Sequence record: NC_010811.2
Length of the DNA stretch: 64,000 bases
Strand: one strand, 5' to 3'
Positions 1 to 64,000 of this stretch are shown one piece after another. Numbering within the stretch: the first letter of the stretch is position 1; each line of letters starts with the position of its first letter. The notes beneath the pieces are model-generated. The model saw only the letters and a program-made list of their open reading frames with translations. It did no database searches and was not told where the DNA came from. The position numbers and the translations under genes were made by a program.

Positions 1-495
1 GATGCGATTCCACTTGATGGTCTTAACCGCCTTCTTGTCCATACCGAAGACGAAGCCCAGATGGAAATTCTCCTTGATACCGCCTTTGGGTGCGAACGCC
101 TTGGTGCCGAAACCAACGCAGCGATAGTCACAGCACAGCTTGGGCAGCGTCTTGGTCCAGAAGCGGTAGGTGGCGTCGCGTGCGGTGCTGGCCACGACAT
201 GCTTCTGCTGTTCTGGGTCGAACGCATACAGATACAGGTCGTCGTCCATCATGAAGGTGAAGCGATGCGGCGACTGCAGCATGATCCACTCGCGCTTGGC
301 GCCCAACGTCTTGATGTTGTTGGGCTGTGCCAGCACGTTGACTCGCGGATAGTTCTTGCGCAGGGCTTTCACCTCGTCCGCGGGACACACTAGGGTCACG
401 TGCTGATGCATGCCCTTTGGCAACCGCTCCACCGTCAACTGATTGTCGACCCGGCCGCGTGTTGGTATGTACAGATGATAGTCGATCTTAGACAT
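1..495 (-). CDS. TAGT-like (TET-associated) GT-A glycosyltransferase, runs off window edge
   Basis: Manual translation from ATG 495: MSKIDYHLYIPTRGRVDNQLTVERLP...GAKREWIM...FMMDDDLY. Has an IPTxGR start and a DDD motif, is paralogous to 2647-3546 and overlaps the stop of the upstream gene. Absent from the ORF track because it lacks a stop in the window. Confidence 0.75.
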   Translation of the reverse strand, partial: MSKIDYHLYIPTRGRVDNQLTVERLPKGMHQHVTLVCPADEVKALRKNYPRVNVLAQPNNIKTLGAKREWIMLQSPHRFTFMMDDDLYLYAFDPEQQKHVVASTARDATYRFWTKTLPKLCCDYRCVGFGTKAFAPKGGIKENFHLGFVFGMDKKAVKTIKWNRI

Positions 496-1210
496 GATCG
501 GTCTTCAGATAGGCTTCCAGTTCTTCGGGAGTGCCAAGGCAATGGAACGAGTCACGCGGCACCGGCACATTCAGCACAAGATTGTTGGTCACAATCAAGT
601 GGTTGAGCAAGTCGCTCATGTAGATTTCTTTGGCGATCGACTTGCGAAGCAGATGGCTTGCGGCCTCTGCCGCCGCGTATCCAGAAGAGAACCAGTAGAC
701 GCCGCATCCGCTGTACGTGGGAGTCGGTGCCGTGATGGTCCGTTCGTGGATATGCGTGACGAAGTAGCCATCGGTGTGCACTGCGCTGAAGTGGCGTGCA
801 GGCTCTTCGTTCAGGAACGTGAGCATTGCGGCGGTGGCCTTGGATTCAGCCGCAGGACGCAGGTACGCCAGAAGATCGATCTTGGCAAACGAATCACAGT
901 CCAAGAACAGGACGGGCGCTGCCAGATCAATAGTCGGCATCTTCACCAGAGCGTGCAACGCCGAATGCGCAGGGCCGCGCAGCGTTTGGCACGTGCTGAG
1001 GAAGCGCAGGCCGGAAGTTCCACGCGGCAGATGACGAACAGCTTCACCGCTGAAGATGAAGTTCACGTCCTCGGTCTTCAGTCCGTATTCGGCCAGCACA
1101 TGCTCGTACATTGGGACGCCGTGTACCGGGATCATTGGCTTGGCTTGACGGTAGCCAGCAGCCGTGAAGCGGGAACCAAGTCCCGCAGCCAACATGATGA
1201 TTTGGGTCAT
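488..1210 (-). CDS. Sugar nucleotidyltransferase (NTP_transferase family)
   Basis: MTQIIMLAAGLGSRF...KPMIPVHG...FLDCD. The start was moved to ATG 1210, directly after the stop of the upstream gene. Confidence 0.85.
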   Translation of the reverse strand: MTQIIMLAAGLGSRFTAAGYRQAKPMIPVHGVPMYEHVLAEYGLKTEDVNFIFSGEAVRHLPRGTSGLRFLSTCQTLRGPAHSALHALVKMPTIDLAAPVLFLDCDSFAKIDLLAYLRPAAESKATAAMLTFLNEEPARHFSAVHTDGYFVTHIHERTITAPTPTYSGCGVYWFSSGYAAAEAASHLLRKSIAKEIYMSDLLNHLIVTNNLVLNVPVPRDSFHCLGTPEELEAYLKTDHV

Positions 1211-1212
1211 TT

Positions 1213-2646
1213 CTATTGGATCTGGTTCAGAACTTTGCGGGCCAGTTCGACGAATCGCAACTGGCGCTGTTTGTCGTCGCTGTGGAGCGGAAGCATGCTG
1301 ATGAACAACAGTCCCGTCACCGCCCACAACTCGTTGGACGAAATGCCGAAGCGCTGAGCGCCGTAACGCAAGATGGGGTCTGCCAAACCCTCCCATTCAG
1401 TGGGCAGTGGCTGCTTTGCGACTGCGTGGTCGTAGCCGATCACGGAGTGCAGAAGCTTTGCCAGCTCATAGCGAACGTCGCCATACAGCGAGGGGCGGTC
1501 CTTAGCGTCCAGCCCCCGTGGATCGAACACCAAGACACGATCCGTACGCTGGTCCAACATGATGTTGGAGAAGCACAGGTCACCATGCATGATGGTTCGA
1601 TGGTGTACCTTTGGATTCACGTTCATCGCGAACAACTGAGCCATGCCATGAAGGTCGGCCAACGGCAGATGTACGTTGCCCTCCTCTAACAGATCCAGGC
1701 GGCCCCACGTCTTCGTGACCGCAAGCTGATAGAAGTCGTTGACATGCGCCCCCTGACACGCTTGATGCGCGTCTTCCACCCAGCACAGCGTCTGATGAAG
1801 AACGTGGGTCCACGCACGGTCGTCCAACTTGCCATACACATAGAGCTCAGCCAGCGTTGGCAGCGGCAGATACTCCATGGTGTACTCGCCGTCGTCATAG
1901 TGGACGATGCGCGGCACGTAGGTGGACAGCTTGCGTGGCAAACCCAGGAACCACTCGCGCTCTGCGTTCACCTTCTTCGTGTTGGCGCTGCGCTTGGTCA
2001 GCAGGTGGCCATCGTTGGTCAACCCGTTGAAGTGACGAGTGGTGCGGGACAGGAACTCGCGCTTGGAACTGAAGTACGTAGACAGATGCCCAAAGTCCAG
2101 CCAGTGCTCGTCGATCGAAACGTTGGGAAGGCATCCCGCCATGTGACGCACAGCCGATTTCACCGTCTCGTAACTGTCGAGCGTGAACGTCAGCTCACTC
2201 AGGCGACACGCAAAGTACCCGGCGAACACGCTGTCCTTGTCCAGGAACTGCCAGTGGGCAGACGTACCCAAGGGATGAGAAACTACGCCCACCGACGGTT
2301 CTTTCAACCACTTGGTGACCAGCGTATCGCCCCACAGAACATGCACACAGACGTCCGGCGCGTTCTCTTGAGCACCGATCAGGCGCAGCGCGCGACGCAA
2401 CTGATAGGGCAGCGACTGATCTTCCGCCGACGGGAAGAAGTAGACGTTGCCTCCCACGTATGGAACAGACGACATCTCGGGCCACGTCACGTAGATGTGG
2501 TGGAAGTTGTCGCCTGCTGCGTCCAACTGCAGGTCGAGCAGCGTGCGCCCGCCCACCGGCACACGGGCTGCAGGAATGGCCCCGAACAGGAACTGAAGCT
2601 CCTGATTGCATGGAGCCGATGACATGATGAGCAGGACGTTGCGCAT
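1213..2646 (-). CDS. Nucleotidyltransferase-like N-terminus fused to an APH/choline-kinase-like phosphotransferase
   Basis: N-terminal LWGDTL and WLDFGH motifs; C-terminal HGDLCFSNIM and FDPRG kinase motifs. Confidence 0.75.
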   Translation of the reverse strand: MRNVLLIMSSAPCNQELQFLFGAIPAARVPVGGRTLLDLQLDAAGDNFHHIYVTWPEMSSVPYVGGNVYFFPSAEDQSLPYQLRRALRLIGAQENAPDVCVHVLWGDTLVTKWLKEPSVGVVSHPLGTSAHWQFLDKDSVFAGYFACRLSELTFTLDSYETVKSAVRHMAGCLPNVSIDEHWLDFGHLSTYFSSKREFLSRTTRHFNGLTNDGHLLTKRSANTKKVNAEREWFLGLPRKLSTYVPRIVHYDDGEYTMEYLPLPTLAELYVYGKLDDRAWTHVLHQTLCWVEDAHQACQGAHVNDFYQLAVTKTWGRLDLLEEGNVHLPLADLHGMAQLFAMNVNPKVHHRTIMHGDLCFSNIMLDQRTDRVLVFDPRGLDAKDRPSLYGDVRYELAKLLHSVIGYDHAVAKQPLPTEWEGLADPILRYGAQRFGISSNELWAVTGLLFISMLPLHSDDKQRQLRFVELARKVLNQIQ

Positions 2647-3546
2647 TTACTTTGCCTTCTTCTGTTTCTGACTACTGGCGAATGCCTTCTCCCAGTAGAC
2701 GATCACTTCCTTGCGGTTGATGGACCCCTTGTACTCCTTGTCCACCACCTTGACGAACGGGTCGTGGATGGACGCCAGCTTGACCGCGGCACGGTCTGAT
2801 CCCTTTACCGTACGCTCTTCGCTACAGCCGCCGTCCGAGCCGTAGTCGAGTGGATTCACAACGAAGTTGGTGAGGATCAGATTGGGGTAGCCCAGTCGCA
2901 GCAGGTGCAGCGTCACGTTGAAGTCCTCGCGGAATTTCACTTCGTCGAATCGGATGCCGTGCTTGAGCAGTGTGCGCCGATTGTGGCCGATTGCGTGCAT
3001 GGCGCGTCCCACCATCTTGAAGTCGCCGCGCACATAGTTGTTCATCAGGCGGCTGGCGATGCACGTGTGGACTACGCCCTTGTTCACCATCTGATCCTTG
3101 ATGAAGTCCCAGCGACGCATCTTCTGCACGTCAGGGAACGGCTCCTTGAACAGGAAGGTGATGCCCTTGGCCTTTGCCGCGTCCGTCTGCACCCACTTGC
3201 CGCTCTTGGCACCCTGCCATTCGCGGTGCTCTTTGTTGCAGCGGCGGAAGAAGTACATGTCGTCGTCCAACTGGAAGACGTTGTCGGCGCGAACGTTCTC
3301 GATGATCCACTGGCGCTTCTTTGCGATACAGTCGACCGTGGGATCGTCCACCGCCCACACCAGCTCGTGCTTGTGCTTCTTGCGCAGGGCCTTCGCTTCA
3401 TCCCAATCGCTGGCCAGCAACAGCGTTCGCTCGCGCAGTTCGGCAGGCAGCTCACGCAGCGTAACCTGACGATCGACGCGCCGATGCGTTGGGATAACCA
3501 CTTGGAAGTCTTTGTCCGCCACCGGCGGGCGTCGATGTTGTGCCAT
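2647..3546 (-). CDS. TAGT-like GT-A glycosyltransferase
   Basis: VVIPTHRR...KKRQWII...FQLDDDMYF...REDFNVTLHLLRLGYPN...GGCSEERT; start at ATG 3546. Confidence 0.8.
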   Translation of the reverse strand: MAQHRRPPVADKDFQVVIPTHRRVDRQVTLRELPAELRERTLLLASDWDEAKALRKKHKHELVWAVDDPTVDCIAKKRQWIIENVRADNVFQLDDDMYFFRRCNKEHREWQGAKSGKWVQTDAAKAKGITFLFKEPFPDVQKMRRWDFIKDQMVNKGVVHTCIASRLMNNYVRGDFKMVGRAMHAIGHNRRTLLKHGIRFDEVKFREDFNVTLHLLRLGYPNLILTNFVVNPLDYGSDGGCSEERTVKGSDRAAVKLASIHDPFVKVVDKEYKGSINRKEVIVYWEKAFASSQKQKKAK

Positions 3547-3547
3547 G

Positions 3548-4243
3548 TCAGTAGGTGAGTGTGAAGATGGAACGACCGTCGGCATCGGTAGTGAACGCCG
3601 AGTAGCCACGGACCAAAACGTTAAACTTGGTCACGTTATGCTCGATGGTGGTGCCCGGCGTCATGTGCCCGCGCAGATCGAAGTGATCGACCAGCACTTC
3701 GTTCATGGTGCCAGCTTCGATGATACGCCACATATTGGTCAGGCCATCGCTGTGCGTGTTGTAGCGGATGTAGTACGACTGATGGCCAGCCGTCACCTGA
3801 TTGACGATGTCCTGCGCCACACGCTCGAAGTCTTCGGGCGTTTGCAGATATTCGTCCACCGAGTACTGGAAGGCACCAACACCCGGCTTCTGGTAGAGCT
3901 TGTTGGTGTCCGCGAATCGGCCTTCCTGGATGGTGTTCATCCACACACTGAACACGTCGCTCACTTCCTTGAACTGGGTGAAGAATGCGCCGCGTGTTGT
4001 GCGCGTCGGACACACGAAGTCCACGATCACCCACGAGCCCTGCTCCATGACACAGCGTGCCAGTCGGCCCAGCGTCTTGGCCTGGATCACACGATCCTTC
4101 TCTTCGAACGACAAATGCGTCGTGATGTTGGCGCGCGCCCAGTCCGCGTTGAAGTGAATGGCGCTCAGACGCTTCTGAATGGCGAGGGCCAGCGTGGTCT
4201 TGCCACTGCCGGGCAAGCCTTGAATCATGATGGTCTTGGACAT
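3548..4243 (-). CDS. Adenylylsulfate-kinase-like P-loop kinase with C-terminal extension
   Basis: GLPGSGKTT Walker A, NADWAR, and VIVDFVCPT motifs of the CysC-like family. Confidence 0.75.
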   Translation of the reverse strand: MSKTIMIQGLPGSGKTTLALAIQKRLSAIHFNADWARANITTHLSFEEKDRVIQAKTLGRLARCVMEQGSWVIVDFVCPTRTTRGAFFTQFKEVSDVFSVWMNTIQEGRFADTNKLYQKPGVGAFQYSVDEYLQTPEDFERVAQDIVNQVTAGHQSYYIRYNTHSDGLTNMWRIIEAGTMNEVLVDHFDLRGHMTPGTTIEHNVTKFNVLVRGYSAFTTDADGRSIFTLTY

Positions 4244-4274
4244 GTCTGTTCCTTGTGCTTTATGATAGTCAGAC

Positions 4275-4281
4275 TATTTAC
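4275..4281 (-). promoter_or_regulatory. GTAAATA phage promoter motif
   Basis: CCGCAGTAAATA about 30 nt upstream of the kinase gene that heads the modification cluster. Confidence 0.6.
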
Positions 4282-4400
4282 TGCGGAGTTATGAAGGCGA
4301 GGACAGCGAGTGCGATAAAAATGAAGACGCACGTCCAGCGTGGAAACACACGCGCCGCGAAGATGGAAGCACTCAGGCTGTAGTAGTCGTGACGATTCAT
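4278..4400 (-). CDS. 40-aa putative membrane peptide
   Basis: MNRHDYYSLSASIFAARVFPRWTCVFIFIALAVLAFITPQ; ATGA overlap with the upstream gene. Confidence 0.55.
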   Translation of the reverse strand: MNRHDYYSLSASIFAARVFPRWTCVFIFIALAVLAFITPQ

Positions 4401-5128
4401 GATTTGATTTGGATTTCGAGATGGTCGAAGGTCAGGGTGTCCGGCAGATACAGGAGGCGTTGAATGTTGAGCGCATGGGCAGCCACACCACCCTCCAATT
4501 GAACGCCCAGGCGACCGCGGACTGGACGATCAAAGGTCAACGTAACAGGAGCAGCATACGTGGGTGCGGTGATCTCAAATTGATGGCCGTACGGCACTGT
4601 CTCACCCTCGTGCTTCAACGGCTTGCTGCGCGGTATCCACAAAAGGCGCTCGTTTACCATCGTGTACAGTGCTGCGCTGAAGTGGGCGGCCACCGCGTCG
4701 GATTGACGCTCTGGTTTCACGGTCTGCGACACCTGCTCAGCAATCTGGTCCAAGATCTTCAGCATCAACATCAGAGTCACGGCGTCAATCAGACGCACAC
4801 TTTGGCCGTTGTACAACGTCACCTGATCGTCGAAGATGACGACACCGATACCAGCGAGCATCCCCACATAGTTGTAGCCATCTTGGAACAGCTGATCACG
4901 AACCGACTCCGATTCAGCAGGGCGCCACTTCAGCTGCGACATGAACTGAGGGAACTTCATGCCTGCCACTCGATTGCCACTCATGATGTTGTGCAGCGCG
5001 CTGTACCATTCACTGTGGAATGGGACTTCCTCAGAGTTGAAGTAGTACACGAGCCCCGGCAGCAGGTCAGTGCGCGGGCTACGCTTGTTGGTGAGGACGA
5101 ATGCGTTGGGTATCACTTGCTCTAGCAT
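4397..5128 (-). CDS. Hypothetical protein
   Basis: Long ORF in the operon; start set at ATG 5128 after the upstream stop. Confidence 0.7.
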   Translation of the reverse strand: MLEQVIPNAFVLTNKRSPRTDLLPGLVYYFNSEEVPFHSEWYSALHNIMSGNRVAGMKFPQFMSQLKWRPAESESVRDQLFQDGYNYVGMLAGIGVVIFDDQVTLYNGQSVRLIDAVTLMLMLKILDQIAEQVSQTVKPERQSDAVAAHFSAALYTMVNERLLWIPRSKPLKHEGETVPYGHQFEITAPTYAAPVTLTFDRPVRGRLGVQLEGGVAAHALNIQRLLYLPDTLTFDHLEIQIKS

Positions 5129-5130
5129 GT

Positions 5131-5535
5131 CTATCTCTTCCTTCCGCTCATTTTGTGCCGTGCGCGCTGTTGCTGCTCGAAGCGCTTCCGGTCCTGCTGC
5201 TGTTGCCACTTGGTGTGGCGTCGTTCGTCCTCGTCCGACATGTCAGAAGCAGGGGGCTGACAGGGTTCAGCGTGGTCGATGAATCCAAAGCCACCGCCTG
5301 CAGTCAGCGTTGGGTCAATACGGAATATGTTGGAATGCTCCTCAGACACTGGAGTGCTGGTGGTCAACACCACTTCCCCAGTACGCGCAAAGATGCGACG
5401 GGCCTCGTCATCACTGATGTCAGGAATCATAACCAACTCCGTCTGATTGTCTTGCAGCGCTTCCTTGATCTGCTCGGTGATGTGCGCTGACAGGTCACCA
5501 AGCACTAGCACACGGCGGGGACGGTCTTCGCTCAT
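5131..5535 (-). CDS. Hypothetical protein
   Basis: ORF tightly packed in the operon. Confidence 0.7.
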   Translation of the reverse strand: MSEDRPRRVLVLGDLSAHITEQIKEALQDNQTELVMIPDISDDEARRIFARTGEVVLTTSTPVSEEHSNIFRIDPTLTAGGGFGFIDHAEPCQPPASDMSDEDERRHTKWQQQQDRKRFEQQQRARHKMSGRKR

Positions 5536-5537
5536 AA

Positions 5538-5954
5538 TCAGCCTCTTCCGGAGATGCTCAACAGTGCACCATTGCCGTTCAGTAGGTCTTGAACTTCGGC
5601 GATTTGTGCTTGAGTAAAGGTGTCCGGGACATAGGCCGTAACTTCAATCTCGGTGTTGCCCCACTGGATCACGTTGTTCTTGTCCACGCCCACTGTCACT
5701 CGACCGGGTCTCCAGTCAGTCTTTAGCGCGCCCTCGGTCACTCGAATGTACGTAGGCTTGAGGGTAGACACTACGGCCAGCGCCGTTTCATCCCACTTGC
5801 GACCGAGCAGCGACTTGGGGAAGGGAACGCACATGCGGACTTCCTTTAACGGAGCAGTCTTGTACGCATGTGACAGGGCGATGATGTCGCTGGTCAACGG
5901 ATCTTCCGCTATCGGCTCAAACCACACGCCTGAAGTGCTTCGATAGTCACGCAT
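5538..5954 (-). CDS. Putative serine-protease-inhibitor-like protein (I78/potato inhibitor I fold)
   Basis: IRVTEGALKTDWRPGRVTVGVDKNNVI resembles the T-x-D-x-R-P-x-R-V reactive-loop pattern. Confidence 0.5.
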   Translation of the reverse strand: MRDYRSTSGVWFEPIAEDPLTSDIIALSHAYKTAPLKEVRMCVPFPKSLLGRKWDETALAVVSTLKPTYIRVTEGALKTDWRPGRVTVGVDKNNVIQWGNTEIEVTAYVPDTFTQAQIAEVQDLLNGNGALLSISGRG

Positions 5955-5955
5955 G

Positions 5956-6348
5956 TTATGCTCCTGAATGCTCCGTGTAGTAGTCGATGGTTGTCAGCCA
6001 CACGTTATCACCCTTGTTTTCAGTCGGAAGCAGATTGTAAAGGGTGTAAGAACGACCTTCAAAGTCAAGCGTCACCTCCGGCCAACGCATTCGACGGCGA
6101 TCGTGCAAGTACCAATCGAACTCTACGGCGAGCTCCGTTTCGTAGTCGATAAGCACCTGAGGGATTTGGACGCGACCAGCGAACGCCATGCCGTACACCT
6201 CAGGTCTCTCTTCTTCACGGACACGGAACAAAGGACCAATGCCGAGCAGGCCAAGCGGATTGAAGCGAACGGCTACCGACTTCTCTGCCGGGCGATGCCC
6301 AACCCTCTCTAGGGGCTGCTTGACGCTAGGTGCACTAAGGAGTTTCAT
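5956..6348 (-). CDS. Hypothetical protein
   Basis: ORF packing; ATGA-type overlap. Confidence 0.65.
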   Translation of the reverse strand: MKLLSAPSVKQPLERVGHRPAEKSVAVRFNPLGLLGIGPLFRVREEERPEVYGMAFAGRVQIPQVLIDYETELAVEFDWYLHDRRRMRWPEVTLDFEGRSYTLYNLLPTENKGDNVWLTTIDYYTEHSGA

Positions 6349-6713
6349 CGCTTGTTCCTCGCAGGCTTAACTCGCTTCTTGCGACGGTGAACGGCCTTGG
6401 TCACACCGCGCTTGGATGGCGGCACAGGCTGTGCATACCAAGGAAGGGGCGGAGGCGGAGGGCGGTACAGATCATTTATGTGGACGACCCCTTCCATGCG
6501 CCCAATCTCCCCTGACATCAATGGAGCTTCTGGGTCCAGGGCCGCGTCTTCTGGATCTGGAGGCAGTGGTTCTGCGTCCGTCAGTTCAACCACGGGGTCC
6601 GGCGAAAGCAGACCGCTAAACGTTGTGACCTGCGGGTCAGCTGCTCCTTGCTCAAAGAGCCCCGCGTCGTCAATTGCACTCCATGACCTAAGACCACCAC
6701 GTATCGGCTTCAT
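6345..6713 (-). CDS. Hypothetical Pro-rich protein with basic tail
   Basis: ATG 6713 overlaps the upstream TGA. Confidence 0.6.
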   Translation of the reverse strand: MKPIRGGLRSWSAIDDAGLFEQGAADPQVTTFSGLLSPDPVVELTDAEPLPPDPEDAALDPEAPLMSGEIGRMEGVVHINDLYRPPPPPLPWYAQPVPPSKRGVTKAVHRRKKRVKPARNKR

Positions 6714-7042
6714 CGCTTGGTCTCCGATACGCGGCACGTGAGCAGCAACGTGTCAGGAACGACCACTGAATGCAGATGAACTTTGATCAGACACAGCGGC
6801 TTGAATCCTTCTTCTACACGATCGCCGATGCGTAGCGCCATAAAATGAAGCTGCGTCATGAACTCGTGGCGATTGTCCACCGTGTAGTACAGCATGGTCG
6901 GTGCCGTGCTGTCTGCCTGCTCGGCACCTACGAAGGCGAAGTTGGAACCTGCCACGCGCATGAAGGGTGCACGATTCAGGCGGTCGACGAGCAGCGGAAA
7001 GGATTGGAACGACGTATAGTTCACGTTCATGTACTGGATCAT
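6710..7042 (-). CDS. Hypothetical protein
   Basis: ATG 7042 overlaps the upstream TGA. Confidence 0.6.
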   Translation of the reverse strand: MIQYMNVNYTSFQSFPLLVDRLNRAPFMRVAGSNFAFVGAEQADSTAPTMLYYTVDNRHEFMTQLHFMALRIGDRVEEGFKPLCLIKVHLHSVVVPDTLLLTCRVSETKR

Positions 7043-7428
7043 CTTTGGTCCTCCGTCCAGATACGTCCGCAATGCGGGCAGCAGCACTGCACCCAGTAAC
7101 GGTCCAGCGACCGATCATAATTGCCTGTGTCCGCCATGTACGTGCGCTGATGATTGGTGTGCGGACAGTTGTTGCGCAGCACTTCGAGTTGACGATTGGC
7201 GTCGCTGATCACGTTCTGCAAGTAACGATGCCGCGCCGCCACGTAGTCCAGCGACAGTGCTGGGTCCGGTTTCTTGATCGTGTGCCGTTCCCACTTCACG
7301 CCGTCGGGCAGCGACACTCGACGGTGCAAGCGCGGGCAGATGTCGCCAGCCTTCTGCTCCGCCATCATACAACGCATCGCCAATTCCGACATGGCCGGCG
7401 ACAAGCAGTCGTCAGTACTAGAAGTCAT
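7039..7428 (-). CDS. Hypothetical Zn-finger protein (start uncertain, could be 7554)
   Basis: CPH...CCCPHCG motifs at the C-terminus. Confidence 0.55.
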   Translation of the reverse strand: MTSSTDDCLSPAMSELAMRCMMAEQKAGDICPRLHRRVSLPDGVKWERHTIKKPDPALSLDYVAARHRYLQNVISDANRQLEVLRNNCPHTNHQRTYMADTGNYDRSLDRYWVQCCCPHCGRIWTEDQR

Positions 7429-7589
7429 GATTAAGAACTCCAACGTTAAGGCCGCCAAGTGGCGCACCCAGTGGAATGACGTAGACTGCGACCAGCCCTT
7501 CGCCGTCAGGTATGCCAGCGACTGGCGGCGTACCGTATTGGACCCAGGACCCATGCTGGTCGCCGCACAGCCATGCGAGCGCCGTTCGA

Positions 7590-8618
7590 TCAGCCTGGAG
7601 CGTGTTGTTTGCGTGCATAGGACAAGCTCCGTTCGAGCAACGCTTCCACTGCCTTGGGCAGCTTCTTGCCGGTGAGCTTGAAGGCCATAGATTCGGCGAT
7701 CAGCTCCTTGTAGTTCTTGCAGGCGTACTCGCTGACCAGTGGCTCCAGATCCTTCTTCTGAACGCCACGCGCAGGCCACACGCCCTTCAGCTCGTCACGG
7801 TACCCAGCCTCGAACAGCAGGTCCAGTTCCTTGACCGAGACGTTGTGCTGTTGGCCGATATACTTGAGGATCAAGCGATACAGCTCGGTGTCCTCTTCCG
7901 ACAGGTTGGCGGTGTACGCCGACGGAGGATCTTCCTGCGCCAGCAGGCCGTCCAGCAGCCGTTGACTGTCTTCCTTCTTCACCGACTTCACGCTGATCGT
8001 GGTGTTGAACAGCTTCACCCATTCGGCGTTCAGCTTGCGACTGGTGAGGAATTCGTAATGCAGGTGATGGCCAGCCAGCTCGTGGAAGATCACGTAGAGC
8101 CAGTCGGTCTGCGGCATGGTCTCCGGCTTGATCTGCAGTCGGTGTGGGCTGCGGTCCGGCGTCTTGCTGCGTTTGTACATCCCGCTATACTTCTCGCCGT
8201 TGGCGGGCAACACTTCCCACACGCAGATATCTGGCTGGATGATGAAGTCCAAGCGATTGGCCTTCAGCACTTTGTAGGCGCGGTCGAATGCACTGACCAT
8301 GGCCTTGCCGTTTTCCGGCGTGATGTCGTAGAAGAAGTGGATGGCGCCAAACTGGTCGTGCCACTTCTTGCCGCGATACAGCGAATGCAGGTCCCACCCA
8401 TGCACCTTACCAGGATGTGGATTGGGGCCAGCGTTGAGAATCACCTTCTTGACCGGGCATTCGAAGACCGAACGCTTCTGCTTCAGGTGTGGGTCCTTCT
8501 CGATGATGCCGGAAACGATGCCGTTACTGATGGACGACACCTTGAACAGCACAGGTTTCTTGGCTTTGGAGTCGGCTTCTTGTCCGAAGACATAGTCGCC
8601 CTTCTGGATTTGGATCAT
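7590..8618 (-). CDS. Zincin-like metallopeptidase
   Basis: FHELAGHH zinc motif and a downstream SEYACKNYKELIAE motif. Confidence 0.6.
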   Translation of the reverse strand: MIQIQKGDYVFGQEADSKAKKPVLFKVSSISNGIVSGIIEKDPHLKQKRSVFECPVKKVILNAGPNPHPGKVHGWDLHSLYRGKKWHDQFGAIHFFYDITPENGKAMVSAFDRAYKVLKANRLDFIIQPDICVWEVLPANGEKYSGMYKRSKTPDRSPHRLQIKPETMPQTDWLYVIFHELAGHHLHYEFLTSRKLNAEWVKLFNTTISVKSVKKEDSQRLLDGLLAQEDPPSAYTANLSEEDTELYRLILKYIGQQHNVSVKELDLLFEAGYRDELKGVWPARGVQKKDLEPLVSEYACKNYKELIAESMAFKLTGKKLPKAVEALLERSLSYARKQHAPG

Positions 8619-8681
8619 AAGCGGAAGACGTTGGTTGAATGCAAAAAGAGCCGACCATGTGGTCGGCTCCTTGAACTGCTA

Positions 8682-9779
8682 TCAGGACTGCGCCACGGGC
8701 GGCGGCACTTCGGTCTGCGGCTGGTCAACCTGCAGGTTGGTGTCTGCGGACGTTTGCGCGGTATCCAGCGTCAGCTCAATCACGTCGACCTTCACTTCCT
8801 GCGGCTGCGGCGTAACCAGATCGTCAGTCACCACTTCAGTGGCCTTGGCATCGTCGATCACCTGTTCCAGCTCCAGCGGAGTGAGCAGGGACGCGGTGGT
8901 TGCGCCGTCGCTTTCACCGCCGTGATGCGTGTGCTCTTCGATCTCGTCGGCGTCGGCACCCAGATCATTGGTGCCGACCAGCACGCTCGCGTACACGGCG
9001 CCATGCACAACTTCCGGGTACACGCCCATGAACTCGGTCCAGATCACGGTGTCGCTGTAGTACGGAGTGCTGATGGTGAACGCGTCCACCGTCGAAGAGT
9101 CTTCGCTCGGAATGAACGCCGACTGCAGCGCGTTGAGCGAAATGCCGTTGCCCAGCGAGAACAGCAAGCGATGCTGGGTCAGCGTCAGGTTCTTGTTCGG
9201 CTCCTGGCTGTACATCACGAGCGCGTTCTTCAGCTGCTCTGCAGTAAGGCGCGTGTTTTCGCCGGCCGACATGATGAAGTCGATGCCCAGTTCGCCGGGC
9301 TTGTTCTCGTCCGATGCGTCAGCTTCCAGCAGTTGCTCTTCCAACTGCTCGGCCAGCGTCTTGGTGCGACGGCCGATGATCTCGTTGGATTCGACCAGCG
9401 CACGCTTGGTCGTGGCGTTGGGTTCGGCTTCCGGCTTGGTCAGCGCCAGCGGTGCGCTGTCGTCGCTGGACGTGGCCACCACTTCTTCGTCTTCGTCATC
9501 TTCATCGTCGTCCGAGAACTGGAGCAGATTGTCCAGGCGCTGTTCGAGCTCGGGGTCGATGTTGTGGAAGGCGTAGCGGCTGAAGAAGTCGACGAGGCCC
9601 GAGTTGTAAACGGCGCCCGTGTCGTCAGCGTAGATGACCTGCGGCGGATGTTGCTTCTGCACACGTTCCGGCAGAGCAGTGTTGGTGATGTGCAGCACTT
9701 TCGACAGACGGCCGTTGGCGTTCTTCTTCCAAACGCTGCCCGGAGTCAGCAGGTCAAGTTGGTCTTGGAATTGTTCCAT
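8682..9779 (-). CDS. Acidic hypothetical protein
   Basis: 365-aa ORF with D/E tracts, preceded by a GTAAATA motif. Confidence 0.75.
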   Translation of the reverse strand: MEQFQDQLDLLTPGSVWKKNANGRLSKVLHITNTALPERVQKQHPPQVIYADDTGAVYNSGLVDFFSRYAFHNIDPELEQRLDNLLQFSDDDEDDEDEEVVATSSDDSAPLALTKPEAEPNATTKRALVESNEIIGRRTKTLAEQLEEQLLEADASDENKPGELGIDFIMSAGENTRLTAEQLKNALVMYSQEPNKNLTLTQHRLLFSLGNGISLNALQSAFIPSEDSSTVDAFTISTPYYSDTVIWTEFMGVYPEVVHGAVYASVLVGTNDLGADADEIEEHTHHGGESDGATTASLLTPLELEQVIDDAKATEVVTDDLVTPQPQEVKVDVIELTLDTAQTSADTNLQVDQPQTEVPPPVAQS

Positions 9780-9829
9780 TTGAGGTTGAACCTTTCGCGA
9801 ATAGGTTGAGTGTCAGTTGGTGACCCGCT

Positions 9830-10159
9830 TTATTTACTGGCGGGAACCGGGTCCAGGTTAAATGCCTGCCGCACAATACGCGCCAGTCGCCGGTGAGTAG
9901 CGGCGCACGTGTCATGCGTTGTGGCCCACGCACCAAGCAATTCCAACACCTGTTCCTTGTTGTAGGTGCGGAGTTCGGGACGCGGCAGCGGCTTGCAGTC
10001 TTCGAGCAGTCGCTCGTCGATATCCACGCTCGTCTTAACTTGGACCGTGGGCGTGGGCGGAGTGGGCACAACCGGCGCCGGAGCACAACCAGCCAGCAGC
10101 ACGATGAGCAAACTCACCAGCAGTGCAGTGAGTACGAACTTGAGATTGCCACGTTTCAT
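9830..10159 (-). CDS. o-spanin (Rz1-like lipoprotein)
   Basis: Signal peptide with lipobox LLAG-C, Pro-rich linker and two periplasmic Cys; downstream of an i-spanin-like gene. Confidence 0.75.
   Translation of the reverse strand: MKRGNLKFVLTALLVSLLIVLLAGCAPAPVVPTPPTPTVQVKTSVDIDERLLEDCKPLPRPELRTYNKEQVLELLGAWATTHDTCAATHRRLARIVRQAFNLDPVPASK
9831..9837 (-). promoter_or_regulatory. GTAAATA phage promoter motif
   Basis: CCAGTAAATA about 50 nt upstream of ATG 9779. Confidence 0.6.
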
Positions 10160-10235
10160 GTTGGCGGTCGGGTAAAAGAATTGATGAAGCTGATACACGC
10201 AGAACGCGATCAGTGCCAGTACGCCAGCGCCAAGC

Positions 10236-10703
10236 CTAATGAGGTCCCGGTCCATTTCCATTTGCTGTCCCCTGATTGAGTGGAGGTGCCTGCGGGCCAA
10301 ACACAGGGCTGGCGTCCAGCAGTTGATTGATGGCGTCGGCCATCGACGTATCGAATCCGCAGCTTGCAGCAGACTGCTTGTTCTGCGTGACGTACTTAGT
10401 GATCACCGTCTGTCGCTGCGCGGTGACGCGCTGCGTAAGATCCTGAATGGTGGCTGCATCCAGATGCGACTGCCGTTCCAGGTCGGCGATGCGCTTGTTG
10501 GTGGCTTGATGCTCGGCGTTCTGCTGATCGATCATCTGATTGATGGTCGTCTGCTGCGTGTTCCACGCTTCCTTGTGTCCAACGTCGTAGCCTTTGGCAT
10601 AGCCGCGACTGTTGCCAACAGAGTAGGCACCGACCACAGCGGTCACGAGGATGATGAGCATCGCGCCATACTTGGCCGCGTAACTAGCGAGAAATGGGGG
10701 CAT
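10236..10703 (-). CDS. i-spanin (Rz-like)
   Basis: N-terminal TM segment (MLIILVTAVVGAYSVG), long coiled coil and C-terminal Cys. Confidence 0.7.
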   Translation of the reverse strand: MPPFLASYAAKYGAMLIILVTAVVGAYSVGNSRGYAKGYDVGHKEAWNTQQTTINQMIDQQNAEHQATNKRIADLERQSHLDAATIQDLTQRVTAQRQTVITKYVTQNKQSAASCGFDTSMADAINQLLDASPVFGPQAPPLNQGTANGNGPGPH

Positions 10704-11001
10704 TGACAGCTCCTCGTTGATGGCTGAATTCCGGCAGCGGGTCACTGAATTGGTGACCATGCGCCACATAGTTTGCGCGGTAGTAGTTAAGGCACGCATC
10801 AGGGCCAAGCGCAGCGCACTCACGGAACTGAGTGCGGTGATCGCCGCGAAGGATGTAGAAGCGTTCCATGTTGCCGATTACCAGCGACGTCGTAACATCA
10901 CCGTACACTTCGGTGTCGGTGTCGTTGTAGCTGATGTAGAAGCCGTCGCCCTCCAGGATTAGGTTGGGGGCGCCCGGTGCACAAACCCATTCGAAGTTCA
11001 T
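10684..11001 (-). CDS. Hypothetical protein
   Basis: ORF between primase and spanins. Confidence 0.65.
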   Translation of the reverse strand: MNFEWVCAPGAPNLILEGDGFYISYNDTDTEVYGDVTTSLVIGNMERFYILRGDHRTQFRECAALGPDACLNYYRANYVAHGHQFSDPLPEFSHQRGAVNAPISR

Positions 11002-11010
11002 AGAATCTCC

Positions 11011-12042
11011 TCAAAAGAACTTGCTCTTCAATCGATCGATGATGTGCTGCGGGCAGTTGCCTGGATCCCACAACGCGACGCCAGCAGCCTTCGCTGCCTT
11101 AGACGGCGAAGGCTGGTCTTTGAACTTGAGCCAAGGACTGCCCTTCATTTCCCAGAGGCGAAGAGCGCGATACTGCATAAGCTGGCTTCGCTCGAATGAT
11201 TCGGTGATGCGATCGGTGGCAGCCAAACCCGCACAGTCGCCGTCCATGAACGTGATGCATCGGTCGACGCCACGTGCCTCGAGAATCTTGATCTTATCCA
11301 CACTCCAACTCTGCGTTCCGAAGATGCAGACTGCTGGAATACGGTTGGACAGCAGGCGCAGCGCATCACGTTGCCCTTCCACGAGCACGATGCTGGTAGA
11401 ACCCAGCTCTTCCATAAGTTGGATGCTGTAGTTCAATGGCCATAGACCGTGAGTCTTAGACCATGTGCTGGCCGCTGATTTAGCCAGAAGATAGCTGGGT
11501 TTGTCCTCTTCCTTCTTCAATCGTGCCAGGAAGTAACCTACCTGCTGATCACCAATCTGCACCGGGAAGTGGATGAACTTCTTACCATAGCAGTGATAGT
11601 CCTCCAGCCACTTGCGAGCCAGACGCCCTCCCAACTTGATGAGCAGGTCCGTGGAGATGCCGCGCCACTTCTTGCCAGCGGGCAGCGGGCTGAACTTGAA
11701 CTCATCCCTCACGAACTTGTCGCTCGACATGAGTAGATTCATGCCCTTGTCTATCTGCAAGTCCTGGGCCATGCGTACGCTGGGGGCCTGTCGGGTGAAT
11801 GGCTCCAATCCAAGTAGAGGCGCCACCTTATCCCACGTATGGCCTTTCTCGCATGCGAAGCAGTAGAAGGATCCAGGACTGTACTTGCCATCCCCAACCG
11901 TGACGAACGCGCTAGGCGTGTTCTCGCTGTGGAACGGACACAGAATCATCATCCGGTGTCCGGTCTCCTTCTTCACTCCGCTGTAGCGCGCCATCTGCTG
12001 GCGCACAAACTGCAACTTCTCTTGTCTAGTTAGCGGATCCAT
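11011..12042 (-). CDS. dnaG: DNA primase (CHC2 zinc finger + Toprim)
   Basis: CPFHSENTPS...FYCFAC, VLVEGQRDALRL, FMDGDCAG. Confidence 0.9.
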   Translation of the reverse strand: MDPLTRQEKLQFVRQQMARYSGVKKETGHRMMILCPFHSENTPSAFVTVGDGKYSPGSFYCFACEKGHTWDKVAPLLGLEPFTRQAPSVRMAQDLQIDKGMNLLMSSDKFVRDEFKFSPLPAGKKWRGISTDLLIKLGGRLARKWLEDYHCYGKKFIHFPVQIGDQQVGYFLARLKKEEDKPSYLLAKSAASTWSKTHGLWPLNYSIQLMEELGSTSIVLVEGQRDALRLLSNRIPAVCIFGTQSWSVDKIKILEARGVDRCITFMDGDCAGLAATDRITESFERSQLMQYRALRLWEMKGSPWLKFKDQPSPSKAAKAAGVALWDPGNCPQHIIDRLKSKFF

Positions 12043-12053
12043 ACCCAATCACA

Positions 12054-12746
12054 CTACGTCAGTTCTCGGGTCAACGTGGGCACTTCGGGGTCTTTGAACA
12101 GGTAATGCTCAAGGCTGTTGAAGCATTTGAGGACGCCGTCCACTCCCGTATGCGTTTGACTCCACTTCCACCACTTGCCGCACAGTGCTTGGCTGTATAG
12201 GAAGAGGGGCCGATCGTTCAGGTCAGGGAAGCGGTAATACACGTAACGAGGGAAGTCGTGCTGCCGAGTGTCCTGCACGAACCACTGATCCGTGGTCAGC
12301 ACCAAGCGCACGCCGTTGTTCACGGTGTCGTACACGCCAATCACGTACACAGTGCGCCCTCGCGTCATGACTGCTAGATGCCCATGCTGCCCGCTGTTCA
12401 CCATGAACGAGGTGAACAGCCAGCTATGCAGAAGAATCTGCTGCTGGATGCGATGCAGCTTGTACAACTGGCGGCTGGACTCGAACTCGGCTTCCATCAA
12501 CGGAAGCCGCTCCTCCAGCACACTATTTACTGCTTCGGGCGTGGATCCAACCGTGAACACCGAGAACGACTTGGCACGCTGGGGCACGTGAATAGCGACA
12601 GGCGGCACTTGTGCGGCTTGCACCTGACACTCGCCACGATAGCGGTGAGGGGTGTGGTTCCACGTGTGTGGGTCTTCAAACTGGGGGAAATTAGACTGCG
12701 GTCCGTTGGCGGACAGCACAAGGCTTGCGTATAACTGGCGAGCCAT
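12054..12746 (-). CDS. Hypothetical protein
   Basis: 230-aa ORF in the replication operon. Confidence 0.7.
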   Translation of the reverse strand: MARQLYASLVLSANGPQSNFPQFEDPHTWNHTPHRYRGECQVQAAQVPPVAIHVPQRAKSFSVFTVGSTPEAVNSVLEERLPLMEAEFESSRQLYKLHRIQQQILLHSWLFTSFMVNSGQHGHLAVMTRGRTVYVIGVYDTVNNGVRLVLTTDQWFVQDTRQHDFPRYVYYRFPDLNDRPLFLYSQALCGKWWKWSQTHTGVDGVLKCFNSLEHYLFKDPEVPTLTRELT

Positions 12747-12755
12747 AGAAACCTC

Positions 12756-13139
12756 TCAGTGGGTCGTGGCGCGCACCTGAAAGTCAGGAAGCGGGTCGTT
12801 GTTGATGAGCCCTCCAAACTGAAGGGCCAGTTCCTCTGGATCAGCGATATCCAGTGTCGTGATGTAGGACACTATCCAATTGGTCGCCCGTTCGATGTCG
12901 CGAGTGAAGAGCAGGTTGCTCCACACCTCGCGCACGAAGATCGAATAGTAGTAAGAAGACGCCGGGGACAGTTCAACTATCAAGATCTGGTAGTTGGCCC
13001 ACCCCGTGTCCACTTGTCGAGCCATCACCGCGTAGGTTGCATACGGATGTTGCTCCAAGTCGCTTATCACGTACTCCAATTCGCCAACCCGATTCACTGC
13101 ATACCGTTCGCTGACGGCATCGGTATCGGTCATTGTCAC
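12756..13139 (-). CDS. Hypothetical protein
   Basis: Overlaps the polymerase stop. Confidence 0.65.
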   Translation of the reverse strand: MTMTDTDAVSERYAVNRVGELEYVISDLEQHPYATYAVMARQVDTGWANYQILIVELSPASSYYYSIFVREVWSNLLFTRDIERATNWIVSYITTLDIADPEELALQFGGLINNDPLPDFQVRATTH

Positions 13140-16100
13140 TCCATGAACTCTGCAACAGCTTCGGAGATCTGGCGATCAAGGTCTGTGACCCCCAGCAGCG
13201 GATAGCTCTTCTGCAGAGCACGGCGTACCTTCGGATCAGTCCACGGCCGGAACACGCGGCGCAGCACGTCTTCCTTCTTGCCCTCCAGCACACCCAGCTT
13301 CTCGGCGTCGTCAACAGCCGCCTTCAAGTGAGCGACCAGCTCCTTCACGTCCCACGACCACTTGCGGCTCTTGTCGTCGGACACACCGATTTCGCACTCG
13401 ATCTCAGGAGCAATCGTCCACTTGAAGTTGAACGCCTTCTCGTAGGCAGCTTGCACGCCGTACGTTGCTTGATACTGCAAGATGTGGATGAAGGGGATCA
13501 CCATATCGTAGGGAACCATCTTGTACAACGCATCGTGCACTGCGCGTTGACTGAACACCCGCAGCTCCCAATCCGAACGATCGATGCCCAGCATTTTCTT
13601 GAGCTTCGGTAGCCGCTTGTAGTACTCCGTGATGATCAAGCGATCTGCCTTGTTGCCGATCTCGCTGGCCACCCCTTGGATTGGCGCGTTGGTGCCACGC
13701 CGCACCTGCTTGCTGATGATTCGCTTGTCACCGGTCATGGCGGCGTACAGGTGACGAACGCGGCCATTGAACGAGTAGACGTAGAACTTCTCTTCAGCCA
13801 TCTTGGACATGCGCTGAATCCAGCGGTGACCCGCCTTAAATTCACCGAACATCTTGTCGACGATGCCTTGCGCGTATTCCGAGCGATCTTCGTTGAACAG
13901 GGCGGTCAGCTTGTCGTCCAGCTCTTCCAGCATCTCGTTGATGCGCGCCAGCCGCTTCGCGTCCTTGCACGTCAAGCTCTCGTCGTACAGCTTGGCAACC
14001 TCAGCGCGCAGACTGGAGATGTCGCCTTCCTTGGTATCCTCGCCCAGTGTCTCAGCGCCCTTGCCATAAATCACGCCGAACACAACCTTCTTAACAGCGT
14101 CACGCAGTGGGTGATCCTTGTCCACCAGCTTCTTGAAGAAGCGCTGCACGTTGAGAATGTGGAAGTCACCCTTCTCCTTCAGCGCCTTCTTGTTGGCGTC
14201 CGACGGATCTTGAATGAATGCCTGACGCAGCTCAAGGCCAGTGCGGAACGCGGCGGCGATCACCTTGTCGCCGGACGCCACACTCCAGATACGAACTTCA
14301 TGTGCCGAATAGTCGAAGCGCACCAGCAGGTAGCCGGGGCGCGCAACGAACAGCGTCTTCAACAGTTTGGACAGCGGCCCGCGACTTGGGATCTGCTGGA
14401 GGTTAGGGTCCTTGGAACCCAAACGACCAGTATCCACAAGGAAGTAGTCAGCGCGCAGGCTGTCGTCAGTGGACTCGTCAAGCGCGGTGTTCAACCGACG
14501 CGACCATGCCTTGACGTAGGTGGAGATCACCTTGGTCAGCGCCTGATACTCGCCATACAGCGCCACCACCTTGTTCTTGTCCTTGTAGTGCTTGATGAAC
14601 TCCTTGTCGATCTGCGGCTTGCCCGTGATCTTGGACATGGACAGCGGTTCCAAGCCCAGCACGTCGAAGAACAGCTTGGCCTTGTGGTCAGGCTTCGTGG
14701 GTTGGAAGATCCACTTGTCGCTAACGCCACCAAACAACGACTTGGCCTTGAACCCAGAGTCGCTCAGCAGTTCTTTGTTGGCTTTGCGCACTTCGTTCAT
14801 GAGACGCAACTGGTCTAGGGTCTTCGCCATCATCTCGCGCAGTGGGCTCTTCGGCCCCATCAGATGCTTGAGCGCCGGGCGCGACAGACTGCTGCCGTCG
14901 TTGCGCATGTGTGACAGCGCGTGCGCCGTATCGCTCATCTGCTGCTCCATGTGACGAACGAAGTACGGCGCGAAGCTCTGGCCATCGATCTCCATGTACG
15001 AAGCACGCTTGATCTGCATCTGACGGATGTGCGCAATCGACACGGTGTCGGTCGACGCATACTCCAGGAAGTCAGGGTTGTCTGGCTTCACCTGTCCACT
15101 AGTGCTACGCTGCGCCTTGGAGAAGGCCGCAGTGTAGTAGTGGTCGTTGCCGTAGCTGGTAAAGATCGGAGCCAAACCACCATACGTCGCTTTCTTCCCG
15201 TCAGGGTTCACGGCATTGGACGCCGCGTTCAGTAGGCTGGCGTTCTCGTCAAGGCTGTGCTCCGCGAACATGATTTCCCACACCGGCAACCACATGATGG
15301 GAATGCGCAGAATCTGGCGGATCACGCGCAAGTCAAACATGTGGCCGTTGAAGGTGATGAGCAAGGGACCGGTCTTGGCCGCGAACCGCTGGCGCAGCTC
15401 ACGCTTGATGTACTGACGTTCTTCCTTCGACCAGTGAGTAAGCGGATGGTCGATAGCCAACACATAACCCGCGTTGGGATTGTGATTGGTGGTGAACTGC
15501 ATCGTGTAGATGCGGTTGTGCAAGCTGCTCAGGTTCTTGGTTTCGGTATCCAGTGCGCAGTATTCGGCAGTGTCAAACCGCTTCATCAGCTTGTCGAACT
15601 GGTCGATAGTCTTGATGAAGCGAGGCTCTGCCTTGACATGCGCCAGCGAGAACGGATGATGCTCGATCAGCAACTGCGCAAGGTGACGCGTCCAGAAGCC
15701 GAGCAAGTTGGCCAGTGCCCCATTCTTATCCAGCAGCCGGGCAAAGTCCAGGGTGGACGCGGCCTTGAACGAGAAGTCATCTTCCTTCAGCGTATGAATC
15801 CAACCCCGCTTGTAATGACCGTACGCAATCTGCGGATAGGTGACGGACAGCGCCTCGTCACCTGAGAACAGAACGTGCGTGGGGCGAAGCTTGCGAATCA
15901 TCTGGCGCAGACGGTCAGCGAATACCAGTTCCGCGTCGTGGCGCCCACGTGACGACATGTGCAGATGGCGTGCCGCGTTGAAATTGGCCACGGCCAAAGC
16001 ATATTCAGGTACCGTCTTGTCGGTACCGCGTAGGTAGGTCTGCGCCGTTTTGCGCGCATACTTGTATGCGTTGCGGAATGCAGTGAACGTGCCAACGTCG

Positions 16101-16288
16101 CCCAGCAATTCGCCTTCCTTGCCCGTACGTTCAGACGGCAGATCGCGACTGTCCACTGATTGGAACACGATGAGCAACCTGCGCTTGGACTGCTTCCAGT
16201 CACTGTCCATCTTCAGCAGCAGGTTGTAGGGAGCATTCCGCTTGAAGAACTCGTTCTGAATCTCGAAGCGAAACTGTTTGTCAAGCAT
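13136..16288 (-). CDS. polA: Family A DNA polymerase with 3'-5' exonuclease and N-terminal UDG-like domain
   Basis: Exo I LDTET; motif A DYSAHEVR; motif B RDAVKKVVFGVIYG; motif C VHDA; N-terminal LRPTHVLFSGDEAL. Confidence 0.92.
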   Translation of the reverse strand: MLDKQFRFEIQNEFFKRNAPYNLLLKMDSDWKQSKRRLLIVFQSVDSRDLPSERTGKEGELLGDVGTFTAFRNAYKYARKTAQTYLRGTDKTVPEYALAVANFNAARHLHMSSRGRHDAELVFADRLRQMIRKLRPTHVLFSGDEALSVTYPQIAYGHYKRGWIHTLKEDDFSFKAASTLDFARLLDKNGALANLLGFWTRHLAQLLIEHHPFSLAHVKAEPRFIKTIDQFDKLMKRFDTAEYCALDTETKNLSSLHNRIYTMQFTTNHNPNAGYVLAIDHPLTHWSKEERQYIKRELRQRFAAKTGPLLITFNGHMFDLRVIRQILRIPIMWLPVWEIMFAEHSLDENASLLNAASNAVNPDGKKATYGGLAPIFTSYGNDHYYTAAFSKAQRSTSGQVKPDNPDFLEYASTDTVSIAHIRQMQIKRASYMEIDGQSFAPYFVRHMEQQMSDTAHALSHMRNDGSSLSRPALKHLMGPKSPLREMMAKTLDQLRLMNEVRKANKELLSDSGFKAKSLFGGVSDKWIFQPTKPDHKAKLFFDVLGLEPLSMSKITGKPQIDKEFIKHYKDKNKVVALYGEYQALTKVISTYVKAWSRRLNTALDESTDDSLRADYFLVDTGRLGSKDPNLQQIPSRGPLSKLLKTLFVARPGYLLVRFDYSAHEVRIWSVASGDKVIAAAFRTGLELRQAFIQDPSDANKKALKEKGDFHILNVQRFFKKLVDKDHPLRDAVKKVVFGVIYGKGAETLGEDTKEGDISSLRAEVAKLYDESLTCKDAKRLARINEMLEELDDKLTALFNEDRSEYAQGIVDKMFGEFKAGHRWIQRMSKMAEEKFYVYSFNGRVRHLYAAMTGDKRIISKQVRRGTNAPIQGVASEIGNKADRLIITEYYKRLPKLKKMLGIDRSDWELRVFSQRAVHDALYKMVPYDMVIPFIHILQYQATYGVQAAYEKAFNFKWTIAPEIECEIGVSDDKSRKWSWDVKELVAHLKAAVDDAEKLGVLEGKKEDVLRRVFRPWTDPKVRRALQKSYPLLGVTDLDRQISEAVAEFME

Positions 16289-16313
16289 TTGAACCTCGTG
16301 GGCTGTGTGTTAC

Positions 16314-16658
16314 TTAGTGGGTGTCCTTGGTGTCCAGCACCAGACGCCCCGAATTCTTGCGTACCTGAATGGCCTTGTCGTCAAAGATCTGCACGCAGTG
16401 CCGATCCTTGATGCAGGTAATGGGCAACACCTGACCGAGGTGTTCGTGGCACCATGCCTCGATGGCCCTCACCTTTTCGGGCGACGATTCAGCAACTCGC
16501 GCAGTGAAGATGCGAACGTCACGGCCTTCCGTCAGCCAGCGCTGAACGCGCTTCACCATGATGAGAATGGGCTTTCCAATGTGCGTGGGGCCACGGTACT
16601 TGTCGTAATACGCCAAGGTACCATCAAGGTCCACGCCAATCCAACCGCGTTCGCTCAT
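16314..16658 (-). CDS. HAD-superfamily small phosphatase-like protein
   Basis: GVDLDGTLA...RIFTAR...IFDDK. Confidence 0.7.
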   Translation of the reverse strand: MSERGWIGVDLDGTLAYYDKYRGPTHIGKPILIMVKRVQRWLTEGRDVRIFTARVAESSPEKVRAIEAWCHEHLGQVLPITCIKDRHCVQIFDDKAIQVRKNSGRLVLDTKDTH

Positions 16659-16676
16659 GATCCATTCTCCAAAATG

Positions 16677-16705
16677 AAAAAGCCCAGTAGCAGGGCCACT
16701 GGGCT
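16677..16705 (-). terminator. Rho-independent terminator
   Basis: AGCCCAGT/ACTGGGCT stem followed by a T-run on the - strand; a GTAAATA motif (16706-16712) abuts it. Confidence 0.7.
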
Positions 16706-16716
16706 TATTTACCGCC

Positions 16717-17808
16717 TTACTTGTGATGTGCGAGAAACGACAGCCAATCGCGCTCCGATCGCTTGTCGTAGCCGCGCAACCCCATGGCGTTGAGGTTCAG
16801 TCGCGGGAAGCGTCGCTTCATACACAGCGCACGATCCATGACCGCGGCAATGCTGTCAGACGACGTGGGATCCGCTTGGTACAGCATGTTGAGCCACGTG
16901 ATCTCGCGGCTGCCGATCGTAGGCACGCCCAACACCACGGCGTCGGCCGCTACGATGTTGAACGTTTCCGAGAACGACACCTGCGTCACCAAGTCCATGG
17001 ACGCCACAAGCTCTTTGAACTTGGCGTGCACCATCCACGGATGTTCGACCAGCTCGTGTTGCGGGTAGTGCTTGAACATCAGGCGCAGATTCTTGAGGAT
17101 CTGATCGCCGTTCATCTCGATGCGACCGCCGTTGATGTGGAAGCGCAGGCGACGATTGAGCCGGGCTGCCAGCTTCAGCGCGCCAATCGCCTGTTCCATG
17201 TGGTTCTTCAACGGACGTACGGCACCAAAGCACCCGATGTCCAGCGTGTCGCAGTGGTCCGGCTTCATCTCTCCGTCAACGAGATGCGTTGTCGGATAGT
17301 AGTTGGGCAGGTATGCGACCTTGGAGGCGATGTGTTCTGGCGTCCACGAGGGGTTCGCCATCTGCACTAGATGCAGGGTTTCCTCGTACATGCGCGGGCT
17401 ATTGGCCGACATGACGACATTGGGACGCTGCACGTACTTCAGCATCCAGTCGAAGGCGATCCCTTCCTGGGCTAGGAATGGAGTCTCCGAGTGATTGCGG
17501 ATCACATACTTGATCTTGGGGTTGACCGACAGCAGCTCGTCGAATTTCTCCGGCACAACCCAGAAGGCTTCAACGATCACTACCTCAGCCTGGAAGGCCA
17601 TCGCTTCCCGGTAGATCGTCGAATTGTCTTGCACGTGAACCAGCTTCACTGGCACGCCGTGTTGCATCAGCATGTCGACAACCATGCGAGCGCTATTGAA
17701 CAGGCCGCTGCTCAGCGGCTTCTTGCCGTCGCTGTAGCACCAGCTATTGATGTCGTTGTAGTCGCTATCGCGATACTTGAGGACGAAGAGGGTGCGTGGG
17801 TACGTCAT
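16717..17808 (-). CDS. GT-B fold glycosyltransferase (GT4-like)
   Basis: IGCFGAVRPLKN...SFSETFNIVAADAVVLGVPTIGS. Confidence 0.8.
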   Translation of the reverse strand: MTYPRTLFVLKYRDSDYNDINSWCYSDGKKPLSSGLFNSARMVVDMLMQHGVPVKLVHVQDNSTIYREAMAFQAEVVIVEAFWVVPEKFDELLSVNPKIKYVIRNHSETPFLAQEGIAFDWMLKYVQRPNVVMSANSPRMYEETLHLVQMANPSWTPEHIASKVAYLPNYYPTTHLVDGEMKPDHCDTLDIGCFGAVRPLKNHMEQAIGALKLAARLNRRLRFHINGGRIEMNGDQILKNLRLMFKHYPQHELVEHPWMVHAKFKELVASMDLVTQVSFSETFNIVAADAVVLGVPTIGSREITWLNMLYQADPTSSDSIAAVMDRALCMKRRFPRLNLNAMGLRGYDKRSERDWLSFLAHHK

Positions 17809-17873
17809 GAACTACTCCAAATGTTGGGACCATCAGGGAACTCCTTGCATCTTGTTCTTGTGCTACATCAAAT

Positions 17874-18608
17874 TCAGGGGTGGTAGTTGAGGAGCGACCA
17901 ATAGTCGGCAGCATTGCCAATGTCCAGCACCACCTTGTTGGAGTAGCGAGTAACGTCGGCACCCAGACACTTGAGCGCGGGTCCGCCGCTGTACAACACG
18001 AGAGGCGCGTCCAATCCGATGATGTGTTCCACGGCCTCGTCCAGCTGACGCCAGTTGTTGAGCTCGAAGTAGTGCACACGCACGCCCAGCACATCACGGC
18101 AGCGAATCTGGAGTGCGTCGGCCAAGCCGCGTGACGCGTGCAGGAAGATGAGGGACCCCGCCGTCTTGTACAGTTCGGCCTGCGCCTGCTGCGTCCACAC
18201 GTTGACGAAGAAGTTGTCAACGTACTGCTCGCGCGGACGGAACAGGTCATGAACGCTGTAGTACGGCTGCGTGATGCCCGAGATGTTGGGCGCGAAATAG
18301 TCGCTGTCGTTACCAGCGGACAACAGGCGGCGATGGAGTTCGCCGTAGGTGATGCCTTCGATGCCCATGCGCTTGCGCCACGCTTCGTCGTAGTCAGAGA
18401 CCATGGAGTCTGCGGCACGCCACCGTTTAGAGGCATCGGCACAGGATTCCATCAACTGACGTTCACCATCGCCCATGCGAGCGACGCTCAGTGATCGGTT
18501 GTTGATCAGCGCGTCACCCACCAGATAGTAGAAGGCCCATGCACTCATGGTGCGATTGGCAATGTCGACGGCACGTTCAGACAGCGAGGATAGGACCATT
18601 CCGGACAT
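17874..18608 (-). CDS. GT-D fold glycosyltransferase-like protein
   Basis: SLSVARMGDGE...LVLYSGGP...VLDIGNAAD motifs of the GT-D (DUF1792-like) family. Confidence 0.65.
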   Translation of the reverse strand: MSGMVLSSLSERAVDIANRTMSAWAFYYLVGDALINNRSLSVARMGDGERQLMESCADASKRWRAADSMVSDYDEAWRKRMGIEGITYGELHRRLLSAGNDSDYFAPNISGITQPYYSVHDLFRPREQYVDNFFVNVWTQQAQAELYKTAGSLIFLHASRGLADALQIRCRDVLGVRVHYFELNNWRQLDEAVEHIIGLDAPLVLYSGGPALKCLGADVTRYSNKVVLDIGNAADYWSLLNYHP

Positions 18609-18625
18609 GTTGATGCTCCTTAGTC

Positions 18626-18656
18626 AAAAAGAAAGGGGACCCAATGAGGGTCCCCT
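18626..18656 (-). terminator. Rho-independent terminator
   Basis: AGGGGACCC/GGGTCCCCT stem followed by TTTCTTTTT on the - strand. Confidence 0.8.
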
Positions 18657-18657
18657 G

Positions 18658-18903
18658 TTATGCGCGTGACTGCAGTTCGAGGACAGTGTCGTCGTCTGCA
18701 AACTGATCGAAGTAATGGTACTCAGGGCACCGAAGTGAGTAATGCCCGCCGCAGGAATCACACGCGGCTTCGCAGATGCGCCAGTCTTCCACAGGGTGGA
18801 ACTTGTCGCATTCTGGACATTTCAGATCGTGCTCGGTGAGTGTCGGTGGACCATCCAGTAATGGACCGTGATCCTGAATGAAATCGTACACGGTAATGGT
18901 CAT
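18658..18903 (-). CDS. Small Zn-ribbon protein
   Basis: CPEC...CDSCGGH...CPEYH; ATG 18903. Confidence 0.65.
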   Translation of the reverse strand: MTITVYDFIQDHGPLLDGPPTLTEHDLKCPECDKFHPVEDWRICEAACDSCGGHYSLRCPEYHYFDQFADDDTVLELQSRA

Positions 18904-18919
18904 AGACACCTCGGTGTTA

Positions 18920-19038
18920 TGGAGTCGCGCCCCGAATCGAACGGGATGGGATGTAGCTGAATTCAACCAGACCAACGTGCGGCCGCACGCCTACACCTCT
19001 TATGTATTCATACCAGCAGCCTACTGGACTCACGCGAC
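18920..19038 (-). ncRNA. 119-nt tRNA-like RNA with expanded D region and branched insert replacing the anticodon loop
   Basis: GTCGCGT/GCGCGAC acceptor stem, CCCG-TTCGATT-CGGG T arm, encoded T-CCA; starts 7 nt after the tRNA-Gly CCA. Confidence 0.7.
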
Positions 19039-19045
19039 AAAGACT

Positions 19046-19121
19046 TGGAGCGGGCGACGAGACTCGAACTCGCGACATCTTGCTTGGAAGGCAAGAACTC
19101 TACCAACTGAGCTACGCCCGC
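19046..19121 (-). tRNA. trnG: tRNA-Gly(TCC)
   Basis: GCGGGCGTAGCTCAGTTGGTAGAGTTCTTGCCTTCCAAGCAAGATGTCGCGAGTTCGAGTCTCGTCGCCCGCTCCA; canonical 76-nt cloverleaf with CCA. Confidence 0.95.
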
Positions 19122-19134
19122 AGAAACTGAAACA

Positions 19135-19204
19135 ACTCCCTTAGTGGGTTCGAACCACTGCCTGCCCCCGTCGGGACCGCTCTACCACTCTAAGCTAAAG
19201 GGAA
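19135..19204 (-). ncRNA. tRNA-like RNA with 4-nt anticodon loop (pseudo-tRNA)
   Basis: TTCCCTT/AAGGGAG acceptor, GCTT/GAGC D arm, GTCCC-GACG-GGGGC arm, AGTGG-TTCGAAC-CCACT T arm; no CCA. Confidence 0.7.
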
Positions 19205-19273
19205 TTGAGTTTGCTCACCAGCATGGAGAAGGTGCGCACAGTGCACCCCCTTGGTCCATACACGGCTTGCAGA

Positions 19274-19351
19274 TGGTCCGAGTGAGAGGATTCGAACCTC
19301 CGACCCCCTGATCCCAAATCAGGTGCGCTAACCAGACTGCGCTACACTCGG
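19274..19351 (-). tRNA. trnP: tRNA-Pro(TGG)
   Basis: CCGAGTG/CACTCGG acceptor, CCTGA-TT-TGG-GA-TCAGG anticodon arm, encoded CCA. Confidence 0.95.
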
Positions 19352-19358
19352 TAAACAG

Positions 19359-19745
19359 TTAGACCGCCAACGACGATCTATGAAAAGCGATGTGCCTGAA
19401 CACTGGCAACTCTAGCGTCGGCGGGTTGATGGGTAGTCCCCAAGCTTCCAGCAGTGGATGAAACGTTGAGTCGATCCAGCCTTCGGCAACCACAGAATCG
19501 GAATTTGTGGACAGCGTAGGTAGCGGGCGCGCAGTTCGTCTGTAGTAGACAGACTTATCGACAGCGCCACGCTCATGGGGCAAGCGTTCAACCAAGTTGA
19601 GTTCTACGCCTAGTCGCAGCGCCAAACGCACTTGGTACACGTTGGACCCAAGCATGGACACTAGGTCCAATGCCGCGACCTTTTCAAATTGCTCAGCCGC
19701 CTTCAGAATCTCGATCTGCTGGCGAGTCAGGGTAATCTCTGGCAT
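19359..19745 (-). CDS. Putative winged-HTH protein
   Basis: LTRQQIEIL...LDLVSMLGSNVYQVRLALRLGVELNLVER pattern. Confidence 0.55.
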   Translation of the reverse strand: MPEITLTRQQIEILKAAEQFEKVAALDLVSMLGSNVYQVRLALRLGVELNLVERLPHERGAVDKSVYYRRTARPLPTLSTNSDSVVAEGWIDSTFHPLLEAWGLPINPPTLELPVFRHIAFHRSSLAV

Positions 19746-20091
19746 GGAAGTCCACGTCCTCTACGTCAGTGTTGCTAGGGGCCGCTAGTCGCGGCCGGGG
19801 TTGGGGCAATGCCAGCGCCGTTCGGTCAACACGTGGAGGCGCTTGATACACTTCAAGCGACGGGATGACGAATGTTCTTTCATCTCGCCACACACTGCTC
19901 TTTACCGGTGCCACGCACACATACCACTTCTCGTTGTCGTGTGCGAAGCAGAACGGTTCTTTGGGGCGCAGTTGCGACAGATAGGTGGTGACCACCTGAC
20001 CGTCGCGGTACACTTCGATCTCGCGATCATTCGGCCCTTGCTGCTGGCTTACGTCGCGCTGTGCTACGTACGGCACCAGTTCCATCTTCAC
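19693..20091 (-). CDS. Hypothetical protein
   Basis: ORF packing. Confidence 0.55.
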   Translation of the reverse strand: MKMELVPYVAQRDVSQQQGPNDREIEVYRDGQVVTTYLSQLRPKEPFCFAHDNEKWYVCVAPVKSSVWRDERTFVIPSLEVYQAPPRVDRTALALPQPRPRLAAPSNTDVEDVDFHARDYPDSPADRDSEGG

Positions 20092-20425
20092 CTCCTAACG
20101 CAGACAACATCTTCTGGAGCTTGAGGATGCGCGACTGAAGCTGGACCTTACGGCGCTCAACGATTTCTTTCAGCGCGCCAGCATCTGGGCCGTAGAGCTT
20201 CGCCACCCACTGAAGCTTGGTGACGACCACCACTTCAACGTTGTTGGCGCCTGCGTCAAGCTGCACCAGCGCGTCATCACCGTAGAAGTCGATCTTCTCG
20301 TCGATGATGGCGCGCAACTGAGCGAGCGACCCGCAGAAATCACTGAGCGAGTCGATATAGACAGCGCCCGGCACAGTGATGAGTCGCGTAGTCTTCAGCT
20401 CTTCACGAAAATCTTCAAGACTCAT
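20027..20425 (-). CDS. Hypothetical protein
   Basis: ORF with SD (GAGG) upstream and a C-terminal coiled coil. Confidence 0.65.
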   Translation of the reverse strand: MSLEDFREELKTTRLITVPGAVYIDSLSDFCGSLAQLRAIIDEKIDFYGDDALVQLDAGANNVEVVVVTKLQWVAKLYGPDAGALKEIVERRKVQLQSRILKLQKMLSALGGEDGTGAVRSTARRKPAARAE

Positions 20426-20440
20426 AGGAACCTCTAAGGG

Positions 20441-20830
20441 TTAGTCAAGAAATACGGCGTGGCCGTCTTGAATCCAGCCATGCCACAGACCACCAGCCGA
20501 ACCGTCGATCGACGGATGGACGGTGATGTTGTCGAATGTGGCTGCGTCAGGATCAGGACTGCACAACCACGTGATGTTGGAATACGCGTCGCCTGTAACG
20601 CCTTGGACTCGCGTCCAGCCGTGTTCAGGATTCTTACCCTCGGCGATCTGCAAATCGGCCAACGCCGCAGTGAACAGCGCGTGCTGCTCACGCCAGCCAA
20701 CAGACTGGAACATGCACGACTGATAGAAGCTCTTGTCGGGCATCGGGCAGCGGAAGATGAAGCCAACGCGCTGTCCGTCGGCCACCAGCCAACGAGGGTC
20801 AAGCGTGTTGAGTGGGATTCGCGTTGGCAT
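20441..20830 (-). CDS. DUF6527-like hypothetical protein
   Basis: C-terminal ITVHPSIDGSAGGLWHGWIQDG; start at ATG 20830. Confidence 0.5.
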   Translation of the reverse strand: MPTRIPLNTLDPRWLVADGQRVGFIFRCPMPDKSFYQSCMFQSVGWREQHALFTAALADLQIAEGKNPEHGWTRVQGVTGDAYSNITWLCSPDPDAATFDNITVHPSIDGSAGGLWHGWIQDGHAVFLD

Positions 20831-21017
20831 TAGCCGTCTGCTCCTCGAAGATTTCCATGCGCGCCAGCACATAGCGGATGTCGTCGATGCTGTAGTACTC
20901 ACCGAACAGCTGAACGAACGGACGACCACCGTACATGTACGGGGGATTGGTGTCCACCTCCTTCACGAGGTCGCGCTGTGCGCGGCGCAGTGCCGATTCA
21001 CGTTCTTGGGGCGTCAT
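20799..21017 (-). CDS. Hypothetical protein
   Basis: ATG 21017 (MTPQERE...). Confidence 0.55.
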   Translation of the reverse strand: MTPQERESALRRAQRDLVKEVDTNPPYMYGGRPFVQLFGEYYSIDDIRYVLARMEIFEEQTANANANPTQHA

Positions 21018-21163
21018 ATACGTACAGGTCAGGTTTGGTTCCGAGACGAGCGGCAACACCGGCAGACGTCAGCAGCAAGTCCTTGTATCGGCCAAGCGGA
21101 ATCTGGTCGATGTACTCGATCACCGGCTTCTGCCCGAAGTGGACATTGAAATCCATCGCCGCC

Positions 21164-21511
21164 TCACTTACAGTCAGAAGCTGTGATGAACAGCGACCAT
21201 TCGGGGTCGTTCTTGATGGTCGGATTTGCGAAGAATTGAATCGGCTGATCCACGCCCTGCTCCTTCATGAGAGCAGCGTATTCCTGACACAGGACCAACT
21301 TGTTCTCACCGTTGAGAGCGGGATAGTAGGTGGGTCGCGCGCACACCGTGATCAGCTGCACGAGCTCGATGTCGGAGTTCTGAGACTTGATCTGGTTGAA
21401 AGCTTCACGCAGCTTGGGAATCGCGTCGTTGGCTTCCTGCATAGTCTGCAAATTTCCAAGGACATTCTTCATTGCCGCAGTAACGGTCTGAGCGTGCTTG
21501 GATTGATTCAT
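21164..21511 (-). CDS. Hypothetical protein
   Basis: ORF with GAGG SD. Confidence 0.65.
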   Translation of the reverse strand: MNQSKHAQTVTAAMKNVLGNLQTMQEANDAIPKLREAFNQIKSQNSDIELVQLITVCARPTYYPALNGENKLVLCQEYAALMKEQGVDQPIQFFANPTIKNDPEWSLFITASDCK

Positions 21512-21543
21512 GTGAACCTCGAGGGTTAAACAGATTTGCTTTC

Positions 21544-21669
21544 TGGGCGACCGGAAGGAATCGAACCTCCGTCTGCAGGTACCAATCTCAGCATTCGATC
21601 CGGCCTGTTAAGGTTCCCGCGTGTCTAGCGCCGAGATGCACTGCAATTCTGCCACTGAACTACGATCGC
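21544..21669 (-). ncRNA. 126-nt tRNA-like RNA with a 62-nt structured segment in place of the anticodon loop
   Basis: GCGATCG/CGGTCGC acceptor, GTTC-AGTGGCA-GAAT D arm, TGCAG/CTGCA stem, GGAGG-TTCGATT-CCTTC T arm. Confidence 0.8.
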
Positions 21670-21706
21670 GTTGATGCTTTCTGGGCAGCCCTCGGCAGAA
21701 GGCGTC

Positions 21707-21952
21707 CTAGAAAGTTGTTACTTCGTACTTGCGTCCGTGAAACTGGGCGATCCAAATCTCCTGGTCCTGATGCGTGCAGAAGATCTGGTCACCAAGATCT
21801 TCGCGACGCACGAATATTGTGCATTTGATCTTGGCAAACTTCTCGTCAGCATGAAGCACTTGGTAGGTATTCCACTGGCCTTTGAGCTCGACCAAAGAGC
21901 CTTTCGTTAGCAGTTGCATGTCGAAGAACGGTTGAAAGTCCAGGGATTTCAT
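21707..21952 (-). CDS. Hypothetical protein inserted in the RNA-gene cluster
   Basis: 81-aa ORF with GGAG SD. Confidence 0.6.
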   Translation of the reverse strand: MKSLDFQPFFDMQLLTKGSLVELKGQWNTYQVLHADEKFAKIKCTIFVRREDLGDQIFCTHQDQEIWIAQFHGRKYEVTTF

Positions 21953-22000
21953 CGTAGCTGATCTCCTCCCTGGACTTCGGGCACTAACCCCAATCTAACT

Positions 22001-22178
22001 GTTCGTTACATCCACCCTAGTTACGATAATGAGAAAACCCGACCCTCTACCGCTGAGGTACCGCCGTCCTTAATCAACTCGTGAGAATTGACTAAGGCAC
22101 GGCGGACGGGATTCGAACCCGCGTCTTTCAGGCTTAACCATGGCTTCTTAGAGTAATCGCCATGGCAGGGTGCCGAAC
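22001..22178 (-). ncRNA. Circularly permuted tRNA-like RNA (YrlA/Y-RNA-like), copy B
   Basis: 5' to 3' order: CCTGA, AAGAC, T arm GCGGG-TTCGAAT-CCCGT, CCGCCGT, hairpin linker, ACGGCGG, D arm CCTC-AGCGGTA-GAGG, TCGGG. The ends pair (CACCCTG/TAGGGTG, GTTCG/CGAAC). Confidence 0.75.
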
Positions 22179-22210
22179 TACTGAACTTAGATTGCTTACA
22201 GGTCACACGT

Positions 22211-22385
22211 TAGAGGTAATACGCGAACGATAATCGAACTCGACGCCTGATTAGGGCGTTGCGTCTACCAGTTTCGCCACTCCTACATCAAACACGCTGC
22301 AAGCAACACGCTTGATGCAGGAGGTTGGATTCGAACCAACAGTGAGTTCCGTATAACGCTAACGACTACGCTAACGCTTCCTCTA
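22211..22385 (-). ncRNA. Circularly permuted tRNA-like RNA (YrlA/Y-RNA-like), copy A
   Basis: T arm GTTGG-TTCGAAT-CCAAC and CTCCTGC precede GTAGGAG and a Leu-type D arm (GGCGAAACTGGTAGACGC). The ends pair (TAGAGG/CCTCTA, TAGTCG/CGATTA, GAACTC/GAGTTC). Confidence 0.7.
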
Positions 22386-22390
22386 TGCTT

Positions 22391-22397
22391 TATTTAC
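22391..22397 (-). promoter_or_regulatory. GTAAATA phage promoter motif driving the RNA cluster
   Basis: CAGCAGTAAATA 6 nt upstream of the predicted 5' end of RNA A; preceded by the GGGACTACC/GGTAGTCCC hairpin (22402-22429). Confidence 0.65.
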
Positions 22398-22436
22398 TGC
22401 TGGGACTACCGCCGAGTGTTGGTAGTCCCGAAATCC

Positions 22437-23234
22437 TTACACCTGATTGCTGGCCGGCGACGTGCGCAGCGGTCCCAGGATCAGGTCGGCGAGACGCTGG
22501 CCGATGTTGTCAACCGTTTCCACCTGCACGCTGTTGGCGCGAGTACGAGCGGCCTTGGTCTCGACGATCAGTTCATCGATGATGGCCAGCGCCTGCGCCT
22601 TCTGCAGTGCAGTAGTGGCGCCACTCACCGTGTTGATGGTGAAGGTGCCGACCACCTTGTCGGTCGTCACTTCCTTGACTTGTGCCGGATGCTTGTCGGT
22701 TGCTTCGTACAGCACGACCGGGGTCATCACCTTCTCGGTCTTCGTGGCGACTTGCGGCTGCGTGGCGCGCCACGTGCCGGGTTGCGCAGCGCTTGCGTCC
22801 GGCGCCCAGCCCTTCGACGCGTCGAGCGTCGGAATCTGGGTGAACAGCTTGCGGAGTTCGTTGAGGCGGACTTCCAGCCCCATGAGCTCGTCCACCGGCA
22901 CGTTGGTGGCAATTGCCTGACCGTTGTACATCAGATCGGCGACAGCCTTGGTGTTGGTCACGTTCTTCGTGAAGAGCGTCTGCTCGGCCTTGGCCCAATA
23001 GGTGAGATAGTAGTCGAGCGTGGCGAGCACCGTCGTCGGCAGTTCCTTGTCCTGACGCGCCGCCGCTTCGATCTTGGCATTCGACGGATCGTCGGTCAGC
23101 AGTTCGAGGGTCTTCGTGAAGCCGGTGAAATACTGATCGCCCTTGGCGAACTTGTTCTGCGTGTCAGCGGTCAGCTGATCACGTGCGTTGATCACAGTCT
23201 TTTCAGCTGCGAGAATTTCGTGGAGTTGTGCCAT
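22437..23234 (-). CDS. Conserved-looking helical hypothetical protein
   Basis: MAQLHEILAAEK...; strong phage-like codon usage; own GTAAATA motif at 23284-23290. Confidence 0.8.
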   Translation of the reverse strand: MAQLHEILAAEKTVINARDQLTADTQNKFAKGDQYFTGFTKTLELLTDDPSNAKIEAAARQDKELPTTVLATLDYYLTYWAKAEQTLFTKNVTNTKAVADLMYNGQAIATNVPVDELMGLEVRLNELRKLFTQIPTLDASKGWAPDASAAQPGTWRATQPQVATKTEKVMTPVVLYEATDKHPAQVKEVTTDKVVGTFTINTVSGATTALQKAQALAIIDELIVETKAARTRANSVQVETVDNIGQRLADLILGPLRTSPASNQV

Positions 23235-23292
23235 GATGAGAATGAAGATGGTTAGGTTGGTGGCGCATAGTGGCACCGCCTACTATTTACTG

Positions 23293-23634
23293 CTACAGAA
23301 GGGAGCCTACGGCATCGGTGTTCTGCTCAACAACCAACACCTGCTTCTCGATCCAGTACCCAACGTGGCTCCGGCACCATTTCAGACCACGATCTTTCTT
23401 GATGCCGAGGTCGCCGTGTCCACCGTGGATGCGGCAATGCTCTTCGTAGTCGGCCAGCAGCTTGATGCGCATTGCGCGGTACGCTCCAGCTTTCGTTGTG
23501 TGGTGTGATACAGGATACGCAGCGCTTTCGTAGATGCACGGATTGTGCATGAACGTGAAGCACGGCAGGTGGATGTGAGCTTCCAAGAACTTAGGCGCGC
23601 TGAAGCCTACGAGCGTGATCTGATCTTCGCGCAT
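23293..23634 (-). CDS. Hypothetical protein
   Basis: ORF packing. Confidence 0.6.
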   Translation of the reverse strand: MREDQITLVGFSAPKFLEAHIHLPCFTFMHNPCIYESAAYPVSHHTTKAGAYRAMRIKLLADYEEHCRIHGGHGDLGIKKDRGLKWCRSHVGYWIEKQVLVVEQNTDAVGSLL

Positions 23635-23637
23635 GGC

Positions 23638-24093
23638 CTATCCGAGGATGATGACTTGTTGGTCGGCATCCCGGATCAGATACGAGTACATGGCCATCAG
23701 ATCAGCGGGCGTTATGAACAGTCCCTCTTCCATCCAGATTCGCGGATGCGGAGTGCTCAGATACTTGCCATTCAGCACCGTCTCCACATTCGTCACCGCG
23801 ACATGGTGCTTGCCCAACTTCTGCAGCGTACGCCGCAGGTGCTCAACAGAGCGCTGGTCCCGCGTCGTTACATACAGGTCTCCAGGCTCTGCCATATTAA
23901 GAGCAGCGGTGGTCTTTCCGGTGCGCATGCCGGTACCCAATCGGATCGTACGCATGTCACGCACCCAATGCTGAGTTGCGGCGGGCCCCCGACGCATGTG
24001 GGGCAGAAGGCCCTGTGAATTCTCTCGCAAGCCTTCGTTGATATCGAGGGCCAAGCGCACAAGCTCAGCGAAACGAAATTGATTGGGGTTCAT
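23638..24093 (-). CDS. Small P-loop protein
   Basis: GMRTGKTT Walker A; RIWMEE Walker-B-like. Confidence 0.6.
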   Translation of the reverse strand: MNPNQFRFAELVRLALDINEGLRENSQGLLPHMRRGPAATQHWVRDMRTIRLGTGMRTGKTTAALNMAEPGDLYVTTRDQRSVEHLRRTLQKLGKHHVAVTNVETVLNGKYLSTPHPRIWMEEGLFITPADLMAMYSYLIRDADQQVIILG

Positions 24094-24614
24094 ACGATAA
24101 CTCCAGTTGCAGTGAAGTACCGAATGGGAGCAACCGGGGTGAAGAACATGTCCACCGGTTGCTGCCAGTTCCGAGACAAATGGAGGCGATAGTTCTGGCG
24201 GATACGTCGACGCGATTTGTTGAGGAGGCGAGTGGGTCCACGCTGTGCGTACTTGCGCGGCGTGTGCCACTCGAACCAATTAGGGCGTTCGCCCTTTGGG
24301 TCTTTCATCTCGTGCAGTTCGTGGATCCGACCCTTACGGTCCATGATCCACTTCACTACGCGATACTGAGGGCCAAGCTCCACCTTGAATCCAGGGACAA
24401 TGGCGCCCGATCCGCGCAATTGCTCAAGGTATGACTGGATACCAATCAGGATCTGCTGACGAGTGTACTCGTTACCGCAGTCTTTGTCGTCAAACAGTTC
24501 TTTCGGCACAAGGAACGCATCCTGCAGCGACTGCTTGATGATTTCTTGCACACGGCGCACGTCTTCAGACAGTGGATTGGCGTTGGGTAAGGTCCCGTGT
24601 TCAATCAGTGACAC
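24090..24614 (-). CDS. Stand-alone tail-sheath C-terminal-like domain protein
   Basis: ILIGIQSYLEQLRGSGAIVPGFKVE...VDMFFTPVAPIRYF resembles the sheath C-terminal domain pattern. Confidence 0.45.
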   Translation of the reverse strand: MSLIEHGTLPNANPLSEDVRRVQEIIKQSLQDAFLVPKELFDDKDCGNEYTRQQILIGIQSYLEQLRGSGAIVPGFKVELGPQYRVVKWIMDRKGRIHELHEMKDPKGERPNWFEWHTPRKYAQRGPTRLLNKSRRRIRQNYRLHLSRNWQQPVDMFFTPVAPIRYFTATGVIV

Positions 24615-25272
24615 GATCAGCTCCCAAAGACTGCGTCAGATAGTGACGCACAGCGTCCGCCATCTGGTCACGGATAGCGAGCGGCATATTGTTGTACGCG
24701 AGTACGAACAGCGCGTATTCCGGCTCTTCCCTGCGATGCGTACCGCACAACATCTCGGCGAGGAGCTGGCCAACCGACACCTTGACTGTGTCCTGCACCG
24801 CTTCAGGCAGCGGACTGTGATTGGGCTTCGACGCTTGCTTGGCACGGATCTTCTCGATCTTGGTCCAGATGCGCGTGAGTTCGGTTTCGCCGTCCTGATG
24901 CATGTCGCGACCCTGCGCCAAGCACAGCGCGGCCAGCGTAACCATGACCCCACCTACTTCCTGATACACTTCGCCAACTGGACGGCCGAACACGTAGTCC
25001 ACAAGCTGATGCGCTTCGCTGGCGGTGCAGCCACACGCTTGCACCAGCTCCAGGGCTTCTTCAAGGAAGCGATGGTTGCGTTCCACAACGTCCGCGGACA
25101 CTGCGGGGCCGAAGCATTCCATCATCCAGGGCTGGACTCGTGCCTGGAACGAGGGCTGGCTGGCCTTGGCACTGACGAATTGCTCCAGCTCGTGATAGCC
25201 GCTGTTGCGCAGTACGCGGCGCGCGTTTTCAGCGCTAACTTCGTACGAAGGACCATCATCATCGAACGTCAT
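24601..25272 (-). CDS. MazG-like all-alpha NTP pyrophosphohydrolase domain protein
   Basis: RFLEEALELVQA...QEVGGVMVTLAALC acidic helical motif. Confidence 0.55.
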   Translation of the reverse strand: MTFDDDGPSYEVSAENARRVLRNSGYHELEQFVSAKASQPSFQARVQPWMMECFGPAVSADVVERNHRFLEEALELVQACGCTASEAHQLVDYVFGRPVGEVYQEVGGVMVTLAALCLAQGRDMHQDGETELTRIWTKIEKIRAKQASKPNHSPLPEAVQDTVKVSVGQLLAEMLCGTHRREEPEYALFVLAYNNMPLAIRDQMADAVRHYLTQSLGADRVTD

Positions 25273-25273
25273 C

Positions 25274-25816
25274 TTAGCCCTCTCTTGGGGTACGTTGGAC
25301 TGTTGTCGTATGCGAGCCGCGCAATTGGCTCTGCAGCTTCTCGATGTGAAGCTCCATCTCGTGGACCAGTCCCTTGGGTTCACTCACCGAGTAGAAGTCC
25401 ATAAGCTGCTTCCACTCCTCTGGATACACTGGATCCTGCGGCACCATGTAGTAGATGCTGTCGACCGCCACGATCCCGTCTCCGGAGTAGTGCGGGTCCC
25501 ACACCATCTTGCTCTTGGACCACACGGTCGCATGGCTGATAGACAGATCGCGGGGCGAACGCCCGACTGCGATGTAGAACTCAGGCACTTCGCCGTTGTC
25601 CCAAGGATGACCCTGTTCCCAGAGATAATCCATCTTGTGGGCTGTGGACAGCCATTCCACGACGCGAGCCGTGTGGTCGTTGCGCCCGAACATGTCTTCG
25701 AACGGCGGCACCATCCACAGAGGGAGTTCGAGAATCGACGCCAAGCACGCGGCAAGACAGTTGCCGTTATGGATTGCGTTCTTGGCGTACAGCTTTGACT
25801 GGAGAACAGGTTTCAT
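25274..25816 (-). CDS. Putative papain-like (Cys/His) peptidase domain protein
   Basis: GNCLAACLASIL...HATVW...VWDP. Confidence 0.45.
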   Translation of the reverse strand: MKPVLQSKLYAKNAIHNGNCLAACLASILELPLWMVPPFEDMFGRNDHTARVVEWLSTAHKMDYLWEQGHPWDNGEVPEFYIAVGRSPRDLSISHATVWSKSKMVWDPHYSGDGIVAVDSIYYMVPQDPVYPEEWKQLMDFYSVSEPKGLVHEMELHIEKLQSQLRGSHTTTVQRTPREG

Positions 25817-26037
25817 GTTGGATCTGCGATAGTTTTGAGAAGGACGCCAAACCACTTAACACGCGGCATCACCCAGTAGATGAAGAACGCGAAGTTCTCG
25901 ACATCCACCTCCACAGCGTCTCGCAGTGGATAGATAGCAACCAGCGTCACTCCAGGAAACGATTCGAGATGCTTTATGTTTGCCTGCATGTCCATCGGTG
26001 GTCCACGATGATACAGCTTGAAGCGCGCGACGCTCAT
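25813..26037 (-). CDS. Hypothetical protein
   Basis: ATGA overlap with the downstream gene. Confidence 0.55.
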   Translation of the reverse strand: MSVARFKLYHRGPPMDMQANIKHLESFPGVTLVAIYPLRDAVEVDVENFAFFIYWVMPRVKWFGVLLKTIADPT

Positions 26038-26048
26038 GATCTACGCTC

Positions 26049-26276
26049 TTATTGGTTGGATGGCGCTGGCCGACAGTCACAGTGAGGGGCAACTCGCACA
26101 TCAGGTCGCTTGTCAGCCTGATCGATGTACGAACGATTCCAGAAGATGAGGAAGGCTAGTGCCAGCAGGCCAAGCATTACAACGCCTGCTCCGTCGTATG
26201 GACTGGCATTCCACCACGTCCACACCACAAAAAGCACAACTACCACGGTCACTACGATATGAAAGATGGCGGTCAT
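26049..26276 (-). CDS. Two-TM membrane protein
   Basis: Two hydrophobic stretches. Confidence 0.6.
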   Translation of the reverse strand: MTAIFHIVVTVVVVLFVVWTWWNASPYDGAGVVMLGLLALAFLIFWNRSYIDQADKRPDVRVAPHCDCRPAPSNQ

Positions 26277-26776
26277 AAACGTCGCTCCAAAAGGCGCCGC
26301 ATGAAGCCCTTGCGGTTTACAGTCTGGTGCAGGACTGCAGCCATTGCTTCACCGGCTTTCTTATGTTGCTCAGCAATGTAGGCTGCTCGTTGGTCTGGCG
26401 TCATGGTCGCGAGCAATGCTTCGCGCGCTTTGGCCTCGCGCGTGTACTGCTGAATGCGTTCCCACTCGTCGTAGTCTGGGGTCCACGCAACACCTGAGCG
26501 CCACACAGCGATCAGTGAACCATCCAGGAATTGAGCCGCCCATTCGGTACGATCGTAGAAGTGCAGGATGCCGTGGAAGTTCTGATCACCGACCAAACGC
26601 AGTTCGCCGTAGTATTCAGGCGTGTACCGCAGGAGGCGCCCTTCACGCGTGATCTCGTACACATCCATGTCGCAGCCTAAGTCCTTCGTCTGGAAGGGGC
26701 CGTCCTGTTGACCATGGAAGTTGTTGGGGTCGTTCTTCGGCAACCAATCACAGAGCACGTAGTCAAAGCACGACAT
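26273..26776 (-). CDS. Hypothetical protein
   Basis: ORF packing. Confidence 0.7.
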   Translation of the reverse strand: MSCFDYVLCDWLPKNDPNNFHGQQDGPFQTKDLGCDMDVYEITREGRLLRYTPEYYGELRLVGDQNFHGILHFYDRTEWAAQFLDGSLIAVWRSGVAWTPDYDEWERIQQYTREAKAREALLATMTPDQRAAYIAEQHKKAGEAMAAVLHQTVNRKGFMRRLLERRL

Positions 26777-26959
26777 CTAGGAATCCTCCTTCAGCAATCG
26801 CTGCTTCGTTTGTTCGAATTCAGACTCCAGCGCAGGAAAGTCATACGACTGTTCGCTACTGAGGAGGCAGTTGGAACACAAGAAGCGCGGATAGCGGCGC
26901 ACCGCCTTGTGTCCACTGGGACTTACGCAGAAGTGCGCCGCTATTACTTCGTCCGTCAC
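26777..26959 (-). CDS. Small hypothetical protein (CxxC)
   Basis: ORF packing. Confidence 0.5.
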   Translation of the reverse strand: MTDEVIAAHFCVSPSGHKAVRRYPRFLCSNCLLSSEQSYDFPALESEFEQTKQRLLKEDS

Positions 26960-27456
26960 GGCAGGTTCGCGGACTGGCCGGGGATCGTTGGGCCGGCGAT
27001 ACCAGCGTCCGGAGAGTAGCCGTCGGTGATCAGGGTCGTTCGCTGCTCGCTTCCACCGCCATTCGGACTGCCGACGAAGGATTGCACTCCGTTGCGAACG
27101 GTGTTCGGGGCGAAGACGATGCGCATGGCCTGCTCGAAGGTCGAGGCACGAGCCTGCGACACTGCCGCAGCCTTTTCCAGGTCCGTGACCTTGGCTTCGC
27201 GTTCGGCCACGGCCTTTTCGCGGTCAGCGATCTTGGTCAGTTGTTCGCTCTGCGTACGATTCCGCGCCTCAAGCTGCGACACTTGAGTCTTCAGATCGTC
27301 GATGCGATTCAGGCGCGTGCTGAGTTCGCGCTCCGCTTCTTCCAGCCGTTGCTTGATGCCGTTGAGTGCAGTGACGCCGTCCAGCGAAAGGAGGCGCTGG
27401 CTGACCATGTTTTCGAGAACGGTCTCGAGTTCTTTCTTCAGATCGGTAGTGGACAT
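26956..27456 (-). CDS. Coiled-coil hypothetical protein
   Basis: Heptad-rich sequence. Confidence 0.7.
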   Translation of the reverse strand: MSTTDLKKELETVLENMVSQRLLSLDGVTALNGIKQRLEEAERELSTRLNRIDDLKTQVSQLEARNRTQSEQLTKIADREKAVAEREAKVTDLEKAAAVSQARASTFEQAMRIVFAPNTVRNGVQSFVGSPNGGGSEQRTTLITDGYSPDAGIAGPTIPGQSANLP

Positions 27457-27482
27457 GATGTGGTTAGATTGTTGTGGTACGT

Positions 27483-28187
27483 TTAGACTTCAAGGAACAG
27501 CGAAGGAGCGGGAACGCCCAGCACATTCGCGCTGCTATGCAGGCACGCCATGAGACTGCCCCATGCGCTACGATGCTTGTCACGGATCCAATAGCCGGTG
27601 GCCTTGTCCGTGATGATTGCGGCCAGAGTCTGCCCACGGATAACCATGGGCACGACCGCCGTGTTGGCATGCACGTAGTTCACCTCGAACAACTGAGGAT
27701 CGTTGATGCCCAGCTCTTCGACCTTCGCATCAAAGGTCGATGGGCTGTACTCGCCAATGATCACCATGATGGTGGCCTTGGGCAAACACTGATGAACTCG
27801 GACCAGCGCCGATCGCAACGCAGCCGGGTTCAGGAAATCGTGTTGCTGCGCGCTGGTCGGGTACGCGGCTTGCGTCTGCTGTTCGTGCAGTCGCTGCTGC
27901 AACAGGTAGCCTTCCAGTTCCCAGATCTTCTCGACGGCGTTGGCTCGCGAGATTTTGCGGCCTTGCTCTTCGCGGAAGTTGGCGGGCGAAACCACGGCCG
28001 ATTCGCCGCGCACCGAGAAGCCGTTCTTCAACAGCAGCTCGCACACCATGACCTTGCCGCTGGGCAGAACGGTATAGGTCTCGCTAACGATCAGGCTATG
28101 CACGTACTCCGGTTCCAGTCGCGGAGCGTTGAGTCCTGCTTCTTTCAGACTCTGCTCCAATTCACGTTCTGCTTGGGTAATGGTCAT
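27483..28187 (-). CDS. N4 gp49/Sf6 gp66-family (Acb4-like) domain fused to an unknown C-terminal domain
   Basis: VMVCELLLKNGFSVRGESAVVSPANFREEQGRKISRANAVEKIWELEGYLL. Confidence 0.7.
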   Translation of the reverse strand: MTITQAERELEQSLKEAGLNAPRLEPEYVHSLIVSETYTVLPSGKVMVCELLLKNGFSVRGESAVVSPANFREEQGRKISRANAVEKIWELEGYLLQQRLHEQQTQAAYPTSAQQHDFLNPAALRSALVRVHQCLPKATIMVIIGEYSPSTFDAKVEELGINDPQLFEVNYVHANTAVVPMVIRGQTLAAIITDKATGYWIRDKHRSAWGSLMACLHSSANVLGVPAPSLFLEV

Positions 28188-28211
28188 GATGAGGTGGGTG
28201 TTGGTTGCTGT

Positions 28212-28230
28212 GTAGGGTATTTACCCCTAC
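28212..28230 (-). promoter_or_regulatory. GTAAATA motif in the loop of a GTAGGG/CCCTAC inverted repeat
   Basis: + strand GTAGGG-TATTTAC-CCCTAC, about 30 nt upstream of ATG 28187. Confidence 0.55.
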
Positions 28231-28571
28231 GCAAAGTCGGTGAACAACGCCATGGGCATGTCGTCCACCCAGATGCTGGGATTGAGGCCGCGGTCTTGGC
28301 AATACTTGAGCTTGGCGGCGCGCGACGTGGGCACAATCCACGCGCAGGCCTCAAGCACGCTTGGGTGCATGCTGCGCACTTCATGCGGGGCACGCATGGT
28401 GACGATCACGACGAAGTACCCGGCGTCCGCTGCAGAGCGGATGAACTGAAGCCAGAAGGGGAAGTTGGTGGTGATCGTGCCGTCGTAGTCCAGCGCTATG
28501 ATCTTGCGCTCACCGGCACGCTGCAACAGAAATTCAAAGTAGAGCCGTTCGTTGTCTTCGAGACGTTCCAT
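28227..28571 (-). CDS. HAD-superfamily phosphatase-like protein
   Basis: IALDYDGT...IVTMR...IWVDD. Confidence 0.7.
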   Translation of the reverse strand: MERLEDNERLYFEFLLQRAGERKIIALDYDGTITTNFPFWLQFIRSAADAGYFVVIVTMRAPHEVRSMHPSVLEACAWIVPTSRAAKLKYCQDRGLNPSIWVDDMPMALFTDFA

Positions 28572-28575
28572 GTTC

Positions 28576-28962
28576 TTAGTCCTGAAAGAGTATGGGGCGT
28601 GCGGGCACTTCGCTTAAGATCTTGACACGTGGCAGCAGCCATTGAAGGCCCATGAAGTTGCCCGACTGCAGCGTACGGTCCAAGATCTGCATGGTCTCCT
28701 GCTCGAGCCGTGGGTGCCACTGGTCCAACTCTTCGGACGAGTCATACGTCAGCACGTACACCATAGACGGAGCTGGCTTGCGAATAGCGCAACGCTTTCG
28801 ATGATACGCAGCACCGGCACCCACGTACGACAGTACGACGCTTACGTAGTCCACCGCGTGTGCCATCTCGTCGATCTGGCGAGCGGTCAGCCAGTGAAGA
28901 TTGGTGAGGCCCCACGCGCGAAGCTGCTCCAGCTCGTCTGGATGCATGAAGTTGAAGTGCAT
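28576..28962 (-). CDS. Hypothetical protein
   Basis: ORF packing. Confidence 0.65.
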   Translation of the reverse strand: MHFNFMHPDELEQLRAWGLTNLHWLTARQIDEMAHAVDYVSVVLSYVGAGAAYHRKRCAIRKPAPSMVYVLTYDSSEELDQWHPRLEQETMQILDRTLQSGNFMGLQWLLPRVKILSEVPARPILFQD

Positions 28963-28964
28963 GA

Positions 28965-29561
28965 TCAGTCTCCGGTCAGTCGTTTGATCAGCTCTTCGGT
29001 GTTGACGATGTACTTGCGTTGTGCCTCGTCCAGCGGGCGGATCATGTCCTGCCGCTTCATACGGATCGCATCGTTGGCGCGCAGCGACACGGTGCCCGTT
29101 TCCATATGGCAGATGCGCATCTGCAGGCTGGTGACGATTGCGTTCTTCTCGTCACGGGACAGTTCGACGGTAGACGTTTGGTTCTTGGGCATGATGGTGT
29201 AGATGGGCGAGGAATAGTTGCCGCTCAACGACACAACCAGATGGTTGCGCATCAACGTTCGCGGCTGATTCAACCGGCAGAAAGCAACCAACTGATCGCA
29301 CTTCGAGTAGAAGGCAATCTCGTTGTACTGAACGGCGGGTACTGTGTCTTGCACCGGACCAAACGTGATGATCAGCGGATCGGTCGACGCCTTGGGACGT
29401 GACAACACCTTCATCGGCACATGGGCCACTTGTTCGAATTGGTAGCGAGCAGCAAGGCGGGAGGTACGTGGCACAATCAGGATCTTAGCGTGGTCGATGA
29501 ACTGATCGTCGATCCCCATACGCATGCGTGCAAGCCCCGCTTGAGTTATGGTGGAGTTCAT
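28965..29561 (-). CDS. Tail-collar-fibre-like (DUF3751-like) domain protein
   Basis: TITQAGLARM...YNEIAFYSKCDQLVAFCRL resembles the tail-fibre N-terminal domain. Confidence 0.4.
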   Translation of the reverse strand: MNSTITQAGLARMRMGIDDQFIDHAKILIVPRTSRLAARYQFEQVAHVPMKVLSRPKASTDPLIITFGPVQDTVPAVQYNEIAFYSKCDQLVAFCRLNQPRTLMRNHLVVSLSGNYSSPIYTIMPKNQTSTVELSRDEKNAIVTSLQMRICHMETGTVSLRANDAIRMKRQDMIRPLDEAQRKYIVNTEELIKRLTGD

Positions 29562-30145
29562 TTGATGTGCGCTTGGTAGGTGACGACTATGGTTTCGTCG
29601 TCGTAGGCGAAGGACAGCCAGCGTGCATAAACCGGAGACTCGTGCAGATGGCCAATGATCTCACGCAGAGGGCGATCGTCAACCGGCACACGCGGGGCTG
29701 GCTTGAAAAGAGGTCCGGCGAATTCAGGCTTGCTTAGGATGTGTTGCGCAAGAAAGCCCGACACATCGATTCGGACAGGGTTCGTAGCATAAGCCGTCAG
29801 ATTCTGCTGCTCATGCGCACTCATCAACGACAAGACCTGCGAATGGAATTGCTGATGATTAGGACCCAGGTCCACCGGCCCACTACATGTGCTATCAACG
29901 ATCGCGTGGAAAATGCCGCGGTCTTCGTCGAAGTAGCCCATCATGTCCGTGTTGTTCAGCCCAACGAGCTTCCACCAGTTGAGGAACGCGGGGCTTGGGT
30001 GCACCTTCTTCCCCTTCCACTCGAATTCGATTGTGCAGGGATCCAGCGCGTTGAACGCCTTACGAATTTCCTGCAGCTTCAGCAGGTCTTCGATACGGTA
30101 GAAGGGGGTAGGGTTGGCAGGCATCATCTGGTCAAGCGTCGTCAT
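29558..30145 (-). CDS. Hypothetical protein
   Basis: ATG 30145 with GGAG SD. Confidence 0.65.
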   Translation of the reverse strand: MTTLDQMMPANPTPFYRIEDLLKLQEIRKAFNALDPCTIEFEWKGKKVHPSPAFLNWWKLVGLNNTDMMGYFDEDRGIFHAIVDSTCSGPVDLGPNHQQFHSQVLSLMSAHEQQNLTAYATNPVRIDVSGFLAQHILSKPEFAGPLFKPAPRVPVDDRPLREIIGHLHESPVYARWLSFAYDDETIVVTYQAHIK

Positions 30146-30301
30146 CTTCAGACTCCGGGTGAATAGGGACCCACTGACCATCCCGCCAAAAGTGCGTGGC
30201 GCACATGGTGACCGTGGAATACAGAGGATCATGCGGACTGGCTATTACCTGTTGGCCATCCTCACGCACGTACATGAGAGTGCTCGGTGGATAATCCATG
30301 A

Positions 30302-30874
30302 TCAGTATCGGCTGTAGAGAGCGGCACTCACATCACCTGCCATGGACGGCTCCATGCTATGAGTGCGGATGCCCACAGATGCCCCACAAAATTGAGCCCT
30401 CTGCAGTTCTTCGTACAGAGGGCTGCTTGTGTCCAGCTTGGGAATGTAGTACGTATGCGTGCGTCGAAGATCACTTACCGTGACTCGTTCCCACACAGTT
30501 CCCGGGTTGTCCGAGGTCACGTGAACGATTTGACGCGTAACCTTCATGGACCGCGACTCGAGATTCACCTCGATGTTGGTGATTTGGTCGGAAGCGCACA
30601 CTCCCACCAGATTGGGATTCGGTTGTGGGCCACGGTCCCCGATCACATAGCGATCGTAGACTCCGCACTTACGACCGAAAGTGATTTCAGATGGCGCGGC
30701 CGATTGCATGCCCGCCAGCGTAGGATACTGCCTGCGGTACTCATCCTCAATCGAGTCGGGTATCGGGTTGCTGAGCACGGCACGCCTCCAGGAATTCGGG
30801 CTTGTCCAGCAACGACAAGCTGATGTTGGTGAATTGCTTGAGGACCCGAATGTCATCCGCGTTGATGATGCCAC
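30302..30874 (-). CDS. Hypothetical protein (true start probably downstream of 30874)
   Basis: C-terminal part is coding-like; the N-terminus overlaps the neighbouring gene. Confidence 0.5.
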   Translation of the reverse strand: MASSTRMTFGSSSNSPTSACRCWTSPNSWRRAVLSNPIPDSIEDEYRRQYPTLAGMQSAAPSEITFGRKCGVYDRYVIGDRGPQPNPNLVGVCASDQITNIEVNLESRSMKVTRQIVHVTSDNPGTVWERVTVSDLRRTHTYYIPKLDTSSPLYEELQRAQFCGASVGIRTHSMEPSMAGDVSAALYSRY

Positions 30875-30998
30875 GCTGCACGTCGTGCATGATGCGCGGC
30901 ACTTCCTTACGATAGAAGGTAACAGGGTCGGTTTGCTGGTGGCGAATAAGAGCTTCGTGCGCAGCAGCCAGCGAACGGCGGAGAACTTTCGGGTCCAT
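30747..30998 (-). CDS. Hypothetical protein
   Basis: ORF packing. Confidence 0.55.
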   Translation of the reverse strand: MDPKVLRRSLAAAHEALIRHQQTDPVTFYRKEVPRIMHDVQRGIINADDIRVLKQFTNISLSLLDKPEFLEACRAQQPDTRLD

Positions 30999-31023
30999 GA
31001 TCAGTGAGGCTAGATGGTTGATG

Positions 31024-31341
31024 TTACAGAGCGACGCGCTCGATCAGGTGCTCGATGCGCGCGCAGGCGCCATTCACCGACCACGTGTGCGTACGGATTG
31101 CCGTACCTACGGCGGTGAGACGTGCTTCGGCAGAAGACTTGCCTTCTGCGCAATCCTGCTCCACATGCAGCACCGGGTCCAGCTTCTTTTCGAGGCTGTT
31201 CAGTAGCTGATGCAGACGGCTGGTCGCCAGATCCAGCATCGAAAGCTGCTCGTGGATTTCGCCATGCGGTTCCTGGCCGTCACCGACAGGGGACGTGTTA
31301 GCGAGGGACGCATTGGTAGACTTCTTCAGATGGTCGTTCAT
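31024..31341 (-). CDS. Coiled-coil hypothetical protein
   Basis: GGAG SD; ORF packing. Confidence 0.65.
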   Translation of the reverse strand: MNDHLKKSTNASLANTSPVGDGQEPHGEIHEQLSMLDLATSRLHQLLNSLEKKLDPVLHVEQDCAEGKSSAEARLTAVGTAIRTHTWSVNGACARIEHLIERVAL

Positions 31342-31350
31342 GACTGCTCC

Positions 31351-32709
31351 TTACTGTTGGTTGACGTAGTTGGCATCCGGATTGGAGCCGTCGTTGGCCG
31401 TGGATTGCACAGCGGGCTTCGCCTGCTTGAACGCCTGGAACTGCTTGAAGGCTTCATAGTAGGTGACCGGGTCTTCGCCAGCTTCGATCGCACACTGGCG
31501 GATGTACGGAGGCACGTCGTCCGCGGTCTGTTCAGCAACCGGTTGTTCGGCAGCCGTCTGTTCAGCAGCCGTCTGTTCAGCAGCCGTCTGTTCAGCAGCC
31601 GTCTGTTCAGCAGCCGCTTGCTCCGGAGCCGTCTGTTCAGCGGTGGGCTGCGCCGCATTCAGCGACACCGGCGTCCACTGCTGGACGTTGTCCACAATCG
31701 GACCAGGAGTCACAAGCGCTGTGTCGATCGCATACTGCGGCACAGGACCCGCCAGATAGTTGACGTAGGCATCGGTTCGCGCCAGCAGGTATTGGTCCTT
31801 GTTCGTCTGTTGACGGAAGACGACGCCCGACATGAGGTTGGCGAACGGGATGTCCTGCCATGAGCGGTCTTCGGCTACCGGGCCGCCGTTCCACACCTGG
31901 ATGGGGATCAGATTCGTGGTCTGCGGCTTCGGCAGATAGCCCTTCATGGACTGCACCACGGCGATGAACAGGGAGTCCTTGGTACGGTGTTCTTCAGTCA
32001 GGTCCGAGAAGTCCACCAGCAGCGGATGGGTCTTGGCTTCCACGTCCTTCTTCGCGCCGTACACCCAGCCTTCTGCACGCTTCGACTCGCACCATGCTTC
32101 ATGCTGCTGTTGGGCGGTGTAGCCGTAGCGCAGTTGCTGCTGGATGCCGAAGTACAGCGAGTTCTTGGTCTGCTCGCTGACTTCGTTCCACGGCTTCTTG
32201 TCTTCGTCCGACAGCGACATGTACGCGGTGTTCACGGCGCGGGCCACCTGTGCGATGTCGTCAACGGTGATGCAGCCGCGCACCACGATGCCGCTCAGGT
32301 CCAGGTACTCGACCTGGGACGTGACCAAATTGCTGGTCACCACGTTGGCGTCTTCGGCCGTGCGCGAGGCGAACGACTGAGCGACTTGTTGCAGTTGGTC
32401 AAGCGTGGGGTTGCCCGCCACTTGAATGTGGGCGATGCGACGCGGCACGCCGTTCGTCTGCTGATTGGTTTCGGGTTGTGCTTCGATCTGCGGTTGTTCC
32501 ATGGACGGGTCCGAGGTTGGTTTGAGGTGGGAGAGCTTGCCGACCAAGCCCAAGTCGCTGGTCGACACAATGTCGAGGTCATACCCATCAGTGAAGTACA
32601 GTGTCCAGGTGTTGCCACAGACGCTGACTCCCTGAATGGTCTTTCCAACGATCTGCTTCAAGTCATCGAGAGTTTCGACGTACTCCAAATGCAAGTTGTT
32701 GACTGTCAT
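31351..32709 (-). CDS. Multidomain protein with RyR domain and AAEQT repeats
   Basis: QHEAWCESKRAEGWVYGAKKDVEAKTHPLLVDFSDLTEEHRTKD is a typical RyR-domain signature; GTAAATA motif at 32720-32726. Confidence 0.8.
   Translation of the reverse strand: MTVNNLHLEYVETLDDLKQIVGKTIQGVSVCGNTWTLYFTDGYDLDIVSTSDLGLVGKLSHLKPTSDPSMEQPQIEAQPETNQQTNGVPRRIAHIQVAGNPTLDQLQQVAQSFASRTAEDANVVTSNLVTSQVEYLDLSGIVVRGCITVDDIAQVARAVNTAYMSLSDEDKKPWNEVSEQTKNSLYFGIQQQLRYGYTAQQQHEAWCESKRAEGWVYGAKKDVEAKTHPLLVDFSDLTEEHRTKDSLFIAVVQSMKGYLPKPQTTNLIPIQVWNGGPVAEDRSWQDIPFANLMSGVVFRQQTNKDQYLLARTDAYVNYLAGPVPQYAIDTALVTPGPIVDNVQQWTPVSLNAAQPTAEQTAPEQAAAEQTAAEQTAAEQTAAEQTAAEQPVAEQTADDVPPYIRQCAIEAGEDPVTYYEAFKQFQAFKQAKPAVQSTANDGSNPDANYVNQQ
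31526..31642. repeat. 15-nt tandem repeat (GTCTGTTCAGCAGCC) encoding (A/V)AEQT
   Basis: About 7-8 degenerate units inside the RyR-domain gene. Confidence 0.9.
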
Positions 32710-32729
32710 GTACTGCTCCTATTTACGTG

Positions 32730-33983
32730 TTAGCCCAGTCGCAGCAGAAGGCTGTTGCTGGCCCGAGTGAGTGCTGTGTACAGATGATGACGGCGGTATT
32801 CGCGGAACACACGGCTTTCGTCATACACCACAAGGTTCTCCCACTCACTACCCTGGGCCACGTGCACAGACAGGCACCAGCCGAAGTCGAACTCCTCGGT
32901 TGATGCTATGTCCTTCCACTGCGGTTCAGGCAGCGACTGGTTGAAGAGATGGCAGCTAGTCTGAATCTGATCGACGACCAGCGGCTTGCCGGTTGCATCC
33001 AAGATGTCGTGCGACTTGACCTTGAAGTGCAGACCACGGACCTCAGTGTTACGCCACACAGGCGGCGCGCCATTGCGCACGTCACGCCAGTTGTCCAGTG
33101 CCTTGACCGGGGCTTCCACCGGCTGGCTGCACTTCCACAGCGTGCCGTTCAGCAGGCCACGTGTCTTGTTGTTGCGGCGGCAGACCAGACGTTCACCACG
33201 CACTGGATACTGTGGATGGATCTGGGCCATACCGTTCAACTTTCGGATCTTGCGATTCAGCGAGTGGCGCGTGGCGTTGGTACCGCAAAGCACTTGGTCG
33301 GCACCCAACAGCCACTGATCCGGGAGGTCTTGGTCTGTATCCAGCACCAAGCACGAGCCATAGCGACCGGGTTTGATCTCTTCACCAAGACGGGCCTTGG
33401 TCGCCAGCATGAGAATGGGGCTGTCGGCTGCCGTGCGATGCACCTCTGTCAGCATGAAGTCGGCCGTTGCCTGCACGAAGAAGCCGGTGCCCAACACTGG
33501 AGGCAGTTGACCAGGGTCACCCAGCACAAGGATAGGAACGCCAAACGACAGCAGGTCGTTACCCTGATCTTCGTTCACCATCGACACCTCATCCACGATC
33601 AGTAGGTTGGTGTGCCGAAGGATGGATTCAGGGTTTAGCACGTAGTCCACCACGCGCCCCGTCTGCGGGTCGGTCACCGCCTTGTAGATCAGGCTGTGAA
33701 TGGTGGACGCACCACGACAGCCCTTCTTGATGAGCTCGGACGCGGCCTTGCCGGTGAACGCGGCGAATTGCACGGTGCCACCAATGTCCGCCACGCGCGC
33801 CGCAATCTCTTGCGCCAGCGTGCTCTTGCCGGTACCTGCGTACCCAAACAGGCGGAAGATCTGCTTGTGCGTGTCGAACGTTGGACGATGGCGCACATGC
33901 TTGAAGATCCACTGCGTGATCAGGTCTAGTGCTTCTGCTTGCTGTTTGCCCCATGCACGGGGTCTACTTGAGTGGTCAGACAT
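32730..33983 (-). CDS. dda: Dda/RecD-like SF1B helicase
   Basis: GYAGTGKS, IVDEVSMV, LGDPGQLPPV, HVAQGSEW, YTALTRA. Confidence 0.9.
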   Translation of the reverse strand: MSDHSSRPRAWGKQQAEALDLITQWIFKHVRHRPTFDTHKQIFRLFGYAGTGKSTLAQEIAARVADIGGTVQFAAFTGKAASELIKKGCRGASTIHSLIYKAVTDPQTGRVVDYVLNPESILRHTNLLIVDEVSMVNEDQGNDLLSFGVPILVLGDPGQLPPVLGTGFFVQATADFMLTEVHRTAADSPILMLATKARLGEEIKPGRYGSCLVLDTDQDLPDQWLLGADQVLCGTNATRHSLNRKIRKLNGMAQIHPQYPVRGERLVCRRNNKTRGLLNGTLWKCSQPVEAPVKALDNWRDVRNGAPPVWRNTEVRGLHFKVKSHDILDATGKPLVVDQIQTSCHLFNQSLPEPQWKDIASTEEFDFGWCLSVHVAQGSEWENLVVYDESRVFREYRRHHLYTALTRASNSLLLRLG

Positions 33984-34209
33984 GTCAGGATTCCCTTGGC
34001 ATGGAGCTGTAGAATAAGTGAGGCTAGGGCGTTTCGATGGCCGTGTGACGTTGAACCTTACCAGTAGAAGCAGAGGGCGCCGCGTCCGTAGTACAGACGG
34101 AAGCCGGACCAGCGACTACCGGCCGAAGACACGGTGTCGTAATTCTGCCAGCGAATGCCAACCCACTTGCGCCAATGAATGAGTTGGACGTACACCTTGC
34201 CGATTCTAA

Positions 34210-34704
34210 TCATACGGCCTCCTTGGCCTTCATCTCGTCCTGTGCAAACAGGAACATGGCATCCACGAACCTCAGCCAATCATTACGCGAAAAGACGATG
34301 GGGCCGGGAATCTGCCGCTTTTCATCAGTCCAGAGGCTGGAGGTGCGAAGCTCGATATCGCTGTGCACCCACCACGAACCTCGAATAGAAGTGCCCGACT
34401 CGGTCTTGTCCTTGAAGAATTCCATGTTCAGCATGAGCAGGAAGTCGAGATAGTGCCGTCGACTCTTCTCGATGAGCTGGTACGTGGATCTGGAGGTGAT
34501 GGCGTGGCATGCGCGAAGCGCCAGAACTGCAAACTCCTCGTCCACATCACCGTCGTCGGTATCGAATTCAAAGATGCCTCTGCCCAAGAACTCGAGACGC
34601 GACTGCTCGCGTGACGACAGACCAAGCTCCGCTTCAGTCTTCATGCTGGATTCGAGCAGCGCCACGTAGTCGGCGACCGTGTGTTCAGTCATAAGAGTTG
34701 CCAT
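34210..34704 (-). CDS. Hypothetical protein
   Basis: ORF packing. Confidence 0.7.
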   Translation of the reverse strand: MATLMTEHTVADYVALLESSMKTEAELGLSSREQSRLEFLGRGIFEFDTDDGDVDEEFAVLALRACHAITSRSTYQLIEKSRRHYLDFLLMLNMEFFKDKTESGTSIRGSWWVHSDIELRTSSLWTDEKRQIPGPIVFSRNDWLRFVDAMFLFAQDEMKAKEAV

Positions 34705-34705
34705 G

Positions 34706-35245
34706 TCACATCCCTAGAATGTCCTTCATCAACGCAGTCTGCGTAAGCTTCGGGTCCTGTAGGCGGCGCGCACGCAGTCGGATGGCGCGCACCACGTGAG
34801 GCCGTGGAACGAAGTTGCGAATGAAGGGAAAGCCGTGAGTGCTGAACGCAATCTGCATCCAGTCGTGCACCAACGGATTGGGGCCGGTTACATCGTCGCG
34901 TAGGTTGCGACGCAGGTCTACACCCATGCCCAAAGGCAGTACCTGAAACACGATGTATTTACTGGTCACCTGCAGTCGGAACTTGGCGACGGGCGACTGC
35001 CCTTGCGCCACTCGCACTTCCTCTGGCACGTCGTCCAACGTCAAGTCCATGGTAGGGCACTTGAAGTTGTTGGGTGTGCGAAGCGCCAAGCTGATGATGG
35101 GCATACGCGGCCAGTCGCCGTTCCAGATAGTGGGTTCCGGCGTCCAGCGCAGACCGCCGTCCACCATCTTCTGATGGCGCACCTTGTCCAACAACACGCC
35201 GTCCACCAACGGGATCAAGTCATAGTGCTTGGAGAGATTCTTCAT
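34706..35245 (-). CDS. Hypothetical protein
   Basis: ORF packing. Confidence 0.7.
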   Translation of the reverse strand: MKNLSKHYDLIPLVDGVLLDKVRHQKMVDGGLRWTPEPTIWNGDWPRMPIISLALRTPNNFKCPTMDLTLDDVPEEVRVAQGQSPVAKFRLQVTSKYIVFQVLPLGMGVDLRRNLRDDVTGPNPLVHDWMQIAFSTHGFPFIRNFVPRPHVVRAIRLRARRLQDPKLTQTALMKDILGM

Positions 35246-35363
35246 TTCACTTTCCTCTTTGCCAGTTCGACGAGTTGCTTCTCGTCGCGATCGGGATATT
35301 TGGCCTTCAACTGTTTGAGTGTGTCGCGCTCCTTTTCCAGCAACGCAAGGCGAACACTGGCTT

Positions 35364-37163
35364 CTACTTCCCCTTCGGTGAATCGAATCGTCGCCGGGTC
35401 TTGGTCAGCATGCTGTTGAGACTAGCCATGCGCGAAGCGTAGGGACTGGACGCGCGCTTCGCTCGCTGCTTGACAATCCGTTCCTTCTGCTTCTTCTTGG
35501 AAGCCTCAGCCCGGCGGACGTTTCGCAAGCGGGCCACCTCTTCGGGTGGGTACAGATTTTCTAGCTGCCGTGTGATGGACGTCTTGAAGCCCAGCCGCGT
35601 CACATAGCTGGTGTCTATGGTTGCTCGGTTGAACAGCTTCTCGTTCAGGAGGCGTGCGATACTATGGTCGGGCACCACAACCAACACTGACTCCGTGGAC
35701 TTCACGTCGCGAAGACTAAGGCGACACACGCTCTGATTGCACACATCGGCCACATGGTCCTTTGCAAAGTCGTAGTTCGGCAATCGCTCGCGGTAGAATT
35801 GGATGAGCTGTGGCGCAGGGTTGATGGCAGCCAAAAATGCGAGGACGTTACGCTCCTTATACGTGTTGAGCCCGTGACTCATGAAGGGCAGGAGTTCGGC
35901 CTCGGGACAGCCGCTGTCGTCGCTCAGCATTTCGGCATAGTGCTCGTCCTTGGCGAACTTGTCGTTGAGCACCATCAACGGCAAACCAAAGGACTTGTGA
36001 GTGCGACGCCAGTGGCGGATCACACGCTTCGCTGACTGTATGTACCACGCAAGCGGGTCGAACTCCACACCCTTCACTGTGCGAAGGTAGTCGATCTTGG
36101 CTTGGATCTTCTTGTTCAGTTCGTAGGCGGTGCTCACTGTTTGCTTTCGCATGGCCTTGCGCACGCCACCAACCGACGACACTCGCTCCAGAATCTTGTC
36201 GAGCTTGGAGGACGGTGCCAGCATGCCGTAGAGAAGCTGCGTTTTTGACAGGGCCATGTATTGCGGAGTGAGCAGGGCGATCGTCAGTTGATTGTAGCGA
36301 TTGAGAAGCGCGATGCGGCGCTTGGAAATGGTGTTGCCCAGCGCCAAACCCACGTCCCGCAGCTTAACGCCAGACGCTTCCTTCAGCAGGTGGTACATCT
36401 GCGAGTCTTCGAAGTGCGCGGCCAGCACGGTGACTCGCTTGAACCCGTCGAAGATGTGGGACGGCAGCACGATCTCGTAGAACTCATGCTGCTTCATAAG
36501 GAAGGACTGGCCCGAGTCGATGATCTCGTCGGCCTCCAACGGTATGTCAAGGAACACCTCGTACCGTGAGTTGGTTGCCTTGTCGAACAGCTTCTCGATG
36601 CGCTTGTACTGCTTGACGAACTGCGGAGTGTCGGAGAACGCCTTGGATTCGCGTAGAATCTTGGCGGCGCCGGGGCGGCAAGTCACCTGCCGAAACATAG
36701 ACTGGCCGACTCGCGGTTCAATCACAAACAGTCGAGCGAACAGGTCCTGTGCCCCAACATCGTTGAGAAGGATCTGCGCGCCCTGCGTTACGACCTTGCG
36801 CGCTTCGTCGAAGTAGACGGTGACCTGTTGGAATTCGGGAGCGCGGCGCAGCTTCAGAAACGAATCGTGAGTGGTGAGAACGATCCGTCCCTTGGCGGCA
36901 AGCGGGTCCAGCAGCGACAGCACAACTGCCTGCGGAACGTTCTTGGTGTTCTTGTGATGATGCATGAACACCTTCTTGAAGTCTTCGGGCGGTAGTCGTC
37001 GACTGAGATCGTTGCGTACCTGTTCCAGCAGTTTGATGGTGGGTGCCAGATACAGGGATTTCTGACGAGCGGGTAGCCCTCGCATCATATCCTCAATCGC
37101 CCAGTGAGTCTTACCCAGTCCGGGGATGGCAGAGATGTAGTCGATAACGGTGGTGGATGGCAT
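35364..37163 (-). CDS. SF2-like helicase / putative origin-binding protein (C-terminus probably extends to 35242)
   Basis: SAIPGLGKT Walker A and VYFDE Walker B; apparent frameshift at tandem GAATC (35380-35389). Confidence 0.7.
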   Translation of the reverse strand: MPSTTVIDYISAIPGLGKTHWAIEDMMRGLPARQKSLYLAPTIKLLEQVRNDLSRRLPPEDFKKVFMHHHKNTKNVPQAVVLSLLDPLAAKGRIVLTTHDSFLKLRRAPEFQQVTVYFDEARKVVTQGAQILLNDVGAQDLFARLFVIEPRVGQSMFRQVTCRPGAAKILRESKAFSDTPQFVKQYKRIEKLFDKATNSRYEVFLDIPLEADEIIDSGQSFLMKQHEFYEIVLPSHIFDGFKRVTVLAAHFEDSQMYHLLKEASGVKLRDVGLALGNTISKRRIALLNRYNQLTIALLTPQYMALSKTQLLYGMLAPSSKLDKILERVSSVGGVRKAMRKQTVSTAYELNKKIQAKIDYLRTVKGVEFDPLAWYIQSAKRVIRHWRRTHKSFGLPLMVLNDKFAKDEHYAEMLSDDSGCPEAELLPFMSHGLNTYKERNVLAFLAAINPAPQLIQFYRERLPNYDFAKDHVADVCNQSVCRLSLRDVKSTESVLVVVPDHSIARLLNEKLFNRATIDTSYVTRLGFKTSITRQLENLYPPEEVARLRNVRRAEASKKKQKERIVKQRAKRASSPYASRMASLNSMLTKTRRRFDSPKGK

Positions 37164-37164
37164 G

Positions 37165-37337
37165 GGTTTATGTACCAAGGGGCCTGCGAGCCATTTATTT
37201 ACTGCTGGACTTTTGCCAAAAGTCGTGCACTAAACTCCGCTCGCAGTGGAGCTGGCACACTGGCCCCTGCTGCTTTCGGTTTATGTACCATGCTCCCTTA
37301 TACAATCATATCTTAAAGGGAGGTGGGTACATAAACC
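37165..37337. repeat. Three GGTTTATGTACC 12-mers (two direct, one inverted) with a 60-nt hairpin; candidate origin/operator
   Basis: Copies at 37165-37176, 37278-37289 and 37326-37337 (inverted); inner CTCCCTT/AAGGGAG stem around a 16-nt AT-rich loop; located at the strand switch. Confidence 0.7.
37196..37202 (-). promoter_or_regulatory. GTAAATA phage promoter motif
   Basis: CAGCAGTAAATA upstream of the helicase-like gene. Confidence 0.65.
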
Positions 37338-37677
37338 CGCCCGGTACGGGCAAAACAGCAAAAGTGGATGGCACGAGTAGTCAAGCACGTTATGAGGGGT
37401 GGCGGGGGTCCCCTCAGGGGGTGCCGCGCCGAGTAGTGCTTGCTACGAGTGTTCATGGGCGAGCGCAGCGAAGCCCATCACTAGAACAGGCAACAACCCC
37501 GAAGCTGATCAGTGTTTGGCTTGTGGCCTTTGTCTGTCAAGCGCGCTTCGCGCGCGAGGCCGCCATAGCTCACTTGCCCTTGCCGTGCTGCGCACGGACA
37601 TCGGGCTTGCATGCTCACTATGGACGGCGATCTACTGTTCCGAGTCTGTCCCATCCACTGCGAGTTACGCTGTGACC

Positions 37678-37684
37678 GTAAATA
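37678..37684 (+). promoter_or_regulatory. GTAAATA phage promoter motif
   Basis: 30 nt upstream of the nuclease ATG 37715. Confidence 0.6.
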
Positions 37685-37714
37685 CACGCGTCAGCAACTA
37701 AACGCAAAATCAAC

Positions 37715-38728
37715 ATGGAAGCAGTAGGCATCGGTGACCTGCATCTCACAGGGCAGAACGGCAAAGGTGCGCTGTCTCAGTACATCGAGAATCCAGACCA
37801 GATGGTGATGAACGAAGTACAGAAAGCGCAAGACTGGGCACGCGCCCGTGGTGTGCGTCGCATCTTCTACTACGGCGACGTGTGTGACACGCCTCGCATG
37901 TCGTACGACGCGGTCATGGCGCTCACTGCCAATCTAGACCGCAACGATGACCTGCTCCACACCTTCATCCTGGGCAATCATGACATGTTCGGCATGCAGC
38001 CCGAACTCGGTCATAGCCTCGAACTGTTGTCGCTGCTCAAGCGCCCTCACGTCAAGATCTACACGCATCAACGCCGCGTGAAGGTGGAAGGGGCATATGT
38101 CAACTTCATGCCGTACCCGTGCGACAAGTTCGACGTCGACTCGTTGAACGTGTTCCACCTTGAAGTGCGCGGTGCGAAGAACGATGCGGGTCGTGTGTTC
38201 GACGATGAGAAGTTGCCGCGGTCCAAGGCCGTGGCCGTTGGTGGCCATCTGCATACGGCGCATCGCGTGCGCAACACCTACTTCAGCGGCAATCTGTATC
38301 AGACGAACTTCGGCGAGCAGCTGCCGAAGTACTTCCACCACATTCAGTTCAACTCGCCGCAAGACTACGAGATTCGCAGCGTGAAGCACAGCCCGACGTA
38401 CACGCTGCACAACGTGGTGCTGCAGTCGCGGAAGGACCTGGAGCTCATCCCTCGCGAGAAGACGTCGCTGGTCAAGCTCATCGTGGAAGACGGGGCCGAT
38501 GTGTCGGCTGCCGACTACGCCTTCGACAACATCGTCCAGATCAAGAACTGGAAGACGAAGGCCGATCTGGCTGCGGTGTTGACCGAAGACCTGTCGCAGG
38601 GACAGGCGGTCACCATCAACCTGGAACTGTTCTTCAGTGAGTGGGTGGCAGGCTACGATGTGGACGAGTCGATGCGTGATGCGATCCGCGAAGTGCGGCG
38701 TCGCGTGTTGAACGGCGCCCGTAAATAG
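37715..38728 (+). CDS. sbcD: SbcD/Mre11 (T4 gp47-like) metallophosphoesterase nuclease
   Basis: GDLH, YGDVCD, LGNHD, GHLH motifs. Confidence 0.88.
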   Translation: MEAVGIGDLHLTGQNGKGALSQYIENPDQMVMNEVQKAQDWARARGVRRIFYYGDVCDTPRMSYDAVMALTANLDRNDDLLHTFILGNHDMFGMQPELGHSLELLSLLKRPHVKIYTHQRRVKVEGAYVNFMPYPCDKFDVDSLNVFHLEVRGAKNDAGRVFDDEKLPRSKAVAVGGHLHTAHRVRNTYFSGNLYQTNFGEQLPKYFHHIQFNSPQDYEIRSVKHSPTYTLHNVVLQSRKDLELIPREKTSLVKLIVEDGADVSAADYAFDNIVQIKNWKTKADLAAVLTEDLSQGQAVTINLELFFSEWVAGYDVDESMRDAIREVRRRVLNGARK

Positions 38729-38753
38729 AACGGTCCCTGTCTTAGGAGCGCTC

Positions 38754-38987
38754 ATGGCCTTCTGTGGTGTTATCAATCAAGAGATCGCGACCGCCGTGTG
38801 TCCGCTGTCCAAGGGCGCGTGCATGTGGCAGCATCGCACGTCGCATCTCTGCAAGTTCCAAGATCACGAGTTGGACGCCGAGCAGTACGCGAAGCTAGTG
38901 GGTTTGCCTCCGGCCGATCCAAACGTGATCCAAATCCTCAAGAGTACCCTGTTGCACCGCGTGCGCGCGGAACTGGAGACCAAATGA
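38754..38987 (+). CDS. Small Cys-rich hypothetical protein
   Basis: AGGAG SD; GTAAATA motif at 38721-38727. Confidence 0.7.
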   Translation: MAFCGVINQEIATAVCPLSKGACMWQHRTSHLCKFQDHELDAEQYAKLVGLPPADPNVIQILKSTLLHRVRAELETK

Positions 38988-39529
38988 TCAAGCGTATCAA
39001 GCAGTGGATTGGTGAGTGGCGCAATCCCTACATCAAGGACCTGGAAACGCTGGCGGTCCCCGTCCTCTTACACAAGAACCGATTCTGGATTGTGAACACC
39101 AGTCACCTGACGGACACGCCCGGTGAAGTCGTGCTGCGCCTGGACCACTCGAACATGAGCAAAGTGTTCGTCGTTCCTGAGACATGGTTGCCGATCGATG
39201 CTTCGGTCTACTCTCGCGAGCTTCTTACTCACGCATTCTTGTGGCAGGCCGTGGACAAGAAACTGGTGGCCGTGGTCAAGCCGCGTGTCGCCCGTCGCCT
39301 GCTTGAGTCTTTGGAAGCCGAGATCGAGCGCCGTCGGCTGGCTGCATACAACCCGGTCCCTTGCTCGTTCTCTGATCCCATCTTCGTCCAACGTCGTCGT
39401 GCCATTCTTGCGGCACGCGCTGGTGAAGGGGCGATGCCGTGCTACACCAAGAAGCCTCGTCTCTCTCGTTGGTGGCATCCCATCACCGACCGCGTGCGCA
39501 ACGTGTGGCGTGCGCTGCTTGGCAAGTAG
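38984..39529 (+). CDS. Hypothetical protein, paralog of 39713-40429
   Basis: Shared WxxNT...GE...VPExWLPxDA...AV...ERxRL pattern. Confidence 0.7.
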   Translation: MIKRIKQWIGEWRNPYIKDLETLAVPVLLHKNRFWIVNTSHLTDTPGEVVLRLDHSNMSKVFVVPETWLPIDASVYSRELLTHAFLWQAVDKKLVAVVKPRVARRLLESLEAEIERRRLAAYNPVPCSFSDPIFVQRRRAILAARAGEGAMPCYTKKPRLSRWWHPITDRVRNVWRALLGK

Positions 39530-39712
39530 TGCAGAACTGCCTATGGTCCCCAAATCCCAATTTGAATGTCAGCCACTGCAGTCGCACACCGGCGCGGTAG
39601 GCGCAACTCTTCCTACGTTGGGCATAGTGCATCTAACCAAAACGCACGACCCAACCAATCCTGACATCCAAATGACTAGCCCCGTAGGGGTGGAACAAAC
39701 GAGGATCATATC

Positions 39713-40429
39713 ATGGGTATCAATCGCATCTCGATGACGGACCTGGAAGCCAGTGGCGAACGCGGCAGTGTGTGGGTGTTGAACACCGCGCAGGAATCGC
39801 AGTACGAACTGAAGGGCGAGATCATCATCAACGTACCGAACGCTCAGGGCAAGGGTGAGCCGCTGCGCGTCCCAGAGTCGTGGTTGCCATTCGACGCAAC
39901 GTCGCGCTTTCCGAAGACCCGACTGCTGGACAGCACGGACTTCCGCAGCGCGGTGGTCAACGGCCTGATCGCGGTGATCGACGAGAAGTCGGCGACCAGC
40001 ATTCTCAACGAGCCGGGTGCACGCGAAGAACGCCAACGTCTGCAACAGTTCGACAAGCACGTGCGTGAAGCGTCGGGCGCCAAGCCCATCAACGAAAAGC
40101 TGGTGTCCATCACCAACCCGAACCGCGACAACCAGAGCAACACGACGCCTGTGGAACTGGTCGGCGGTCGCGAGGAAACGGTCGCTGCGCTGGCCAAGGC
40201 CGGAGCCAAGGCCACCAACGGCATGAAGCCGCAGTTCATGGCCTTCTTCGAGAAGACCAAGATGCAGGCCGACACAGAGGCGCTGAACAGCATCCGCAAT
40301 CGCGGCAAGATGAGCCGCAAGGAACTGCGCTACCTGCGCGACAACCTGCCGGACCATCACGTCAAGACCAAGAAGGCAGTGAAGGGTCGTCTCAGCGCGC
40401 TGCGCGCAGCAGGTGCCACCACGGAGTAA
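39713..40429 (+). CDS. Hypothetical protein, paralog of 38984-39529
   Basis: See paralog; strong codon bias. Confidence 0.8.
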   Translation: MGINRISMTDLEASGERGSVWVLNTAQESQYELKGEIIINVPNAQGKGEPLRVPESWLPFDATSRFPKTRLLDSTDFRSAVVNGLIAVIDEKSATSILNEPGAREERQRLQQFDKHVREASGAKPINEKLVSITNPNRDNQSNTTPVELVGGREETVAALAKAGAKATNGMKPQFMAFFEKTKMQADTEALNSIRNRGKMSRKELRYLRDNLPDHHVKTKKAVKGRLSALRAAGATTE

Positions 40430-40461
40430 CGCCCGCCTGTTTAGGCCACCTGTAGTGCCCC

Positions 40462-40496
40462 AAGCCCCTGTTGTGAATTCACAACAGGGGCTTTTG
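40462..40496 (+). terminator. Perfect 32-bp palindrome terminator
   Basis: AAGCCCCTGTTGTGAA/TTCACAACAGGGGCTT (40462-40493) ending in a T-run. Confidence 0.8.
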
Positions 40497-40502
40497 ACAT
40501 GG

Positions 40503-40531
40503 TTGCGCGCCGTGCGAAAACCGTGCATAAT
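40503..40531 (+). promoter_or_regulatory. Sigma70-like early promoter
   Basis: TTGCGC-17 nt-CATAAT. Confidence 0.75.
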
Positions 40532-40558
40532 ACGTCACATAGCAGTACACGTTACCGC

Positions 40559-40575
40559 CTCCCATCGAAACGGAG
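40559..40575 (+). repeat. Start-associated element CTCCCATCGAAACGGAG (copy 1 of 7)
   Basis: 6 nt before ATG 40582. Confidence 0.9.
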
Positions 40576-40581
40576 CACAGC

Positions 40582-40899
40582 ATGTCCCTACACCAATCGC
40601 ACCCGCACCTGAACTACGCTCTTGAGGTGTACATCTCAAAGCATCAGTACATCGCATCGCCTCTGCAAGTCGTGAGCTACCTCACTGCGCCGACTTTCAA
40701 GGCGGATCTCGACGAAATGGGCGTAGATCCGGCACAAGCCGGTGCGCAAGCCGACACGTGGCTCAGTGCACCACTGAACATGGCCCTCTTCCTGAAAGAA
40801 GTGATCGAGGAAAACGAGCCGTCGGTACTCGGCGCTGAACATCACACTGGAGCCGAGGCGCTGGCCGCTCTGCTCTGGGTCGCAGACAATCTCGCGTAA
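40582..40899 (+). CDS. Early hypothetical protein
   Basis: First gene after the early promoter. Confidence 0.75.
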   Translation: MSLHQSHPHLNYALEVYISKHQYIASPLQVVSYLTAPTFKADLDEMGVDPAQAGAQADTWLSAPLNMALFLKEVIEENEPSVLGAEHHTGAEALAALLWVADNLA

Positions 40900-40909
40900 G
40901 GGGTTCAAC

Positions 40910-41608
40910 ATGTCCAACGTCTACACCGCAGACTTCGGCGCAACCAAGTTCCAGACCACGCGTCGTGGGGTCAACGCCACGTCGCCCATCCTCAAGAATG
41001 GCGTCAAGGTCGCCACGCTCCACGATGTGGCCGAGCGCATCTCCACCGACGTGGTGTTCGTCAACACCCAGGAGCGCTTTGCCTTCTTGGAGGCCGCTCA
41101 GTCGCACGGGTTCACGGGGTCCGAGCACTTCGCCATCTCCGAGTTCGCTCGCCATCTGCTGGATAAGGCGTCCAACGCTTTCCTGGAGGCTGTCGAGCCA
41201 TCCAAGCCCAAGCGCAAGGCCAAGCCGTTGCCCGCTCCTACGCCCGAGCCACAACGCACAGTTCCAGAAGCGGGCGCGGACTTCATCCGCGAAGCGTTCG
41301 GCATCGAAACGCAGTTCGAGCGGCAAGCGTACCAACCCAAGCGCAAGCGCCTGCTCTTCTCGTCGTCGGGCAAGGTTCCATCGTTTCCTGAGTTGGAACG
41401 CATCTGTCGCCAGTTCACTGCGCAGCGCTGCCAAAACGTCAACACGTCGGTCTTCATCAGCGAAACGCCAGTGTTCCACTCCAGTACGTGGAGCATTCGC
41501 GAGCTGACTGTATCGTTCGATGGGCACCGAGTAGTGTTCACCAAGTACCACAACGCTACTGACCTGCACATCGAGCTCATCGATCGCAGCGCTGTCTACG
41601 AGGAGTAA
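40910..41608 (+). CDS. Early hypothetical protein
   Basis: ORF packing. Confidence 0.75.
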   Translation: MSNVYTADFGATKFQTTRRGVNATSPILKNGVKVATLHDVAERISTDVVFVNTQERFAFLEAAQSHGFTGSEHFAISEFARHLLDKASNAFLEAVEPSKPKRKAKPLPAPTPEPQRTVPEAGADFIREAFGIETQFERQAYQPKRKRLLFSSSGKVPSFPELERICRQFTAQRCQNVNTSVFISETPVFHSSTWSIRELTVSFDGHRVVFTKYHNATDLHIELIDRSAVYEE

Positions 41609-41611
41609 ATC

Positions 41612-42040
41612 ATGGAAAAGTTCTTCGCAGAGACAGTCGTTACCCATGAAGGATTCGGGCGTGGGGTTGTTCTCGCAGAGACGGCGCCCGACGTGTACGA
41701 GGTGCGATTCGATCGGGTCATCGACCCTTTCGTCACCGATTACGAATGCTCTCGTACTCATACGGTGAGCGCCGAGCATCTAGAGCGTGTGGTCCTCACG
41801 TTGGCCGACTTTAAGCCCGGCGACAAGCTGGAATTCACCCAGCGCTTCCGTGTCGGCGACAAGACCGTGACCGAGGTGCGGACCGCTGTTGTCACCCTCA
41901 TCAACTGGGAAGGTAACGGCCTCGTGTCGTACACAGGTCGCGTTCAAGAAGGCATGATGCGGACGGGCTCCGGCGCGTTCGACCCGGCAGCGGTGGGCAC
42001 CAAGCCGTTCGGTTTCCACTGCGCAGTGCGTAAGGTCTAA
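41612..42040 (+). CDS. Hypothetical protein (SH3-like segments)
   Basis: VTHEGFGRGVV; FKPGDKLEF. Confidence 0.7.
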   Translation: MEKFFAETVVTHEGFGRGVVLAETAPDVYEVRFDRVIDPFVTDYECSRTHTVSAEHLERVVLTLADFKPGDKLEFTQRFRVGDKTVTEVRTAVVTLINWEGNGLVSYTGRVQEGMMRTGSGAFDPAAVGTKPFGFHCAVRKV

Positions 42041-42050
42041 GGAGTGGGTC

Positions 42051-42380
42051 ATGAAGTTCGTCAACAGCAAGAAGGTCAAGGACCATGCGTACGACCTGTA
42101 TCTGGTCCGTCAGCAGAAGCGTGAGCTCGCTGAGAAGATGCGCGAGTTGGAAGCGCAAGAGCAGGCGTTGTCCGCGTTTCTGCGCGCAAAGCGCGCCGAC
42201 GAGGACTTCCAGTTTGCAGATCCCGAAGGCTATCTGATGGAAACGGATTTCGTGCCGGGGTCGCGTATGGATGTGAACGACGCGCAGGTCCGCCGAGACT
42301 ACGCCAAGATGGGTAAGAAGGTGCCCATGAAGAAGAGCGAGTGGGTCACGGTCAAAGTCCGCTACATCCTGGAGAAGTAA
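42051..42380 (+). CDS. Hypothetical coiled-coil protein
   Basis: AAGGAG SD. Confidence 0.75.
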   Translation: MKFVNSKKVKDHAYDLYLVRQQKRELAEKMRELEAQEQALSAFLRAKRADEDFQFADPEGYLMETDFVPGSRMDVNDAQVRRDYAKMGKKVPMKKSEWVTVKVRYILEK

Positions 42381-42498
42381 TGACCACATTCCAAGCCATC
42401 GTGGTGGCACTCGTGCAGTACGCAGTAGTCATCGGCCCGATCGTGTTCGTGCTTGAGCGCCGCCGTCGGGCCTATCTCAAATCTCCGGGAGATTCCAA

Positions 42499-42807
42499 AT
42501 GAGCCCCTTCCGTCTGTGGGTCAAGATCAGTGGTAGAACCCTGTTGTGCATGCAAGCGATCAATCTGTACACTCTGTATCGGCATGAGGGGCGCTTCGAG
42601 GTATTCGCCATCGTGGTGGTCCTCACGCTTCTGCTGTCAGTGCTCATCGGTCTGGCAGTAGTCCTCTTGCAACAAGAACGGCGTGCGGCTGTCTTGCGCC
42701 CCGCCACCATCGAACCCAGCACGCAGACCGAGTGGGAATGGGCCGAGCACTGCCCGCGTCAAGCTGAGTTTCAACGTCGCATGAACGAACTGGCCACTTC
42801 CAAATGA
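42499..42807 (+). CDS. Membrane protein
   Basis: Hydrophobic segments. Confidence 0.6.
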   Translation: MSPFRLWVKISGRTLLCMQAINLYTLYRHEGRFEVFAIVVVLTLLLSVLIGLAVVLLQQERRAAVLRPATIEPSTQTEWEWAEHCPRQAEFQRRMNELATSK

Positions 42808-43517
42808 ACAAGGTCTCTCTCCGTGAGCGCGCTCTGCGCCTGTTGTCGTTGTCCATGTACGAGAACGCTGATATCGGGGACTCGTTGAAACAAGCATCGT
42901 TCTGCGAGCTTCAGCCGCCGAGCGACCAGTACATTCTGCGAATGATGGTGAAGGGGCCATCCACCCACGGATGGGCGATTCCACCGGCGCTGGATTGGTT
43001 GCGTTCCACCATTATCAGTCTGGACGAGTATCAGCGCGCAGTCATGCAGGTGGAGCATCCGTACGTCTACGTGACCGTGCGATCGGGCGTTGTGCGGTCC
43101 ATGACCGACGACGAGTGGCATGTGGATGGCTTCTCCATGCGCAAGCCGCACGCGCCGGAGCAGAACTACATCTGGTCGAGCCACACGGGCACCGAGGTCG
43201 CAGTGCAGAATTTCCGCATTCTTGACACCTTCGATCCCAAGCGGCACAACATCCATCAGTACTTCCAGCGGCGCGTGGATCCGCGTACCGTGGAGCGGCT
43301 GTTGCCCGGTCATCTGTACCTGATCGATCCGTACGTCGTGCATCGCCGTCCTGCGGTGGCACCCGGCACCCAACGCGCATTTGTTCGCATCTCGTTTGTG
43401 CCGATCGAAATCGAAGACGACACGTGCACTCCCAATCCGCTGCTGCCTGCCAAGCACTACGGCCGGACAGACATTCGCACGCATCTCATTGACTACGACA
43501 AGGATCCAACGCTATGA
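42804..43517 (+). CDS. 2OG-Fe(II) dioxygenase-like protein
   Basis: WHVDG (HxD)...VVHRRP (distal H)...RAFVRISF (2OG-binding R). Confidence 0.65.
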   Translation: MNKVSLRERALRLLSLSMYENADIGDSLKQASFCELQPPSDQYILRMMVKGPSTHGWAIPPALDWLRSTIISLDEYQRAVMQVEHPYVYVTVRSGVVRSMTDDEWHVDGFSMRKPHAPEQNYIWSSHTGTEVAVQNFRILDTFDPKRHNIHQYFQRRVDPRTVERLLPGHLYLIDPYVVHRRPAVAPGTQRAFVRISFVPIEIEDDTCTPNPLLPAKHYGRTDIRTHLIDYDKDPTL

Positions 43518-43795
43518 TCACGGCCAAAGAAGCAAGCGCTATGTTCAAACCTCAGTCGCCGAACATACTAGAACCGGAAGTGTGGGCGGCCATGGGTTTG
43601 TTGGATTTGGAAGTGCGTAAGACAGCCGTCTTGCGGCGGTCCTTTACTCGCCGTCTTCTGGTGGATCACGCCACTGCCCAAAGCATCTGCATGCTGTTGA
43701 AGGATCTGGGATTCCAGGCCGACTTCCAGCGTGCTGGCGGAAATTCTGAGGAAGACGAGTTGTCCATCTACCGCTTCCAAGTAAGCTGGGCGTGA
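43514..43795 (+). CDS. Hypothetical protein
   Basis: ATGA overlap. Confidence 0.65.
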   Translation: MITAKEASAMFKPQSPNILEPEVWAAMGLLDLEVRKTAVLRRSFTRRLLVDHATAQSICMLLKDLGFQADFQRAGGNSEEDELSIYRFQVSWA

Positions 43796-43888
43796 TGAGC
43801 GAGTTCCACACTGTAATGCTGGTGATTGGTGGCGAATGCGCGCTTGCCATACTCATCATTCTGCTGCGCGCATACCTGGAGCATCGTC

Positions 43889-44404
43889 ATGCAGTTCAAA
43901 TCGTTGGCCGTTCAACGGCCGGAGTTCAAGACCCAAGCGAAGAAGAGCGTCCGGCGTTGGCTGAAGGCGCTGGGCTACACCAAGATCAAGAAGCGTAACA
44001 TGCTGAACGGGGTGATTCCCGTTCTCGGAGCACCTCTCGCCTCGCGCAAAGACATCGACGTCATAGAGTTTCAGTTGCAGGACACGACGCCCGAACGCTT
44101 CCATACTCTTGTCTTGCACTGGGCACAGCGCAACGGCCTGGATCCACAGACGCAGGGCCTGACTGTAGGCGACGAGTCTTGGTCCGTAGTCTGGTTGCGT
44201 GCGGTGAACGGCTGGATCTTCGTCCCGTTCTGTAAGAAGTACGAGTCCGAAAACAACTGTCCCCCTTGGTTCGAGATGACGGTGGTGCTCGCCGCCAACT
44301 TCCTCGCACTCGAAACTTGGATTCAGTGGTCTACCCTGAAGAGTCCCTTCACGACGCTTCGCCGCCTGGACCAATTCCGTGCAATGAACAAGGATCCGTC
44401 ATGA
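43889..44404 (+). CDS. Hypothetical protein
   Basis: Start uncertain. Confidence 0.6.
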   Translation: MQFKSLAVQRPEFKTQAKKSVRRWLKALGYTKIKKRNMLNGVIPVLGAPLASRKDIDVIEFQLQDTTPERFHTLVLHWAQRNGLDPQTQGLTVGDESWSVVWLRAVNGWIFVPFCKKYESENNCPPWFEMTVVLAANFLALETWIQWSTLKSPFTTLRRLDQFRAMNKDPS

Positions 44405-44769
44405 TGAACACTGCCCTGCTGCTCGCAATCCTCGCCATCTGTGTGCTGGCATTGGTCCTCCTCTTCCATGTGCATCGACGGCTGCATCCGCGTCCTGATC
44501 CACTGACAGAAGAAGTTCAGTCACTGCGCAGGCGGATCGCTCCGTATGAAGCGCAGTTCGGCGTTCTGGACAGTGTCCAGCTCTGGAAGATCCTGCAGAA
44601 AGCCGACGATGCACCGGCCGTGAGCCCGCCACTCGTGTATCCGCACGACCTGACCGATGACCCGGACGTATCCGTCGATCGGTTCTACGCGCTGGAAGAG
44701 TACCACGATCTGCGGCTGGAGCTCGAATTCCTCGAAGAAGATCTCAAGCTGGCAGAAGAATTCTTCTAA
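44401..44769 (+). CDS. Membrane-anchored hypothetical protein
   Basis: N-terminal TM segment; ATGA overlap. Confidence 0.65.
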   Translation: MMNTALLLAILAICVLALVLLFHVHRRLHPRPDPLTEEVQSLRRRIAPYEAQFGVLDSVQLWKILQKADDAPAVSPPLVYPHDLTDDPDVSVDRFYALEEYHDLRLELEFLEEDLKLAEEFF

Positions 44770-44786
44770 CCCAAAGAAGGCACATC

Positions 44787-45401
44787 ATGTTGAACACCAT
44801 GGAGTTCGACCACATCGTTGCTGAACTGTCCAAGCATCTGGTGATGGGTCACATCGCTTTCGTGAACGGCGTAAATACGCAGCATGCCCGCCAACTGCAA
44901 CCGATGAAGGACGGGGTCTATGGGCTGTACTTCCGTCTGCAGGTTCACGCTTGGAACGGCGGCTACGAACGCAACGGGCAGGTGCATCATGCGGAGTGGG
45001 AACGACGTTACGACCGCGTGCTGCACGTGATCGTCACCGAACGTCACAACGTGTTCGTGGCACGCACCGATCGCACGCGCAGCACGGAGCTCCCGCCACT
45101 GGACCAGTGGGAGAACACGACGAATCACGACTCTTGCTGGTCGCAGAACGGCTTCGGCCTGCGCGAAGTCGTGAACGAGGCGTACGAAACGTGCTGGGCT
45201 CACATGCCGGAACCCCACAAGCTGCCTCCGGTCATGACGCCGATCATGTGCCAGTTTGAGAACTGGTGCTTCGGTGCACCGCCGTTCACCGCAGTAAAAG
45301 TGAAGGCAGTGGTTGATCCCGAAGACAGCTATCGCAAGGTGCTGCTCGACATCAAGCCGCTGACCTGCCATCTCAACATCATCGACCCGGAGGCTTCTTG
45401 A
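44787..45401 (+). CDS. Hypothetical protein
   Basis: ORF packing. Confidence 0.7.
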   Translation: MLNTMEFDHIVAELSKHLVMGHIAFVNGVNTQHARQLQPMKDGVYGLYFRLQVHAWNGGYERNGQVHHAEWERRYDRVLHVIVTERHNVFVARTDRTRSTELPPLDQWENTTNHDSCWSQNGFGLREVVNEAYETCWAHMPEPHKLPPVMTPIMCQFENWCFGAPPFTAVKVKAVVDPEDSYRKVLLDIKPLTCHLNIIDPEAS

Positions 45402-45772
45402 TCGCCGATCTCGTCTGGAATCTGTTTCTCGTCGCGCTGTACGGCGCGTGGTATGGCTGGCACATGACATGGGCTGGCCTTGTGCTGCTCACCATCATCT
45501 GGCTCGCGTCCATCATTCGCCTGATCGCGTCACAGGCCAAGGACATCACCAAGGGCTGGAACCGCCTGGAAGTGGAAGGGCGCTATCGCTCACTCAACAA
45601 CTTCGAGCGACTGCGTCATGTGGTGATCAGCGTGGCGCTGGCGGTCGCTGGTAGCCCGATCACCGCCACCGTCAACCTCGTCTGCTTCTTGATGTGCGAC
45701 GCGCAGTACCGACAAGCATCATGCAAGCGATCCTGCCTGCAGCGTGCTCACCCATACCGGGACGCATCATGA
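45398..45772 (+). CDS. Membrane protein
   Basis: Several hydrophobic segments. Confidence 0.6.
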   Translation: MIADLVWNLFLVALYGAWYGWHMTWAGLVLLTIIWLASIIRLIASQAKDITKGWNRLEVEGRYRSLNNFERLRHVVISVALAVAGSPITATVNLVCFLMCDAQYRQASCKRSCLQRAHPYRDAS

Positions 45773-45951
45773 CCCTCACGCTTTTGGACAAGAAGTACGA
45801 CGGTGAGTCACTGTACGACGTGGCGCGCGACGTTCACGAGGCGTTCGACAGCCGCTTCACTCCGGCCATGGCGCAGGTACCCAAAGACGAGCACGGGTTT
45901 GCGCAGGGCACCTTCACCATCCATATCACCTGGGAGCCGGATCAATCATGA
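45769..45951 (+). CDS. Small hypothetical protein
   Basis: ATGA overlaps on both ends. Confidence 0.6.
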   Translation: MTLTLLDKKYDGESLYDVARDVHEAFDSRFTPAMAQVPKDEHGFAQGTFTIHITWEPDQS

Positions 45952-46355
45952 CTGTTGCAACTATCGACGACATCGTACCCGGTGCCCTTCTGTATGAAGC
46001 GGTGACTCCCAACAACATGGAAGGGGCTTGGATCGAGACCTATTGTGTGATCGCCCCGCCGCACACGATGCAGTTGAGCACAGGCCCTGCTCTCTTCTTC
46101 GAGACGTACGTCAAGACATCGGGGAACAGTTGCGACTTGGTTGCGAGGACTTCATATCGCTGAAGCGACGCGGGCATCGAACATGAGGGGCGCCGCGTTC
46201 ACAACATCCACAAGACGTTCACCACGCTGGCCGAAGCCGAAGACACAGTCGCTCGCTGGAAGCGGCGCGAGCTGACCACCCAAGAACTGGAAGTAGTCGG
46301 CCCCCACATCAGCGAAGACGAGGCACCCGACACGCAGTTTGCACTCAAGGCATAA
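45948..46355 (+). CDS. Hypothetical protein with apparent frameshift near 46140-46165
   Basis: Coding-like reading continues in another frame (SDAGIEHEGRRVHNIHKTF...) to TAA 46355. Confidence 0.5.
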
Positions 46356-46357
46356 TC

Positions 46358-46823
46358 ATGAGCCTCTGCTATCCATTCACACTAGAACCGTACACAAGCC
46401 AACAGTTCGCATGTCGTTCCCTGACCTGCACGATCAAGGCGTCAACATCGCGTCTGAGGCGCGCATCGCCCGGTGTGGTGCCATCTCGTTGATGAGCGTT
46501 CTCCAACGCTATGTAGAGAAACGCTTGCCCATACCGCTCCCCGGCCCCGTGGGCGAAGGTCAGCGTACTATCGCGCTGCCTGCGACCCGTGTGCTGAAAG
46601 TGCATCTCTACAACACGATGCTGGAACGTGGCATGACGAAGGCCGATCTAGCTCGGTTGCTGAAGAAGCAGCCGCCGTCCATCGACCGACTCTTGGACAT
46701 GACTCACAACTCCAGCTCCAGCACGCTGGATGATGCGCTCCACGCTCTGGGGTTAGAAGTGCGACTGGCCGTGGTGCCCCGGCCCCAAAACGTCGTGTTG
46801 CAGAAAAACAACACTGCAAATAG
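46358..46823 (+). CDS. hicB: HicB-like antitoxin (with C-terminal HTH), apparently frameshifted
   Basis: MSLCYPFTLE in one frame joins VRMSFPDL...IPLP...KVHLYNTMLERGMTKADLARLL...TLDDALHALG in another. Confidence 0.65.
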
Positions 46824-46828
46824 GGGTG

Positions 46829-46857
46829 TTGCACGGTGTTGGAATTCCAGGCATAAT
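46829..46857 (+). promoter_or_regulatory. Sigma70-like early promoter
   Basis: TTGCAC-17 nt-CATAAT; 31 nt (46849-46879) identical to 60451-60481. Confidence 0.8.
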
Positions 46858-46918
46858 ACTTCACATGGGCAGCACGCAAACAAAGCAGTAACCGGCAACG
46901 CGCCCCACTCGTTAACCA

Positions 46919-46935
46919 CTCCCATCGAAACGGAG
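46919..46935 (+). repeat. Start-associated element (copy 2)
   Basis: 6 nt before ATG 46942. Confidence 0.9.
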
Positions 46936-46941
46936 CACACC

Positions 46942-47361
46942 ATGATCAAGTTCGACAAAGCCACGGCTCGCACCCTGTCCGCAGAATTCATTCAAGAGGT
47001 TGCAGAGCTCGCCAAGCGTCACGGCATCGTAGTCCAGCCGCACGGTGGCACAGTGGGCGACACGTATCTCGATCTCAAGTTCCGTTTCACAAACAAAGCT
47101 GACTGCAGGGCAGGCCGCTCAGCAAAAGCAAGAGGCGCGCGACACCTCGGTTCAAGGAGCTCGCCGCCGCATGGCGCTCCCTACGCTGATGTGTATCGTC
47201 TGCCGCTCAACGGCGTCGGTCGCAAAGTCAATGTGAACGGCGAGCAAATGAGCATCGTCGGGTTCGCGCCCAATCGTCCCAAGTTCCCGGTCGTGGTCAT
47301 GAACGCTCAAGGCAAGACCTTCAAGACCACGGTCGCAACGGTCGCCAGCCAGCTCAAGTAA
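46942..47361 (+). CDS. Early hypothetical protein (middle segment probably affected by indels)
   Basis: MIKFDKATARTL...; C-terminal SH3-like segment. Confidence 0.7.
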   Translation: MIKFDKATARTLSAEFIQEVAELAKRHGIVVQPHGGTVGDTYLDLKFRFTNKADCRAGRSAKARGARHLGSRSSPPHGAPYADVYRLPLNGVGRKVNVNGEQMSIVGFAPNRPKFPVVVMNAQGKTFKTTVATVASQLK

Positions 47362-47386
47362 AACGGCCGGGGCCGCTGGCCCTCCC

Positions 47387-47403
47387 CTCCCATCGAAACG
47401 GAG
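47387..47403 (+). repeat. Start-associated element (copy 3)
   Basis: 6 nt before ATG 47410. Confidence 0.9.
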
Positions 47404-47409
47404 CGCATC

Positions 47410-47627
47410 ATGTACTACGAAATCAACGTCGCTCGCAATGGCGACACTTCTTTGCTACCGCAGAGCGCAGATTCTTGACGCGCAGAAGGCAGCCACTCTG
47501 CTCGGCGGATTTCAAGCGTCGCTTCCCGGTATCCGAAGGGTTCAACGTCACGGTCAGCTATCACGAGCATCGTATCGTCGACGCAACCGAGCTTCTGCTG
47601 CCCCCAGCTTTGCTGCAAAATCCGTAA
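47410..47627 (+). CDS. Small early protein, frameshifted in this sequence
   Basis: MYYEINVARNG + (R)HFFATAER + FKRRFPVSEGFNVTVSYHE are distributed over different frames. Confidence 0.55.
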
Positions 47628-47653
47628 GTTTCCAATCGCTGTCAGTCACACTA

Positions 47654-47670
47654 CTCCCATCGAAAAGGAG
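47654..47670 (+). repeat. Start-associated element (copy 4, CTCCCATCGAAAAGGAG)
   Basis: 6 nt before ATG 47677. Confidence 0.9.
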
Positions 47671-47676
47671 AGCATC

Positions 47677-48108
47677 ATGAAGGTCTTCCCGCATCTGTCC
47701 AACGACGACACCGCCTACGTCTCTGTGTTCTTGAGCGCCGCGCAATACGCCTCGCTGCACAAGTACATGCACATGGAGCCCGGTCAACTGGTCAGCTTCC
47801 CGCATGGCGTCAAGCTGTTCAAGCGTGGCTTCGGCTGGTATCGTCTGGACACGAGCAACAATCATCGTGCTGGCGAGAAGCTGCGTCTGGCAGTCTGCAT
47901 CATCCGTCGCTGGTATCGCGAGCAGCTTGAAGCGCAGCACACCGAGCGCCGCGTCGAGGTCCAGGTTCAGCGCATGACCCAAGCCTCGGGTTCGCGTCAT
48001 CGCCTTATCAGAGCGACACGCACCAGTTCCAAACGCTGCCCGTTGCCTCCGCAGCCTGCGTCTACCGCGCAGCTCAGCGCGCTGGCCGCTCGTTTCGCTC
48101 GCCACTGA
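47677..48108 (+). CDS. Early hypothetical protein
   Basis: Start marked by the element; C-terminus may be frameshifted. Confidence 0.65.
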   Translation: MKVFPHLSNDDTAYVSVFLSAAQYASLHKYMHMEPGQLVSFPHGVKLFKRGFGWYRLDTSNNHRAGEKLRLAVCIIRRWYREQLEAQHTERRVEVQVQRMTQASGSRHRLIRATRTSSKRCPLPPQPASTAQLSALAARFARH

Positions 48109-48140
48109 TTGGCGCCCATCCCCCACTCTAGGAGCTGTTC

Positions 48141-48577
48141 ATGGCAACCACGAAAAAGCTGACCGCGAAGGAAAAGCGTGCTCGCATCATGTCCCACACA
48201 GGACGGGCCCTCGTCGAGACCCCGAAGGAATTGCCGCGTGCCACTGCGCGCTACTCCGACGACGAAAAGCGTCGGATCATCAACGAGGCGTATCACATCA
48301 GTAGTCCAGGTGTGGTGGCCACCTGCAAGAAGTACGGCCTGAGCCCCGCCACCATCTACAAGTGGAAGACGGCGTTGGGCATCACCGCAGAGCGTCCCCG
48401 CTTCGCCCAGCGAAAGCCAAGAAGGGCGTCCCGGTTCCGCTCAAGCTGTGGATGGCTGCTGCTAAGATCGACCCGGACGCGCTGAACGGCGAGGACAAGG
48501 ACTGCCAAGATGACGTCATGGGAAGCTATGGACGCCATGATCGCTGTTCCTGGGCTTCCACCTTCCACGTTGCCTGA
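48141..48577 (+). CDS. HTH DNA-binding protein (probable frameshift near 48400)
   Basis: YSDDEKRRII...VVATCKKYGLSPATIYKWK. Confidence 0.55.
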
Positions 48578-48601
48578 GCTACCCAGCGGAAACGATGCTG
48601 T

Positions 48602-48904
48602 GTGTCGTGTGGGAAGGACCTGACGCCGGAGCCGCTGTCTTGGGAACGTGGCGTGCAGGCTCTGAGCAATCTGCCCACAAAGGCAGAGGTCCTCAACTAC
48701 ACTCTGGGCTTCCACCTGTACAGCGACGAGCATCACGTGTACATTGCCCGCAGTGTGTCGCGGCGTCTGTCTCATTTGCAGGAAGACGTGCTGGCGATCC
48801 CCAAACAGGCCATCGTCGAGACGCTGTCGCTCCTCAGCTACGAGCATCAGGACGACCGCCGTGCGCGCATCGACGCCTACAAGAAGGCCAGCACGACCCG
48901 GTAA
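48602..48904 (+). CDS. Hypothetical protein
   Basis: ORF packing. Confidence 0.5.
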   Translation: MSCGKDLTPEPLSWERGVQALSNLPTKAEVLNYTLGFHLYSDEHHVYIARSVSRRLSHLQEDVLAIPKQAIVETLSLLSYEHQDDRRARIDAYKKASTTR

Positions 48905-48979
48905 ACCACGTCACTCCCTTCACATGTTCCAGGGGGCAGCGCGCCCCTTCTTTCGTTTACCCAGATACCAGGACTCATC

Positions 48980-49356
48980 ATGCTCGAACAAATCCGCGCC
49001 GTTTTCAACCTGAAGCCCAATCACTTCCGCCCGCACCGACAAGCTGGAGTTCGCGATCAAGTACGTCGGCCCCGCACTGGGTGATTCTCATGAAGAACCC
49101 TGGAAGCCAGAAGTGGTCGCCGCTCATGTCCAAGACCAAGACCATTCAGGTGCCGAACTGGTTCGGCGATCGTGTGGAAACCATCTTCGCTGTCGAGTCG
49201 TTCGAGACGCAGGCCGCAGCGCGTACATGGGTGGACCAACAGTTCCCCGGTCAGGACGTCGCATTCTCGTCCGCTGCACATCCGTCCATCGATCAACTGC
49301 TGTCGCGCCTCCGTGAGTCCATCGCTACCCGTGCCATGCATCAGTATCAGCAGTAA
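48980..49356 (+). CDS. Hypothetical protein with apparent frameshifts
   Basis: Coding-like segments in three frames from ATG 48980. Confidence 0.45.
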
Positions 49357-49397
49357 ATGAAGCAACACTGGTAACACACATCGAACGAGGAATCATC

Positions 49398-49742
49398 ATG
49401 GCTGCTGCCAACGTATTGAAGCTGCCGGAGCTGGAGACGCTGATCCCAATCCGGAAAGAGGATGTCGCTCTGTCCAAGGACGGCCGGACCTACCTGAGTC
49501 GCATCACGTTTGACGACGCTTCCGGCCAGTGGGTGATCGCCTCGCATTTCAACGAAGAACGGAATCACTGGGTGTCCATCGTGCCGTCGCGTCGACTGGG
49601 CATCATCGTGTTTCTGAACGACAAGCCGGAGTCCACAGACACGCACATCAAGATCACGAGCATCAAGCGCAACGGTCGCGGTCTGTGGGCGGACCCGGTG
49701 TGCCCGCCACCCGCGCCTACAACCGACGGGAGCGCGCAATGA
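49398..49742 (+). CDS. Hypothetical protein
   Basis: GAGG SD; intact ORF. Confidence 0.7.
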   Translation: MAAANVLKLPELETLIPIRKEDVALSKDGRTYLSRITFDDASGQWVIASHFNEERNHWVSIVPSRRLGIIVFLNDKPESTDTHIKITSIKRNGRGLWADPVCPPPAPTTDGSAQ

Positions 49743-50143
49743 CCACGCCCCTGCGTTACATACGGCATCGGATGCAGAAAGGCAAGATGCTGCATCCAGG
49801 CGACTCGTTCTTCCAGCCGTCCTATGAGCGTGTGCGCAGTCCGAAGGGCGAGCCCGTGTCAGGAGTCACGCTCATCATGGACTATGCGTGCCTTGATCAG
49901 GACCCACATACCCGAGCTCTGTCGGCTGCGGAGACGCGGAAGCAACTAGAGCGCGTCACTGCACTCGTAGGTCGCATTTGCGATCATTTGCAACTGGACC
50001 TGACGCAGATCATCCGTGCCACTGAACTTGAACATGAGTACCACATTTCACTCGACGTATCCTCTGATCCCAGCACACCAGACGGTGGACCTCGGGATGC
50101 TGGCGGAGTTCTACCGACTGCGCGCCCAGATGGAGAAGGCTAG
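49739..50143 (+). CDS. Hypothetical protein
   Basis: ATGA overlap. Confidence 0.55.
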   Translation: MTTPLRYIRHRMQKGKMLHPGDSFFQPSYERVRSPKGEPVSGVTLIMDYACLDQDPHTRALSAAETRKQLERVTALVGRICDHLQLDLTQIIRATELEHEYHISLDVSSDPSTPDGGPRDAGGVLPTARPDGEG

Positions 50144-50750
50144 GGCTCAGTATTTCAAGCTCTACCAACAGTTCGTTGACACTGGCCAATCAGTATCTGG
50201 AACAGCTCCCTGAAGCGAAGACCATCATTCGCCTACGACGCGAGATTCGGATGGCAACACGAGGCACACCGGACACTGTTAGGAGCCGACGCGGTGACTG
50301 CAGCCGGATATGTGAGCTTCGGCACTGAGCAGCTATACAAACGCTGAAGCGCACCTCACCAAGAGCGCTTGGCGGAAAGGTGCTGCACTCGTCCATCCAG
50401 ATCGTCACGGCGGCGATCACACGTTGTTCCAACTGTCGCTCGCCGCTTATCGTCTGAACGACCTCACGTTCCTCCAGGAACTGTACATCAATCTCGCGGT
50501 AAATAACCTGTGGTGGAGGTGCTCAAACGCAGCCCACAATTATATGAAGCAGGAGTTGGAGCGTCCTGCCGTCAGTCTGCAACGACTACGCACGCGGCCT
50601 GAATTTCAGAATCGCAATGCTCCATCGCTCTGGGAACGAGGAGCAGGCGCGAATCTTTGCCAGCCAGATGGCACGCGCTCTTGTCCTACGCCTCCAGGCA
50701 GAGTTGCATAGTCTCCTGCTTCGTACACATCAACCTGACCACGAGGAACA
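50034..50750 (+). CDS. J-domain (DnaJ-like) protein, frameshifted in this sequence
   Basis: LVHPDRHGGDHTLFQL...AAY with HPD at 50394-50402; flanking segments lie in other frames. Confidence 0.5.
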
Positions 50751-50752
50751 TC

Positions 50753-51634
50753 ATGTCCACGACCAACACCAAGGCCAGCAAGTCCAAGAAGCTGGCACCG
50801 AACAAGATCAAGCCGGACGCAGCGAAGAAGGGCAAGCCCGCAGCCAAGACCGGTGAGAAGCAACTGACTCCGCTGCAGAAGGCGGCACTCGCTCGCAAGA
50901 ACGGCAAGGCTCCGGCCAAGAAGAAGGCAGCAGCCAAGAAGCTGACGTTCGCCGCTCCGGCTGACTTCAAGCCGTTCTTCCTGGAAGTGGCCATCCGCTC
51001 GGACGCAGACAGCCTCCTGTCCAACGCCATCAAGGCCACGCGCTTCCAAGGTCGCTACGACCCGCAGGCCGAGGACAAGAAGAAGTTCGACCTGTCCGGC
51101 TACGACGTCCCCACGCTGGTCGGCATTCAGGCTCGTCTGTCGGCGGTCCTGGGCAAGCCGGGTCCGCTCAAGGTGTTCCCGGCCGACGTGAAGGAACGCA
51201 ACCTCACGATCAAGGTCAAGAACAAGGAAACGGGCGAAGTCAAGGAGAAGCTGAAGTACACTGGCATGCATCGCCTGCCGAAGAACACCACGCTGATCCT
51301 CGTGCTGCGCGTCGGCCGTCGTGCTGCTGACAACGCGCTGACCGTCGGCCTGAAGGAAGTCCACCAGCTCGTGAAGAACCCGAGCGGCAAGATCGGCCGC
51401 AAGATGCTGGACAAGAAGGATCCGCTGTTCCGCATCCTTGGTCGCACTCGTCAAGGGCTTCCCGCTGCATTCACCAAGGTGCAACTCCCGCCGAAGCGCG
51501 TGCGTGGCGCCAATCGTCCGAAGCGGGGGACGAGGAATAATCGTCCGGCAGTAAACAGACAACTCAACCCTAGGAGGTTCCTGTATGAACAAAGACTACA
51601 AGCTGCGCATCCTTCTGCCGCAGAAGTCGGGTGA
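50753..51634 (+). CDS. K/A-rich (histone-like) N-terminus plus globular basic domain; true stop possibly 51540
   Basis: MSTTNTKASKSKK...KKKAAAKK; a one-base shift gives ...KRGDEE-TAA. Confidence 0.7.
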   Translation: MSTTNTKASKSKKLAPNKIKPDAAKKGKPAAKTGEKQLTPLQKAALARKNGKAPAKKKAAAKKLTFAAPADFKPFFLEVAIRSDADSLLSNAIKATRFQGRYDPQAEDKKKFDLSGYDVPTLVGIQARLSAVLGKPGPLKVFPADVKERNLTIKVKNKETGEVKEKLKYTGMHRLPKNTTLILVLRVGRRAADNALTVGLKEVHQLVKNPSGKIGRKMLDKKDPLFRILGRTRQGLPAAFTKVQLPPKRVRGANRPKRGTRNNRPAVNRQLNPRRFLYEQRLQAAHPSAAEVG

Positions 51635-52342
51635 ACACGGCTCCGCGATTCGCCACCATCACCATCCGTCAGCGCAACAATGCAACGACGCGCAGGGGCG
51701 GGTTGGACCGGCCCGGTCGTGTTCTATCAACATCAGGCATGGGTGCTGGAGAAGCCGCAGTCCAGCGCTCGTGTGTTGGGCGACCACATCATCCTGTCCC
51801 GGAACTCGATCACGGCGTCCTGCATCTCGCAGCCTGAAACGGCCAAGGGCCAACGACGGCTTCACCTATCTGCGTCGCGCGTCGCACATAGCGTTCAGCA
51901 CGGTGGAGGTCCCTGTATCTGTTCGGCTTCTACACCACGGCCGAAAAGAAGGGACGTGATGAAGCGCATGGTCGAGATCCGCGACCAGGAAGTGCTGGAG
52001 GGCTATCGCGAAGGATGCGCAGATGCGCATTCCAGGGAATATCTGGACGAGGGCCACCTGACCGTGGACGATCTGAAGGCAGCAGTCGAGCGCAACACTG
52101 GCCTGAAGGTGAGCATGCGGAAACCGTCGGCTCCTCCCAAGTTCACGAGCAAGCTCGTGCACCCGGCGCCCGCCCAGCCCAATCCGGCGAAGGCCGCGCT
52201 CGGCGCCGCCAAGAAGTCGCCAGTGAAGAATGCCAGCAAGAAGCCGATCCCGGCAGTCAAGGCAGATCTGCCGCACCTGAAGTCCGGCGCGACCGCACCG
52301 ACCACCGCGCTTCAGGCCATGAAAACGGCGTTCAAGGTCTGA
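51585..52342 (+). CDS. Hypothetical protein with multiple apparent frameshifts and K/A/P-rich C-terminus
   Basis: Coding-like pieces in all three + frames. Confidence 0.45.
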
Positions 52343-52411
52343 TCCTTGCACCCCGGTTTTTAGGTGGGGTACACTGCGCCCCGGCCAGTTCTGCACCCGC
52401 AGTACCCAGCA

Positions 52412-52418
52412 GTAAATA
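52412..52418 (+). promoter_or_regulatory. GTAAATA phage promoter motif
   Basis: CAGCAGTAAATA about 70 nt upstream of ATG 52490. Confidence 0.65.
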
Positions 52419-52489
52419 AGCGGTAACGGGCTGACGTGCACCGTGCAACGTACGTCGTATCCAAACCTTTTCTCTAGAGGAAGACTCAG

Positions 52490-53298
52490 ATGGCAATCCC
52501 ACGCAACAAGGGCAAGACCGCCGCAGGCAAGAAACGCGAAGGTCGCCGCCAAGAAGGCAGCCGCAGCCAAGGGCAACAAGAAGGTGGCTCCGGCCGCGAA
52601 CAAGAAGGCACGCACCGCCAAGCAAGCTCCGGCCGCCAAGAAGGCTCCGGCTCGTCAGCAGAAGCAAGTCAAGCAACAGCCGGAGGACACCAAGAAGGCA
52701 GCAGCTCCGAAGGCCGTCGGTCAGCAAGTCGTCATCAAGGTCACTAGTGACCACTTCGAAAGCCGGTGGCAAGCCGACCGCAGCAGCCTACTTCGGCGCT
52801 GAAGGTCAAGTGATCCCCCGTGCTACGGTCAAGGCCGTTGTCGGCCAGACCATCTACCACGAAGTTCTGATCGCGGTGGGCACCATCACCGAAGCTCTGG
52901 AACAGAAGGGCGTGGTCATCTACAAGACGGAAAACGGCCCGGTCATCGCGCTGGATCCGTCGTACGTGTTCGTCACTGGTTCGGCCCCGGCCGCTGCCGC
53001 TGTTGCCGAGTCCGACGACAACGAAGACGACGAAGACGGCGATGATGATGATGCCGGCGACGAAGACGGCGACGAAGATGCCGACTCCGACGATGAGGAC
53101 GGCGACGACGAAGACGACGAAGACGGTGACGACGATTCCGATTCGGACGACGAAGACGACGAAGACGGCGATGATGATGCCGACGACGAAGACGGCGACG
53201 ATGATGACGAAGACGGCGACGACGAAGACGACGAAGACGGTGACGACGAAGATGACGACGGTGACGACGACGGCGAAGAAGGCGACGACTTCTTCTAA
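52490..53298 (+). CDS. Bipolar protein: H1-like basic N-terminus and poly-D/E C-terminus ending GDDFF (two apparent frameshifts)
   Basis: Reconstructed from ORF pieces 52490, 52443 and 52747. Confidence 0.6.
52990..53290 (+). repeat. Low-complexity GAC/GAA/GAT repeat encoding an acidic tract
   Basis: About 95 codons of mostly D/E/G. Confidence 0.9.
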
Positions 53299-53349
53299 GC
53301 TACCAATCGGCCGGCGCACGCACTAGGGCAGGTGTTCTAGTGCACGAGC

Positions 53350-53381
53350 GGGAGCAGGGGCGAATCCTCTGCTCCCCTTTT
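53350..53381 (+). terminator. Rho-independent terminator
   Basis: GGGAGCAGGGG/CCTCTGCTCCC stem + CTTTT. Confidence 0.75.
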
Positions 53382-53417
53382 GTCACATCAGTAGCCCATT
53401 TCTACATCAGGCACACC

Positions 53418-53735
53418 ATGCAACCGGATAAACGAGAACATCTATCGGTGTACAGCAAGCTCTGCAAGTCCTGCGGGCATCTGGACCCGGATGAGCCCAA
53501 GAAGTACAGCAAATGCCACCACTCCAAGGGCAACGAATTCTGTCCGGCGGCGGAAGTGCAGATTGTAGTGGTGGGTCGCGCCCTGAAATACGCGAAGCAG
53601 GTGTTGGCTGCACGTCGTCAGCGCGACGCTAAGGGGGAGGCGAAGATCCTCCAACTGGTAACGCAGCAGAGCGCAGCGTTTGTCGAACGTTTCTACGCAT
53701 ACCTCGAGAACGGAGTTCCCGGTGAAAACCCGTAA
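53418..53735 (+). CDS. Small Cys-rich hypothetical protein
   Basis: CKSCGH...C...C. Confidence 0.65.
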   Translation: MQPDKREHLSVYSKLCKSCGHLDPDEPKKYSKCHHSKGNEFCPAAEVQIVVVGRALKYAKQVLAARRQRDAKGEAKILQLVTQQSAAFVERFYAYLENGVPGENP

Positions 53736-54489
53736 GGCATCGAAAGCCTCGGCCGCTTCCGACAGTGGCCAACAAAAGGTCATCAACCTGACCCGCATCA
53801 AACAGTGGTACATCCCAGCAGACAACGAGGCATATCTCACCCTGAAGAGGCACGGTGTGCCTCTGCTCAAGATCCATCAGAATTTCCTGCCCACGTTGCG
53901 TCTGCTCACGCAGAAGCACAATATCCGTGGGCGAGTCGTCGACTTCACCGACGAGATCCTGGATCCGTTCCTGGAGCGACTGGGCAACACGTGGAACACG
54001 AAATACGGCAAGGCCACCATCACCAACAAGGTCATGGTGTTCCAGGCTAAGGACGACAAGCTGGTCGAAGCGCGCGAGGCGGTACCCAAGTTGGAAGAGC
54101 GCCTGCGCCAATTCTTCGATCGCTGGGGCTTCAAGTTCCAGTGCGAGTTCTCCGAAGTCAAGAGCCGACTCAAGCTGCACGTCGAATACTGGTTCGACAA
54201 CAACAAGTCGCCGGTCATCCTCATGGACGAGCCGGAGGTCGAGCAACCGAAGGTCATGCTGAAGCTGGGCTTCACGCGGCTGGTCTTCGCCTTCGATCAA
54301 CACCAGAACCAGTTCGGCAAGGGTCCCGGCTATGTGCACCTCACCATCGAGGTGAGTCAAGGCGGGCGATGGGCACCGTTGCGCACCAGTCGCTGCACGT
54401 ACACCGAGTTGAGTTCGGTGCTGCCGCTGGTCACCGCACTGATGGACATCCCCAACAAGGACATTCATAATCTCGATAACCCCGCATGA
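53722..54489 (+). CDS. Hypothetical protein
   Basis: GTG start after GGAG. Confidence 0.7.
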   Translation: MKTRKASKASAASDSGQQKVINLTRIKQWYIPADNEAYLTLKRHGVPLLKIHQNFLPTLRLLTQKHNIRGRVVDFTDEILDPFLERLGNTWNTKYGKATITNKVMVFQAKDDKLVEAREAVPKLEERLRQFFDRWGFKFQCEFSEVKSRLKLHVEYWFDNNKSPVILMDEPEVEQPKVMLKLGFTRLVFAFDQHQNQFGKGPGYVHLTIEVSQGGRWAPLRTSRCTYTELSSVLPLVTALMDIPNKDIHNLDNPA

Positions 54490-55028
54490 AAAGGCTCACT
54501 CTTCCATCGCACGAGTATCTATCGCAGTGCTTCTCTTTCACTAAGAGCACGGGTTCTCTGCGATGGAAGAATCGTCCTCCGGAACACTTCCAGTCGGTTA
54601 CCCGCTGCCTCCAAGCGAATACACGTTACGCGGGCAAAGAGGCCGGGTGCCTCATGGTCGATGGACACATAGGTGTGCGTCTAGATGGAAAGCTGTATTA
54701 CGCACATCGCATTATCTGGATGCTCGTAACTGGAGTTGACCCCGGTATCTTGGAAGTCGACCACAAGAACATGGACAAGGCCGACAACCGATGGCGCAAC
54801 CTGCGATTAGCCACCCATGAGCAACAGAGCTATAATGTCCTTCGCCATTCCGGAAACACCTCTGGTGTAAAGGGTGTGAGTTTTAACAAACGCACCAGCA
54901 AGTGGATTGCATTAGTGCAGGGGCGTCGTAGGAAGATACGAAAGGAATTCGCCTTATTTGCTGAGGCCGTAGCTGCGGTTCGTGCCGCACGTAAGCAAGT
55001 TCATAAGCGATTCACCAATCACGGATAA
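54486..55028 (+). CDS. Free-standing HNH homing endonuclease with AP2-like DNA-binding domain
   Basis: YAHRIIW...VDHKNMDKADNRWRNLRLAT...NTSGVKGV...KW; AT-richer codon usage. Confidence 0.9.
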   Translation: MKRLTLPSHEYLSQCFSFTKSTGSLRWKNRPPEHFQSVTRCLQANTRYAGKEAGCLMVDGHIGVRLDGKLYYAHRIIWMLVTGVDPGILEVDHKNMDKADNRWRNLRLATHEQQSYNVLRHSGNTSGVKGVSFNKRTSKWIALVQGRRRKIRKEFALFAEAVAAVRAARKQVHKRFTNHG

Positions 55029-55039
55029 CTGAGCCAATC

Positions 55040-57688
55040 GTGACAACCAAGAAACAGACCAAGTACGATAGCACTAGCATCGAGACTCAACGCTTCCCTC
55101 ACAACGTCCGGGCGTCGCCAGCCATGTACATCGGCGGAGTCGATGCCTACGGCCTGTGGACTGTGACCAAGGAACTGCTGGACAACGGCGCCGACGAGTT
55201 CATGGCGCAACGCAACGACGCCGTGTTCCTGCACTTTGACGCTGATGGCAGCTACTGGGTCTGGGATCACGGGCACGGCATCCCACAGGGCGTCAAGACG
55301 TTCAAGCTGAATCTGAACGGCAAGGTGGTCACGCAGAAGATGCCGACCATGCAAGCGGTGTTCGGCGAGCTGCACACGTCGGGCAAATATCGCAGTGAGG
55401 CGTACGCAGTGTCCATCGGCAGTCACGGCGTCGGGTCCAAGGGCACCAACGCGACGGCCGAGTACTTCGATGTCTGGACGCTGTACGAAGGCCGCTGGAG
55501 CAGCATCAAGTTCAAGAAGGGTGAGCTGGCACAGCCGGTGAAGGAATGCTCGGCCCCCAAGCTGCCTACTGGCAAGCCGCTGAAGAAGGGCACGCTCATC
55601 CACTTCAAGCCGGACGCCAGCATCTTCAGCGTCAAGAGCTTCCCGCCGTCGATGGCTGTGGAATGGGCGACGGTCATGTCGTACATGAACCCCGGCCTGT
55701 CGATCCACCTGAGCAGCAAGAAGGGTGCGAAGACGTACCTCAGCAAGAAGGGGCCGCAGGAGTATATCGAGCATCGTCTGGCTGCGCTGAAGACGGAAGG
55801 CGAGCGTCAGATGTTCGTGCATCACGACGACCTGTCGGATGTGGTGTTGGCATTCACCAACTACGACGGTTGCGACATCCGCGGCATGACCAACTCCGTG
55901 ACCAATGGTCAAGGCGGCAAGCACGTGGACAGTGTGACGGGTGCCGTCTATGCTGGCCTCAAGCCGTGGATCAAGACCAAGAAGGTGAAGGAAGACGGCA
56001 AGGTGAAGGTGGTCCCTGCCTTCCGTGAGACCGACCTGAAGGAAGGGCTCGTTGGTCTGGTCAACGCCAAGCTGCACAAGGCCCAGTTCTCGTCGCAGGA
56101 CAAGGCACGACTCACAGACAACCGGCTGGGCAAGGACTACGAAGAGGCGATAACCAAGAAGTTCGTCGCCTTCTTCAAGGAGAACAAGGCGCTGGCCCAG
56201 CGTTTGTGTGATCGTGCCACCAAGCTCAACGAACTGAAGACCAAGTTCACGATGAGCAAGAAGGCAGCAGCTACGTTGAACGCTGTGAAGCGCAATGGGC
56301 TGCCCGCCAAGTACGCAGCGTTCAACTCGGACACGAAGGTTCACGATCGTGAGCTGTTCCTCGTTGAAGGCGACAGCGCAGGTGGTTCGCTGAAGGATGC
56401 GCGCTTGCCCTATCAGGCGGTCCTCCCACTCAAGGGTAAGGTGCTCAACGCACTGAAGGACAACAAGGGCAAGGCGCTGGAGTCGGATGAAATCATCAAC
56501 ATCCTGGCGGCTATCGGCTACGACACGAAGGCCGCTGACCCGCTGTCCAAGCTCACCGTGGGCAAGATCATCTGTCTGGCTGACCCGGACCCGGATGGTC
56601 CGTTCGTCGCAGACACGCAGGTGCGTTTCCGCTACAAGCGCACTGCGAATGACGGCCAGCCGCAACTCGCCACCATTGAATGCTTGGCGGAGATGGCGAA
56701 TACTCCTGGCCAAGAATTCGAGGTTCCGGTCTACGTGAACGGCAAGGAGCAGTGGGCACCGGCCACCGCGCAGTTGGAACGCAACGTGGACACGCTGGTG
56801 AGCATGGAGATCGGCGGTCACAAGTACAAGGTGAGCGAGGACCACAAGTTCCTGGTGATCCGTACGCCGTCCACGCGCAATCGTGAAGGGCTGACGTTCA
56901 GCGAGCATCTGTGCTTCATGCGTGCTGCCGACATGAACATCGGCGACCGTGTGTACGCGCCGCACATGGAGCAGGGGCGCCGCGACTACAACCGTCAGGA
57001 CAAGACGAGTGGCCACGGATTCATGGCTGTGAACAAGCTGCGAGTCCAGAAGCAGAGCGCTCCGGTCCCCGTCTACTGCTTGACGGTGCCGCGCCATCAT
57101 CACTTCCTGCTGCCGTCGGGTGTTGTGTCTAGCAACTGTCACATCAACAGCCTGCTCCTGGGTCTGTTCTACAAGTACCTGCCCGACCTGTTCGACAAGG
57201 GCATGGTGTACGTGAGCGCGGCCCCCGAGTTCTACTCGATCTACAAGGATCAGCTGGTGACCGGCGACACGCTGAGCGCAGTGCAGGTGAAGCTCAAGAA
57301 GCTGAAGGCTCCGACGTCCACCGCCATCCACCACTTGAAGGGGTGGGGCGAGGCCAGCGAGAACCTGATGCGTGTGCTGGCAGCAGACCCGGCAACTCGT
57401 CGCCTCATCAAGATCAAGGCCATCTCTCACGACGACAAGGTGGACTTCGTCAAGGTGATGAACGAGGACGTGGAGTACCGCCGTCGCATGCTAGGCTTGC
57501 CACAGAACGCGAAGGGCGACGAAGATGAGGCGCCGCCCGCCGCGAAGAAGGCACCGGCTAAGAAGGCGGCGCAGCCCAAGGCCATCCAGATGCGAGCCCG
57601 CGACGGACGTCCCCTGCGCGGCAAGATCATCGTGAAGCAGCCGCCCGTAAAGAAAACGGGTACCCGTCAACGTAAGGAGGCAGCATGA
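55040..57688 (+). CDS. gyrB: Type IIA topoisomerase large subunit (GyrB/ParE-like) with intein
   Basis: ELLDNGADE, DHGHGIP, HGVGSKGTNA, LFLVEGDSAGG, PLKGKVLN, DPDPDG|intein|CHI, KGWGE. Confidence 0.92.
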   Translation: MTTKKQTKYDSTSIETQRFPHNVRASPAMYIGGVDAYGLWTVTKELLDNGADEFMAQRNDAVFLHFDADGSYWVWDHGHGIPQGVKTFKLNLNGKVVTQKMPTMQAVFGELHTSGKYRSEAYAVSIGSHGVGSKGTNATAEYFDVWTLYEGRWSSIKFKKGELAQPVKECSAPKLPTGKPLKKGTLIHFKPDASIFSVKSFPPSMAVEWATVMSYMNPGLSIHLSSKKGAKTYLSKKGPQEYIEHRLAALKTEGERQMFVHHDDLSDVVLAFTNYDGCDIRGMTNSVTNGQGGKHVDSVTGAVYAGLKPWIKTKKVKEDGKVKVVPAFRETDLKEGLVGLVNAKLHKAQFSSQDKARLTDNRLGKDYEEAITKKFVAFFKENKALAQRLCDRATKLNELKTKFTMSKKAAATLNAVKRNGLPAKYAAFNSDTKVHDRELFLVEGDSAGGSLKDARLPYQAVLPLKGKVLNALKDNKGKALESDEIINILAAIGYDTKAADPLSKLTVGKIICLADPDPDGPFVADTQVRFRYKRTANDGQPQLATIECLAEMANTPGQEFEVPVYVNGKEQWAPATAQLERNVDTLVSMEIGGHKYKVSEDHKFLVIRTPSTRNREGLTFSEHLCFMRAADMNIGDRVYAPHMEQGRRDYNRQDKTSGHGFMAVNKLRVQKQSAPVPVYCLTVPRHHHFLLPSGVVSSNCHINSLLLGLFYKYLPDLFDKGMVYVSAAPEFYSIYKDQLVTGDTLSAVQVKLKKLKAPTSTAIHHLKGWGEASENLMRVLAADPATRRLIKIKAISHDDKVDFVKVMNEDVEYRRRMLGLPQNAKGDEDEAPPAAKKAPAKKAAQPKAIQMRARDGRPLRGKIIVKQPPVKKTGTRQRKEAA
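56600..57136 (+). mobile_element. 179-aa mini-intein, Pro1, class-3-like
   Basis: PFVADT (block A), VSEDHKF (block B), VYCLTV (block F with Cys), GVVSSN|C (block G). Confidence 0.88.
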
Positions 57689-58038
57689 TCGTCATGGAGT
57701 ATTCACCCGTTCTGGGCCAAGCGATCCCGGACGCCGCGCTTCTCAACCACGCGGACGAATTGATCGGCATCCACAACGAAGGGCGGACTGCGACCAGTTC
57801 AGTGTCCACATACCAAGCCATTACCGCACTGCGCCAGCGAGTGGCTGAGGGTCAGGTGTCCTACAGCGACGTGTTCGTGGTGTACGAGGGACGCTGGTTG
57901 CAGCTCAATCAGTTTGCAGGCTGGGCGCAGGATAATCCGGAAGGGTTTGGTGACCTGCACGCACGCATGCTGTCGCGCTTGGTCACCCTTGGAAACGCGC
58001 GCCGTCGCAAACTCAACACGAAGGAGTGTGATGACTAA
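57685..58038 (+). CDS. DUF3696-like small protein between topoisomerase subunits
   Basis: ITALRQRVAEG...DVFVVY...NPEGFGD. Confidence 0.5.
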   Translation: MIVMEYSPVLGQAIPDAALLNHADELIGIHNEGRTATSSVSTYQAITALRQRVAEGQVSYSDVFVVYEGRWLQLNQFAGWAQDNPEGFGDLHARMLSRLVTLGNARRRKLNTKECDD

Positions 58039-59572
58039 GAAGGCTAAGAAGCCTGTCGGCAGTCTGGTACCCGCCGCTGACCGACACGTAGTTGACGAGT
58101 CGTTGAAGGATTTCGGTCGTCGTAACATGACGATCTACGGCACCACGGTGAACTTGGACCGCTCGGTTCCAGATCTGTACGATGGGTTGAAGCCGGTCCA
58201 GCGTCGCATTCTGTGGTCGGCGTCGCAGGTGTGCCGCACGCAGTTCGAGAAGAGCGCACGGCTTACCGGTCACTGCATGGGTGCCTATCACCCGCACGGC
58301 AACAGCGCCATCTACTCGGCTGCTGTCAACATGGTGCAGCATCCGAGTCCAACGCTTCTGGGCAAGGGCAACTTCGGTTCGATGACGGACGGCGCGGCTG
58401 CTGAGCGTTACACCAACGTTCGCCTGTCGCACTACGGCCAGACATTCTTCGACAGCGACTACATCAACGCTGAGACCACGTCGTTCGTTCCCAACTACGA
58501 CGACAAGGATGTGGAACCCGTCACGCTGCCTGCGCAATTGCCGAACGTGTTGCTCAACGGCGGCGAAGGCATCGGCGTTGGCATCACCACCAAGCTGCCG
58601 ACGTTCACACCGGAGTCGGTGCTGGAAGTACTGAACCGCATGTTCAAGGGCGAGAAGCTTCAGGCCGTGGACTTTGCCAAGACGCTGAAGTACCATCACA
58701 AGTGGGGCGGTCAGCTCGTGCGGTCCAAGGAGAACCAAGCGCAGTGGAAGCAGATGTTCGTGGGCAGCATGGCCAACCTCCAGTTCGAGGCAGTGTTGGA
58801 CTTGGATCGTGACCACAAGCGCATGACCATCAGTTCGTGGCCTCCAGGTACAAACCTGGAAACCTTCATGAAGAAGGTGCGGGCAATGCCGGAGTGCCAC
58901 AAGTGCTTCAACTCCAAGGGCACGACCACGTATCAGATCGAGTGCAAGCCGGGCTTCAATTACGACCAGTTCGACAAGTTCGTCGAGAAGGTGCGCAAGG
59001 CCACGATGCAACGGCAGGCGTTCAAGATCAACGTGACGCGGCGTGAAGCAAAGACGGTGGACGGCGTCACCACGTTCAAGACTGAGTTCCTGGCGCTGTC
59101 GGTGCCGGACCTCATCTTGCAGTGGTGCCGCATGCGTGTGGCGCTGGAGCTCAAGTCGCTGGCGTATCGCATCAAGAAGCAGGAAGCGGCGATCGCCTAC
59201 TCCAAGCTGCTGATCTACGCAGTGGACAAGCTGGACCTGATCTTCAAGGCTCTGCGCCAGTCAGACCCAGATGCTTCGCTGCAGAAGCTGCTGAAGATCA
59301 CGGCAGAGCAGGCCAAGCAGATCTTGGACCTGCAAGTGCGCAAGCTGTCGAAGCTCGACCAGTCCAAGCTCAAGGGCACGCTGAAGACGCAGGAGCAGGA
59401 GCTCAAGCAACTCCAGACGTGGCAAGCCAAGCCCAAGGCCCAGGTGCTGCTGGATCTGGCGGCAGTGCAGCAGGCACTGGACAAGGATCGCAACTTCAAG
59501 CTCAAGGAAAGCACGCAGAAGCTGACCGTGTGTGATCTGAAAGGTGGGGCTACGGCCCACCCGCAACCCTAA
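58031..59572 (+). CDS. gyrA: Type IIA topoisomerase catalytic subunit (GyrA/ParC, T4 gp52-like)
   Basis: DGLKPVQRRIL, YHPHG, AAERYT catalytic Tyr; no C-terminal beta-pinwheel. Confidence 0.92.
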   Translation: MTKKAKKPVGSLVPAADRHVVDESLKDFGRRNMTIYGTTVNLDRSVPDLYDGLKPVQRRILWSASQVCRTQFEKSARLTGHCMGAYHPHGNSAIYSAAVNMVQHPSPTLLGKGNFGSMTDGAAAERYTNVRLSHYGQTFFDSDYINAETTSFVPNYDDKDVEPVTLPAQLPNVLLNGGEGIGVGITTKLPTFTPESVLEVLNRMFKGEKLQAVDFAKTLKYHHKWGGQLVRSKENQAQWKQMFVGSMANLQFEAVLDLDRDHKRMTISSWPPGTNLETFMKKVRAMPECHKCFNSKGTTTYQIECKPGFNYDQFDKFVEKVRKATMQRQAFKINVTRREAKTVDGVTTFKTEFLALSVPDLILQWCRMRVALELKSLAYRIKKQEAAIAYSKLLIYAVDKLDLIFKALRQSDPDASLQKLLKITAEQAKQILDLQVRKLSKLDQSKLKGTLKTQEQELKQLQTWQAKPKAQVLLDLAAVQQALDKDRNFKLKESTQKLTVCDLKGGATAHPQP

Positions 59573-59583
59573 AGGTTCATAAG

Positions 59584-60381
59584 ATGAATCCGATGTTCGC
59601 AGTACAGATCACCGGACGTGACGACCGCGAGTTGCACAAGACGGTGGACGCATTGAAGGCGGCTGGCCTTGACTACGAGACCTTCGGGTGTATCCCGTTC
59701 ACAGACGAGATCACCAACCTCGAAGCGTTCCCATCAGATCGCCGCGTGATACCACTGGCTGGGACCAAGGTTCTCAGCATGTGGCAGCGTGGGTGCCTGC
59801 CTCCAAACTGGCATGTATTCTACGATGCCGGACATCTGGACCAGTACCTCGCGCAGCGCTTCTACGGCACCAACCTGCTGAACTACTGGGCTGAGGTCCG
59901 GCCATTCTCGCAGATGAAGGATCGAGTGTGGGACGTGCCGATGTTCGTCAAGCCCACGGATGACGGCAAGGCGTTTGCCGGTTTGGTCCTTGAAGGTGAG
60001 AGCTTGAGTCAAGCGTTGGAAAAGCAAACGCACCAAGTGATCGCCGATGATCAGCCGATCCTCGTCTCCGACTGCAAGACGCTGGGCCGTGAGTTCCGCC
60101 TGTTCGTTGTGGACGGCTACGTGGTAGACATCTCAGAGTATCGGAATCGTGGCCAGATTCAACACAAGGATGTGGCGCCCCGGTTGAAGGCTGACCTCCG
60201 TGACTACTTCCAGTCCGTATGCCATCCCAGCGCGCCACGCGCTTACGTGATGGATGTTGGTGAAGTGTGGAAGAACGGCGAATGGCGCTGGTGCATCATC
60301 GAGCTGAACTGCTTCAACTGTAGCGGTGCCTACACTGTGGACCGTGCTGCGGTCTACGGTGCGGTCGCCAACGCGATCTAA
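59584..60381 (+). CDS. ATP-grasp domain protein (R2K/DUF4343-like)
   Basis: FVKP..GKAFAG, EFRLFVV, YVMDVG, IIELN. Confidence 0.75.
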   Translation: MNPMFAVQITGRDDRELHKTVDALKAAGLDYETFGCIPFTDEITNLEAFPSDRRVIPLAGTKVLSMWQRGCLPPNWHVFYDAGHLDQYLAQRFYGTNLLNYWAEVRPFSQMKDRVWDVPMFVKPTDDGKAFAGLVLEGESLSQALEKQTHQVIADDQPILVSDCKTLGREFRLFVVDGYVVDISEYRNRGQIQHKDVAPRLKADLRDYFQSVCHPSAPRAYVMDVGEVWKNGEWRWCIIELNCFNCSGAYTVDRAAVYGAVANAI

Positions 60382-60393
60382 AGCCGGGTTTGT

Positions 60394-60426
60394 GGGGTGT
60401 TGTAGATTCGCAACACCTCCATTTTG
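60394..60426 (+). terminator. Probable terminator hairpin
   Basis: GGTGTTG/CAACACC stem followed by ATTTT. Confidence 0.55.
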
Positions 60427-60430
60427 CTCC

Positions 60431-60459
60431 TTGCGCGTGCAGCGAAATTCAGGCATAAT
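60431..60459 (+). promoter_or_regulatory. Sigma70-like early promoter
   Basis: TTGCGC-17 nt-CATAAT. Confidence 0.8.
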
Positions 60460-60511
60460 ACTTCACATGGGCAGCACGCAAGCAACACCGCAGCAGCCCC
60501 CGGGTTACAAC

Positions 60512-60528
60512 CTCCCATCGAAACGGAG
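60512..60528 (+). repeat. Start-associated element (copy 5)
   Basis: 6 nt before ATG 60535. Confidence 0.9.
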
Positions 60529-60534
60529 CGCAGC

Positions 60535-60741
60535 ATGAAATCCCAAGTCCAGAATTTCACGGTGTACTATCGTGGCGTCACCATCGGTGAACATCGCGCT
60601 CGCACCGCGTTGGAGGCAGTCACCCACAACTGGGGTCCTGCACACAATGGCACGCTCGTTGCGATCCCATCCAACTCGCATCGTCACCTGCACGAGAAGG
60701 CGAGTGTCGAGAGCAAGGTCGTACCGCAGTCCGCAGTCTAA
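60535..60741 (+). CDS. Early hypothetical protein
   Basis: Start marked by the element. Confidence 0.7.
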   Translation: MKSQVQNFTVYYRGVTIGEHRARTALEAVTHNWGPAHNGTLVAIPSNSHRHLHEKASVESKVVPQSAV

Positions 60742-60754
60742 GTACACGATTCCA

Positions 60755-60771
60755 CTCCCATCGAAACGGAG
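60755..60771 (+). repeat. Start-associated element (copy 6)
   Basis: 6 nt before ATG 60778. Confidence 0.9.
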
Positions 60772-60777
60772 CGCATC

Positions 60778-61125
60778 ATGAGTCGCAAGCAGAAAATGAC
60801 GGAGTTCCAGCGTCAGCAGTATCTGGGCATCGCTGCAGTCCTGTGCGAAGTAGACACCGACGTCATCTATCGCGCGTTCATGGAGCAGCGAAAGCACGAT
60901 CGCAAAACGAAGACCTACAGCGCGCAGCAGCGCTACTCGCGCAGCGACACTTCTCGCATGCGGCTGTTCGCTCGCTTCTGCTATCATCGCCTGCAGTCCG
61001 AGCTCAACAAGTGCCGCGATCTGCAACAGGTCCAAGAGTTGAGCGCGTCGCTGAACGCAGCACTCTTGCCTACGAATGCCGAGCAGGGCTACGCGCTGGC
61101 TGAAACGCGCTTCGACCTGCTGTAA
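60778..61125 (+). CDS. Early hypothetical protein
   Basis: Start marked by the element. Confidence 0.75.
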   Translation: MSRKQKMTEFQRQQYLGIAAVLCEVDTDVIYRAFMEQRKHDRKTKTYSAQQRYSRSDTSRMRLFARFCYHRLQSELNKCRDLQQVQELSASLNAALLPTNAEQGYALAETRFDLL

Positions 61126-61135
61126 ACCGAACACC

Positions 61136-61152
61136 CTCCCATCGAAAAGGAG
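61136..61152 (+). repeat. Start-associated element (copy 7, CTCCCATCGAAAAGGAG)
   Basis: 7 nt before ATG 61160. Confidence 0.9.
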
Positions 61153-61159
61153 CATCATC

Positions 61160-61375
61160 ATGCTGTATATCGCCGTCTTCGCCCATCATGGGGATCAAGG
61201 TCACGTCCTGTGGGATTGCGCCGCGTCCAACGCCAACACCGCAGATTCCAAGTGCCGCACGCTCGAAGCTCTCAATCCGGAGCACGCCTTCAGCGTGATC
61301 ACCGAACGCGAGGCTCGCAATCTGTTCGTGGGCAACGGTCATAACTTCGCTTGCCCGCGCCTCACGCTGCACTGA
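61160..61375 (+). CDS. Early hypothetical protein
   Basis: Start marked by the element. Confidence 0.7.
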   Translation: MLYIAVFAHHGDQGHVLWDCAASNANTADSKCRTLEALNPEHAFSVITEREARNLFVGNGHNFACPRLTLH

Positions 61376-61407
61376 GTCCGGCACCGTTCGCTGTCCAAGG
61401 AGCTGTC

Positions 61408-61914
61408 ATGTCAGTCAAGTTCAAGGTAGGGGATCGAGTCACTCACTGCGATTCCCTGTTCCCGGGTCAGGGAACGGTCGTAGCCGTGGAAACCCTCCTC
61501 CATCTGCAGAACGTGAAGGTGGAGTGGGACAAGGATCGCGGCGGCTTCGGCGGTTCGGTGTGGCTGCACGGAGAGCATCTGTCCCTGTCGCTTGCTGAGG
61601 CACTCGTGCCCACTGATTCGCAGCCTGCGCCTCGCGTGTTGATGTGGCGACAGTTTGATGCCGATGGCAACAGTCGTACAAGCTGGGTCGTGTATACAGC
61701 GGCGCACCCGAAGCTGGCGAAGATTACGCAGACGCTGGCGCGTCTTGCCACCAAGAATGATGGCCGGATCGAGGTCACGCTACGCGATCCGCAGTACTTC
61801 ACCTTCGATACGCCCGAATGGCGTCCGACGTTCACGCAGAGTGTGTTCGCAACGATTGAGCAGGCGAAGGCCGCTGTCGAGGAGTGTTGGCACGGTCCAT
61901 TGGAACAGCAGTAA
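61408..61914 (+). CDS. Hypothetical protein with N-terminal SH3/KOW-like motif
   Basis: FKVGDRVTH...GTVVAV; AAGGAG SD. Confidence 0.7.
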   Translation: MSVKFKVGDRVTHCDSLFPGQGTVVAVETLLHLQNVKVEWDKDRGGFGGSVWLHGEHLSLSLAEALVPTDSQPAPRVLMWRQFDADGNSRTSWVVYTAAHPKLAKITQTLARLATKNDGRIEVTLRDPQYFTFDTPEWRPTFTQSVFATIEQAKAAVEECWHGPLEQQ

Positions 61915-61917
61915 ATA
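61911..61917 (+). promoter_or_regulatory. GTAAATA phage promoter motif
   Basis: CAGCAGTAAATA overlapping a stop codon, immediately upstream of the structured intergenic region. Confidence 0.65.
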
Positions 61918-61920
61918 GAG

Positions 61921-62330
61921 TGTACAGGTCATCGCTCTTGCTCTATGTAGTCCCGCCGGAGGCCTAGCTCCGGAGTTCGGGGACGAGAAGAACTAGACCC
62001 CCTTCTCGCATCATTCGTGCGCCGCCCCCATTGCTAGGCGCGGGTGCGCTGTCCGCTAACAGCAGCCCGGTCGCCGCGTGGAATCGCGTGAAGTAGAGCA
62101 AGAGCACCCGTTTCACCCTGTCACTATGGAGTTCTGCCGTGGGGTTTATCCTTCCCCCGTCAACAGAGACGAGAGGTTTTCGCTATTTTCCCTCATCGTA
62201 TCATTCGTGGGTGAGTGGGCTTGAGTAGAGCGCGCCAACGCTCCTCGTCCAATCTGCCTGTGAAGTAGTGGCAGGGTTCCTTTCAAGTTAGAGGCTCGCT
62301 GGCCTCCTCCCTTAACGGCCAGCACATTTC
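61921..62330 (+). ncRNA. Candidate large structured ncRNA or 5' leader
   Basis: ORF-free 430 nt; perfect 12-bp helix 61934-61945/62094-62105 enclosing five hairpins; second possible helix 62128-62138/62270-62280. Confidence 0.55.
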
Positions 62331-62342
62331 GAGGATCATCTC

Positions 62343-63410
62343 ATGAGCAAGAGCAAGAAGGCAGTCAACACCACGACCAAAGCCGCGAAGAAGGCAGATG
62401 CGGCCAGCAAGAAGTCGGCTGTGAAGGTGGTGGAAGCCAAGGCGCTGGACAAGCGCTTCAAGAAGGGTGCCATCGTGTATCACACTGGTGGTCTGGGTCC
62501 GGTCAAGTTCTACGAACCGCCGAAGGACAGCAGCGAGTATGCAGTGGTGCGAACGCACGCTGGCACCGAGGCTCGCGTTCTGGCCTCGCAATTGCGACTG
62601 GCAACCGGCGCCGAAGTCAAGACCTACACCAAGCGCGTCCGCGAACATCGCAAGTTGGAAAAGGCCAGCGAGCTGCGGCGCATCACTCGCAAGGGTGCGA
62701 TCGTGTTCCACGCCGCGATGGGTCCGGTCAAGATGGTGGGTCCGGCACCGCACGATGGACAGTTCATCGTTCGACTGCCCCGTGGCGAAGAGTCGCCGGT
62801 GCTGTACAGCAATCTGCGTCTGGCCACCCCGTCCGAGGTCAAGGAATACAGCAAGAAGGTGGACGAACGCAAGAAGGCTGCGGCGCAGGACGCCACCAAG
62901 AAATTCGCGTTCCCCACTTCGGCCAGCGTGGAAGCGGCCAAGGCCGAGGAATCCGCCAAGGTTGAACAGCCGACCGAAGCGCGCCTCAACGGTTTCATCA
63001 TCCATGTGGGCGATACCGTGCTGGGCGATGTGGAAGGTACGCTGGCGGCTATCGTGGTCAGTATCCTGCCGAATCGCAATCTGGTGGTTCGCGAGGAGGG
63101 CAGCGACGCCAACCAGATCTGGACCGAGGGCTCGGTTCATGGCGTCCGTCCGGCAGCCGAGGATCGTGATCCGAGTGTCCTGGGCCAGAAGTTCAAGGAA
63201 CTGAAGATCAAGTTCGAAGAAGTGGGGCTGTTCGCTCCGTTCACGTACAAGGGGGTGCACCACGTCAAGGTCTCCAAGTCCAACGCGATCCGCGCCGTGA
63301 TCGAAGGCACGCCGGTCGCTCCGCGCGCCGTCTTGGCAACGGACGATGCTCCGATGAAGGGCTCGCACGTTGTCCGATTCCGCAAGAGCGACAAGGTCAC
63401 CCGCTTCTAA
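62343..63410 (+). CDS. K-rich N-terminus plus tandem SH3/Tudor-like repeats
   Basis: FKKGAIVYHTGGLGPVK, RKGAIVFHAAMGPVK, IHVGDTV repeats. Confidence 0.75.
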   Translation: MSKSKKAVNTTTKAAKKADAASKKSAVKVVEAKALDKRFKKGAIVYHTGGLGPVKFYEPPKDSSEYAVVRTHAGTEARVLASQLRLATGAEVKTYTKRVREHRKLEKASELRRITRKGAIVFHAAMGPVKMVGPAPHDGQFIVRLPRGEESPVLYSNLRLATPSEVKEYSKKVDERKKAAAQDATKKFAFPTSASVEAAKAEESAKVEQPTEARLNGFIIHVGDTVLGDVEGTLAAIVVSILPNRNLVVREEGSDANQIWTEGSVHGVRPAAEDRDPSVLGQKFKELKIKFEEVGLFAPFTYKGVHHVKVSKSNAIRAVIEGTPVAPRAVLATDDAPMKGSHVVRFRKSDKVTRF

Positions 63411-63503
63411 GCCGACTCGCGCAGTTCCCAATTTGACGGAGCGGGTTTGTGGTACACTGTGCCCAGTGACCCGCTCTGTCGATCACAAGTCGTACATCCA
63501 GCA

Positions 63504-63510
63504 GTAAATA
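63504..63510 (+). promoter_or_regulatory. GTAAATA phage promoter motif
   Basis: CAGCAGTAAATA 60 nt upstream of ATG 63570. Confidence 0.65.
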
Positions 63511-63569
63511 ATCCGCGTGCAAGCTGCACGCATCCAACTTTCAACTCTTCCGTTACAAGGAACATCATC

Positions 63570-63980
63570 ATGGCAAAGCAACAAGAAGCATCCGCCGCTC
63601 CGAAGGCAAACCCGATCGTCGCACTGAAGGCCGCCGTCGGTCAGTTCACCAAGCTGTCGCGCGAAGCCGCCAAGAAGGATCGCCTGATCGCGAACAAGGA
63701 CAAGCTGATCGCCGCACTCAAGGCCAAGCTGCAAGGCAAGGCTGCCAACGGCGCCGCCAAGGCCGCTCCGGCCGCGAAGGGCGCGAAGGTCAAGGTTGAG
63801 AAGGCTGCTCCGGCTGCCAAGAAGGCTGCGAAGGGCGCGAAGGCCGCTCCGCAGGGCAAGGGTCCGAAGGCCAAGCCGGCGAAGGCTGGTAAGGTGGCTC
63901 CCGCTGCCAAGAAGGGCGCCAAGGCCAAGGCTGCCAAGCCGGCGAAGGCTGCGAAGGGCGGCGACGACTTCCTGATCTAA
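63570..63980 (+). CDS. Histone H1-like K/A/P-rich protein ending GGDDFLI
   Basis: Composition; AAGGA SD. Confidence 0.8.
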   Translation: MAKQQEASAAPKANPIVALKAAVGQFTKLSREAAKKDRLIANKDKLIAALKAKLQGKAANGAAKAAPAAKGAKVKVEKAAPAAKKAAKGAKAAPQGKGPKAKPAKAGKVAPAAKKGAKAKAAKPAKAAKGGDDFLI

Positions 63981-64000
63981 GTCGTCCTCGGTGAGGAGGG

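What the first reader, a model, noticed from the sequence alone, without database searches (positions are those of the whole stretch)
18920..22400. Array of five non-standard tRNA-shaped RNAs beside two normal tRNAs: a candidate tRNA-mimic system
Seen: five elements keep a paired acceptor stem and a canonical TTCGA T loop but depart from the normal cloverleaf in different ways. Two have an insertion replacing the anticodon loop (18920-19038, 21544-21669), one has the loop shrunk to 4 nt (19135-19204), and two are circularly permuted (22001-22178, opened at the anticodon loop; 22211-22385, which keeps an extra ACGCC-CTAATCA-GGCGT hairpin). Stems hold through G-U pairs and changed sequences, which fits selection on shape rather than decay. 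All are co-oriented downstream of a GTAAATA motif. Known: bacterial YrlA Y RNAs are permuted tRNA mimics that bind Ro60/Rsr, and hosts use anticodon nucleases (PrrC, RloC, PARIS AriB) against phages. Inference: the phage expresses a panel of non-decoding tRNA mimics that act as decoys or inhibitors for tRNA-binding defence or quality-control proteins, or as partners of a Ro-like protein encoded elsewhere.
Basis: partly seen in the sequence, partly recalled or inferred. Interest (0 to 1): 0.88.

Follow-up and report, generated by a model that had tools for sequence, protein, structure and literature searches.

The report
Phage tRNA-mimic RNAs beside DUF7873
Two of the five odd tRNA-shaped genes in this Ralstonia jumbo phage belong to an apparently undescribed, widely conserved family of rearranged, non-decoding tRNA look-alikes that almost always follow one phage gene of unknown function; the other three are unconserved tRNA derivatives.

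Summary
The window is the last 64 kb of Ralstonia phage phiRSL1. All five elements exist at the stated coordinates, on the minus strand, in one promoter-to-terminator unit (22397 to 18634) with tRNA-Pro and tRNA-Gly.

The two circularly permuted elements (22384-22212 and 22172-22013) are real structured RNA genes. A covariance model built only from relatives finds the second at 92 bits (E=3e-20), the only strong hit in the 231-kb genome. Across 61 copies, 94.9% of cells pair and all 30 pairs show double-sided changes.

The RNA lies just downstream of a DUF7873 gene (phiRSL1 ORF270) in 69 of 80 viral contigs at E<=1e-4. Most of the rest give weaker hits at the same place.

The architecture is that of YrlA Y RNAs, but membership fails: 32 bits against a cut-off of 69, no Ro-binding motif, no TROVE/Ro60 gene found. 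A 7-bp acceptor stem followed by N-CCA (41 of 61 copies) predicts RNase P cleavage into two paired pieces.

Elements 1, 3 and 5 cannot decode and have no orthologues. Element 3 is probably the "tRNA pseudogene" already counted for this phage.

Function is inferred: an RNA partner of DUF7873 in tRNA-related biology. The decoy idea is untested.

The parts
22391..22397 (-). GTAAATA promoter-like motif directly upstream of element 7
   Evidence: 17 copies in the window against 0.83 expected, and strand follows gene direction. A TAAATA-type motif also precedes element 7 in L003, L021 and L022.
22437..23234 (-). ORF270, the DUF7873 protein: the conserved upstream neighbour and candidate protein partner
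   Evidence: Pfam PF25283, E=1.1e-68. 58-68% identical in relatives. The RNA follows it in 69 of 80 viral contigs. No fold match in PDB or BFVD.
22212..22384 (-). Element 7: permuted tRNA-like RNA with a class-II (tRNA-Leu-like) body, opened in the variable arm. Closing stem AGAGG/CCTCT; T arm 22340-22324; acceptor 3' strand 22323-22317, then A-TCA; acceptor 5' strand 22286-22280; D arm 22277-22261; hairpin 22259-22243.
   Evidence: Fold z = -4.4. RNAalifold on 7 lineages gives 24 pairs, 15 with double changes. R1 scores it 25.5 bits.
22013..22172 (-). Element 6: permuted tRNA-like RNA opened at the anticodon loop. Closing stem CACCCT/AGGGTG; 5' hairpin 22165-22138; anticodon-type stem 22132-22128 with 22042-22038; T arm 22122-22106; acceptor 22105-22099 with 22067-22061; G-CCT 22098-22095; D arm 22058-22044; motif UUAUCGUAACU 22029-22019.
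   Evidence: Fold z = -4.3. Rfam YrlA 32 bits. A model built without phiRSL1 scores it 92.2 bits, E=3e-20. Covariation.
21546..21669 (-). Element 5: tRNA-like RNA whose anticodon stem continues into a 62-nt helix-and-hairpin insert. Non-decoding, no orthologue found.
   Evidence: Rfam tRNA 41.3 bits. Fold z = 0. The insert is unique in the genome and in relatives.
19274..19351 (-). tRNA-Pro(UGG), normal
19135..19204 (-). Element 3: cloverleaf with a 4-nt anticodon loop (GACG). Probably the RNA2 'pseudogene' dropped from the GenBank record.
   Evidence: ARAGORN 'tRNA-???'. Fold. The record labels the two annotated tRNAs RSL1_RNA1 and RSL1_RNA3.
19046..19121 (-). tRNA-Gly(UCC), normal
18920..19038 (-). 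Element 1: tRNA-like RNA with an 11-bp acceptor/T helix, encoded U-CCA and an enlarged three-hairpin body. No orthologue found.
   Evidence: Sequence and fold. No Rfam or ARAGORN call. Unique by BLAST.
18634..18656 (-). Intrinsic-terminator-like hairpin with a T run, closing the unit that starts at 22397

Best explanation
Shown: elements 7 and 6 are genes for two circularly permuted, non-decoding tRNA-like RNAs. They belong to a conserved family that sits immediately downstream of the DUF7873 gene in phages of Beta-, Gamma- and Alphaproteobacteria, Vibrio and Actinobacteria. The gene order is 5' flank, (variable loop), T arm, 7-nt acceptor 3' strand, N-CCA, spacer hairpin of about 30 nt, acceptor 5' strand, D arm, (anticodon stem), 3' flank. 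The two flanks pair to close the molecule. This is the YrlA Y-RNA architecture, without the Ro-binding helix and with no Ro60 gene found in the phage.

Inferred, step 1: the RNAs are transcribed from the GTAAATA promoter at 22397 as the head of a unit that also carries nine small ORFs, two true tRNAs and three further tRNA derivatives.

Inferred, step 2: the exact 12-bp acceptor/T helix plus encoded N-CCA makes them RNase P substrates. Cleavage at the 5' side of the acceptor 5' strand, followed by 3' trimming to CCA, would give a two-piece base-paired tRNA mimic with a tRNA-like acceptor end. This has been shown for Mycobacterium smegmatis YrlA and for two-piece tmRNA.

Inferred, step 3: the mimic works together with the DUF7873 protein as a ribonucleoprotein that engages tRNA-recognising machinery (tRNA repair, surveillance or counter-defence). 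It would be a non-homologous counterpart of Ro60-YrlA.

Elements 1, 3 and 5 are lineage-specific, non-decoding tRNA derivatives in the same transcript: tRNA scaffolds carrying extra hairpins, or recently disabled tRNAs.
For: Structure:
- 12 hand-segmented copies pair at 84/84 acceptor, 60/60 T-stem, 59/60 anticodon-stem and 44/44 D-stem cells, with 3-5 pair types at most positions.
- RNAalifold on plain MAFFT alignments recovers the permuted cloverleaf: 35 pairs with 24 compensatory for element 6, and 24 pairs with 15 compensatory for element 7.
- Across 61 copies, 94.9% of cells pair, all 30 pairs change on both sides, and covariation is 0.776. Shuffles give 0.18 and slid partners at most 0.13.

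Cross-validation: model R1, built without phiRSL1, finds element 6 at 92.2 bits. It finds held-out Vibrio, Rhizobium, Arthrobacter and Gordonia phage copies at 33-61 bits.

Linkage:
- All 15 lineages read by eye carry the RNA after DUF7873.
- 69 of 80 viral contigs carry it at E<=1e-4, on the same strand and about 60-1000 nt after the stop codon. There are no minus-strand hits and only 8 hits upstream of the gene. Five or six more contigs have weaker hits at the same place.

Processing:
- CCA follows the unconserved discriminator in 41 of 61 copies; CCT or CCC follows in 12 more.
- M. smegmatis YrlA, which has a 7-bp acceptor stem, is cut by RNase P and carries CCA in vivo (PMC4201824).
- In L003 the acceptor hairpin loop of element 6 holds a 160-aa HNH endonuclease ORF. 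That is tolerable if this loop is dispensable or removed.

Context: phiRSL1 encodes RtcB. In L022 a CCA-adding-type enzyme and an RNA ligase lie next to DUF7873. DUF7873 sits inside tRNA gene arrays.
Against: There is no expression, end-mapping or binding data for any member. The DUF7873 link is adjacency only.

The DUF7873 model (pLDDT 80) matches no known RNA-binding fold, or any other fold.

In phiRSL1 itself neither permuted element has an exact CCA (A-TCA and G-CCT).

The CCA is usually paired with UGG in the extended hairpin, which may slow RNase P.

The spacer has a fairly constant length and a partly conserved apical stem (AUUC/GAGU). This suggests it may be functional rather than discarded.

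The AUCGU motif is confined to the phiRSL1-like clade.
Confidence: 0.5

Rival explanations
1. Decoys or inhibitors for host tRNA-targeting defences or toxins. The mimics soak up or block enzymes that recognise the tRNA elbow and acceptor end, independently of DUF7873.
For: All five are non-decoding yet keep the elbow and acceptor features. They travel with phage tRNA arrays. N-CCA is conserved, so acceptor-end-targeting enzymes are conceivable targets.
Against: Element 6 has no anticodon loop, and the loop of element 7 is not conserved (CUAAUCA, UUUCUAA, 6-nt AGCGAU). Anticodon nucleases are therefore unlikely targets. The idea does not explain the near-obligatory linkage to DUF7873. PADLOC shows no relation.
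Confidence: 0.2
2. RNA-processing and stability signals. The tRNA-like folds serve mainly as RNase P entry sites and protective ends that punctuate the polycistronic transcript, with no function in trans.
For: They sit at the head of, and inside, one transcription unit that mixes ORFs and tRNAs. A 12-bp acceptor/T helix is the RNase P determinant.
Against: An ordinary tRNA would serve this purpose. The permuted order, closing stems, covarying anticodon-type stem and conserved flanks are unnecessary for punctuation. A separate promoter lies between DUF7873 and the RNAs in phiRSL1.
Confidence: 0.1
3. Permuted genes for real decoding tRNAs, as in the red alga Cyanidioschyzon merolae. The flanks are cut and joined (for example by the phage RtcB) to create an anticodon loop, and the acceptor spacer is then removed.
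For: The 3' half lies upstream of the 5' half with encoded CCA. phiRSL1 has RtcB.
Against: The flanks form no bulge-helix-bulge motif. The nucleotides next to the anticodon-type stem would not rebuild a conserved 7-nt loop with U33 and a purine at 37, and the implied anticodons differ between relatives (read). The 3' flank carries a motif at a fixed distance. No splicing endonuclease was seen.
Confidence: 0.05
4. True YrlA Y RNAs that bind a Ro60/Rsr protein, from the host or encoded elsewhere.
For: Same topology, and a consistent sub-threshold Rfam YrlA match. RtcB is a frequent Rsr neighbour in bacteria (PMC4201824; PMC7790460 abstract).
Against: The score is half the gathering threshold. 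No GNCGAAN0-1G motif. No TROVE protein among the 48 phiRSL1 ORFs scanned. The invariant neighbour is DUF7873 across 80 contigs.
Confidence: 0.05
5. Non-functional debris: rearranged or decaying tRNA genes.
For: For elements 1, 3 and 5 only: there are no orthologues, fold z-scores are -1.0, -2.4 and 0.0, and element 3 looks like a tRNA with 3 nt deleted from its loop.
Against: Excluded for elements 6 and 7 by conservation and covariation across phages whose DUF7873 proteins share only 32-68% identity. For elements 1, 3 and 5, the acceptor and T arms are intact, element 1 keeps an encoded CCA, and analogous tRNA-likes with enlarged or non-standard anticodon arms recur in relatives.
Confidence: 0.05

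Closest known systems
YrlA (Rfam RF02553), bacterial and mycobacteriophage Y RNA; especially the M. smegmatis form
   Same: Both have a circularly permuted tRNA-like module (T arm, closed acceptor-type stem, D arm) whose 5' and 3' ends pair. The 7-bp acceptor stem predicts RNase P cleavage and a CCA end, as shown for M. smegmatis YrlA. Often two RNAs lie side by side next to the protein gene.
   Different: No Ro60/TROVE gene and no Ro-binding motif. The score is about half the Rfam threshold. The partner gene is DUF7873. CCA is encoded rather than added. Element 6 has an extra 5' hairpin and, in the phiRSL1 clade, an AUCGU motif.
Two-piece tmRNA from permuted ssrA genes (Rfam beta_tmRNA RF01850 and others)
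   Same: The gene order is T arm, acceptor 3' strand with CCA, intervening hairpin, acceptor 5' strand. Rfam aligns exactly this segment. The predicted maturation is the same.
   Different: No tag reading frame or pseudoknots, no G3:U70 pair, and a full D arm is present. ARAGORN finds no tmRNA.
Permuted and split tRNA genes (Cyanidioschyzon merolae, Nanoarchaeum); from my own knowledge and PMC3400036 (listed, not read)
   Same: The 3' half of the cloverleaf is encoded upstream of the 5' half.
   Different: Those mature into decoding tRNAs through a bulge-helix-bulge cut and ligation. Here there is no such motif and no recoverable anticodon loop.
Phage T4 stable RNAs C and D in its tRNA cluster; from my own knowledge, not tested here
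   Same: Small stable RNAs of unknown function encoded within a phage tRNA operon and processed with the tRNAs.
   Different: No sequence or structural comparison was made. They are not known to be permuted or linked to a DUF7873-like gene.

Membership tests
YrlA / bacterial Y RNA (RF02553) | Permuted tRNA-like domain: T arm, closed acceptor-type stem-loop, D arm, with paired termini | tested here: met
YrlA / bacterial Y RNA (RF02553) | Reaches the Rfam gathering score (69 bits) | tested here: not met
   32 bits in phiRSL1; 29-38 bits in seven relatives
YrlA / bacterial Y RNA (RF02553) | Encoded within about 4 kb of a TROVE-domain Ro60/Rsr gene (criterion of Chen et al. 2014) | tested here: not met
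   No TROVE hit in the neighbours or in 48 phiRSL1 ORFs scanned with Pfam. Not every small ORF of the genome was scanned.
YrlA / bacterial Y RNA (RF02553) | Ro-binding 5' strand motif GNCGAAN0-1G | tested here: not met
   Absent from the 5' flanks of 25 of 26 copies. The single match overlaps the anticodon-type stem.
YrlA / bacterial Y RNA (RF02553) | Physical binding to Ro60 | not testable with these tools
   Needs immunoprecipitation.
tRNA (RF00005) | Standard-order cloverleaf reaching the gathering score | tested here: inconclusive
   Met by element 5 (41.3 bits, with a 62-nt insert). Element 3 is called by ARAGORN only. Elements 1, 6 and 7 are not called.
tRNA (RF00005) | 7-nt anticodon loop with U33, an anticodon and a purine at 37, conserved in orthologues | tested here: not met
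   Element 3 has a 4-nt loop. Elements 1 and 5 have large inserts. Element 6 has no loop. Element 7 has CUAAUCA (C at 37), which is not conserved in relatives.
Two-piece (permuted) tmRNA | Permuted order with an acceptor 3' strand-CCA, spacer and acceptor 5' strand | tested here: met
   Partial beta_tmRNA alignments; CCA in 41 of 61 copies
Two-piece (permuted) tmRNA | Tag reading frame with resume codon and pseudoknots; G3:U70 alanine identity pair | tested here: not met
   ARAGORN finds no tmRNA. Position 3:70 is G-C or another pair, never G-U, in the 12 tabulated copies.
Permuted decoding tRNA genes (C. merolae type) | Bulge-helix-bulge junction whose cutting and ligation restores a normal anticodon loop | tested here: not met
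   Flanks next to the anticodon-type stem are unpaired and do not rebuild a conserved loop (sequences). Judged by eye, with no dedicated search tool.
DUF7873-associated permuted tRNA-like RNA (family proposed here) | Match to model R1 on the coding strand within about 1 kb downstream of a DUF7873 gene | tested here: met
   phiRSL1 element 6: 92.2 bits, starting about 265 nt after the ORF270 stop

The most novel reading that the evidence does not exclude
DUF7873 and its permuted, RNase P-processed tRNA mimic(s) form a previously unrecognised, widespread phage ribonucleoprotein. It would be an independent, non-homologous counterpart of Ro60-Y RNA. Its two-piece RNA would present a genuine CCA acceptor end, possibly aminoacylated, to the translation, tRNA-repair or tRNA-targeting immune machinery of the host.
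Probability: 0.35. Interest if true: 0.85.

Novelty: new variant of a known kind. Interest (0 to 1): 0.72.

Why it matters
It would give a first handle on Pfam DUF7873. That family has 417 protein clusters at E<=1e-5, is encoded on 179 viral contigs and occurs in 75 deposited phage records, including Klebsiella, Vibrio, Rhizobium, Arthrobacter and Gordonia phages.

It would add a second protein context for YrlA-type tRNA mimicry. That would show the permuted tRNA scaffold is a reusable RNA module and not a Ro60 peculiarity.

It corrects annotations. The 'tRNA-Sup-TTA' of Klebsiella phage FBKp24 is a misread of this RNA. Several small ORFs overlap these RNAs and are likely spurious: Gordonia phage Keelan gene 126, and the 5' end of phiRSL1 ORF260.

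Because the RNAs ride in phage tRNA arrays, they bear on the open question of why tRNA-rich phages carry more than decoding tRNAs. They may also connect to tRNA-directed bacterial immunity.

Model R1 makes the family searchable.

Tried and rejected
- DUF7873 function: no PHROG, no PDB sequence match, no Foldseek match in PDB or BFVD, and nothing in PADLOC or NCBIfam.
- Metagenome scan with the three-sequence DUF7873 alignment: only 2 loci, both of the L003 lineage. The viral-contig scan with the 56-sequence alignment was far more productive.
- Intron reading of elements 1 and 5: the inserts simply extend the anticodon stem. There is no bulge-helix-bulge and no U33-type loop remnant, and 62 nt is too short for a group I intron.
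- Mobile-element reading of the inserts: they are unique in the phiRSL1 genome and in relatives.
- Rebuilding an anticodon loop for element 6 from its flanks: the implied anticodons are inconsistent between relatives (sequences).
- A pseudoknot between the 5' hairpin loop and the 3' flank of element 6: perfect in L003 (GAAUAGA/UCUAUUC) but not reproducible in the other lineages, so it is not claimed.
- Known self-cleaving ribozymes or other Rfam families in the flanks: none at E<=10.
- Artefact of adjacent tRNAs, the known YrlA false-positive type: rejected. The acceptor strands of one element pair with each other and covary, whereas true tRNA-tRNA junctions score only 15-33 bits with R1.
- Literature searches for permuted tRNA in phages, DUF7873, and phage Y RNA found no description of this family.

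Full report
IDENTITY AND LAYOUT

The window is the last 64 kb of Ralstonia phage phiRSL1, a 231,255-bp jumbo phage (NC_010811.2). Window coordinate + 167255 = genome coordinate. Everything in the finding reads on the minus strand. GenBank annotates only tRNA-Gly and tRNA-Pro here. Their notes, RSL1_RNA1 and RSL1_RNA3, imply that an RNA2 between them was dropped.

GTAAATA occurs 17 times in the window against 0.83 expected, always in the direction of the local genes, so it is very likely the phage promoter motif. One copy (22397-22391) lies just upstream of element 7. The next signal downstream is a strong terminator-like hairpin at 18656-18634.

The five elements, the two tRNAs and ORF269 to ORF260 therefore look like one transcription unit. 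Each element does not have its own promoter.

THE OBSERVATION

ARAGORN and Rfam confirm the two normal tRNAs.

- Element 5 is a tRNA by Rfam (41.3 bits), with 62 nt in place of the anticodon loop. The insert prolongs the anticodon stem.
- Element 3 is a perfect cloverleaf with a 4-nt loop.
- Element 1 has a T loop, a paired acceptor and an encoded U-CCA. Its acceptor/T helix is 11 bp, its middle is three extra hairpins, and no tool calls it a tRNA.
- Elements 6 and 7 are circularly permuted exactly as described. Each folds far better than shuffled sequence, with z = -4.3 and -4.4.
- Rfam's best full-length match to element 6 is YrlA, at 32 bits against a gathering score of 69. Both permuted elements also match the permuted part of beta-proteobacterial tmRNA: T arm, acceptor 3' strand, spacer, acceptor 5' strand.
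- A scan of the whole phiRSL1 genome for the permuted layout finds only these two, against 0.2 per shuffled genome.

RELATIVES

A 215-kb viral contig (L003) with a DNA polymerase 53% identical to that of phiRSL1 carries both permuted elements. They are in the same order, directly after the homologue of ORF270. Pattern scans and protein-guided scans added more lineages.

ORF270 is Pfam DUF7873 (E=1e-68). DUF7873 occurs in 75 deposited phage genomes: the Klebsiella FBKp24 group, and Rhizobium, Vibrio, Arthrobacter, Gordonia and other phages. In all 15 lineages read by eye, a permuted tRNA-like element follows the gene. These include Klebsiella FBKp24, Rhizobium RHph_TM30 and TM16, Vibrio D505, Arthrobacter Racecar and Gordonia Keelan.

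COVARIATION

In 12 segmented copies of element 6, every acceptor, T-stem and D-stem cell pairs, and 59 of 60 anticodon-stem cells pair. Most positions show 3-5 pair types. RNAalifold on unguided MAFFT alignments recovers the permuted cloverleaf:

- Element 6: 35 pairs, 24 with double changes.
- Element 7: 24 pairs, 15 with double changes.

The closing stems covary too. For element 6 they read CACCCT/AGGGTG, CGAGTT/AACTCG, AAGGTT/AGCCTT and CAAGCT/AGCTTG. For element 7 they read AGAGG/CCTCT and ACAGG/CCTGT.

CROSS-VALIDATION AND LINKAGE

Covariance model R1 was built from ten relatives, leaving phiRSL1 out.

- It finds phiRSL1 element 6 at 92.2 bits (E=3e-20), the only strong hit in the genome.
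- It finds element 7 at 25.5 bits.
- It finds held-out distant phage copies at 33-61 bits.
- tRNA-tRNA junctions, the known false-positive type, reach only 15-33 bits.

Of 80 further DUF7873 loci from viral contigs, 69 have an R1 hit at E<=1e-4. All are on the coding strand, starting about 60-1000 nt after the stop codon. There are none on the other strand and only 8 upstream of the gene. Among the other eleven loci:

- Five have weaker hits in the same place.
- One is the L003 lineage, where the RNA is split by an HNH gene.
- One has no downstream DNA.

Counts on 61 model-aligned copies, an alignment that leans towards the structure, are shown below.

| Measure | Value |
|---|---|
| Cells forming a standard pair | 94.9% |
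| Pairs changed on both sides | all 30 |
| Covariation, observed | 0.776 |
| Covariation, shuffled | 0.18 |
| Covariation, partners slid by 1-3 columns | at most 0.13 |

ANATOMY THAT BEARS ON MECHANISM

The acceptor stem is always 7 bp stacked on a 5-bp T stem. The next base, the discriminator, is not conserved (G 22, U 16, A 16, C 6). The three after it are CCA in 41 of 61 copies and CCT or CCC in 12 more. The spacer is usually 24-37 nt. It forms an extension in which CCA pairs with UGG, and its apical stem is partly conserved (AUUC/GAGU).

In L003 the spacer of element 6 holds a 160-aa HNH_3 endonuclease gene. In L003, L006 and L021 the spacer of element 7 holds a related domain of about 140 nt.

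The body of element 7 resembles a class-II tRNA-Leu, with D arm GCG-AAACTGGTAGA-CGC, opened in its long variable arm. Its anticodon-type loop is not conserved.

A single-stranded AUCGU motif sits 33-34 nt after the acceptor 5' strand in the phiRSL1-like clade only.

Chen et al. showed that M. smegmatis YrlA, the one YrlA with a 7-bp acceptor stem, is cut by RNase P and carries CCA in vivo, and that both halves stay in the Rsr complex (PMC4201824). The phage RNAs meet the same structural requirement, and most already encode the CCA. Maturation into a two-piece tRNA mimic is the most economical reading of the conserved N-CCA. It remains an inference.

WHAT IT IS NOT

- Not a member of YrlA. The score is about half the threshold and the Ro-binding motif GNCGAAN0-1G is absent. 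No TROVE domain appears among the 48 phiRSL1 ORFs scanned with Pfam, which include the neighbours and the large unannotated ORFs.
- Not tmRNA. There is no tag frame and no G3:U70.
- Not a permuted decoding tRNA. There is no bulge-helix-bulge and no consistent loop to rebuild.
- Not debris, given the covariation.

The phage does encode RtcB (ORF082, E=1.6e-125). In L022 a CCA-adding-type nucleotidyltransferase and an RNA ligase flank DUF7873. The setting is therefore tRNA metabolism and repair.

DUF7873 itself gives no clue. The AlphaFold model has pLDDT 80 and pTM 0.68. It has no structural or profile match.

ELEMENTS 1, 3 AND 5

These lie in a stretch (ORF269 to ORF259) that is absent from L003. 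There the glycosyltransferase gene follows the permuted pair directly. Their inserts are unique and their fold energies are unremarkable. Covariation cannot be tested.

They are embedded at normal tRNA-array spacing: 13 nt and 7 nt from tRNA-Gly. They keep intact acceptor and T arms. Analogous tRNA-likes with enlarged or non-standard anticodon arms occur in related phages:

- L010 1907-2064.
- L012 1220-1343, whose insert has its own T arm.
- L012 5796-5929.
- L020 1287-1509.
- L022 6389-6502, with fold z = -4.1.
- L014 5312-5395.
- L018 3870-3963.

I read them as lineage-specific tRNA scaffolds or recently disabled tRNAs. They are non-decoding as encoded. Function is unproven.

VERDICT

It is wrong about a Ro partner and about a coherent five-member system.

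What emerges is larger than the finding: a widespread module of DUF7873 plus permuted tRNA-like RNA. I could find it neither in Rfam 15 nor in the searchable literature.

Noticed in passing
window 18903-18975 (minus strand): The annotated start of ORF260 (18975, TTG) overlaps the 3' half of element 1. An in-frame ATG at 18903-18901, preceded by GAGG (18912-18909), lies just after the CCA end and is a likelier start. ORF261 (plus strand, 18957-19130) is antisense to tRNA-Gly and is probably spurious.
   Followed up: partly
L017 5018-5097 (Klebsiella phage vB_KpM_FBKp24, NC_061421.1 46041-46120): The annotated 'tRNA-OTHER / tRNA-Sup-TTA' is a misreading of the 5' flank plus T arm of the permuted element, which R1 scores at 90.8 bits over 5060-5154.
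   Followed up: yes
L029 3768-4013 (Gordonia phage Keelan gene 126): This annotated hypothetical CDS lies over two permuted tRNA-like elements (3760-3832 and 3909-4009) and is probably not a gene.
   Followed up: partly
L003 3719-4201; L006 5098-4450 (minus strand): Homing-endonuclease-type ORFs sit in or beside the RNAs. An HNH_3 ORF lies inside the acceptor hairpin loop of element 6 in L003 (Pfam). An ORF that looks GIY-YIG-like by eye (not scanned) lies between DUF7873 and element 7 in L006.
   Followed up: partly
L003 3378-3520; L006 4371-4224 (minus strand); L021 4413-4549: In three lineages the acceptor spacer of element 7 holds a related domain of about 140 nt that begins CUGCUGUAUGU and ends near GAGUAUGGCAG. 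phiRSL1 has only 30 nt there. Its function is unknown.
   Followed up: no
window 22201-22190 and the same place in L003, L006, L020, L021, L028: A conserved linker, UAAGCAAY (UUAGCAAC even in Arthrobacter phage Racecar), lies between element 7 and element 6. It may be a processing site or the true 5' end of element 6.
   Followed up: no
phiRSL1 genome 40868-42121 (L024); L022 1-435 and 1867-2892: phiRSL1 ORF082 is an RtcB RNA ligase (E=1.6e-125). In contig L022 a PolyA_pol/CCA-adding-type enzyme and a PF09414 RNA ligase lie just upstream of DUF7873.
   Followed up: partly
window, 17 sites (e.g. 4275, 9831, 16706, 22391, 23284, 37678, 63504): GTAAATA is about 20-fold over-represented, and its strand switches with gene direction near 37.2-37.7 kb. 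It is very likely the phage's own promoter motif.
   Followed up: partly
window 55040-57688 (plus strand): A gyrase B/Toprim-like ORF carries a weak Intein_splicing hit (E=2e-4) at residues 585-698. It may be an intein-containing topoisomerase subunit.
   Followed up: no
L012 1220-1343: A tRNA-like gene whose anticodon-loop insert contains a second complete T arm (GTTAGG-TTCGATT-CCTAAC).
   Followed up: no

Follow-up and report, generated by a model that had tools for sequence, protein, structure and literature searches.

A 119-nt tRNA-derived gene with a tRNA top half and a non-tRNA middle at the end of the phage phiRSL1 tRNA array

Introduction

The tRNA clusters of phages are usually read as sources of codon-usage helpers or of spares against host anticodon nucleases. 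The T4 cluster also specifies two RNAs that are not tRNAs, RNAC (species 1, 139 nt) and RNAD (species 2, 119 nt), whose roles are unknown (PMC3014915; PMC9697503). Both genes follow tRNA-Arg at the 3' end of the cluster, 1–6 nt from the neighbouring gene, and Rfam has no family for either RNA. In the T4 record (L017, 1409–1547, minus strand), rnaC specifies a canonical T arm (CCGGG UUCGAAU CCCGG) and an acceptor-like closing helix in which five of seven pairs form, and its fold is strongly significant (z −4.6, against −1.35 for the phiRSL1 element described here).

Ralstonia is a plant pathogen and the host of the giant phage phiRSL1. This phage is the sole member of the genus Mieseafarmvirus (record taxonomy line; PMC8504454), and two of its genes that flank the locus studied here, ORF259 and ORF260, have no homologue in any other deposited phage. 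We analysed a window of 64,000 nt, positions 167256–231255 of the genome of this Ralstonia jumbo phage (NC_010811, 231,255 bp), and give window coordinates throughout unless another sequence is named. In blastn, 18600–19400 aligns to this genome with 100% identity. On its minus strand, at 18920–19038, lies a 119-nt element that is an unannotated tRNA-derived gene: both of its ends fold as the top half of a tRNA, and its middle is not that of a tRNA. The RNA is the reverse complement of 18920–19038 and is numbered from p1 (19038) to p119 (18920), so that position p corresponds to window coordinate 19039 − p.

Results

A tRNA-like frame in the phiRSL1 array

The acceptor stem of the element pairs a 5' strand GUCGCGU (p1–7, 19032–19038, minus strand) with a 3' strand GCGCGAC (p109–115, 18924–18930), forming six Watson–Crick pairs and U7–G109 at ensemble probabilities of 0.85–1.0. 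The T arm (18931–18945) has the stem strands CCCG (p94–97) and CGGG (p105–108) around the loop UUCGAUU, forms with an ensemble probability of 0.97 and is canonical at every universal position (G53–C61, U54, U55, C56, R57 and A58). Direct reading of 18920–18923 gives a discriminator, U116, and an encoded CCA (p117–119); CCA is also encoded in both intact tRNAs of the phage. Acceptor and T arm thus occupy nearly the whole predicted ensemble, with probabilities near 1, and stack over 11 bp (7/4 or 6/5), compared with 12 bp in a normal tRNA. These features agree with the original prediction, which had described a 7-bp acceptor, an encoded U-CCA and a 4-bp T stem and had placed the element, at the coordinates given above, 7 nt behind tRNA-Gly in the same orientation.

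To scan both strands of the 231-kb genome, we defined the frame as a T stem of 4–5 bp with a TTCRANN loop, a 7-bp acceptor within 160 nt and a terminal NCCA. The scan returned three matches, namely tRNA-Pro, tRNA-Gly and the 119-nt element, and ten shuffled genomes returned none; the tRNA-like frame of the element is therefore real and beyond chance. No second copy of the element occurs elsewhere in phiRSL1. The anatomy, uniqueness and context of the element are in this sense matters of observation.

Upstream on the same strand lie an intact tRNA-Pro(UGG) (19274–19351; ARAGORN and Rfam), a tRNA-shaped gene whose anticodon loop has collapsed (19134–19205; 'tRNA-???' in ARAGORN, and direct reading) and an intact tRNA-Gly(UCC) (19046–19121; ARAGORN, and 69.7 bits in Rfam); the intact neighbours score 68–70 bits on the Rfam tRNA model. 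The element begins 7 nt 3' of the CCA of tRNA-Gly (19046), an array-like spacing, and its own 3' end lies 16 nt before the ATG (18903) of ORF260, with a GAGG ribosome-binding site between. ORF260 (18658–18903, minus strand) encodes an 81-residue, cysteine-rich orphan protein for which a search of protein families returned none, and its true start is probably the ATG at 18903, behind the GAGG. There is no terminator between tRNA-Pro and ORF260, and a strong intrinsic one, a 9-bp GC-rich stem with a U tract and weak Rfam terminator-like matches (18634–18656, minus strand), stands directly 3' of ORF260 and closes the unit. The element is thus the last RNA gene of this unit.

GenBank starts ORF260 at a TTG (18975), 72 nt upstream of the ATG, which creates a 56-nt overlap with the element, and places ORF261 (18957–19130, plus strand) antisense over tRNA-Gly. 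The added ORF260 segment (18904–18975, minus strand) and ORF261 are probably mis-annotations over RNA genes.

This arrangement might suggest that the element acts in cis, its fold recruiting RNase P so as to free the trailer of tRNA-Gly and give the ORF260 message a defined, structured 5' region, with the excised RNA as a by-product. The short distances to tRNA-Gly and to the ORF260 start, the GAGG between and the single terminator after ORF260 all suit such a module, and RNase P is known to separate polycistronic tRNA transcripts in Escherichia coli. A minimal hairpin or a normal tRNA would suffice for this purpose, however, leaving the 85-nt middle unexplained; moreover, ORF260 belongs to no family and the order tRNA-Gly, element, ORF260 is not conserved in related phages. 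We regard a purely cis-acting role as unlikely.

The element is one of several unusual genes. Between 18.6 and 22.4 kb, the non-coding space is accounted for almost wholly by the two tRNAs together with five tRNA-shaped genes that are not standard. Each of these five keeps the top half and has an altered anticodon region, and among these five non-decoding genes the 119-nt element alone has a full CCA end.

The middle of the element

On thermodynamic prediction, the fold is established for the top half of the element only. The original prediction had placed a two-hairpin D region and a branched anticodon domain between the ends, and neither found thermodynamic backing. A D-like hairpin, CCAG / UAGGCUG / CUGG (p12–26, 19013–19027, minus strand), may form, with an ensemble probability of 0.45 against 0.53 for the competing pairing of p12–15 with p64–67, and the second hairpin proposed for this region, UAUG/CAUA, reaches 0.09. 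In the proposed branched domain the words are indeed complementary, but the ensemble probabilities are 0.05 for the enclosing 7-bp helix, 0.35 for the palindrome hairpin and 0.04 for CUGG/UCAG, compared with 0.85–0.93 for the competing hairpins p33–37/43–47 and p70–75/80–85. The complete proposed structure has a predicted energy of −37.0 kcal/mol, about 6 kcal/mol above the optimum of −42.9 kcal/mol, and dinucleotide shuffles average −38.6 kcal/mol (z −1.35 for the element). There are 369 suboptimal folds within 3 kcal/mol. The middle domain (p27–92, 18947–19012, minus strand), which contains the 14-nt palindrome CGUGCGGCCGCACG, is not tRNA-like, and the middle taken alone (p8–92, p27–89 or p42–89) is as stable as its shuffles, with z values of −0.4 to −1.1. 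Nor does direct reading bear out the suggested UGA-reading register A-U-UCA-G-C, which has no closing stem: the five bases on either side form one pair.

Self-alignment reveals an imperfect direct repeat, CUGGU(A)UGAAU, that brackets the extra sequence. Its first copy, CUGGUAUGAAU, spans p23–33 (19006–19016, minus strand) and borders the 45-nt insert that ARAGORN proposes under relaxed settings (see below); the second, CUGGUUGAAU, spans p69–78 (18961–18970, minus strand). With p about 0.09 (28 of 300 shuffles), the repeat is not significant alone.

An inner site (18917–18999, minus strand) carries AAGAGGUG, followed 5 nt on by a GUG and an open frame of 23 codons whose UAA comes directly after the CCA. 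Its GAGGUGU heptamer also serves as the ribosome-binding site of ORF260. The heptamer is as frequent across the genome as expected, so the inner frame is probably a chance occurrence.

Comparison with known RNA classes

Rfam 15 was searched with the whole window at gathering scores, and with 3.4 kb and 146 nt at E ≤ 10; none of these searches gave a tRNA, tRNA-Sec, tmRNA, Y RNA, ribozyme or intron match on the element. Its sole match, on the opposite strand at 15 bits, is meaningless. On the tRNA covariance model (RF00005), the element does not reach the 29-bit threshold and has no match at E ≤ 10, and the tRNA-Sec and tmRNA models, the Infernal comparison put forward with the original prediction, gave no match even at that level. 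By the usual anatomy of a tRNA, acceptor, T arm and CCA are present, except that the T stem has 4 bp when the acceptor is counted as 7 bp; default ARAGORN finds neither a canonical D arm nor, on a 5-bp stem, a closed anticodon loop of 7 nt. That program, run for tRNA and tmRNA, does not call the element by default, nor when inserts are allowed at the default threshold.

A chargeable UGA reader resembling tRNA-Sec or a suppressor, or a rescue RNA resembling tmRNA, can be considered because the encoded CCA and the acceptor/T helix are intact. U73 is the major determinant for cysteine charging of acceptor helices, and the discriminator of the element is likewise a U. Against these readings stand the negative Rfam results for tRNA-Sec (RF01852), tRNA and tmRNA at E ≤ 10, stems of 7/4 rather than 8/5, and a UCA (p79–81) that lies outside any closed loop. 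Position 3:70 is C–G, so there is no alanine identity, and with no ARAGORN tmRNA call, resume codon or tag frame the original statement that the element does not resemble tmRNA is upheld. Membership in the tRNA-Sec and tmRNA classes is already contradicted, and we consider this whole group of readings very improbable.

Other candidate classes were rejected as well. Allo-tRNAs require stems of 8/4 or 9/3 and a long variable arm, and direct reading of the element gives 7/4 or 6/5. A group I intron would need a core of about 200 nt or more, as opposed to an insert of 45 nt, and neither Intron_gpI nor any ribozyme matches at E ≤ 10. For an archaeal-type intron, the phage lacks PF01974 and the junctions p27/28 and p72/73 do not allow a bulge-helix-bulge, although RtcB is present. 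Finally, a Y RNA of the YrlA type finds neither a TROVE protein in the phage genome nor a Y RNA match in Rfam.

Insert-bearing tRNA-shaped genes and RtcB

ARAGORN does call the element once inserts are allowed and the threshold is lowered to 90%: it then proposes a tRNA(UGA) of 74 nt, interrupted after p27, between positions 32 and 33, by a 45-nt insert. In this parse, the only one with anything resembling an anticodon, there is an anticodon stem at p22–26/79–83 with the loop U|UUGAAU, a D stem of 3 bp, a D loop of 5 nt without a free G18 G19, and a variable loop of 9 nt. Its UGA anticodon would read the serine codon UCA, not a stop. Most of what ARAGORN calls in this region at 90% is plainly wrong, and control runs in which real tRNA bodies were given random-sequence loops never failed to produce some parse. 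The UGA parse is a lead and not a finding.

Codon usage is of interest in this respect. Relative to host coding sequence, represented by 50 kb of the R. solanacearum CFBP2957 megaplasmid (L018), that of phiRSL1 as a whole is enriched 7.2-fold in ACU, 5.2-fold in UCA, 5.0-fold in CCU and 4.8-fold in CCA, which are among the highest values, and 2.1-fold in GGA. The intact tRNA-Pro(UGG) reads CCA and the intact tRNA-Gly(UCC) reads GGA. Together, the relaxed parse and the enrichment of UCA suggest descent from a phage tRNA for UCA, yet the body has no long variable arm.

ARAGORN identifies seven insert-bearing tRNA-shaped genes, with inserts of 11–85 nt, in phiRSL1 and related phage contigs. In phiRSL1 these are the 119-nt element and a 124-nt element (21546–21669, minus strand); two more lie in G001 (L007, reverse complement; 3027–3188 and 5302–5389), one in L019 (7668–7797) and two in L022 (3638–3813 and 4757–4880). 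Counting the 119-nt element, the insert falls at 32/33 in five of the seven and at 31/32 and 33/34 in one each, whereas 14% of ARAGORN parses fall at 32/33 in random-loop controls (n = 800). CCA is encoded in several of these genes and absent from some. Like the 119-nt element, the other insert-bearing or loop-less genes have intact acceptor and T arms and an altered anticodon region, lie inside tRNA arrays and, in ARAGORN, carry their inserts on the 5' side of the anticodon loop; unlike it, they have canonical D arms, some lack CCA, and they share no sequence with it.

These genes raise the alternative that the element is a split tRNA(UGA) gene, from whose transcript an unknown endonuclease cuts a 45-nt non-group-I insert at 32/33 and phage RtcB joins the halves. 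More broadly, RSL1-like phages would possess a class of tRNA genes with RtcB-spliced inserts of 11–85 nt, almost always at 32/33, to which the element would belong. The stem found by the relaxed parse, the recurrence of 32/33 and the high phage enrichment of UCA and ACU, the codons assigned to the 119-nt and 124-nt elements, all favour this alternative; CCA, which an intact tRNA reads, is similarly enriched, and GGA 2.1-fold. The phage also encodes a full-length RtcB (ORF082; genome positions 40868–42121, plus strand; 420 bits), annotated as a tRNA splicing ligase; neither a Ro/TROVE protein nor a CCA-adding enzyme was found in its genome. Phage RtcB is usually explained by the repair of tRNAs cut by host nucleases, and its presence keeps the intron reading alive without specifically supporting it.

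Several observations argue in the opposite direction. First, the call appears only below the default threshold of ARAGORN, a program that always parses a good body with a random loop. Second, the spliced product would have the 3-bp D stem, the 5-nt D loop without G18 G19 and the 9-nt variable loop of the relaxed parse, and UGA is a serine anticodon, yet there is no long arm. Third, a 62-nt insert does not keep the 124-nt neighbour from scoring 41 bits on the Rfam tRNA model, and the 119-nt element stays below the reporting level of that model. Fourth, no EndA-type endonuclease was found in the phiRSL1 genome, the junctions form no bulge-helix-bulge, and the insert is far below group I size and matches no Rfam ribozyme. 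Finally, A34 is unnatural in bacteria, and its presence at the start of three of the seven nominal anticodons argues against real decoding. We therefore consider it improbable that the element is a split tRNA gene, and give the proposed class of RtcB-spliced genes equally little credence.

The 12-nt direct repeat GCCCAGAAAGCA occurs on both sides of the 124-nt element (21670–21690 and 21535–21550, minus strand). L019, L020 and L022 have a similar conserved motif, CCCAGAAGAAAG, shortly before the end of their non-coding gap (see below), and the insert of L022 4757–4880 contains a T-arm-like hairpin, CCCGG UUCGAGU CCGGG.

Related phages and the history of the array

Searches for relatives of the element itself were negative. 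Phage and plasmid sequences searched with blastn yielded phiRSL1 itself and otherwise chance matches only; one match, on the R. solanacearum megaplasmid, is not a tRNA. Neither nhmmer against related phage contigs nor a single-sequence covariance model of the originally predicted structure against 287 kb of these contigs found a homologue. A 22-nt word from the T arm and acceptor retrieved, from 185,579 species genomes, only three Bradyrhizobium hairpins that are not tRNAs, and the palindrome word had no match in IMG/VR and 27 in JGI metagenomes, none extending past the word. A 163-nt element of G001 was considered as a relative, and alignment shows no real similarity. When the 'spliced' form was aligned globally to 77 tRNAs of phiRSL1 and its relatives, no isotype emerged clearly as its ancestor.

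By contrast with the element, the neighbouring ORF259, which encodes a GT-D-like protein, has homologues, 43–60% identical to it, on phage contigs from metagenomes that share the gene order of phiRSL1. These contigs carry 8–21 standard tRNAs on the same strand, upstream of the GT-D-like gene, as opposed to two in phiRSL1, whose tRNA set is therefore reduced. On L010, the next contig after the two whose ORF259 homologues are 60% identical, no tRNA-like RNA lies upstream.

A shrinking array makes the main rival to a functional RNA easy to state: the element could be the dead remnant of what was once a phage tRNA, probably with a UGA anticodon, and lost its function through an insertion or duplication in the anticodon loop and decay of the D arm. 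The larger arrays of the relatives fit this history, as does plain debris within them, such as the 5' half of a tRNA-Pro in L014. It would also account for a middle no more structured than its shuffles, for the CUGGU(A)UGAAU repeat around the extra sequence, as left by duplication or insertion, and for the absence of a homologue in any search; a residual UGA would read UCA, the 5.2-fold enriched codon, as expected of a once-useful tRNA. Neutral decay, however, should not leave the ends so clean: all 11 stacked pairs, the universal T-arm bases, the discriminator and the CCA have stayed intact on either side of 85 nt that cannot be recognised. In addition, the repeat is not significant by itself, and the insert is not a mobile element repeated in the phage, which contains no second copy of it. 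A relic is a possibility that we take seriously, though we do not think it the likelier account.

The related contigs contain other features of note. In L014, at about 5860–5994, a truncated 5' half of a tRNA-Pro-like gene, plain array debris, directly precedes an 86-nt tRNA-Pro(UGG) with an extended variable region. L009 (reverse complement, 2913–3316) has an ARAGORN-predicted tmRNA (tag ATINVVDFDRSFVPSFAEVA) within its tRNA array. Between a DUF7873 gene and the GT-D-like gene, the relatives have 600–900 nt without called genes that end in a terminator (L019 9080–10001, L020 5547–6413, L022 9248–10001, L013 9263–10001 and L014 9381–10001; 21953–22436 in our window). This gap holds a conserved, T-loop-bearing and rearranged tRNA-like sequence, in the order T arm, 3' acceptor and CCA, then 5' acceptor and D arm.

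Discussion

Having neither a closed anticodon loop of 7 nt nor a canonical D arm or elbow, the element is unable to decode; the negative results with the Rfam tRNA, tRNA-Sec and tmRNA models and with default ARAGORN likewise mean that it is not a decoder. The explanation we prefer, with roughly even confidence, is a processed tRNA look-alike that does not decode and whose action, if it has any, would be exerted through the acceptor/T/CCA half.

We infer transcription, processing and any role of the element from its sequence and setting. A single transcript would contain tRNA-Pro, the loop-less tRNA look-alike, tRNA-Gly, the element and ORF260, and would end at the terminator (18634–18656). A U at −1, a G at +1, an 11-bp acceptor/T stack and UCCA are features of RNase P substrates. 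RNase P could thus cleave before G1 (19038), and trimming of the 3' end to the encoded CCA, as in the neighbouring tRNAs, would yield a stable RNA of about 119 nt. Excision of the element would also free the 3' trailer of tRNA-Gly and the ORF260 message. Most plausibly, the top half would then pass for a substrate with proteins that bind the acceptor/T helix and CCA, for example host tRNA-processing enzymes or toxins that target tRNA ends. Charging of the element, or mimicry of a CCA end by it, may be possible.

The argument for function is the contrast between spared ends and an unrecognisable middle, together with the five such genes that fill the local non-coding space. Ascertainment detracts from the observation that every such gene keeps its top half, as the scans find only intact top halves, and the argument is weakened also by the absence of any homologue. 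Against a look-alike, moreover, are a middle no more structured than shuffled sequence, a stack of 11 rather than 12 bp and the lack of a family for ORF260.

There are several implications. First, phiRSL1 has only two working tRNAs as against five tRNA-shaped genes unable to decode; if these RNAs are made and kept, they would point to a second use of the tRNA shape by phages, in which look-alikes could occupy or distract proteins that bind the acceptor/T helix or the CCA end, including processing enzymes and defence toxins that modify tRNA ends. Second, if the element is a relic only, it documents the decay of a large ancestral tRNA array. Third, should the RtcB-splicing reading be true after all, RSL1-like phages would offer the first example among bacterial viruses of tRNA splicing that depends on proteins. 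Finally, the GenBank annotation is corrected where ORF260 and ORF261 overlap RNA genes.

Among described systems, bacterial tRNA genes with group I introns and archaeal genes with bulge-helix-bulge introns share with the element extra sequence in the anticodon loop; the element differs in having 45 nt of it and no Intron_gpI, bulge-helix-bulge or EndA (10.1101/2020.01.27.920355). The tRNA-like domain of tmRNA similarly combines acceptor, T arm and CCA without an anticodon arm, and at only 119 nt the element has no G3–U70, pseudoknots or tag frame. Bacterial RtcB is found in rsr-yrlA-rtcBA operons, and the non-coding bacterial Y RNA (YrlA) imitates, as the element does, a tRNA top half; in contrast to YrlA, the element ends in CCA and has no Ro-binding stem, and the phage encodes no Ro/TROVE protein.

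RNAC and RNAD of T4 resemble the element in kind, as non-tRNA RNAs with tRNA-like termini at the end of a cluster, and not by homology, since they share no sequence similarity with it. All three are non-decoders of similar size at the distal end of a phage tRNA cluster, and RNAC, like the element, has a canonical T arm and joins its 5' and 3' ends in an acceptor-like helix. The middle of RNAC is strongly structured and that of the element less so, whereas the annotated ends of RNAC lack CCA and close with five of seven pairs, so that the element, with its CCA and perfect stem, is the more tRNA-like of the two. If the phiRSL1 RNAs are made and kept, they could help to explain RNAC and RNAD, a puzzle of about fifty years' standing.

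Follow-up and report, generated by a model that had tools for sequence, protein, structure and literature searches.

In the engineered tRNA scaffolds of Ponchon and Dardel, the anticodon stem-loop is reportedly replaced by a cargo RNA. YrlA and other bacterial Y-RNA-like tRNA mimics are non-decoding RNAs that have kept the tRNA elbow (cf. PMC4201824). RtcB, where it is encoded by jumbo phages, is usually read as an enzyme of tRNA repair (PMC7824862).

The DNA analysed here (the window, 64,000 nucleotides, positions 167256-231255 of the record) belongs to Ralstonia phage phiRSL1 (NC_010811.2, 231,255 bp). It contains a tRNA-shaped gene of 124 nt, including the discriminator C, on the minus strand at 21546-21669, which is recognized by Rfam and by ARAGORN in intron mode. 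The element lies in a 195-bp gap between ORF269 (21707-21952) and ORF268 (21164-21511), and all neighbouring genes are co-oriented. The GenBank annotation of NC_010811.2 lists only a tRNA-Gly and a tRNA-Pro in this region and leaves the element unannotated.

The Rfam model RF00005 matches 21546-21669 (minus strand) with 41.3 bits, at a gathering score of 29 and an E value of 2.5e-5 for the window. The alignment extends over the full model length (1-71), with 62 nt facing nine model positions (31-39). The acceptor stem (5' strand GCGAUCG, 21663-21669, minus strand as for all parts of the element) pairs at 7/7 positions, including one U.G, the D stem at 4/4 and the T stem at 5/5, all without mismatches. 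The D arm GUUC-AGUGGCA-GAAU (21646-21660) is followed by U26 and the anticodon-stem 5' strand GCAG (27-30; 21641-21645); on the far side of the insert, the anticodon-stem 3' strand CUGC (40-43) and a 4-nt variable loop AGAC (21571-21578) lead into the T arm GGAGG-UUCGAUU-CCUUC and the acceptor 3' strand CGGUCGC (21547-21570). The conserved bases U8, A14, G18 and G19, the G53-C61 pair and the T loop UUCGAUU are all present. The cloverleaf with acceptor, D and T arms and tertiary bases that defines membership of the Rfam tRNA family is therefore there, and the tRNA body with canonical arms and a 62-nt insert that the earlier note had described is borne out by the Rfam score and the fully paired stems. 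A decoding tRNA would also have a 5-bp anticodon stem and a 7-nt loop with U33 and a purine at 37, a combination that the element lacks. At the 3' end, C73 is followed by CAG; CCA is not encoded in register, unlike in the two canonical tRNAs of the phage.

A strict scan for tRNA cores with long inserts (7/7 acceptor, 5/5 T stem, T-loop consensus, D arm, U8, total length 96-199 nt) returned the element as the sole match in the genome (231 kb) and had no match in 20 shuffled ones. Because the match is unique in the genome and shuffled sequence yields none, the tRNA core is not a product of chance. Applied to 876 kb of bacterial DNA surrounding tRNA-Gly genes, the scan had a single, trivial match, a partial tRNA duplication. 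At this locus (L162:2767-2954), the 5' half of a tRNA-Gly gene is partly repeated ahead of the gene itself, as is typical of an integration scar at a tRNA gene.

The type of tRNA body was assessed with a D-arm and T-loop pattern (GTAGTTCAGTGGYAGAAY...GGTTCGATTCC) searched in one genome per bacterial species, taking the first 120 matches. These comprised 112 tRNA-Gly (53 CCC, 52 UCC, 7 GCC), 6 tRNA-Ile, 2 tRNA-Trp and no tRNA-Thr, which makes the D arm diagnostic of bacterial tRNA-Gly. Compared in register with the 71-nt tRNA-Gly(CCC) genes, the flanks of the element (29 nt on the 5' side and 33 nt on the 3' side) are identical at 48/62 positions. They share the stem strands GCAG...CUGC, the base at position 26 and the 4-nt variable loop, in the same register as in the Rfam alignment. 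Relative to tRNA-Gly, the nine bases C31-UUCCCAA-G39 are exchanged for 62 nt in the element. Identity of tRNA-Thr lies in G1-C72, C2-G71, G35 and U36, usually with A73 or U73, and the first two pairs had been taken in the earlier note as fitting tRNA-Thr. In the element, G1-C72 and C2-G71 are accompanied by G3-C70, a 7-nt D loop and a 4-nt variable loop, as in a tRNA-Gly-type body. The assignment to tRNA-Thr fails on this body, on C73 and on the fact that GGU arises from one excision frame only. Judged from its sequence, the body of the element is of the glycine-tRNA type, not of the threonine type. An origin from tRNA-Gln was rejected: it gave the best covariance-model matches in two bacterial genomes, but only 35-36 of the 62 flanking positions agree in register, as against 48/62 for tRNA-Gly.

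The 62-nt insert (21579-21640) takes the place of pair 31-39 and the 7-nt anticodon loop. The 8-bp helix that had been noticed within it is real, and extends to 9 bp when G.U pairs are counted; its 5' strand AUCUCGGCG lies at 21629-21637 and its 3' strand UGCUGAGAU at 21585-21593. Three of its pairs are G.U pairs, valid only in RNA of the sense strand. In the predicted folds the helix stacks via UGC/GUA on the anticodon stem, which would give a 17-bp arm with two small bulges on the 3' side, crowned by an apical hairpin CGG(GAA)CCU-UAAC-AGGCCG (21601-21619). This hairpin appears in both the minimum-energy and the centroid fold and has no comparative support. Compared with shuffled sequences, the folding of the insert is modest (z -1.4 for the arm, -0.1 for the whole RNA) and not thermodynamically exceptional. 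The genome holds no other copy of the insert, and no match was found in phage collections or related records; a repeated mobile element was therefore rejected as its source. Neither edge of the insert retains a remnant of the Gly loop in its sequence, hence the loop was replaced and not simply interrupted by an insertion.

ARAGORN makes no call at the element in its default mode, without introns. When introns are allowed, it reports a tRNA-Thr(GGU) with a 55-nt intron after position 32 and the loop UU-GGU-AC, and so reproduces exactly the 55-nt excision to TT-GGT-AC of the earlier note. The heptamer UUGGUAC that resembles an anticodon loop in this reading is located at 21579-21585 and is partly paired (GUA with UGC). 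Elsewhere in the genome (record positions 62728-62942), ARAGORN calls a 'tRNA-Leu' whose intron would measure 121 nt; one of its acceptor pairs is mismatched and its extra arm is drawn very long.

The element could accordingly be read as an intron-bearing tRNA from which a putative endonuclease removes 53-55 nt, after which the phage RtcB joins the halves into a decoding tRNA (Thr GGU in the frame of the earlier note). The U33 and A37 of the loop accepted by ARAGORN, the partial pairing of the anticodon with the insert, as in pre-tRNAs, and the presence of a full-length RtcB (ORF082, PF01139, 420 bits; record positions 40868-42121, match 40946-42115, outside the window) are consistent with this possibility, which we nevertheless consider improbable. 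The 55-nt cut leaves 23 nt between the D and T arms, compared to 25-26 in all 120 relatives, and one stacked pair too few. A cut of the canonical length, 53 nt, results in the anticodon UGG with U37 in every frame, whereupon ARAGORN calls a tRNA-Pro, and a third excision frame leaves an 8-nt loop. No excision frame that yields a canonical tRNA was found. As the other frames give Pro(UGG) or nothing usable, the anticodon is a product of the frame that is chosen. The Gly-type body and C73 also argue against a spliced tRNA-Thr. Moreover, no bulge-helix-bulge (3-4-3) was found on the anticodon stem of the element; such motifs occur anywhere at chance level (8 strict ones against 5.2 in shuffled sequence, 40 relaxed ones against 39), and all 8 strict ones are incompatible with the cloverleaf.

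In the phage, EndA (PF01974) was not detected at E <= 0.1, with controls positive in archaea only, and no Rnl-type RNA ligase (Pfam PF09414) was found. Between 18800 and 22000, Rfam at E <= 1 returned tRNA matches only and no ribozyme or group I intron, the insert itself measuring 62 nt. The search for ligase and endonuclease genes that the earlier note had recommended thus recovered RtcB at 420 bits, and neither EndA nor PF09414. For jumbo phages, RtcB is explained by tRNA repair (PMC7824862). In phiRSL1, ORF082 is followed by an acyl carrier protein gene, and the small flanking ORFs have no family matches. That a putative unrecognized endonuclease, possibly encoded by the phage, cuts out 53-55 nt at a non-canonical site of the anticodon arm and acts together with the phage RtcB to mature a non-canonical but working tRNA without a bulge-helix-bulge appears very unlikely to us. 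An unspliced tRNA look-alike is a likelier reading than a tRNA carrying a novel type of intron. Between the non-spliced mimic and the cut-and-ligate pathway that had been left as alternatives, the evidence favours the mimic; the argument from Thr identity falls away, and the full-length RtcB of the phage speaks for cutting and ligation.

Four metagenome runs contain DNA that is nearly identical (~99%) to this region; the insert is retained in one activated-sludge contig of 49.6 kb and in two contigs from soil. Within the element, these relatives differ from phiRSL1 solely by C37->U (relatives X1 and X2; window position 21633), whereby a C-G pair of the 9-bp helix becomes U.G. The comparison of homologues for presence of the insert, proposed earlier, hence shows it kept in all ~99%-identical metagenome relatives, and no other homologue was found. 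No match was obtained in IMG/VR for the exact T-arm/acceptor pattern, and blastn of both halves of the element against 50,697 phage records gave generic T-arm matches only. A covariance model of the whole element, applied to 76 loci, five related phage records and ValKK3, returned only ordinary tRNAs with the insert deleted. The nearest distinct relative, a 215-kb record that is 91% complete and whose polA is 53% identical, has the DUF7873 gene and permuted mimics; the element was not found in it with the covariance model. A metagenome scan with DUF7873 returned no relative above 57% identity and no copy of the element at intermediate distance.

The region around the element is highly plastic. 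One soil-metagenome relative lacks 1.1 kb (ORF265-268; window positions 20443-21542), and the deletion ends three bases past the intact element, so that its trailer is joined directly to the start region of ORF264. The activated-sludge relative carries ~200 extra bases near 21105 (about 21101-21109). ORF268 and ORF264 have similar start contexts on the minus strand, AACCCTCGAGGTTCACATG (21512-21530) and AACCCTTAGAGGTTCCTATG (20422-20442), which may constitute a repeated translation-initiation region at the edge of the deletion in the soil relative. The proteins of ORF268 and ORF269 have no relatives in IMG/VR. A 12-nt direct repeat, GCCCAGAAAGCA, flanks the gene on its own strand, with the upstream copy (21675-21686) 5 nt before the 5' end and the downstream copy (21537-21548) overlapping the last acceptor bases and the trailer. 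Only these two copies with at most one mismatch are present in the window, where 0.3 are expected, and the repeat may have been left behind when a tRNA cassette recombined or was duplicated.

Such a scar would fit a relic, that is, what is left of a phage tRNA gene after destruction of its anticodon loop, kept as a young or neutral sequence of no function. The restriction to phiRSL1 and its ~99%-identical relatives, the absence from the nearest distinct relative, the location in a hypervariable stretch with gains and losses of DNA among the relatives, the weak fold statistics and the unencoded CCA, present in both canonical tRNAs of the phage, agree with it as well. Against decay of this kind, all core stems are intact, the loop was replaced outright instead of being interrupted, the insert prolongs the stem as a continuous helix with G.U pairs, and relative X2 has lost the 1.1 kb directly downstream with the element intact to its last base. 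Taking into account also the conserved analogues in other phages described below, we regard a relic as unlikely, if still deserving some weight.

The position between two co-oriented ORFs is reminiscent of tRNA punctuation, and the tRNA core might serve solely to direct RNase P and 3' processing cuts between ORF269 and ORF268, leaving the anticodon arm to drift. Two observations suit a processing mark: the element preserves the acceptor, T and D parts on which RNase P depends but not the anticodon end, and neither a promoter-like nor a terminator-like site was detected beside it on its own strand. A 62-nt helical insert with retained pairing would be left unexplained, and the idea is pure inference; we judge it to be rather improbable.

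The surroundings of the element are rich in tRNA-like shapes. Within 3.5 kb there are the tRNA-Gly, the tRNA-Pro, a non-standard tRNA shape and two permuted tRNA mimics. The non-standard shape (19134-19205, minus strand) is located between the two canonical tRNAs; its acceptor stem measures 8 bp and its anticodon loop 6 nt, and CCA is not encoded. It is non-decoding, and Rfam does not detect it at E <= 1. The permuted mimics lie at 22001-22385, directly after the gene of a DUF7873 protein and before the element. This gene (ORF270, 22437-23234, minus strand; Pfam PF25283, E 1.3e-68) is situated 770 nt upstream of the element, and its product has no recognizable fold neighbours or known fold. 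For ORF260, ORF262-269 and the neighbours of RtcB, PHROGs and Pfam gave at most weak sub-threshold matches or matches of unknown function.

The strict scan was also extended to 75 further loci that encode relatives of DUF7873. Two of these carry homologous tRNA cores (L007:7796-7929 and L033:4468-4604) in which 68-70 nt stand in for the anticodon loop, 1-2 kb downstream of DUF7873 on the same strand. Their anticodon stems, GCCGC/GCAGC in one and GCCGU/ACAGC in the other, show covariation of pair 31-39 (C-G to U-A) with a retained C x A mismatch, and the acceptor and T stems covary, too. No usable anticodon is present. Because neither edge of these inserts offers a U33-type loop, both are, as far as their sequences tell, conserved tRNA-shaped RNAs that cannot be introns. 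Analogues that cannot be spliced into tRNAs speak against the intron in phiRSL1. The insert of phiRSL1 shares no sequence with those of the analogues, hence the link consists of architecture and position only. Comparable elements downstream of DUF7873 are present in RSL1, L007 and L033 and absent in L025, L010-L012 and L035-L037; of the DUF7873 lineages whose flanking DNA suffices for a judgement, about half do not have such an element. A pattern search for the L007/L033 family gave no new members.

Further unusual tRNA shapes were seen at these loci. At L006:1871-1982 and L009:227-338, a tRNA core with an apparently intact Asp stem-loop (UCCA-CUGUCAA-UGGA) has ~44 extra nt, a hairpin followed by UGCAGCA, between the D and anticodon arms, and ARAGORN calls a 78-nt tRNA-Asp from part of it. 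L033:4328-4459, whose tRNA core has its Glu-type stem-loop (CUCC-UUUUCAU-GGAG) intact and accommodates ~58 AT-rich nt between the same arms, immediately precedes the loop-replaced scaffold at 4468-4604. In L007:3219-3345, a tRNA-shaped RNA 2.7 kb upstream of DUF7873, the acceptor stem measures 8 bp and the anticodon region encloses a second complete T arm (GUUAG-GUUCGAUU-CCUAAC). The scan of the ValKK3 tRNA cluster gave one match. The UNCWGCA module is present in ValKK3 (L085:1850-1961) and in L006. It was considered for the phiRSL1 element and rejected, since there is no exact match (ACCUGCA, base-paired), and TROVE and DUF2828 are absent from the phage.

Taken together, we propose that the element encodes a tRNA-scaffold RNA that is neither spliced nor decoding and descends from a gene of the tRNA-Gly type, a reading to which we assign about an even chance. 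The Gly body is kept in register, the 62 nt sit exactly at 31-39 and no canonical excision product exists; the loop was replaced outright, the C37->U change of the relatives keeps the pairing and the G.U pairs are valid in the sense strand only. Non-decoding and permuted tRNA shapes nearby, the L007 and L033 analogues, the absence of such shapes from shuffled genomes and their rarity in bacterial DNA around tRNA genes favour the same conclusion. Against it stand the confinement to ~99%-identical relatives, the nearest distinct relative without the element, the fold z of -1.4 for the insert and the L007 and L033 inserts without sequence similarity.

The proposed scaffold RNA would retain, in register, the acceptor stem, the D and T arms, U26, four anticodon-stem pairs and the 4-nt variable loop, with the closing pair and the 7-nt anticodon loop exchanged for a 62-nt irregular hairpin that may extend the anticodon stem coaxially. 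It would be transcribed within a long minus-strand operon. RNase P would free the 5' end, the tRNA-processing machinery would trim the 3' end and add CCA, and an RNA of ~125 nt would persist without splicing. Its role might be that of a scaffold or of a tRNA look-alike, serving a tRNA-binding protein as bait or cofactor, with the DUF7873 protein and the nearby tRNA mimics as possible partners. If the RNA is made and stable, phiRSL1 would provide a natural counterpart of the laboratory tRNA scaffold with a 62-nt cargo, and a non-permuted member would join the growing set of phage tRNA look-alikes, whose possible roles include decoys against tRNA-targeting defences and cofactors of RNA-binding proteins. 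The element corrects the annotation of a reference jumbo phage, and it illustrates that tRNA finders in intron mode can give such genes arbitrary anticodons.

Among known systems, archaeal and eukaryal tRNA introns resemble the element in being short inserts in the anticodon arm that pair with anticodon-like bases, and RtcB is present in both settings. They differ from it in that the element has no bulge-helix-bulge, EndA or canonical product and would be interrupted at a non-canonical position (31/32-32/33). Species 1 and 2 of phage T4 (rnaC and rnaD) are likewise small stable RNAs inside a phage tRNA cluster, and rnaC has a T arm; there is no sequence similarity, however, and a complete cloverleaf core with an open acceptor stem of 7 bp is missing from the T4 RNAs. 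YrlA, Y-RNA-like RNAs and the permuted mimics linked to DUF7873 share with the element the non-decoding character, the retained tRNA elbow and the location in phage tRNA clusters. Those mimics are circularly permuted, so that the acceptor stem is capped and the ends lie on the anticodon side, whereas the element is not permuted and has an open acceptor end and a closed anticodon end; neither a Ro60/TROVE nor a DUF2828 gene was found in the phage, so that the element does not qualify as a YrlA or Y RNA. The L007 and L033 shapes come closer, with a tRNA core in register, a replaced loop and a place on the same strand downstream of DUF7873, although their bodies have a 5-nt variable loop, their AT-rich inserts show no similarity and their stems contain the C x A mismatch. 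The engineered tRNA scaffolds are alike in their intact acceptor, D and T arms, in the anticodon stem serving as a stalk, in the loop replaced by a structured RNA and in the processing and stabilization by tRNA enzymes that would be expected for the element as well. In contrast to them, the element is natural and encoded by a phage.
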